The notes: a model not told the origin generated them from the sequence alone. A DNA stretch of 27,976 nt from Abditibacteriaceae bacterium (GCA_031372065.1 JANMKN010000071.1:1-27976), one strand, 5' to 3'. Counted from the first letter of the stretch, positions 1 to 27,976 are shown. Numbers and translations: made by a program.

Positions 1-33
1 GACGTGAAGTCCGCGACGCTACTCCCCTTCGTG
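1..33 (-). ncRNA. 5' part of a probable yybP-ykoY (Mn2+) riboswitch, truncated by the window edge
   Basis: Minus strand reads GAAGGGGAGTAGCGTC-GCGGAC-TTCAC-GTC. AGGGGAGTAGC is the conserved 5' motif of yybP-ykoY aptamers and is followed by the start of a P2-like hairpin. The 3' half lies outside the window. Confidence 0.55.
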
Positions 34-112
34 TGCCACAAAAGTCGCAAAAGCAAGGCCGCAGGTTCCTTTTTTATTTCTGATGTGCCAAAGCGCTTGC
101 TAAACTGCCCGC

Positions 113-2488
113 GTGCGAATAGGACGATGGGGCCTCCGGCTTTTGCGTGATGCAGGGCGCGCTTTGCGACGACCTCTGACGCGTCGCTTGCTGGGCGTGC
201 TGCTTTTGCTGTGGCTGTTGGATCAGGCCATTTATTTCGCCACCGAAACGCAATGGCAAAGCGCCGCTGGTTTTGGCGCCGTGTGGCAAGCGCGCTTTTT
301 GGCAGAAATCGTTTTATTTAGCGGTGCGTTTGGCCTGACGTTTTTGTTTTCGTTGCTATTGTGGCCTTTAGTCGCCTTGCCCGCCAGTGCGCCGAAACTG
401 CCGTCGCAATATGCATGGCTCGAACGCCGCTTACGCGTTTTAAATCGCTTCGATGGGCGCGTGGCGCGGCTTCTCATTTTTATCGGCGCATTATGGAATG
501 GCCTGCAAGCAGCGGCGCATTGGCCGCAATGGATGCTCTTTTGGCACGGCGAAAATTGGGGCGTTCGGGCGCCGTTTTGGGATGCGGATGTCGCGTTTTG
601 GATTTTCCGCCTGCCGTTTTGGAATTTGCTGTTACATATTCTGCAAAGGGCGCTATTAATTGTCCTTTTTTGCGGATTTTTTCTGGCTTTGGGGCGTGGC
701 GCGGCGCGTTTTCTTAGTCGCTCACCGGCTTTGCCGCGTCGCGCTTTGCGCGGTTTGATTTTGCTTGGCATTGCGTTTTTCGTGGTGCGCGCCCTGCAAT
801 TTTCTTTGATGCCTTTTGGCGAAATGGCGACTTTGGAAGCGGACGCCGCGTGGAATGCCCGTGTGCCTGCGTGGTGGCTCGGCACGCTTTTGAATTTGTG
901 GCCCGTGGTTGTTTTATGTTCTTTGTTGTTGCGCGGACGCGGGCCTCATCGCGTTTTGCTTTTTGGCATCGGCGCGGCGTTTCTCGCGCCGCCAGTGCTG
1001 CTTTTCTTGCTGGCGCAAAACGAGAGGTTGTTTGGCATTGATGGGACATTTGTTGAGGCCAGTCGCACAGCGACACAGCAGGCTTGGGGTTTGAGTGATT
1101 TAGAAATAACGGAATGGAATTCGGTGGATGCCGTTCGCACAGTGCCACAAAAAGCGGAATGGCTTCAGCAACTCGACTTTAAGGAAGAAACGCCAGTTGC
1201 CAAAACGGGAGCGGCTATTTCTATCAACACATCACTACAACGCGTTTTGTGGGCGTGGCGATTGCGCAATTTCAATCTCATTGGAGGCGCAAGATATTTC
1301 ACTCCACGTCGCTCTTTTGAACAGCAACGCGCCGCTCTCGCGCCATTTTTGTGGCCCGGCGGCGAGGTGCGGCGCGTGGTAATTGGCCGCCAAAATTTTT
1401 GGCTTCAAGAATTGCTGGTCGTGAGCGATAATTTTCCCGGCGCGGCGCATGAAACGCTGGATTTGAACGGCCAAGATCACAACATTAACACGGTGCGTCC
1501 GGCGGCTTTGATGGTTTTTGAAGAGCAAAGCGGCACCACAAAATTTTATGCGTTGCAAGAAACGCCGGACGAGATTACAAGCGCTTGGCAACGCGCTTTG
1601 CCGGTTTTGATTTTACCGCTCGAAAAGTTATCGTCCGAATTGAAAAGCGAGCGCCGCTATCCCGCCGAATTGTTGAAACGACAGGCGCATCAGTTGTCGG
1701 AAATCGCGGGCGCCGATTGGCATTTAGCGCAGCAAATCGGCGCCTCCGATATGGAGAGCGTGCAGGAACCGATTCTGACAAGATTTAACAGCACGACGAA
1801 TTTGCAAATTGCGCTTTGCGGCGATGTGCGCGGCGAAAATTTAGCGGCGCTTTTGAGCGCGCGTTGCGATTCCTTTGGCAAATTATCGCTGCTACGTTTT
1901 GATGTGCCCGAAAGCCAAATAGCGCCTTTGGATTCGGGTTTAAGCGGCCCCAATGTGCTGGCCGAGCGCGTTGAGGGCGCGTTGCCGGAAGAAACAATTG
2001 TGCAAGACGAAAAACCGCTCACGCGACGTTTGTGGTTTGGTGGTTTGGTGCGGCCCGTCGCCTTTGAAAAACGCGTTTGGCTTTGGCAACCGCTGTGGCG
2101 CAAACGCGCGGGCGGAAACAAAAATGCAGGTTATGTTGTGGCCGATGCCGCATGGCGCGACGGGCCAATTGGTGTCGGGCACGATGCCATTGCTGCGCTA
2201 AACGATTGGGCGCGTCTGGCGAAACTTTGGAACCATGCGGATGCCACGCAGCGCGACGAGAATTTCGCGGCGCGTTTGCACGTTTTGCTGGAGCCGAAAA
2301 AGGCGCGCGACGAAGCGCAGATTGCCGATTCCATTCAGCGCGCCGCCGCTTTGCACGGGGCCGCCGCGCGCGCCGAAAAAACTAATCGGGCCGTCGCGGC
2401 GCGTTTGCGGCAGGACGAAGGCAAAATTCTACAAAAATTGCAAAAATTAGCGCCGGTTGCCACGCCATCGCCCGCGCCCGCCGATTGA
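113..2488 (+). CDS. UPF0182 (COG1615)-like multi-pass membrane protein, divergent
   Basis: 791-aa ORF with several N-terminal TM helices. Motifs WGVRAPFWDADVAFWIFRLPF, ASRTATQQAWGL and RRYPAELLKRQ resemble UPF0182 motifs (FGxxDPxFxxDxxFYxFxLP, TRxAYGL, RYPxDLF). Start codon uncertain. Confidence 0.65.
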   Translation: MRIGRWGLRLLRDAGRALRRPLTRRLLGVLLLLWLLDQAIYFATETQWQSAAGFGAVWQARFLAEIVLFSGAFGLTFLFSLLLWPLVALPASAPKLPSQYAWLERRLRVLNRFDGRVARLLIFIGALWNGLQAAAHWPQWMLFWHGENWGVRAPFWDADVAFWIFRLPFWNLLLHILQRALLIVLFCGFFLALGRGAARFLSRSPALPRRALRGLILLGIAFFVVRALQFSLMPFGEMATLEADAAWNARVPAWWLGTLLNLWPVVVLCSLLLRGRGPHRVLLFGIGAAFLAPPVLLFLLAQNERLFGIDGTFVEASRTATQQAWGLSDLEITEWNSVDAVRTVPQKAEWLQQLDFKEETPVAKTGAAISINTSLQRVLWAWRLRNFNLIGGARYFTPRRSFEQQRAALAPFLWPGGEVRRVVIGRQNFWLQELLVVSDNFPGAAHETLDLNGQDHNINTVRPAALMVFEEQSGTTKFYALQETPDEITSAWQRALPVLILPLEKLSSELKSERRYPAELLKRQAHQLSEIAGADWHLAQQIGASDMESVQEPILTRFNSTTNLQIALCGDVRGENLAALLSARCDSFGKLSLLRFDVPESQIAPLDSGLSGPNVLAERVEGALPEETIVQDEKPLTRRLWFGGLVRPVAFEKRVWLWQPLWRKRAGGNKNAGYVVADAAWRDGPIGVGHDAIAALNDWARLAKLWNHADATQRDENFAARLHVLLEPKKARDEAQIADSIQRAAALHGAAARAEKTNRAVAARLRQDEGKILQKLQKLAPVATPSPAPAD

Positions 2489-2557
2489 ATAATCTGGTAT
2501 GCTTTTTCGGGAAAACCGTGGATTGAATTTCGGATTGAACCCCGTTGGAAAATTGCC

Positions 2558-2872
2558 ATGAGCGAAGAAAAAAATGCCGTTCGCCTGACCGAAGACGAAG
2601 TCAATTACATCGCCAATTTATCGCGCTTGCATTTATCGCAGGCCGAGCGAGATCGCGCGGCGGGCGAACTGTCACAAATTCTGGATTCCTTTGAAAAGTT
2701 GAAAGAACTCGACACCGACGGCGTGGAGCCAACCGACCATGTTTTGCCGGTTGTCAACGTGCTGCGCGCCGATAAATCGCGGCCCGGCTTATCCACCGAA
2801 GCCGCCTTGCAAAACGCCCCCGAACAAGCCGCGAATATGTTCCAAGTGCCGCGTGTGGTGGAAGCCGAATGA
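2558..2872 (+). CDS. gatC: Asp-tRNA(Asn)/Glu-tRNA(Gln) amidotransferase subunit C
   Basis: 104 aa with IANLSRL, LKELDTDGVEPT, NVLRAD and FQVPRVVE; directly upstream of gatA. Confidence 0.96.
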   Translation: MSEEKNAVRLTEDEVNYIANLSRLHLSQAERDRAAGELSQILDSFEKLKELDTDGVEPTDHVLPVVNVLRADKSRPGLSTEAALQNAPEQAANMFQVPRVVEAE

Positions 2873-2875
2873 AAG

Positions 2876-2930
2876 TGACGAATTATGATTGACGAGTGAC
2901 GAATCAAAACTCGTCAATCATAATTCGTCA
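2876..2930. repeat. 22-bp perfect inverted repeat built from heptamer units, between gatC and gatA
   Basis: TGACGAATTATGATTGACGAGT (2876-2897) and ACTCGTCAATCATAATTCGTCA (2909-2930), 11-nt loop. Confidence 0.9.
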
Positions 2931-2942
2931 ATTGTCACTCCT

Positions 2943-4406
2943 ATGTCCCTCATTGAACTCAGCGCCTATCAACTGGCGCAGCAGATTAAACAGAAAAAAA
3001 TGTCGTGCCGCGAAGTGACGGACGAATTTTTGCGGCGCATTGAACAAGTCGAAGAGCGCGTCAAAGCCTTCGTCACCGTGTTGCCCGAAGAAGCGCGCAA
3101 ACGCGCCGATGCCCTTGATCGCCGCGTCGCGTCGGGCGAAGATATTGGCGCTTTGGGCGGCGTGCCGGTGGCCGTCAAAGATTTGATTTGCACCAAAGGC
3201 ATTCGCACCACTTGCTCGTCGAAGATGCTCGAAAACTTTGTGCCGCCTTACGATGCGCACGTCGCCGAACGCCTCGCCGCCGATGGCGCCGTGATGATCG
3301 GCAAAGCCAACATGGACGAGTTTGCGATGGGCAGTTCGACAGAAAACTCGGCCTTTTTTCCAACGCGCAATCCGTGGGATTTAAATCGCGTGCCCGGCGG
3401 CAGTTCCGGCGGTTCCACCGCTGCCGTGGCCGCGCTCGAAGCGCCTTTAGCGCTTGGCTCCGACACCGGCGGCTCGATTCGTCAACCGGCAGCGTATTGC
3501 GGTTGCGTCGGCCTCAAACCAACTTACGGCCTCGTTTCGCGCTATGGCTTGATTGCCTTTGCGAGTTCGCTCGACCAAATTGGCCCGATTACCAACGATG
3601 TGCGCGACAGCGCGCTTTTGCTGCAAAGCATCGCCGGCCATGACCGGCGCGATTCAACTTCGATTAATCGTCCTTTGCCGAATTATCTGGACGCTTTAAC
3701 CGGCGATGTCAAAGGTTTGCGCATCGGCGTGCCCAAAGAATTTTTCGCGCAAGGCGTGGAAAGTTATGTCGTTGACGCCGTGCGCGCCGCGATTGATAAA
3801 TTATGCGAACTGGGCGCCGAAGCGGTGGAAGTTTCGATGCCAAGTGCCGAATATGCTTTAGCCACGTATTACATCATCGCGCCCAGCGAAGCGAGTTCCA
3901 ACTTGGCGAAATACGACGGCGTGCAATATGGTTTGCGCGTGGACGAAGCGGGTGACGACATCGTGGCGATGTATTCCAAATCGCGCGCGGCAGGCTTTGG
4001 TCACGAAGTGCAGCATCGCATTATGATTGGCACGCACGCGCTCAGTTCGGGCTTTTACGACGCGTATTATTTGAAAGCGCAAAAAGTGCGCACTTTAATT
4101 CGCCGCGACTTTGAACGGGCCTTTGAAAAGTGCGATATTTTAGCTACGCCGACCGCGCCCACAACGGCTTTTGAAATCGGCTCGAAAACGGATGACCCGT
4201 TTGCCATGAAATTGGCCGATGTTTGCACCATTCCCGTCAACATGGCCGGTCTGCCGGGCCTTTCGCTGCCTTGTGGCTTGCATCAAGGCTTGCCAATCGG
4301 CTTGCAACTAATTGGAAACCTGCTGGATGAAAGCACCATTCTGCGCGCCGCTCACGCCTATGAACAAGCGACAGCTTGGCACACGCAGCGCGCCGAACTG
4401 AAGTGA
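2943..4406 (+). CDS. gatA: Amidotransferase subunit A (amidase)
   Basis: Amidase signature: [44 protein letters not shown] 2943 preferred because the upstream extension is repeat-derived. Confidence 0.97.
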
Positions 4407-4430
4407 AATAAGGAGAGTGCTGACTGCCCT

Positions 4431-5531
4431 ATGCCTACCCAACACCTCGATACTCTTATGGAGTATTTTCAATGGCTTAACAAGGAAATCGCTGATAGAA
4501 ATGTCCGTAGCGAAAGTGATTTGTCGCGTGCTGTGGAAATCGGATTCAACAATGGGAAGTCACTGATGCGATTGTTAGGCTATTCGCGGGAGGATGTCAC
4601 GGAGCAATCACTCATCAAAGTTGGAACTACGAGTTTGAGGGTGGATTTTCGTGTCGGCAAACAGGAAAATAGCTGGCTGCTCGATTTGAAATTTCCGTGC
4701 GGAAAATTTAATTGCGAAAGTGCGGTGAATCAAATGAAGAGCTATCTACTCATCACCGGATTGCCTTTTGGCGTTCTTTTTGATGGTCGTAATGCTTGTG
4801 TCGTCATTTACTCAAATCACAGAGATTTAAGAAACTGGCGTGATTACGCAGATAAGGCTATTTGTGAGACACAGGTGGAGCAAGATGGAGATTGCCGAGA
4901 ACTAACAAAGTTTTTCAAGTTATTGCACGCGGACTTTTTGCAAAAAGAAAGTGGCGCAGTAGAAATCGCACGAAAAATGGCGAGAAAACAGCGCGACATA
5001 GATACAGCAAAGAAGCGTCACGACGAAATAATCGAGACGATCCAAGCGGCATTCCAAACTTCGACACAGGCCTTAGCCGTTCAATTGGCAGTGTTGCCTG
5101 AATTGAAGAACATTCACGCACAGCCACAGGAAGTGTTGGCCGCTCTGCGAACGCTGCATTTGGTTAAACGGCAGCCGACAAACACAGACCCTATAGGGAT
5201 AACAAACCCAACTCCGCCTCCACAGAACAAAATCAATCCGCAGATTCGCAGATTGATCGTCGAAATTTGCGAATCACACGACTTTGAATTTTTGCAAGCA
5301 CAACACATTCCCAAACTGAGAATAAGAACGGACGGCCATGTGGGAAATGGTTACATGGCTGTGACCGGTTCCGGTGTGCCCGAAGGGCTAACGGTTGGCG
5401 GAGTGGATAGGCCAACGGGATTAGAAATTATCCGACAATTAGAGCGAATTCAAGGTATGCCACCACAAACAATCACCAATCCGCCGCGTGGTGCGACGAA
5501 GTCCGGCAGGCGAACTGGTGCGCGCTCGTGA
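4431..5531 (+). CDS. Putative PD-(D/E)xK nuclease with HsdR N-terminal-like domain (accessory gene)
   Basis: N-terminal LGY...RVDF...LLDLK...QMKSY...FGVLFDG pattern resembles HSDR_N-type domains; more AT-rich and codon-atypical than gatA; AAGGAG upstream. Confidence 0.55.
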   Translation: MPTQHLDTLMEYFQWLNKEIADRNVRSESDLSRAVEIGFNNGKSLMRLLGYSREDVTEQSLIKVGTTSLRVDFRVGKQENSWLLDLKFPCGKFNCESAVNQMKSYLLITGLPFGVLFDGRNACVVIYSNHRDLRNWRDYADKAICETQVEQDGDCRELTKFFKLLHADFLQKESGAVEIARKMARKQRDIDTAKKRHDEIIETIQAAFQTSTQALAVQLAVLPELKNIHAQPQEVLAALRTLHLVKRQPTNTDPIGITNPTPPPQNKINPQIRRLIVEICESHDFEFLQAQHIPKLRIRTDGHVGNGYMAVTGSGVPEGLTVGGVDRPTGLEIIRQLERIQGMPPQTITNPPRGATKSGRRTGARS

Positions 5532-5546
5532 GGTGAAACAAGAATC

Positions 5547-5636
5547 ATGTCCAAATACGAAAGCACCCTTTTGCGCGCCGCGCACGCTTACGAACAGGCG
5601 ACAGAGTGGCACACACAACGCGCCGATTTAAAGTGA
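5547..5636 (+). pseudogene. Chimeric 29-codon mini-ORF: gatB head (MSKYE) fused to a gatA 3' tail copy
   Basis: Translates [29 protein letters not shown]. 5547-5562 matches gatB 8448-8463 at 15/16 nt; 5559-5637 matches gatA 4329-4407 at 66/79 nt. SD-like GAGGTGA at 5530-5536. Confidence 0.9.
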
Positions 5637-5692
5637 ATTTAAAAGGTTTCGCTCAACTGGCATATCCCAATCATCGAAACAGGAGAATTAAT

Positions 5693-7492
5693 ATGCAATC
5701 ATCAGTTCGTTGTCCGCTGGCCGCTGTGTCAGCCTTTATCCTGACCTGTCTCTTTACGACCGCTGTGTGTGGCCAAAACGCCACTGATGCCCAAGCCACC
5801 AAGCTTTTCGACCAAATGGACATTGGTGGGCTTTATAAGAACGAGATGCTTGACCTACAAGAGTTGAGTGGTGACAATCTTAAATGGTTGCAATACGACG
5901 CGAATTACAACAATTACGTTGAGAAAAGAGAGTTCTTGGCCGGCTACGCTAAAGGTGTGCCTCCACAGCGCGCGACGGATCAAGAAGCCTTAAACCTCTT
6001 TCGAAAACTTGACACCGATGGAGACGGGTATTTCTTCAACGACGCGGTTTATGCCAAATATCCAGCCTATGATATCGGTGGCGACAGGAGTATTTCAATC
6101 ACGGAATTCCTGAACGGTTACGCCAAAGAGCATACATCGCAAGGTCAAACGGCGCCCTCAGTTTCGCAGCCAACACCTCCGGCACCAACCGGCGCGCTGC
6201 CATGGAAAGCGGGCGATGCCGTCGAGTATTCATGGAACGGCAATTGGTATCCGGCCACGGTTTTAGGCGTGCAGGTTGGGCAATACCAGATTCATTACAA
6301 AGATTGGCCGGAGGGCCGCTTTGAGTTAGTTCCACCGGCGCGCGTTCGTCCACGGGCTGGACAGCCAATGCCCCAACCTGCCCAGCCCACCGCTTCTTTA
6401 CCGACAGCCTCGCAGCCAACGTTTCAGCCGGCAACTTCCGCTGCTGATAAGCAAAGGCGCATCGCCGAGTTGCAGAATTTAAACAAAGACCTTAAAGCCC
6501 TCATCGCCAAAATGGAGAATGATGCGGCGCTTCAAACCGCTGTTGAAAACCTTCGCCAGACAGTGGCCCGATATGAGCGCGATATTGAAAGCCTGCAAAA
6601 TCAAACCTCATTCCTGCCACCGTCCGGCCTGCCGCCATCCGGCAATGGCGGAATTCCAAGCAACAACGGCGGGAATAGCGCCTCTGGTCCGCTCAAAATC
6701 AACGACATTGTGGAATCGGCATCGCTGGGCCGTTGGGATAAGAGAAACATCTTTGCTGCGAGAATCATTGGCATTCAGGAGGATGAGCCGAAGTATAGGC
6801 TCCGCTCCTTCACCGGCGTTGATGGCTCGCGCGATTTTTACAACTACTCGCAAAATGTGCGTCGTCCGCAAAACGCGGTTTACGATGATTACGATCCGCG
6901 CCTGTTCATTGGCTCGTGGCAAATAGGCAGTAGCCACGCCAGTTCAACTACGGTCATCGGAGAGCGTGACACATCCATCGGCACCGAGGTTACTACCCAA
7001 ACCGAGCAGAGCGACTTAGCTTACACCAGGGCCTTGACCATCAACGGCGATAAAACCTACGTTTGGAAGCCAACGCCAACTCAAACCTTCAAAGGCCAGT
7101 GGGCCATATCGAATAACCCGGACTATCCGATCACCTTGCAGAAGGTAGGTGGCGCGGCGGATTGGGGTGTGGGCGCTCATGCCAGGCAAAACAGCGCTTA
7201 TAATTTGAGAGTTCACAATTTTGCTACCAGCCAAACCTTCTGGGGGCCACCAGTAGGCACAATGGTCTCGATTCCACCACTCATCGCCGCTCCAAAGGGT
7301 GCCGCCTCGGCTCCCGCATCTCGCTGGAAAAAAGGCGATAAAGTCGAATATAACATGGGTGTTACAGCTACCCCTTGGCGTAAGGTAACCATCCTTGATG
7401 TGGATAATGGCCAATACCAAATTCACTTTGATGGATCATCCTCTACCTGGGATATATGGGCTGATGAAGCCAGGCTTCGTGCCCGACAGTAA
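5693..7492 (+). CDS. Secreted multidomain protein: EF-hand-like loops, Tudor/Agenet-like (SH3-fold) repeats and a coiled coil
   Basis: AGGAG at 5681-5685 favours ATG 5693; signal-peptide-like N-terminus; loops DANYNNYVEKRE, DTDGDG and DIGGDRSISITE; repeats WKAGDAVEYSWNGNWYPATV...YQIHY and WKKGDKVEY...YQIHFDG. Confidence 0.7.
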   Translation: MQSSVRCPLAAVSAFILTCLFTTAVCGQNATDAQATKLFDQMDIGGLYKNEMLDLQELSGDNLKWLQYDANYNNYVEKREFLAGYAKGVPPQRATDQEALNLFRKLDTDGDGYFFNDAVYAKYPAYDIGGDRSISITEFLNGYAKEHTSQGQTAPSVSQPTPPAPTGALPWKAGDAVEYSWNGNWYPATVLGVQVGQYQIHYKDWPEGRFELVPPARVRPRAGQPMPQPAQPTASLPTASQPTFQPATSAADKQRRIAELQNLNKDLKALIAKMENDAALQTAVENLRQTVARYERDIESLQNQTSFLPPSGLPPSGNGGIPSNNGGNSASGPLKINDIVESASLGRWDKRNIFAARIIGIQEDEPKYRLRSFTGVDGSRDFYNYSQNVRRPQNAVYDDYDPRLFIGSWQIGSSHASSTTVIGERDTSIGTEVTTQTEQSDLAYTRALTINGDKTYVWKPTPTQTFKGQWAISNNPDYPITLQKVGGAADWGVGAHARQNSAYNLRVHNFATSQTFWGPPVGTMVSIPPLIAAPKGAASAPASRWKKGDKVEYNMGVTATPWRKVTILDVDNGQYQIHFDGSSSTWDIWADEARLRARQ

Positions 7493-7518
7493 GGGCGACT
7501 GAAAAGAACATTAAGCCT

Positions 7519-8139
7519 ATGGATGCCAGTGAAGCTGCCGAACAAATTGCCGAAGCGGGCGAGGGAGATAAATTTCGTGCTCGCGCCGCCTTGTGGATTG
7601 GCGTTTTGGCCCTGCTCATGGCCATTTCGGGCTTGGGTGGCGGCAATGCTGCCGAAGACATGGTGGCGGCCAACATCCACGCCAGCGACGCATGGGCGTT
7701 TTATCAAGCCAAAAATGTGCGCCAGACGGCCAATAAATTAGCCGCCGAGCAAATCGAAGCGCAACTGCTTTTGCAAGGCGATAAAGTCGCGCCCCAAACG
7801 CGCAAAATCATCGAAGGCAAAATCGCCAAGATGAAGGAAACAGCGGAGCGTTACGAAGACGAACCCGACAAAGAAGCGCCCAACGACCCGCTCAAAGGCG
7901 AAGGCAAAAAACAGTTGATGGCGCGGGCCAAAGATTTCGAAGCAGAGCGCGACCACGCGGGCGATCAGGACGTAAATTTCGATTTCGCCGATGTGTTTTT
8001 GCAAATCGCCGTCGTGTTGGGTTCGGTTGCCATTTTAGCCGTTTCACGCCCGATTTTGTTGATTTCTTTTGTCAGCGGCAGTTTCGGCGCTTTGCTGACG
8101 TTAAACGGATTTTTCCTGTGGTTCAAACTGCCGTTCTGA
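7519..8139 (+). CDS. DUF4337-family membrane protein
   Basis: 206 aa; N-terminal TM, ASDAWAFYQAKNVR motif, helical periplasmic region, two C-terminal TMs (FLQIAVVLGSVAIL). Confidence 0.75.
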   Translation: MDASEAAEQIAEAGEGDKFRARAALWIGVLALLMAISGLGGGNAAEDMVAANIHASDAWAFYQAKNVRQTANKLAAEQIEAQLLLQGDKVAPQTRKIIEGKIAKMKETAERYEDEPDKEAPNDPLKGEGKKQLMARAKDFEAERDHAGDQDVNFDFADVFLQIAVVLGSVAILAVSRPILLISFVSGSFGALLTLNGFFLWFKLPF

Positions 8140-8144
8140 GAAAT

Positions 8145-8444
8145 ATGGCGTTTCGACGAGACCATCAAGATCAGGAATGGACGCGTTGGCGCCGCGAATA
8201 CAATAATTTGATTATTGCGGCGCGTGTGCCGGAGTTCATCGTGGAATCGCGTCGGCATTGGTTGAGTTTTCTTGATAATGGATATTTGGAAGAATCCGGG
8301 CCTTCGCGTCAATTCAACTTCGATGTGCAAGGACTGCCAAATGACGAGCAAGAAACATTGTTACAACTCATCGAAACTTACCCCGATGGGCCTGAAAGTG
8401 AAGCCGCGCGGAGATTGCGCCAATCTTTGAAGGGCGCACATTAA
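8145..8444 (+). CDS. Hypothetical protein (99 aa)
   Basis: Fills the gap between the DUF4337 stop (8139) and the gatB start (8448); ATG at 8145 is in frame with the listed ORF. Confidence 0.7.
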   Translation: MAFRRDHQDQEWTRWRREYNNLIIAARVPEFIVESRRHWLSFLDNGYLEESGPSRQFNFDVQGLPNDEQETLLQLIETYPDGPESEAARRLRQSLKGAH

Positions 8445-8447
8445 GTT

Positions 8448-9899
8448 ATGTCCAAATATGAAATCGTCATCGGCATGGAGGTTCATGCCGAGCTTCTCAC
8501 CGAATCAAAACAATTTTGCGCTTGCCCGAATGTGGCGCTGGCGCCGCCGAACACGGCGGTTTGCCCGGTTTGTCTGGGCTTTCCCGGCTCGCTGCCGGTT
8601 CTCAACGAAAAAAGCGTCGAATTGTCGCTGCGCGCGGTGTTGGCATTCGCGTCGAAAATCAACACCAAATGCATCTTTGAGCGCAAGAATTATTTTTATC
8701 CCGATTTGCCCAAGGCTTATCAAATTTCGCAGCGCCTTTTGCCGCTCGGCGAAGGCGGCTTCATCGAAATTGACCTGCCCAATGGCGATGTGAAGCGCGT
8801 GGGGATGCACGACATTCACATGGAAGAAGACACCGGCAAAAGTCAGCACGGCGAAGCGATTGGCGACCCCGATTCGAGCCTTGTGGACTTTAATCGCAGC
8901 GGCATTCCGCTTTTGGAATTGGTTTCGCTGCCCGATATGCGCTCGATTGAAGAAGCCGAAGCCTACATGATGGCGCTGCGCCAACTTTTGCTTTATTTGG
9001 AAGTTAGCGATTGCAAAATGGAGCAGGGGCGCCTACGTTTTGAGGCCAGCGTTTCGCTGCGTCCGCACGGCCAAAGCGAACTGGGCACGCGCGTCGAAGT
9101 GAAAAATCTCAACTCGATGAAATCGGTTTCCAACAGCCTCAAAGCCGAAATCGCGCGGCAGGAAAAAATTCTCGATTCCGGCGGCGTCGTGCAGCAAATG
9201 ACGATGTTGTGGGACGAAGCCAGCGGCACCACGCAGCCGATGCGCTCCAAAGAACAAGCACACGATTATCGTTATTTCCCCGAACCCGATTTGGTGCCGT
9301 TGGACATTGATGAGGCGTGGCTGGGGCGCGTGCAGGAAGCGATGCCCGAATTGCCGCGCGCCCGAAAAATGCGCTTTCAAGAATCGCTTGGCCTTTCGCC
9401 TTATGATGCCGAAGTTTTAACGACAACGCGCGAAATCGCCGATTATTACGAAAGTGCCATTGATGGCTACGACAAGCCAAAGGCCATCGCCAACTGGCTG
9501 GCGAACGAGCTTTTGGGACGATTGAATGCTGGGGCAAAAACCATTTCCGAATCGCCCGTCGCGCCCAATCAATTACGCGATTTACTGAAACTGATTGATT
9601 CCGGCGCCATTAGCGGCAAGCAGGCCAAAGAAGTCTTCGATGAAATGGTCGCTTCCGGCCAAGACGCGGGTGCGATTGTCAAAGCCAAAGGCATTGAGCA
9701 AATCAGCGATACCGGCGAACTCGAAGCCATTTGCCGCCGCGTTTTGGAAAACAACGCGCAAGCCGTGCAGGACTTTTTGGGCGGCAAGGAAAAATCCTTC
9801 GGTTCGCTGGTCGGCGGCGTGATGAAAGAATCGAAGGGCAAAGCGAACCCGGCGCTTGTGAACACGCTTTTGCGCGAAATTTTGCAAAGCATGAAATAG
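8448..9899 (+). CDS. gatB: Amidotransferase subunit B
   Basis: VIGMEVHAEL, CPVCLGFPGSLP, RKNYFYPDLPKAYQISQ, HMEEDTGK, DYRYFPEPDL and a C-terminal YqeY-like domain. Confidence 0.98.
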   Translation: MSKYEIVIGMEVHAELLTESKQFCACPNVALAPPNTAVCPVCLGFPGSLPVLNEKSVELSLRAVLAFASKINTKCIFERKNYFYPDLPKAYQISQRLLPLGEGGFIEIDLPNGDVKRVGMHDIHMEEDTGKSQHGEAIGDPDSSLVDFNRSGIPLLELVSLPDMRSIEEAEAYMMALRQLLLYLEVSDCKMEQGRLRFEASVSLRPHGQSELGTRVEVKNLNSMKSVSNSLKAEIARQEKILDSGGVVQQMTMLWDEASGTTQPMRSKEQAHDYRYFPEPDLVPLDIDEAWLGRVQEAMPELPRARKMRFQESLGLSPYDAEVLTTTREIADYYESAIDGYDKPKAIANWLANELLGRLNAGAKTISESPVAPNQLRDLLKLIDSGAISGKQAKEVFDEMVASGQDAGAIVKAKGIEQISDTGELEAICRRVLENNAQAVQDFLGGKEKSFGSLVGGVMKESKGKANPALVNTLLREILQSMK

Positions 9900-9902
9900 G
9901 AA

Positions 9903-9998
9903 ATAGAACGCAAATTTACGCGAGTTTTCGCAAATATACGCAAATTTTTCAAAAAGATTTGCGAAAATTCGCGTCACTTTGCGTGATTTGCGTTCTAT
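9903..9998. repeat. Imperfect palindromic element made of about 9-nt CGCAAAT-type units
   Basis: ATAGAACGCAAAT (9903-9915) pairs with ATTTGCGTTCTAT (9986-9998); inner arms 9918-9935 and 9957-9974. Confidence 0.8.
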
Positions 9999-10003
9999 AA
10001 AAA

Positions 10004-10543
10004 ATGATAATTTTGACAGCAGTTGGCCCAGACAGGCCGGGCATGGCTCATGCTTTGGCGCAGATTCTCGCGGATGCGGGCTGCAACCTCGAAGACACCA
10101 CGATGACGCGTTTGGCGGGCGAATTTGCCATGATTCTTATCGTAACGCCGCCGGAAAATTTATCTTTAGAAGAACTACAAGCGCGCCTTGCGCCACTGGA
10201 ACAATCGCACGATTTATTGATTAACAGCCGCTTTATTGCAGGCGAAAATTCTCTGGAAACGCAAGAAGAAAGCGAACAGACGCCGCGTTTTATCGTGTCG
10301 GCTTATGGGGCAGAGCATAGCGGACTTTTGGCAAAACTGACAGGTGTTTTTGCCGAACATAAAGTCAATATTACCGATGTGCAATCGCGTGTGGCTTCGG
10401 CGGGCACGGTTTATGTGATGCTCTTTGAAGTGCAGTTACCGGCCACACTGGATCCTGAAACCTTAAACCGTGACCTGCAAAAAGCCGCGCGGGAAATTGG
10501 TGTCAGCATCAGCTTGCGGCCTTTGGAGGAAGACACCTTATGA
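10004..10543 (+). CDS. Tandem ACT-domain protein (GcvR-like)
   Basis: IILTAVGPDRPGM...GCNLEDTTMTRL and a second ACT repeat (VSAYGAEHSGL...VNITDV). Confidence 0.85.
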   Translation: MIILTAVGPDRPGMAHALAQILADAGCNLEDTTMTRLAGEFAMILIVTPPENLSLEELQARLAPLEQSHDLLINSRFIAGENSLETQEESEQTPRFIVSAYGAEHSGLLAKLTGVFAEHKVNITDVQSRVASAGTVYVMLFEVQLPATLDPETLNRDLQKAAREIGVSISLRPLEEDTL

Positions 10544-11472
10544 AAAATTCGCCCGTTGTCATTTCGCGTCGCATTGCTTCCTTTGTCGCGCTGAGTTTGG
10601 CTGTTTTGCTGCCGATTGGTGCGGCCACAGCCGACAAAACAACACCCCAAAAGTCCGCGCCTGCCGCTGCGCTGCACGTTATGCCGCAAGGCGCCCTCAG
10701 TTTGCAAACGAAAACTTTTCAATTGCCCTCAGGCGAAGTTTTATTGCATCTTTACACCATTCCGGCGGGTCATTCGCCAGAATTGGAATACATCGGCGAG
10801 GCAAAACGCAGCGGGCCGGTCAAACGCGAACATATTACAACCGGGCCTTCGATTCTGCCCTCGCGCTTTTGGCTGGATGTGTTTTCCAAAAACGGCGATT
10901 CGCTAAAACGCATCAACTCGGTGCCATTTATCAAAGATAAAGACGCGCAGGAAATTAATTTGCGTTGGCTGCAACCGGCCAAAAAACAAGGCCCGGTTGT
11001 TATGCTGCATTTTGGTTTCACGCACTGGCACGAATGGGTGCTGATTGCTTTTCCGCAAGGCTTTTCCGGTGATTCCACGGTGCAAGAATTCTTCTGGGGC
11101 GGCGAAGGCGAAAGCGGCGTGATGCAGCGCTTCGACCAAACTGATAAAGCCGGACGTATGATGGTAAAAGAAGAAGAAACAAACGAAGGTCGCACTACAA
11201 AAACCAATTATTACTGGGACGGCGTGGAATTTGGCAATGCAAAAACGCCGTATTTTGTAATCGGCGCGTCGCCCAGAAGCAAAGCCGAAGCGCAGGCATG
11301 GATCGGCAAATATAAGCAAGGCTATGTGCGCCCATCGAGCCATTACAAAAAGCTCAAACCCGGCTATCAAATTGTAGTTTTGAACCGCTTTGCCACACTC
11401 AAAGAAGCCAACGCCTTCGCCGCCGGATGCCGCAAAGAAAAGATTGACTGCTACGTCAAACGCGCCTTCTAA
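10540..11472 (+). CDS. Exported hypothetical protein with a C-terminal SPOR-like domain
   Basis: Signal-peptide-like N-terminus; C-terminal YFVIGAS...YQIVVLNRFATLKEA...CYVKRAF resembles SPOR; ATGA overlap with the upstream gene. Confidence 0.65.
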   Translation: MKNSPVVISRRIASFVALSLAVLLPIGAATADKTTPQKSAPAAALHVMPQGALSLQTKTFQLPSGEVLLHLYTIPAGHSPELEYIGEAKRSGPVKREHITTGPSILPSRFWLDVFSKNGDSLKRINSVPFIKDKDAQEINLRWLQPAKKQGPVVMLHFGFTHWHEWVLIAFPQGFSGDSTVQEFFWGGEGESGVMQRFDQTDKAGRMMVKEEETNEGRTTKTNYYWDGVEFGNAKTPYFVIGASPRSKAEAQAWIGKYKQGYVRPSSHYKKLKPGYQIVVLNRFATLKEANAFAAGCRKEKIDCYVKRAF

Positions 11473-11973
11473 ATGATTCGTCCGGTTTTGCTGGTGCCCG
11501 ATGCGCGCTTGAAAGAAATTTGCGCGCCGGTTGAAAAATTCGACGAATCATTGCACGAATTAGTGCGCGATTTGGACGACACGCGCCGCGATAATGTGGC
11601 GTGTGTGGGCATCGCCGCCCCGCAAATTGGCGCCGTTGTGCGCGTGGCTATTGTGGACACGTCACAGCATAAAAAATTCGGTTCCGACAGCAGGGGCTAT
11701 CACATTCTCATCAACCCCGAAATTATTGAACGGAGCGGCGAACGCTTGGGCCGCGAAGGGTGCCTGTCATTGCCCGATTTCACCGCGAATGTCAAACGCG
11801 CCGCGCAAATCACCTTGCGCTTTCAAGACCTGCAAGGCGCATGGCACGAACTGCAAACCTCCGACTTTGAAGCCGTCGTCGTGCAACACGAAATAGATCA
11901 TCTCGATGGCATTCTCTTTTTAGACCGCGTGGCAAATTTGGCAACCGATGTGTTTCGGAGGAAGGTGAAATGA
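11473..11973 (+). CDS. def: Peptide deformylase
   Basis: Motifs VGIAAPQIG, EGCLS and QHEIDHLDG. Confidence 0.93.
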   Translation: MIRPVLLVPDARLKEICAPVEKFDESLHELVRDLDDTRRDNVACVGIAAPQIGAVVRVAIVDTSQHKKFGSDSRGYHILINPEIIERSGERLGREGCLSLPDFTANVKRAAQITLRFQDLQGAWHELQTSDFEAVVVQHEIDHLDGILFLDRVANLATDVFRRKVK

Positions 11974-12566
11974 TGCGAACTGCGCTGATTTCCGACATCC
12001 ACGGTGATTTATCGCGTTTGCTTGCTGTGTTGGCCGATATTGAAACGCGGTGTTGTGACCGTATTTTCTGTTTGGGCGACGTGGTGAACGGCAGCGATAA
12101 AAATGAGGAGGTCGTGCGGCTTTTAATGCAGCAAAATATCATTTGTGTGCGCGGCAATCACGATGAAAATCCGTCCGTTGTTTTGCAGCGCGAGCTGCGC
12201 GATATTTTACGCGCGTGGCCTGAAGAAATTATCGAAGATGATGTGATTTTCACGCACGCTTCGCCACGCGTGAAAAAACGCAAGGTGAAAACGGACTTTG
12301 ATGTGTGGAATGTCTTCGACGAGACGAAATTTCGTCGTATTTTCATCGGCGACGTGCATATTCCAATGATTTGGGGCGAAAAAGGCGCAGCGCCCGTTTC
12401 GGCTACGCGCTATGAAATCGTTTACGACGAACCATTTTTTCTTGCCCCTAATGACCGCTATTTAATTTGTGTTGGTGCCGTTGGCTATAGCCGCGATAGC
12501 GACCAGAGGGCGCGTTATGTGATTTACGATGACGAGGATGATTGCGTGATTTTTAGAACTGTTTGA
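11970..12566 (+). CDS. Calcineurin-like metallophosphoesterase
   Basis: ISDIHG, LGDVV, RGNHD, HASP and C-terminal GAVG motifs. Confidence 0.88.
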   Translation: MMRTALISDIHGDLSRLLAVLADIETRCCDRIFCLGDVVNGSDKNEEVVRLLMQQNIICVRGNHDENPSVVLQRELRDILRAWPEEIIEDDVIFTHASPRVKKRKVKTDFDVWNVFDETKFRRIFIGDVHIPMIWGEKGAAPVSATRYEIVYDEPFFLAPNDRYLICVGAVGYSRDSDQRARYVIYDDEDDCVIFRTV

Positions 12567-12601
12567 TTTACTGTTTGCGTTATAAGCAATAATGCGCCAA
12601 A

Positions 12602-12865
12602 ATGATGTTTATCATGAAGCAGAGAAGTCCAGAGGAGGAAAAGCTCGTTCGAGCTTTATTGCGTGCTGACCGCCAAAGGAGTCTTCGGTTTGTAACTTCG
12701 CTTGCCATTTGGTCTTTCTTAGCAACGTTATATTTTGGAACGTATGCATGGCAAAGCTACGTGAAACACGAAATCTCCAATGTTGCTCTCATTGCCTTTA
12801 TAACATTTGTATACATTTTCATTCAAAGTGTAAGAATGGTTTTTTTCTTCAAAAACCACTATTAA
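12602..12865 (+). CDS. Small AT-rich two-TM membrane protein
   Basis: 87-aa ORF with two hydrophobic segments; AT-rich relative to its neighbours; start uncertain. Confidence 0.55.
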   Translation: MMFIMKQRSPEEEKLVRALLRADRQRSLRFVTSLAIWSFLATLYFGTYAWQSYVKHEISNVALIAFITFVYIFIQSVRMVFFFKNHY

Positions 12866-12888
12866 AATGTTATGTTTAGGAGCAAAAG

Positions 12889-12926
12889 CGCAAAGGGCAC
12901 AGAGAAAAATCTCTGTGCCCTTTGCG
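12889..12926. repeat. 17-bp perfect hairpin between convergent genes (REP-like or terminator)
   Basis: CGCAAAGGGCACAGAGA-AAAA-TCTCTGTGCCCTTTGCG. Confidence 0.8.
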
Positions 12927-12947
12927 TCTCTGCGGTGAATTTTAAAA

Positions 12948-14102
12948 CTACGCCAGCGAGGTGTATTCCGGCAACGCGCCGCCGATGAGCGGGCGGCACC
13001 AATCGGTGAAGGCGTCGGTGACGTTTGTGCCGTGTTCATTGAGATAATTTTCCGGCAAGAGGCGCGGTGTGCTGGGCACTTGGTCAATGCGCAAGGTGCC
13101 TTCGAGCGAACGATAGCCCTTATCGCCGCGATCCGCATGATGGTCACGTTGCACGACCATTAAGTAGCTGGTGCAACCATCTTCCGAAAGGCGCACGGCC
13201 AGGCTGCCCATGTTGTAGGCTTCGTCGCCATCGGCGCGGGCCAAGGCCGCGAATGTGGCCTGCGCGAGGCTGCCGGGCTTGTCGAGGCGGCCCGCGAGGT
13301 GAAGGCGCTCTTGCAAAATCGGCAGCAAACTGGCGCCGTCCAGCGGCGTGCCGTCGGTGGCTTTGGCGCCTTGCGTGGTAACGACAACAGCATGATCGTA
13401 TTTCAAATAAGCGCGGCGCAATTCGTCTACTAATTGTTCGAGATTGACGGCTTTTTCGGGCACTAAAATGGAATGCGGCGCGGGACGCGATTCTTCACGG
13501 CCCAAAGCCGTGGCGGCGGCGAGCCAGCCACATTGGGCGCCGAGATATTCGATGACAAGCAGCGGCGCTTCACCAGCGGCGGCGGCAAACGAGGCGTCAC
13601 GCGCGGCTCCAGCAGCAAAACGGGCGGCGCTGCCAAAACCCGGCGTGTGATCGCCCGCTTCAACCTCGTTTTCTGCGGAAACCGGCACCACCAAAACACT
13701 TAGGGGATAATTCGCGGCGGACGCGGCATCGGTGAAATAGGCCAATAATTTCACGGCGGGCAAGCCGCCAATCAAAAAAATGGTGCCAATTTCACGCTGT
13801 CGTAAGGCCGCGATTATAGCGGCTTGATCGGCTTCGCCGAGTTCGCGCGGACGGCCTGACAAAACCGAGCCGGGCGTGCGGCGCAAGCCTTCGATGACTT
13901 TGCGCTTTTGCGCGCCCATGTCCACTAATTTCCCGTCGAGCAAGCTGCCCACACCCAAAGGCGCGCCGAAAATATCTAAGAGATGGGTGCCTTGTCCGGC
14001 CTCATCAATAATGCCGGCGATAGTGGAATTAGTAACGGTCGTGGGTGCGCCCGCGACGATAATGAGAGCGTTTTCGCCTTGTTTTGTGCCTTCTTGTGCC
14101 AT
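12948..14102 (-). CDS. Phosphofructokinase-fold (PPi-PFK-like) protein with degenerate active site
   Basis: Scaffold motifs retained (NALII.AGAPTTVTNS, LRRTPGS, DHTPGFGSAAR, GWLAAA, VPE, VTDAFTDWCRPLIG), but GGxD, PKTIDND and MGR are replaced. GGAGG RBS upstream. Confidence 0.85.
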   Translation of the reverse strand: MAQEGTKQGENALIIVAGAPTTVTNSTIAGIIDEAGQGTHLLDIFGAPLGVGSLLDGKLVDMGAQKRKVIEGLRRTPGSVLSGRPRELGEADQAAIIAALRQREIGTIFLIGGLPAVKLLAYFTDAASAANYPLSVLVVPVSAENEVEAGDHTPGFGSAARFAAGAARDASFAAAAGEAPLLVIEYLGAQCGWLAAATALGREESRPAPHSILVPEKAVNLEQLVDELRRAYLKYDHAVVVTTQGAKATDGTPLDGASLLPILQERLHLAGRLDKPGSLAQATFAALARADGDEAYNMGSLAVRLSEDGCTSYLMVVQRDHHADRGDKGYRSLEGTLRIDQVPSTPRLLPENYLNEHGTNVTDAFTDWCRPLIGGALPEYTSLA

Positions 14103-14154
14103 TTTGCAGCCTCCAAAAATCCAGAAAATTTCTTAAATCGTCTCATTCTGAGTA

Positions 14155-14189
14155 AGAAAAAACCGAAGGCGCCTAAGCGCTTTCGGTTT
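14155..14189 (-). terminator. Intrinsic terminator in the leader of the PFK-like gene
   Basis: Minus strand AAACCGAAAGCGC-TTAG-GCGCCTTCGGTTTTTTCT: about 13-bp stem running into a U tract, ending about 55 nt before the start codon. Confidence 0.7.
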
Positions 14190-14297
14190 CAAAATACACG
14201 GCGAGAAGATAAAACTGCGTTTGTTGCCCGTTTTGTTGACCATCTTGTGCCGGGGCGGACTATCAAAAACGATGCGCCGCAGTCACGCACCGCGAAA

Positions 14298-14326
14298 ATC
14301 ATACCACAAGAGACACCACGCTGCAA
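14298..14326 (-). promoter_or_regulatory. Sigma70-type promoter for the PFK-like leader
   Basis: Minus strand TTGCAG-17 nt-TATGAT with an extended -10 TG (TGTGGTATGAT). Confidence 0.65.
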
Positions 14327-14376
14327 TTCAAAACGAAGCGTTTACACTGCATAAAGTCTTGTATAAGGCACAGCAT

Positions 14377-14931
14377 ATGCTCAAACAAAATTTGCGCCAA
14401 CAAATGCGTTTTCTGCGTTTCTCGCTGGCGTTGGAGGAACGCGCAACGGCGGCGGACCAAGTCCAGCAACGCTTGCAGGAACTTTGCCGCGCGCAAAACT
14501 GGAAGGCCTTTGCGGTTTATTTGGCAACGGATGAAGAATTAAATTTAGACGATTTCATCGCATGGCTTTTAGCGCGCGGCATTGTGGTTTATGCGCCACG
14601 CGGCGACAACTTTGCGTTGTTGAGCGCCTTAGAAGCGGTAAATCTCGGAAACTTTGGCGTGCGCGAGCCTCTGGAAGTGTCCCAAAGCGAATTAGTGGCC
14701 GATAATTTGGTTTTTCTGGTGCCGGGTTTGGCTTTTGACAGGCGCGGCGGGCGATTGGGTTTTGGCGGCGGTTGGTATGATCGCGCGCTGGCGCGCTTTC
14801 CTCAAGTCCCAAAAATCGGCGTGGCGTTCGATTTTCAAATCGTGGACGAAGTGCCGCGCGAAGCGCACGATATTTCAATGGATGCCATCGTGACTCCGCA
14901 CTCCGCACTCCAAATTCCGCATTCAAAATGA
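14377..14931 (+). CDS. ygfA: 5-formyltetrahydrofolate cyclo-ligase
   Basis: KQNLRQQM, FGVREP, LVPGLAFDRRGGRLGFGGGWYDR and PREAHDISMDAIVT; ATG 14377 preferred. Confidence 0.92.
   Translation: MLKQNLRQQMRFLRFSLALEERATAADQVQQRLQELCRAQNWKAFAVYLATDEELNLDDFIAWLLARGIVVYAPRGDNFALLSALEAVNLGNFGVREPLEVSQSELVADNLVFLVPGLAFDRRGGRLGFGGGWYDRALARFPQVPKIGVAFDFQIVDEVPREAHDISMDAIVTPHSALQIPHSK
14893..14927 (+). repeat. Five heptamer repeats (A[C/T]TCCGC) forming the last codons of ygfA
   Basis: ACTCCGC ACTCCGC ACTCCAA ATTCCGC ATTCAAA. Confidence 0.75.
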
Positions 14932-15944
14932 ACGCTCTTCTTGAACCATTGCCAGAACAAGTGCGGCCTTATTTGCAAGGTCATCCGCGTGGGCAATGGC
15001 TGGCGCATTTTGGGTGGAAGTTCGTCACTAAATGGTCGGAAGATCAATGTGCGCTTTACGCGGCGGCGCTGGCGTTTTTCGGACTGCTATCGCTTTTTCC
15101 CGTGACGATTGCGGCCATTGTGCTGCTGGCGAAATTTTTAGCTGGCAATCCCAAAGTTGTCGCCACAGTGCAGACTGGTTTGCAACACTGGGTTCAAGGT
15201 TTTTTTCCCGGCGCGGCGGGCAACGAAATCTCGCAAGAACTGGCCCATGTGGTGACGGGGTTGGCCGGGCGCAGCGATGCGGCAGCCGTGGGTTTGTTGG
15301 CTGTTGTGCCCTTGTTGTGGAGTGGGCGCGCTTATTTCGATACTTTGGCGGTGGTTCTCAACAATGTGTGGCCCCAAACCACGCAGCGCTCCTTTTGGGG
15401 CCACCAATTGGTGTTGTGGAGCACTTTTTTGGGCGCGGGCGCGCTGTGGCTGCTTTCGACTTTCGCCACGTTCGCTTTGCAAATTGTGCGCGGCTTGGGC
15501 GATTATCTGCCTTCGATTATTGGCTCGCAGTTGCAGGGAATTTCGTTTTACGACAGCTTCGGGCGTTTTATCGCGTGGCTGCTGACGGTTTTGATGTTCT
15601 GGATGATTTATCGTTTTTTGCCCAATCGCCAGACTCACCAAGCGCGTCGCGTCGTGCTGTTTGCCGCTTTGATGGCCGCTTTGCTTTGGGAATTTGCCAA
15701 ATGGGTTTTCAGTGCCTTTTTGGGCAATTTAGGACGCTATGAAACCACTTATGGCAGCGTGGCCGGCGTCGTTTTGACGCTGCTATGGATTTACTTTTCG
15801 TCGCAAATTATTTTGGCGGGCGCCGAAGCCGCCGCTGCTTTTGAATCAACCTGCGCCGCCGCGCGCAGTCACAACCATTCGCATGAATCAACAACCGAAC
15901 AACCAACAACCGATTTGGAATCCTGCGGGCACGACACCGCCTGA
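14928..15944 (+). CDS. YihY/BrkB-family inner membrane protein
   Basis: AAALAFFGLLSLFP, IYRFLPN and YETTYGSVAGVVLTLLWIY. Confidence 0.9.
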   Translation: MNALLEPLPEQVRPYLQGHPRGQWLAHFGWKFVTKWSEDQCALYAAALAFFGLLSLFPVTIAAIVLLAKFLAGNPKVVATVQTGLQHWVQGFFPGAAGNEISQELAHVVTGLAGRSDAAAVGLLAVVPLLWSGRAYFDTLAVVLNNVWPQTTQRSFWGHQLVLWSTFLGAGALWLLSTFATFALQIVRGLGDYLPSIIGSQLQGISFYDSFGRFIAWLLTVLMFWMIYRFLPNRQTHQARRVVLFAALMAALLWEFAKWVFSAFLGNLGRYETTYGSVAGVVLTLLWIYFSSQIILAGAEAAAAFESTCAAARSHNHSHESTTEQPTTDLESCGHDTA

Positions 15945-17103
15945 CGAAGTAGGCGCGACAAACTCTGACGCCGCCTCGCAAGACAATCCATTTGCTGCTG
16001 ACCAATCCATAAATGCGTCTCCCGAACGCATACCAGCAAGTTACGCAATCGCCCCCGCTCTGGGGGAAGCCTCCCCCGCTCTGGGGGAAGCCTCCCCCGC
16101 GACGGGGGCGTCTTCTCAAGTGACTTTCGAGGCTTCCCACTTACCGAATGCAGCCGAAATTGGCGGCACTAACGCGTTTCATGGGAGCGACGAATCGGCA
16201 GCATTGCCTGCCGATTCATCCCGTAGCATGGCTGCCACAACGCCAGTTAGCGCGCCGCGCGAAAAATCGAATTTAGTGGCGCGCGTGATAACGGCGCTGA
16301 TTGGCATTCCGCTTGTCGCGCTGTTGGTGTGGCGCGCGGACTCTGCTGTTTTCAATGGCGTCATCGGCTTTTTAGCCTTATTCAGCTTGCGCGAATTAAG
16401 CAAAGCCTTGCGCGCTGCCGGAACGCCTCTGGTGAGTTCATTGGCGTATCCGGCGTTGCTCGCGCTGCTTTTGGTGCAGCCTTTAACGGTGGCGCATCCC
16501 CGTTTGGGAGGCATGATTATCTGGCTGCTGCCGTTTTTGCTGATGGTTTTGCTGCTCATCAGTGGCGTGCAGCGTTATCCAACGGATAAACGCGTTTCAC
16601 TGCAAAGTTTGGCCTTGACTTTGTTTGCCACGCTTTATGTCGGCTTGTTTGTATTTTTTATTTTGCTGCGTTCGCTCCGCTTATCGCCGTTTGAGGATCC
16701 ACCATTGGGCACCCTATTGATGTGGCTGACCGTTGTTTCCGTATGGTCGGGCGACATCGTGGCCTATTTTGCGGGTCGCAAATTCGGACGCGATAAATTG
16801 ACGCCGCTTTCGCCCGGCAAAACGTGGGAAGGCGCCATTGCTGGCTTGGTGGCGACAATGGTGGTGAGCGTTTCGGTGGCGCGTCAGTTGCAAATCGAAT
16901 TGCAGCATGGCTTGGCGTGTGGCATTTTGATTTCGTTGGCCGCGCCGCTCGGCGATTTGGCCGAATCGTTTTGGAAACGCGAGTTGCAAATCAAAGATAG
17001 CGGCGGCGTTTTGCCCGGTCACGGCGGCATTTTAGATCGCTGCGATTCGCTGCTTTTTGCCGCCTTTGCCGTTTATCTTTACGCGCTGATTTTTATTATG
17101 TAA
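15883..17103 (+). CDS. cdsA: Phosphatidate cytidylyltransferase with a long low-complexity N-terminal extension
   Basis: RVITALIG, DIVAYFAGRKFG, LSPGKTWEG and ESFWKRELQIKDSGGVLPGHGGILDRCDS. Start uncertain (ATG 15883 or a later ATG). Confidence 0.9.
   Translation: MNQQPNNQQPIWNPAGTTPPDEVGATNSDAASQDNPFAADQSINASPERIPASYAIAPALGEASPALGEASPATGASSQVTFEASHLPNAAEIGGTNAFHGSDESAALPADSSRSMAATTPVSAPREKSNLVARVITALIGIPLVALLVWRADSAVFNGVIGFLALFSLRELSKALRAAGTPLVSSLAYPALLALLLVQPLTVAHPRLGGMIIWLLPFLLMVLLLISGVQRYPTDKRVSLQSLALTLFATLYVGLFVFFILLRSLRLSPFEDPPLGTLLMWLTVVSVWSGDIVAYFAGRKFGRDKLTPLSPGKTWEGAIAGLVATMVVSVSVARQLQIELQHGLACGILISLAAPLGDLAESFWKRELQIKDSGGVLPGHGGILDRCDSLLFAAFAVYLYALIFIM
16052..16109 (+). repeat. 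In-frame 21-bp tandem repeat of C5/G5 mini-hairpins
   Basis: CCCCCGCTCTGGGGGAAGCCT twice, plus CCCCCGCGACGGGGGC; encodes PALGEAS repeats. Confidence 0.85.
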
Positions 17104-17104
17104 T

Positions 17105-17908
17105 TCAGCCGCCGTAAGCCTCGTAAGCCAATAGGCCGCGGCCCCATGTGGCGCGCACGGCCCACGCGAGAACAGCGATCCACAAAATCTGCGTGAGAAA
17201 ACCGGGCAAGAGGCGCTCAGGCGGCATTGTGCCCAAAAATATGCCGATGGGAAACGAATACAGCGACGAAAACGGTGTGTAAAGCGCCACATTTTGCACC
17301 CAATTTGGCAATTCGCCAATGGGCAGCAGGCGCCCGCCTAACACCGCCAAAAGCGTGTGCCATAATTCTAAAAATCCGGCGGGTTCGGCGATCCAAAAAG
17401 CTGAAATGCCCAGCAAAAATTTGATTTGCGTCAGCAAAATATAGGCGAGCAGCGACGCCAGCAAAAACAGGCTCCAACTTGTCGCATCAAAGGCCGGAAA
17501 TTTCAAATTATCCTGAAAAATCCAGATCATCACAGCCAAAGAGGGCAACATCATCAGGCTTTTCATGGTTTGATAGGATGTTTCCTGCGCCAGACGATAG
17601 CCGAAATATCCAATGGGCCGCACGATGAAACCGGTCATTTTGCCGTCGCGAATTTGCATCGCGGTTTCCCATTCGGGATGCGGCGTAATCACAATCGAAA
17701 GCGCCGTGACACAAATGTAATACGTCATCATTTGCGTTAAATTCAAGCCGCCACGCGAAGTTTGCGTGCCTGATGCATAAGCCGCGCGCCAGACTAACAT
17801 TAAAGTCAACGCCGGAAGCGCCGCATATAAAACCCAAATAAAGGCATTCGAGCGGTAAACCAGCGAATCTTGCCAGCCCATCAATGCCACAGTCCAGTAT
17901 TTTTTCAT
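17105..17908 (-). CDS. ABC-2 type transporter permease (ABC2_membrane_6/DUF990-like)
   Basis: Six-TM protein with LVYRSN, IRDGKMTGFIVRP, LGGRLLPI and TPFSSLYSFP. Confidence 0.85.
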   Translation of the reverse strand: MKKYWTVALMGWQDSLVYRSNAFIWVLYAALPALTLMLVWRAAYASGTQTSRGGLNLTQMMTYYICVTALSIVITPHPEWETAMQIRDGKMTGFIVRPIGYFGYRLAQETSYQTMKSLMMLPSLAVMIWIFQDNLKFPAFDATSWSLFLLASLLAYILLTQIKFLLGISAFWIAEPAGFLELWHTLLAVLGGRLLPIGELPNWVQNVALYTPFSSLYSFPIGIFLGTMPPERLLPGFLTQILWIAVLAWAVRATWGRGLLAYEAYGG

Positions 17909-18064
17909 AATTCTATGCCCAATTAAGACAAATTAGTCTTTTTGTTAAACCTGTTTTGTGCTGGAAAACGTTGACCAAAGGCAAATTTGCGTTGTCATTG
18001 TTAGTAGGCACCGATTTCGCAGTGTTCGGTGAATCTCAATTCTGGCCTTACAGAAAGGTTTTTC

Positions 18065-18709
18065 ATGTCCGTAGTTAATCATCAGCGAGTTGGTGTTTTC
18101 GTAGACGTGCAAAATATGTTTTACGCTGCGAAACATCTTTACAGTTCCAAGCTGAATTTTTCTCGTTTGCGCGAATACATTGGGCGAGGTCGTCCTTTGG
18201 TGCGCAGCATTGCTTATGTAGTGCAAACGCCCGAAATTGATCAAAGCAATTTCCTGACCATGCTGCGCTCGAATGCTTTTGAAATTCGCTCCAAAGAACT
18301 CAAACAGCGTCCCGATGGCTCCTCTAAAGGCGATTGGGACATGGGTTTGGCGTTGGATGCCTTATCCATGTGTGAGCGTCTTGATGTGGTTGCCATTGTG
18401 TCAGGCGACGGTGATTTCGTCGAACTGGTGAATTTTCTCAAAGCGCGTGGCGTGCGCGTCGAGGTATATTCATTTCCCTATTCGACATCGGAAGAATTGC
18501 GTCACGCCGCCACGGAATATTACCAAATGGGCACCGAAATGGTGATGGGCACGGCGTCTCGCGGCGCGAACCATCATGTTTTGTCGTATGGTTCGTCTTT
18601 TGGTTCGCGCGGAACGGATGAAGAAGAAATTGGTCATAGCGAGAGTCATGACGCACCCCGCTATCTTGATCGCGACGAACCTCCGTCGCATTATTCAAGT
18701 TATCCTTAA
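18065..18709 (+). CDS. NYN-domain (LabA/DUF88, PIN-fold) protein
   Basis: VFVDVQN, KGDWDMGLALD and IVSGDGDF; AGAAAGGT RBS before ATG 18065. Confidence 0.9.
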   Translation: MSVVNHQRVGVFVDVQNMFYAAKHLYSSKLNFSRLREYIGRGRPLVRSIAYVVQTPEIDQSNFLTMLRSNAFEIRSKELKQRPDGSSKGDWDMGLALDALSMCERLDVVAIVSGDGDFVELVNFLKARGVRVEVYSFPYSTSEELRHAATEYYQMGTEMVMGTASRGANHHVLSYGSSFGSRGTDEEEIGHSESHDAPRYLDRDEPPSHYSSYP

Positions 18710-18715
18710 GGCGTT

Positions 18716-19867
18716 GTGCAAAGTCAGGAAAAATCCGCTGTGAACGCTTTTTTCAATCCATTCAAACTCACTTTTGCGCCGCGCCAGACTCGAAAATCAC
18801 GTCTGTGCGCGGCGCTTTGTCTTGCGCTCGTCGCGTTTGCGATGCCCTTGCGCGCTGTAACGTTGCTCCAAAAATGGGTGCCCGACCAGCAGTTGATTTA
18901 CGACATGACCATTAGCGGCACACTGACGCTGCTTGATGACGATGAATCGCCGCAACCGTGGGCTGGCTTGCCGATGGATTTTCGCGTGCGTGGCAATGCG
19001 GCAGCGACTCTGGAAACACTCAGCGTTGATAACGCGGGCATTGGCACCGTTGTATTGCGCAGTGGCGACAGCCGCGTTCGTGCGATGGGCCTTGGTCAGA
19101 ACATGGAATTCATCGTCAAGGATGGTTTTGCCTCGGCTTTGATGAATGGCAAACCGGCGGAAGAAGGCTTGGCGCGCCGTTCGGTTGCTGCCCCGAACGT
19201 TGCTTTGCGCTTGGGGCCGCAAGGACGCTTAGAAGGCACTGTTACGTTGCGCAAAGACGAAAAAAAGAACGACGATTTGCCGTTTGATTTCATCTCGACT
19301 TTTCAATCGTGGATGCTGCAATCGGTGCCAACTTTGTGGCCGCAAGGCGAAGTTAAAGAAGGCGACAAATGGACAGCGCCGCTTGCGGTTCCGCTGCCGC
19401 CACGCGAAAATGACCACGACAAGCGGCGCGAACCAATTAACGCCGGGCAAGTGACTTTTACTTTGCGCGGTGTCGAAGAGATCAGCGGGCGCCAAACGCA
19501 ACGCGTCGGCTTGGAAGGCGGGTTCGATATAGATGCTGCCAAAGCCAAAATCTTAGACGAAGCTGCGCAAGAAACTGCCAAAAACGCCCCTAAAGATGCC
19601 TCCACAAAAACCAAAGAGAAAAAGCTTGGCAGCATCACAACGCGCCATTTGGCGGACGCCAAGGAAAAACTAAGCGGCGATTTGTGGCTGGACGCGGCCA
19701 CGGGTCAAATTGTGCGCGCCGAAGTCAAGGCGCAAGGTAATATGCACACGCAAGGCACGATTACCAATAAAACCGGACGCACGCGCCCCACAGAAACCGA
19801 ACTCAGTTTTGACGGCGCCGTGCAGTTTCAATTGCGCCGTGTGAGTTATGCTTCGGCAACGAAATAA
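18716..19867 (+). CDS. Exported hypothetical beta-rich protein
   Basis: 383-aa ORF with a signal-peptide-like segment (LCAALCLALVAFAMPLRA), WPQGEVKEGDKWT and LWLDAATGQIV; start uncertain. Confidence 0.7.
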   Translation: MQSQEKSAVNAFFNPFKLTFAPRQTRKSRLCAALCLALVAFAMPLRAVTLLQKWVPDQQLIYDMTISGTLTLLDDDESPQPWAGLPMDFRVRGNAAATLETLSVDNAGIGTVVLRSGDSRVRAMGLGQNMEFIVKDGFASALMNGKPAEEGLARRSVAAPNVALRLGPQGRLEGTVTLRKDEKKNDDLPFDFISTFQSWMLQSVPTLWPQGEVKEGDKWTAPLAVPLPPRENDHDKRREPINAGQVTFTLRGVEEISGRQTQRVGLEGGFDIDAAKAKILDEAAQETAKNAPKDASTKTKEKKLGSITTRHLADAKEKLSGDLWLDAATGQIVRAEVKAQGNMHTQGTITNKTGRTRPTETELSFDGAVQFQLRRVSYASATK

Positions 19868-19882
19868 AAGCAGGTATTTGCC

Positions 19883-20653
19883 ATGAAAAATCACATTGTT
19901 CGAGCGCTGTTTTTGAGTGCGATTTTGTTCAACACAGTCTCGACACCATCGGCGCAGGCGGGAATGTTTAACGTCAATCCGACGCAAGAGCGTAAAATGG
20001 GCGATGAAGCTGCCCGCGAAATTGATTCACAAGCGCGCGTGATGACCGGCCCGGTGGCCGATTGGGTGTCAAACGTCGGCGCGCGTTTGGCAGCGGTTTC
20101 GAACAAGGAATTTACCTATTCCTTCAAAGTGGTCGAAGGACAGGAAATCAACGCGTTCGCCTTGCCGGGTGGTCATGTTTACGTTTTTACGGGCCTGCGT
20201 AAAATTGCGCAGACCGATGACGAATTAGCAGCGATTTTGGCGCACGAAATCACGCACGCCGAGGAACATCATTTTGCCAAACAATACGGCAAGGCCAGCA
20301 AACGTGGCGCGATTTTGGGCGTGTTGTCGGCAGTAATTGGCTTGCCCAACGTCGCGCAGCAAGCGGTGGGCCTTGCGGATTTAGCGATGACGCAAAAATA
20401 CTCGCGCTCCAGCGAAACCGAGGCGGATATTGTGGGCATGAAACGCATGGCCCGCGCCGGTTTCAATCCGGCGGCGATGGTTTCTATTCTCGAACGCCTC
20501 GCCAAAGAAGACGAAAGCGGCGGTTCGCTTGACCATTGGTTCGGCGACCACCCCGATGCCGGGCGCCGCATCGAACGCGCTCGCAGTCAATTGACGACGA
20601 TGAGTGCGACGGCTCCAGCAACGCCAAGCGCAAAACCCACTGCCAATCCTTAG
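19883..20653 (+). CDS. M48-family zinc metallopeptidase (BepA/LoiP-like), exported
   Basis: INAFALPGG, HEITH, YSRSSETEAD, AGFNP and DHP; N-terminal signal peptide. Confidence 0.92.
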   Translation: MKNHIVRALFLSAILFNTVSTPSAQAGMFNVNPTQERKMGDEAAREIDSQARVMTGPVADWVSNVGARLAAVSNKEFTYSFKVVEGQEINAFALPGGHVYVFTGLRKIAQTDDELAAILAHEITHAEEHHFAKQYGKASKRGAILGVLSAVIGLPNVAQQAVGLADLAMTQKYSRSSETEADIVGMKRMARAGFNPAAMVSILERLAKEDESGGSLDHWFGDHPDAGRRIERARSQLTTMSATAPATPSAKPTANP

Positions 20654-20670
20654 AAGCGCCAACAATTCTG

Positions 20671-20699
20671 TTGCACAATTGACGTGGCATCGCTATAAT
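20671..20699 (+). promoter_or_regulatory. Sigma70 promoter for tRNA-Ser
   Basis: TTGCAC (20671-20676), 17-nt spacer, TATAAT (20694-20699). Confidence 0.75.
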
Positions 20700-20744
20700 T
20701 GAAGTCGCTAATTGAAGTCGCTTATGAAAGCCAGAGCAGGCTTT

Positions 20745-20834
20745 GGAGGGATACTCAAGTGGTTTAAGAGGACGGTTTGCTAAACCGTTAGAGTGGCGTA
20801 AGCTGCTGCGAGGGTTCGAATCCCTCTCCCTCCG
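20745..20834 (+). tRNA. tRNA-Ser (anticodon GCT), CCA not encoded
   Basis: Acceptor GGAGGGA/TCCCTCC with discriminator G; anticodon arm ACGGT-TTGCTAA-ACCGT; long variable arm; T arm GAGGG-TTCGAAT-CCCTC. Confidence 0.96.
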
Positions 20835-20837
20835 CGT

Positions 20838-20884
20838 AAAAAACGAGCCGGATGTTCCAAAGGGGAGCATCCGGCTCGTTTTTT
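20838..20884 (+). terminator. Intrinsic terminator after tRNA-Ser (possibly bidirectional)
   Basis: AAAAAACGAGCCGGATGTTCC-loop-GGAGCATCCGGCTCGTTTTTT. Confidence 0.85.
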
Positions 20885-20973
20885 GTGTCATTTGGCGGGG
20901 CGGGCCGCTTTGGGAGGAGTTTTGCTACACTGTGCCCGCACAGATTTACGGAAGGTTGTGTTTCAAAACAACA

Positions 20974-21723
20974 ATGGCAGGGCATAGTAAATGGAAAAAT
21001 ATCCGCTTGCACAAAGGCAAGGCGGATGCGGCGAGAGCCAAGGTTTTTGCTCGTTTGTCGCGTGAAATCACCATCGCGGCCAAAGCGGGTGGCAATCCCG
21101 ATTCGAATCCGCGCTTGCGCCTGGCGGTCAGCAAGGCCAAGGAAAATTCGATGCCCGCCGACAACATCAAGCGCGCCATTCAAAAAGGCACGGGTGAATT
21201 GGCGGGCGAGAATTACGAAGAAGTCACCTACGAAGGCTACGGGCCGGGCGGGGTGGCCGTTTTAGTTGAAACGGCCACGGATAATCGCAATCGCACGGTG
21301 TCGGATGTGCGCAGCTATTTTGCGAAAACCGGCGGCAGTTTGGGCGAAAATGGCTCGGTGGCATGGCAATTTTCACGAAAAGGCGTCATTGAAGTGCCGG
21401 TTGAGGGCACTTGGGACGAAGATGGCGTGATGGAAGTCGCGCTTGAAGCCGGTGCCGAAGATTTCGCGGCGCAGGACGACACTTACGAGATTACCACGCC
21501 GCCCGAAGACCTCGAAGCGGTGCGCGCGGCTCTTGAAGCCAAAGGCATCGCCATCGAATCGGCGGAAGTCGAATTAGTGCCCAGCACAACGGTGAGTCTT
21601 GAAGGCGACAATGCGCGCAAGATGTTGAAATTGATGGACTTGCTCGAAGATCATGATGATGTGCAAAAAGTAGCGGCCAATTTCGACATCGCCGCCGATA
21701 TTTTGCAGGAGCAAGGCGCGTAA
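20974..21723 (+). CDS. yebC: YebC/PmpR (TACO1) family protein
   Basis: MAGHSKWKNI, NPRLRLAV, YEGYGPGGVAV, TDNRNRT and LEDHDDVQKV. Confidence 0.96.
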   Translation: MAGHSKWKNIRLHKGKADAARAKVFARLSREITIAAKAGGNPDSNPRLRLAVSKAKENSMPADNIKRAIQKGTGELAGENYEEVTYEGYGPGGVAVLVETATDNRNRTVSDVRSYFAKTGGSLGENGSVAWQFSRKGVIEVPVEGTWDEDGVMEVALEAGAEDFAAQDDTYEITTPPEDLEAVRAALEAKGIAIESAEVELVPSTTVSLEGDNARKMLKLMDLLEDHDDVQKVAANFDIAADILQEQGA

Positions 21724-21792
21724 GTCGTCGTTAGTAAAAATCCATGACCCGGCATTTTCGCATGAAAATCATGCCAGAGGGCGCCGGGTTTT

Positions 21793-21981
21793 TCTTAGAA
21801 TCAGTTTAAAAAGTCCCCTCTCCCCGCGAAGCGGATTGGGGGAGAGGGATAGGGTGAGGGGTTTCCGTTGCATAAGAGGTCGCGATGCGACCTCGTTCCC
21901 CTCATCCGGCCCAGAGGGCACCCGCCTCTCCCCCACGGGGAGAGGAATCTAATGCCATGACTTTTCAAACTCATTCTAAGA
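21793..21981. mobile_element. 189-bp MITE-like element with 23-bp terminal inverted repeats enclosing CCCTCTCCC-type palindromes
   Basis: TCTTAGAATCAGTTTAAAAAGTC and GACTTTTCAAACTCATTCTAAGA (21/23 complementary); internal hairpins CCCTCTCCCC..GGGGAGAGGG, GAGGTCGC-GAT-GCGACCTC and CCTCTCCCC-CAC-GGGGAGAGG. Confidence 0.7.
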
Positions 21982-22042
21982 TTGCATTCAAGCTGTGCCT
22001 GAAAGTTTTTCGGGCAGCGAAAGGAATTTTGTGAAGATTACA

Positions 22043-23242
22043 ATGAAAAATAAAGGTCAACTGGCCTGTCGTGCGTTCGGAGGCCTGACCTTGATGGCGT
22101 TGCCCGTTATGCTGTCCGGTTGCACCGGGAACGGGGGCGGCAGTGGCATGGCGAGTGGCAACACTTCGGCGACGGTGGCAACCGTGGACGGCACGAGCAT
22201 CACGCGGGCCGATTTGCAGGCCTTCGCCGAGGCCATGAGTGGCGAGCAAGCCTTGCAGCAATTGATTGATTATGAATTGCTGATGAAAGACCTGAAAAGC
22301 AAAGGTCTGGAGGTTTCGGATGATGAAGTCAAAAGCGCTCTTGCCAAACAACGCCTGACGATGAGCGAGGAAGAAGGCAAGCGCCTTGACGCTTTGATGC
22401 AAAGTGGCGCGCCACAAGCCGATGCTTATCGGCGGCAAGCCAAACAGCGCTTGGCTCTGCATAAAATTCTCACCAAAGACGTGAAAGCCAGCGAAGCCGA
22501 CGTTAAGAAATGGTTCGAGAAAAACAAAGAGTCGCGCTATCCGATGCACTTTAACATCGGCGTGCTGCTGACAACGCAAAAACTCCGCGCCGATGCGATG
22601 GAGCGTCAATTGTCCAGCAAAGCCAAAACTTTCAAAGAATTGGTTGAAGAACAGAAAAAGCTGAAGGATTCCTTCGCCATGCGCAGCACCGAAGATAGCA
22701 AGCAGCCTATGACGATGGATTCCGTGCCGCCAGCGATGCAAGTCGCCATCAAAAATACCAAGCCGGGCGAAATATCCAAGGTCCTCACGCTGAGTAGCGG
22801 TCAAGGCACCCAACCGGGCGCGTATGCCATTATTCGCATGATCGAGAAAAGCGAGTCGTCGTTTGAGGCGCTGCGTTCTCAAGCCGAGATGGATTATAAA
22901 ATCGAGCAAGTCGCGCGTGCGGAATTCAAGAAATCCGCGCCGCCAAACATGACATATGAAGCTGGCATCAAACAAATCCGGCAGAATATGGGACAACAGG
23001 CAATGCAGCAAGCGATGCAAACCGGCCAAATGACGCCACCGCCCACCGACGCCGATGCAGTTGAGGCTCTGACGCGTGGCAGCATCACTAAATTGCTCAC
23101 CGATTTGCGTCAATCTGGCAAAGTGCAAGTCAGCGACGCGGTTTACCAGCCGATAGGCGATATGTATAAGCCTGCGCCGGCTGCCATTGCGCCCATGACG
23201 TCGCCTGCCCAACCGTCGGCCCCCAAAGCGCCCGCGAAATAA
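22043..23242 (+). CDS. PrsA/SurA-like foldase lipoprotein (divergent parvulin domain)
   Basis: Lipobox LSGC; VATVDGTSITRADL, LQQLIDYELL, GLEVSDDEV and KPGEISKV...YAIIRM. Start at 22043 or GTG 22031. Confidence 0.75.
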   Translation: MKNKGQLACRAFGGLTLMALPVMLSGCTGNGGGSGMASGNTSATVATVDGTSITRADLQAFAEAMSGEQALQQLIDYELLMKDLKSKGLEVSDDEVKSALAKQRLTMSEEEGKRLDALMQSGAPQADAYRRQAKQRLALHKILTKDVKASEADVKKWFEKNKESRYPMHFNIGVLLTTQKLRADAMERQLSSKAKTFKELVEEQKKLKDSFAMRSTEDSKQPMTMDSVPPAMQVAIKNTKPGEISKVLTLSSGQGTQPGAYAIIRMIEKSESSFEALRSQAEMDYKIEQVARAEFKKSAPPNMTYEAGIKQIRQNMGQQAMQQAMQTGQMTPPPTDADAVEALTRGSITKLLTDLRQSGKVQVSDAVYQPIGDMYKPAPAAIAPMTSPAQPSAPKAPAK

Positions 23243-23273
23243 TTATTATCGGAAGCAAACGCTATATTAGCGG

Positions 23274-23727
23274 TCAAAAGCCCCTGACGAGGACTCGTCA
23301 GGGGCTTTTGACGCTCGAAAGGTGCTGACGAGCGCTCGTCAGCACCTTTCGACGCTCGTTTGGTGTTGACGAGGACTCGTCGGGTGCTTTCGACGCTCGT
23401 TTAGTGCCGACGAGCGCTCGTCAGCATCTTTTAAGGCTCGTTTGGTGCCGACGAGGACTCGTCAGCACCTTTTAAGCCTCGTTTAGTGTTGACGAGCGCT
23501 CGTCAGGGGCTTTTTGCTGCTCGAAAGCTGTTGTCACAGGCGTGAGAACGACTTTCGAGCGTCAAAAAGCACCTGTCACAGGCGTGAGAATGACTTTTAA
23601 GCGTCAAAAGCTGTTCTCACAGGCGTGAGAATGACTTTTGAGCAGCAAAAAGCACCTGTCACAAGCGTGAGAATGACTTTTAAGCATCAAAAGCTGTTCT
23701 CACGCCCGTGTCAGGTGCTTTTTGCGC
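23274..23727. repeat. Tandem array of eleven 41-42-bp palindromic units in two sub-blocks
   Basis: Units start at 23274, 23315, 23356, 23397, 23438 and 23479 (core GACGAG-NN-CTCGTC), then 23521, 23562, 23604, 23645 and 23687 (core TCAC-NNNN-GTG). No unique spacers. Confidence 0.95.
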
Positions 23728-23760
23728 TCGATTAGCGTCAATCAGATGGTTTTTTACGAT

Positions 23761-24228
23761 TTAAGGAATGCAGCAGGCTTCGACATCGCGCTGGCTCAAG
23801 GTGCCGAGCAGTTGGCCTGTAACCAAAATTTTGCGCAAGGTGAGTTCGACACGGCGCTGTGTATTGAGGCCGCGCGTGAAATAGCCGCAGCGCCGCACAT
23901 CGGCGATGGGCACAACCCACACCTCGGCGTGGCCTTCGGGCATCAGATAAACCGCCCATAATTCATCGGTGCGATCAAGATTTGATTCCAAAACCGAAAC
24001 AGGCGGCGTCGGGCTTTTAGCGCATTTGATAATAATGGATTTACCTTTGAAAACTCCGATATTCTTGGCCTGATTTTCTACCATGTGCGCGCCGAACTTT
24101 TCACCAATACAGCGCGCTAACCGTCGTCCCCATTGCGAGGGCGCGGCGTTTTTTTCTTCATCGCGCCGCTTGGGAGGTAGATACTTCTTCTTTTGTGGCT
24201 GTGACCAGATACTTTTATGTCCCGGCAT
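23761..24228 (-). CDS. Hypothetical basic protein downstream of rnc
   Basis: 155-aa ORF starting 15 nt after the rnc stop on the same strand. Confidence 0.65.
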   Translation of the reverse strand: MPGHKSIWSQPQKKKYLPPKRRDEEKNAAPSQWGRRLARCIGEKFGAHMVENQAKNIGVFKGKSIIIKCAKSPTPPVSVLESNLDRTDELWAVYLMPEGHAEVWVVPIADVRRCGYFTRGLNTQRRVELTLRKILVTGQLLGTLSQRDVEACCIP

Positions 24229-24243
24229 AATGATTCAATTGTC

Positions 24244-24936
24244 TCACTTTCGCTTGTGTTTGCTGAAATTGTCTAAAGCGGCCTGCGCCGCATGGCATTC
24301 GGCGGACTGCTTGGTTTTGCCGCGTCCTGCACCGTGCGCTTGCTCCTTCAAAAAAACCTGTGCGGTAAATCGCTCGTTGCCTAAAATGCCGCTATCTTGC
24401 GTTAGATAAACTGGTGTGCCCAAACCAATGGCCTGCGTTTTTTCCTGCAAGCGATTTTTCACATTGACCGCATTTTGCGCCGCTGCGGTGATTTCTTCGG
24501 CTAAGGCCGCTAAGACGAACGTGCGGGCGGCGTCAAAACCGTCTGAAAGAAAAATAGCGCCGGTTAATGCCTCGAAAACGTCGGCTAAAATCGTTTCGCG
24601 CCGCCGCCCGCCGCTGGAATCTTCGCCTTTGCCTAAAATTAAATAGTCGCCCAAATTCAGGCGTCGCGCGGCTTTGGCGAGACTGCTGCCGCGCACCGCT
24701 GCGGCTTTGTATTGAGTTAAAGTGCCTTCGGGCAAATCGGGCTGCGCCGTGTAAAAATAGGCAGCGACCACGGTGCCCAAAATGGCATCGCCCAAAAATT
24801 CAAGGCGTTGATTCGATTTTACGGTGCGTTCGCCCCCTTCACCAACGGCGGAGGGATGCGTTAAGGCTAACGCGAGTAAATCGTCCGCTACCTCAATGTG
24901 TAAATGTTGGCGTAATATGTCGAAATCAGAAGCCAT
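24244..24936 (-). CDS. rnc: Ribonuclease III
   Basis: ALTHPS, NQRLEFLGDAIL, LADVFEALTGAIFL and a C-terminal dsRBD (KNRLQE...GKTKQSAE). Confidence 0.95.
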   Translation of the reverse strand: MASDFDILRQHLHIEVADDLLALALTHPSAVGEGGERTVKSNQRLEFLGDAILGTVVAAYFYTAQPDLPEGTLTQYKAAAVRGSSLAKAARRLNLGDYLILGKGEDSSGGRRRETILADVFEALTGAIFLSDGFDAARTFVLAALAEEITAAAQNAVNVKNRLQEKTQAIGLGTPVYLTQDSGILGNERFTAQVFLKEQAHGAGRGKTKQSAECHAAQAALDNFSKHKRK

Positions 24937-25002
24937 AGCGCGAATATCAGGATGTTCTTTCAGACCGTCACAGAGGATAACTCAAAATTTGCTCAATGGT
25001 AA

Positions 25003-25053
25003 TAGGAGTTACATAATTAAACGCACTATGGGCCTCCAATTATGTAACTCCTA
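25003..25053. repeat. 16-bp perfect inverted repeat (51-bp element) in the rnc/ABC divergent intergenic region
   Basis: TAGGAGTTACATAATT-19 nt-AATTATGTAACTCCTA. Confidence 0.9.
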
Positions 25054-25169
25054 AATAAAATAAGCGGGCAATTTCTTTAAATTTTCGCCCTCACGCCGCG
25101 AACTGGTTGCTATTATAGTGAGTGGTTGGTAAAAACTGCGGTTGAGATTGAAATGAAAACGGGAAAACG

Positions 25170-26540
25170 ATGAAAATTTTCAAATGGGAAGCGCCGTCAC
25201 GCCGCCTGATGCGCCGCACAGTGGCTGTCGCGGTTTGTGCAACAGGTCTTATCAGTGCCGCCGTTTTGAGCGGCTGCAATAATTCGTCTGGCACCAACAC
25301 TGCCGGTGGCGGCGCGACAAACGGCGGCTCCTCGGCTATGCAACAGTTGGTGATCGTGTCGCCTCATGCCACGGAAATTCAAAAAGAGTTCGAGCGCTTG
25401 TTCAAATCCAAGCATCCCGATGTGAAATTCAAATGGTTCGATCAGGGCGGCACGTCGGATTTACTGAAATTGGTGCTGGGCCAAGCGGGACAAGGCGGTT
25501 TGAAGGCCGATTTGTTTTTCGGCGGCGGCGGCGAATCGTTTGCCGTGTTGGAAGAAAAAGGGATGCTGCAACCGCTCGGCGAAACCTATGGCGTGCCCGA
25601 TAAGTTGAATGGCGTGCCTTTGCGCGGCAAAGATGACCGCTGGGTCGCTGCCGCGCTGTCGGGCTTTGGCATTTTGGTCAATCAATTCTATGCCAAACGC
25701 GATAATTTGCCGATTCCGCAAACATGGAGCGATCTAACCAATCCCAAATTGGAAAATCGCATCGAACTGGCCGATCCGCGCGAATCGGGTTCGGCGCACA
25801 CGGCTTACGAAGTGATTTTGCAAACCAACGGCTGGGACAAAGGCTGGCAAATTCTCGAAGGCATGGCGGCCAATTCGCGGCGCTTCGTCAAAAGTTCATC
25901 GGACTTAACGCGCGATGTCAGCAGCGGCGAAGCCGTTATCGCGCCCGCCATTGATTTCTATGGGCGCAAAACCGTGGCGAAAGCCGGCAACGACGACAGC
26001 GGCGCGCCAAAACTGGTTTATATCGAACCCAAAGGGCAAAATGTGGTCACGCCCGATCCGATTGGCTTGCTCAAGGAAGCGCCACACGCCGAACTCGCCA
26101 AAGAATTCATCAAAATGGTGCTGTCGCCCGAAGCGCAAAAAATGTGGATGCTCGAAAAAGGCGCGCCCGGCGGCCCGGAATTGAAAGAATTTTCTGATGA
26201 AAAAGGGCTTTTTCGTATGCCCGCGCTGCCTACGGCTTATAAACCGATTCCTAAAGGCAGCTTGATTCAATCGAACCCTTATACTATTGTCAATCAGCGC
26301 CAATACGACGCGCCCAAAGCCGCCCAAAGGCGTCAGGCGCTTGATATTTTGCTGGGCGCCGTGTTGATTGATAATCGCACGCAACTCCAAGCGGCTTTTA
26401 AGAAAAATCCAGCGCTGAGTTATGTGCCTCTCAGCGAAGCCGATTTCACCAAAGTCGCCGCGCAGTGGGACAACGCCGCTTTTAAAAGCAAAACCACCAA
26501 CGATTGGCTCCAAGCCGCGCGACAGAAATTCAGTGGTTAG
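25170..26540 (+). CDS. ABC transporter solute-binding lipoprotein (Fe3+/AfuA/FbpA-like cluster)
   Basis: Lipobox LSGC; LVIVSPH, DLFFGGG, LADPRESGSA and AKEFIKMVLSPEAQ. Confidence 0.88.
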   Translation: MKIFKWEAPSRRLMRRTVAVAVCATGLISAAVLSGCNNSSGTNTAGGGATNGGSSAMQQLVIVSPHATEIQKEFERLFKSKHPDVKFKWFDQGGTSDLLKLVLGQAGQGGLKADLFFGGGGESFAVLEEKGMLQPLGETYGVPDKLNGVPLRGKDDRWVAAALSGFGILVNQFYAKRDNLPIPQTWSDLTNPKLENRIELADPRESGSAHTAYEVILQTNGWDKGWQILEGMAANSRRFVKSSSDLTRDVSSGEAVIAPAIDFYGRKTVAKAGNDDSGAPKLVYIEPKGQNVVTPDPIGLLKEAPHAELAKEFIKMVLSPEAQKMWMLEKGAPGGPELKEFSDEKGLFRMPALPTAYKPIPKGSLIQSNPYTIVNQRQYDAPKAAQRRQALDILLGAVLIDNRTQLQAAFKKNPALSYVPLSEADFTKVAAQWDNAAFKSKTTNDWLQAARQKFSG

Positions 26541-26616
26541 TGAACAGTGGTCGGTGGTCGGTAACAGCCACTGCCCACTGCCCACTGCCCACTGCCCACT
26601 GCCCACCGCTCACTGA
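26531..26616. repeat. Heptamer tandem repeat with a complementary arm (CCACTGC x5)
   Basis: Five exact CCACTGC (26568-26602) plus two degenerate copies; upstream CAGTGGT-type complementary heptamers at 26531-26560. Confidence 0.9.
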
Positions 26617-26621
26617 CAAAA

Positions 26622-27737
26622 ATGCTCTCCGTTACTTTTGACAACATCACCAAGCGCTATGATCGCATGGTGGCTGTCAGCGAACTTTCGCTGGAAATAC
26701 AGCCCGGCGAATTGTTTTTCATGCTCGGCCCATCGGGTTGCGGCAAGACGACGTGCCTGCGTATGGTAGCGGGTTTCGCACAACCCGATGGCGGACAATT
26801 GCGCTTTGGCGACCGCGTGATGAACAACGTCGCGCCGCATCAGCGCAACACGGGCATGGTGTTTCAAAATTACGCGCTGTGGCCCCATTTGACGGTGCGC
26901 GGCAACGTGGAATATGGCCTGCGCGTGCGCAAAGTGGACGCGGCCAATCGCGAAAAACGCGTCACGGAAGCACTGGAAATGGTGCGTTTGGGGCAATTGG
27001 GCAATCGTTATCCGTCGCAATTATCGGGCGGACAGCAGCAACGCGTGGCTTTGGCGCGGGCTTTGGTCATCCGTCCCGATGTTTTGCTGCTCGACGAGCC
27101 GCTTTCCAACCTCGACGCGCAGTTGCGCCTCGAAATGCGCCGCGAAATCAAGCGATTGCACGAAGAAACCGGCACAACGGCGCTTTATGTGACGCACGAT
27201 CAGGAAGAAGCGCTTTCGATTGCTGACCGCGTGGCGATTTTACGAGACGGCACCTTGCAACAAGTCGGCACGCCGCGCGAATTATATCGCGCGCCGAGTT
27301 CGCGTTTTGTCGCTGAATTCATCGGGGAAACCAACTTTTTGCCGGGACTTGTCGAAAGCGCCGACGCCCAATTCTTGCAAGTTGCCACGCCTGCGGGCCT
27401 GTTGCGCGCGGCAAAACCAGAAAACAGGCAATTTGAAAAAGGCCAAGATGTTTGGTGTTCGATTCGCCCCGAAGCATGGCGCGTGGCAACTGGTGAAACC
27501 ACAGAAACGCAACTGGCGGCGCAATTAAAAAGCGTGATGTATCTTGGCGAGCGCGAACAATATCAAGCGCATCTCACGGCACAGCCAAATGGCGGTAAAA
27601 TTGTGGAAGGCGGCGAAGCAGAAGCATGGCGCGACATCAAAATTGCCATTACCAATCCCGGCGAACGCGCCCCGCAAGTCGGCGGCGCGCTTTCCCTTTC
27701 CTGCGCTCCCGCCGATGTGGTCGTTTTAAGTGCGTGA
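26622..27737 (+). CDS. ABC transporter ATP-binding protein (FbpC/PotA-like, TOBE domain)
   Basis: Walker A GPSGCGKT, LSGGQQQR, LLLDEPLSNLD and VTHDQEEA. Confidence 0.93.
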   Translation: MLSVTFDNITKRYDRMVAVSELSLEIQPGELFFMLGPSGCGKTTCLRMVAGFAQPDGGQLRFGDRVMNNVAPHQRNTGMVFQNYALWPHLTVRGNVEYGLRVRKVDAANREKRVTEALEMVRLGQLGNRYPSQLSGGQQQRVALARALVIRPDVLLLDEPLSNLDAQLRLEMRREIKRLHEETGTTALYVTHDQEEALSIADRVAILRDGTLQQVGTPRELYRAPSSRFVAEFIGETNFLPGLVESADAQFLQVATPAGLLRAAKPENRQFEKGQDVWCSIRPEAWRVATGETTETQLAAQLKSVMYLGEREQYQAHLTAQPNGGKIVEGGEAEAWRDIKIAITNPGERAPQVGGALSLSCAPADVVVLSA

Positions 27738-27837
27738 TTCGTGAGTGATGAGGCCGTATTAGGCGCACCGATTGACCTTCACCCCCGGCGCCTTTTAGTC
27801 CAGCGGATTATTTAGATTGACTTATCAATCTAATGAG

Positions 27838-27874
27838 AAAAGATGCCTTCGGCGTCCCGCCGAGCATCTTTTTT
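27838..27874 (+). terminator. Probable intrinsic terminator
   Basis: AAAAGATGCCTTCGGCG-TCC-CGCCGAGCATCTTTTTT. Confidence 0.65.
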
Positions 27875-27883
27875 CCAAAAGTT

Positions 27884-27976
27884 GAGTATGGCGGGATGCG
27901 CCAGGGCACCAAGTTTCGGCGCTCGGAGCACGGCGGGACCCCGGAGGGTATCGAGTTTCTGCGCTCGGAGCATCGC
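27884..27976. repeat. Start of a degenerate 42-bp-period tandem repeat, truncated by the window end
   Basis: GGCGGGA at 27890 and 27932; AGTTTCnGCGCTCGGAGCA at 27912 and 27954. Confidence 0.7.

Follow-up and report, generated by a model that had tools for sequence, protein, structure and literature searches.

Islands and integrons that depend on an integrase restore the 3' end of the gene they enter, so that a displaced 3' fragment lies beyond the insert, and new members join their arrays at the front. The class named insertion with long target duplication (Furuta, Abe and Kobayashi 2010, PMC2853133) comprises an insert of <20 kb between direct repeats of >30 bp, without other mobile genes and with an empty site in relatives; the repeats often span a start or a stop and the target gene survives, the inserts are restriction-modification genes, and the repeats given in its Table 2 are near-identical (44-47 of 45-47). 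Homology-facilitated illegitimate recombination (HFIR) is predicted to delete recipient DNA, and the duplications observed in that setting are ascribed to single crossovers with trimmed circles (PMC3240628). In T6SS/Rhs arrays a new module enters at the front while older material and the 3' end of the previous gene are pushed back, a displacement proposed to be HFIR-like, without integrase evidence (Kirchberger 2017, PMC5361080). In MGE-less hotspots, exchange proceeds through a double crossover within the core genes on either side (Oliveira 2017, PMC5635113); we group the minimal mobile elements of Neisseria (cited in PMC2952849) with these hotspots.

The locus described here lies in a window of 27,976 nt (the whole stretch of DNA that was analysed), which is contig C208 of G000, a metagenome assembly of 6.14 Mb in 410 contigs that is 93.9% complete; among named organisms, its nearest gatA relatives belong to the Abditibacteriaceae. 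The features of the gatCAB region are as follows.

2558..2872, plus strand: gatC (Pfam GatC, 1.8e-22)
2943..4406, plus strand: gatA, intact, 487 aa (Pfam Amidase); 3' part likely donor-derived
4329..4407, plus strand: working gatA tail (copy 1), probably the incoming allele, from repeat alignment and derived states
4431..5531, plus strand: cargo 1, 366 aa, 47% GC, with a weakly restriction-endonuclease-like N-terminus
5530..5536, plus strand: putative SD-like GAGGTGA, from sequence, overlapping the cargo 1 stop
5547..5562, plus strand: gatB head, 16 nt, probably from the donor (15/16 against resident gatB)
5547..5636, plus strand: chimeric ORF, MSKYE plus gatA tail, 29 codons and a stop, with the gatB head in frame with the displaced tail
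5559..5562, plus strand: joint microhomology GAAA, common to gatB head and gatA tail
5559..5637, plus strand: displaced gatA tail (copy 2), probably the original gene end, from repeat alignment and relatives
5693..7492, plus strand: cargo 2, 599 aa, with weak EF-hand and Agenet/Tudor matches, all below cut-off
7519..8139, plus strand: cargo 3, DUF4337, an older resident, as it precedes gatB in relatives
8145..8444, plus strand: cargo 4, 99 aa, without a family, 63% to the gene preceding gatB in G003
8448..9899, plus strand: gatB, intact (Pfam GatB_N and GatB_Yqey)

The two gatA tails form ungapped direct repeats of 79 nt (4329-4407 and 5559-5637) that lie 1230 bp apart, flank an insert of 1152 nt and are identical at 66/79 positions. 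Their similarity ends sharply at both edges and their longest identical run is 10 nt; 9/13 differences are synonymous, the amino-acid changes being I>L, A>E and E>D. Positions 5547-5562, at the start of the second repeat, match the gatB start (8448-8463) at 15/16 positions (TAC vs TAT), for which the chance at a fixed place is p of about 1e-8, and the 20 nt ending at 5562 equal the gatB start region of G003. The gatB head and the displaced tail have GAAA in common at the joint; had GAC preceded GAA in the old gatA, as it does in G002 and five more among the 19 relatives, the microhomology would begin at 5557 and measure 6 nt. The repeat, its spacing, identity and substitutions and the gatB-head match, all of them first described in a sequence-only reading of the window, were reproduced exactly; the claim that the joint sits at a microhomology was borne out (GAAA, 4-6 nt), and the proposed origin of the incoming piece in a gatA-cargo 1-gatB chromosome is supported. 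Microhomology could be read at the gatA junction only, because both parents are known only there, and no further copy of the gatA tail was found in the G000 assembly.

Because contigs from two samples cross the joint with 0 differences, the alternative raised in the same reading, a misassembly of two strains at 5559-5562, is so improbable as to be almost negligible, even for a metagenome assembly of 410 contigs. Run X1 (possibly the source run) has a single contig of 4749 nt that spans 3962-8710, and run X2, from a different sample in that study, has one that spans 5429-5998; about 30 loci of the genome, and relatives too, show like architecture. None of the 13 joints listed skipped the 1230-bp unit, although contigs drop rare forms and these joints are thus no evidence on excision or a circle.

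As in insertion with long target duplication, the locus has long repeats (79 nt), an insert under 20 kb (1152 nt) with no other mobile genes and an intact gene. Empty sites were clear at metH, ackA and nuoI, and none was seen for gatA with cargo 2 behind it. The scars differ from that class in having varied cargo with no RM pair and diverged repeats (median 86%) that end at the stop, and in being stacked and spread over about 30 genes of a single genome. The short-homology joint at gatA and the lack of an integrase agree with HFIR, whose single homologous anchor may be present as well (a 93% vs 86% step against G002, with clearly replaced gatA ends in G001 and G003), but the scar joint falls inside the anchor gene, and the end of the recipient DNA at the scars was kept and duplicated rather than deleted. 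Displaced 3' ends stacked behind the newest module (three each at C67 and C203) recall the T6SS/Rhs arrays; those are confined to effector-immunity loci, whereas the hosts here are ordinary genes (gatA, metH, nuoI-like, ackA, rluD-like, sulfatase, DUF1501/DUF1552), and immunity-type domains occurred in the cargo of only 2/25 other loci. Variable cargo between conserved genes with recombinant flanks is likewise a property of the MGE-less hotspots, which the gatA-gatB interval fits; there, however, double crossover swaps cargo and leaves no repeat, while the tail scar is an addition. Unlike integrase islands and integrons, the scar inserts have no integrase, fixed crossover, att or attC motif. 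No genome-wide account of displaced or diverged gene tails, nor any account from Abditibacteriaceae, was found in the part of the literature covered, and the supplementary figures of Furuta et al. may show similar cases.

It is more fitting to count the gatA feature among some 30 gene-tail insertions spread over the genome. Gene calling used a purpose-built hexamer model, which gave 4849 genes and overlooks AT-rich cargo, cargo 1 among it, and the 3640 genes of >=150 codons were scanned for gene segments recurring within 5 kb, outside paralogues, with a score of >=18. A downstream same-strand copy of the tail, behind one to three inserted genes, was detected in 29/3640 genes of G000, of which 3 (C23, C147 and the first gene of C343) were doubtful on inspection; the controls gave 0 for mid-gene segments downstream, 0 for mid-gene segments upstream, 1 for tails upstream, 5 for heads upstream, 2 for heads downstream, and 3 and 3 on the opposite strand. 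In an unanchored scan, gene-end copies lay downstream in 33 genes and upstream in 1, and gene-start copies upstream in 11 genes and downstream in 7, with about a dozen near-end cases; several of the unanchored cases held up by eye. Head duplications that mirror the tail scars are present in G000, and tails may outnumber them since a gene that follows a stop codon could be read from the host promoter. The 33 anchored pairs had a median length of 46 nt (20-180), a median identity of 86% and a median spacing of 804 bp. Hosts, named from Pfam matches, include metH, a nuoI-like 4Fe-4S gene, ackA, an rluD-like gene, a sulfatase, a sigma-54 regulator and DUF1501/DUF1552 genes, and the cargo includes SoFic, IetAS, SMI1/KNR4, Imm5, a Y1 transposase and many ORFans.

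Three displaced tails each were stacked at the C67 and C203 genes (53/65/42 and 43/27/33 nt). Because the stacked tails differ in length, stacking is real and lacks a fixed crossover; thus the stacking proposed for this locus from sequence holds at two other genes, but not as a gatCAB system. A rescan of G000 in 20-kb pieces returned 28/3981 genes. Among arbitrarily chosen samples of other genomes, G003 gave 5/253 (4 convincing) and G005 2/115 (1 convincing), with 0/146 in G002, 0/132 in G012 and 0/150 in G011. The gatA neighbourhoods contained 1/218 such genes in the family and 1/640 and 0/564 in other taxa; the excess in the family, taken over sets that were unmatched, was weak (5/796 vs 1/1204, p=0.04).

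The gatA-gatB interval is indeed hypervariable in relatives, as had been predicted: in the 19 family genomes with gatA and gatB on one fetched stretch the gap ranged from 41 to 10,465 bp and exceeded 400 bp in 16/19, while outside the family it exceeded 400 bp in 7/60 loci holding both genes (135 loci examined). Cargo 3 precedes gatB in G001, G002 and G008, and in run X4, from a related strain, cargo 3 is present and a contig joins 8139 to 8446, skipping cargo 4. Because cargo 3 and cargo 4 precede gatB in relatives and in view of X4, the block behind the displaced tail is the older one and cargo 1 the newcomer. No homologue of cargo 2 was present in the intervals of the 19 relatives. The idea of a gatCAB-specific mechanism with a recurring crossover fared less well, since the joint pattern had an exact match in 1/401 phylum genomes, G000 itself; with 1-2 mismatches it occurred in 14 phylum genomes, vs 17 for the reversed control. 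A second gatA tail or gatB head was absent from the 19 assembled family intervals, as was a displaced gatA tail from 80 metagenome and 80 GTDB gatA loci, many of them short. Only G000 and G024, among 31 class genomes, had two gatA-type ends, and G024, in which these ends are 89% identical over at least 213 nt and lie on unlinked contigs, is a candidate second case. A second gatA match in G017 proved to be a different amidase. Neither a donor with the order gatA-cargo 1-gatB nor an empty gatA site with cargo 2 directly behind was found in this search, clear empty sites being confined to metH, ackA and nuoI.

These three empty sites indicate which tail is the older. At metH, G001 and G002 become similar again where the displaced tail begins and remain so for 1.5 kb; at nuoI, the flank in G001 and G003 matches for 21-25 nt past the displaced stop; at ackA, the G002 gene adjoins sequence found 3' of the displaced tail. 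The displaced tail is therefore the old gene end. A clear empty site was obtained at 3/9 loci compared, the other 6 being uninformative; none was seen at the DUF1552, rluD-like, peptidase S9, aldehyde dehydrogenase and DUF444 loci, and no match to the C203 host was present in 26 family genomes, which leaves the C203 stack without polarity.

The differences between the tails are not those of a copy that was made locally and then left to decay. Over the 33 pairs they were distributed over codon positions as 66/41/140, where decay of a local copy would give 69/66/112 (p=2.6e-4). When 1-3 relatives were used to polarise 11 pairs at 9 loci (14 sites ambiguous), the derived changes were 28 synonymous and 9 non-synonymous in working tails vs 22 and 28 in displaced tails (Fisher p=0.004), so that displaced tails hold allelic divergence together with later decay. 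The working tail of the DUF1552 gene shares its serine codon state with G003, and all three displaced tails share theirs with G002. The codon-position bias shows that divergence between the two tails took place for the most part while both were working alleles; the sequence-only reading had claimed as much for gatA, and to it must be added the further decay of the displaced copies. A local target duplication at insertion, for example at a nuclease cut (a route proposed for restriction-modification genes), followed by decay of the dead copy would fit the class of insertion with long target duplication (PMC2853133), and would agree with the observed decay and with the restriction-endonuclease-like N-terminus of cargo 1 (HSDR_N_2, E=5e-4, under the curated cut-off). 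We regard it as highly improbable: pure decay is rejected by the codon-position bias, the working gatA copy has 11/13 derived states, the gatB head at the joint requires a gatA-cargo 1-gatB donor, and no methyltransferase was present among the scanned cargo. Cargo 1 had one other homologue (41%), was found in 0/18 family genomes and gave no PADLOC match.

The identity of gatA to G002 was 93% over the first 480 nt compared and 86% over the next 929 nt (p=2e-4), a step that does not tell which lineage changed and that was not seen against five other genomes; the lower identity reaches about 900 nt upstream of the repeat. Over the last 200 nt of gatA, identity to G000 fell to 68% in G001 and 65% in G003, the values for the body being 83% and 82%; neither four other genomes tested nor other genera showed this fall. 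Because of this drop in G001 and G003, we infer that gatA ends have been replaced repeatedly at the gatA-gatB spot. Copy 2 was nearer than copy 1 to 13/19 relatives, with the reverse in 4 and ties in 2. Polarised against three genus relatives, copy 1 had the derived state at 11/13 sites, and the displaced tail had the relatives' state from the 10th base onward; G002 alone barely separates the two (copy 1 64, copy 2 65 of 78).

The account that we favour, at slightly better than even confidence, is a tail scar left by a one-ended homologous crossover in gatA and a microhomology join. DNA of a related bacterium, comprising the 3' part of gatA, cargo 1 and the start of gatB, would pair with gatA; a homologous crossover inside the gatA body would take place at one end of the incoming DNA, and the far end would be rejoined to gatA, 79 bases ahead of its stop, through a microhomology of 4-6 bases. 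The incoming DNA would thereby supply the new gene end, and the old end and all behind it would be pushed downstream with the gene intact; repeated events would build arrays without an integrase or a fixed site, for which the T6SS/Rhs arrays are a precedent (PMC5361080). Recombination may then remove long near-identical duplicates, or deletion trim them, so that short tails and tight joints survive, trimming being our assumption for the cause of the tight joints. Natural transformation may have been the route of entry, ComEC, which is present in G000, being the one indication of it; Ku was not found in G000.

The same layout would result if a donor segment of gatA tail, cargo 1 and gatB head had been closed into a circle at the microhomology and had entered by one crossover in the gatA tail. 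Trimmed and re-circularised DNA is reported to have produced, by single crossovers, duplications of 109-950 bp in E. coli (PMC3240628), and excision would in principle be possible via the direct repeats. The tails are identical over 10 nt at most, however, the crossover would be confined to the first 9 nt since the displaced tail matches relatives from base 10, the reduced identity to G002 extends far beyond the repeat (about 900 nt upstream), and the joint did not recur in 400 other genomes. Because of the 10-nt identity run and the 9 nt left for a crossover, the circle fits gatA less well; with polarity also taken into account, the 1230-bp circle integrating in the 79-nt tail that had been suggested for this locus is the weaker reading, unlikely but deserving some weight.

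Quite unlikely, in our judgement, is a history in two steps, in which a large tandem duplication (gatA-cargo 1-gatB...gatA-cargo 2-gatB) came first and a deletion at the microhomology, with its ends at gatB +16 and gatA -79, collapsed it later. It would account for the two-fragment joint and for the tight joints throughout the genome, transformation makes merodiploids in S. pneumoniae (PMC3784515), and the two gatA ends of G024 on unlinked contigs, 89% identical, could be such a case; but the near-identical tail pairs are already short (20-67 nt), the 33 anchored pairs include no long-duplicate intermediates, and tail length and identity are uncorrelated (rho -0.29, p=0.11).

The tight joints, for which selection and trimming may account under the one-ended crossover, speak for a dedicated host process. 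Inserts ended <=30 nt from the stop of their last ORF in 16/25 cases in which that ORF had the direction of the host, where landing at random would give roughly 2% (30 nt out of 1267 nt per gene), and tight joints occurred even in near-identical tail pairs. A process that targets gene ends (coupled, for example, to translation or transcription termination, or to REP/RAYT) and moves units of a tail and a whole ORF would explain this, as well as the large excess of tails over heads, and one Y1 transposase among the cargo and two inserts made up of palindrome arrays alone could be its traces. We nevertheless hold it to be improbable, since there is no junction motif (no 4- or 5-mer was enriched at 31 junctions), 24/31 inserts are without multi-copy repeats, part of the cargo lies on the strand opposite to the host, and mirror-image head duplications exist. 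REP/RAYT as a general driver was rejected, multi-copy repeats being present in 7/31 inserts only. Sites resembling attC were present at 0/31 junctions. No integrase families were found among 27 window proteins scanned, and no integrase among 78 host, cargo and flanking proteins, so that the absence of an integrase first noted for the window extends to the inserts; G000 had 11 tyrosine-recombinase matches, none on the window contig, and in the genome-wide search, which covered tyrosine recombinases, such an enzyme shared a contig with 1 of 33 anchored pairs, 10 kb away. The head of a downstream gene fused to the tail of an upstream one, which the sequence-only reading had proposed to seek elsewhere in the genome, was restricted to gatA: in 50/51 junctions scored (one was too short) only gatA reached 13, the next best reaching 10.

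The gatA scar is part of a genome-wide recombination signature, not a gatCAB system. Many variable spots in genomes lack an integrase, and gene addition there, as opposed to swapping, is poorly documented; in place of single anecdotes, about 30 readable events with controls, polarity, allele signatures and stacks provide a signature that can be counted and for which any genome may be searched. It is tempting, though rather unlikely, to go further and see in these scars an integrase-free cassette system, in which the last 20-200 bases of any gene would serve as attachment site and units of a tail and a whole ORF, cut just after the cargo stop, would pass from relative to relative and pile up like integron cassettes behind dozens of genes; the joint at gatA, which lies 16 bases into gatB, would then be the one case that shows both parents. 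If the tight joints prove mechanistic rather than trimmed, they would define a new kind of mobile cassette. Such scars would in any event offer defence, toxin-antitoxin and orphan genes a route into the operons of essential genes while replacing the C-terminus of the host protein.

Stacks of three displaced tails, the diverged copies of a gene's 3' end found downstream of inserted cargo and presumed to be its old end, were seen in the genome containing the window (G000) at contig C67 15398-16883 (L066) and on C203 (L077), where the host gene, an S24 peptidase gene, had no match among 26 family genomes. Displaced tails were also found in relatives, at L343 (G003:C235, where 20 kb holds three) and L362 (G005:C40), and at further loci L262 and L300; the Lyngbya record in this set has one.

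At gatA of the related genomes G001 (C487, L053) and G003 (C164, L031), the last ~240 nt are far more diverged than the gene body, and the G001 3' end is AT-richer and followed by AT-rich DNA. No displaced tail was seen at either 3' end, and we infer that both are replaced ends. Relative G024 carries two gatA ends (89% identity across 213 nt) on unlinked contigs C152 (L052) and C402 (L051), with cargo and gatB behind one and a presumably XisH-like gene behind the other.

Four G000 loci carry the mirror image of the tail scars, namely gene-start copies lying 1-5.5 kb upstream of their own gene.

Gene-start copies in G000
C225 16072-16255: 183 nt, ~90% identity
C305 11176-11246: 70/70 identical
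C181 950-991: 41/41 identical
C172 35741-35773: 32 nt

At window positions 23245-23728, 2873-2933 and 9908-9984 lie intergenic hairpins and an array built from palindromic units 41-42 nt long. G003 contains many relatives of the 2873-2933 hairpin, and a strain in metagenome run X4 has 118 other bases in place of window spacer 9897-9999. A 14-nt unit occurs in three to four head-to-tail copies at 26568-26616, flanked on each side by an ABC-transporter gene.

Among the inserts at G000 contigs C94 (L068), C286 (L084) and C118 (L070) are palindromic repeat arrays alone (147 and 278 nt), flanked by 20-30-nt tail duplications, and one cargo in this group is a Y1 (RAYT-like) transposase with hairpins. 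The defence genes IetAS and SoFic sit as cargo between tail duplications on G000 C157 (L074) and C90 (L067).
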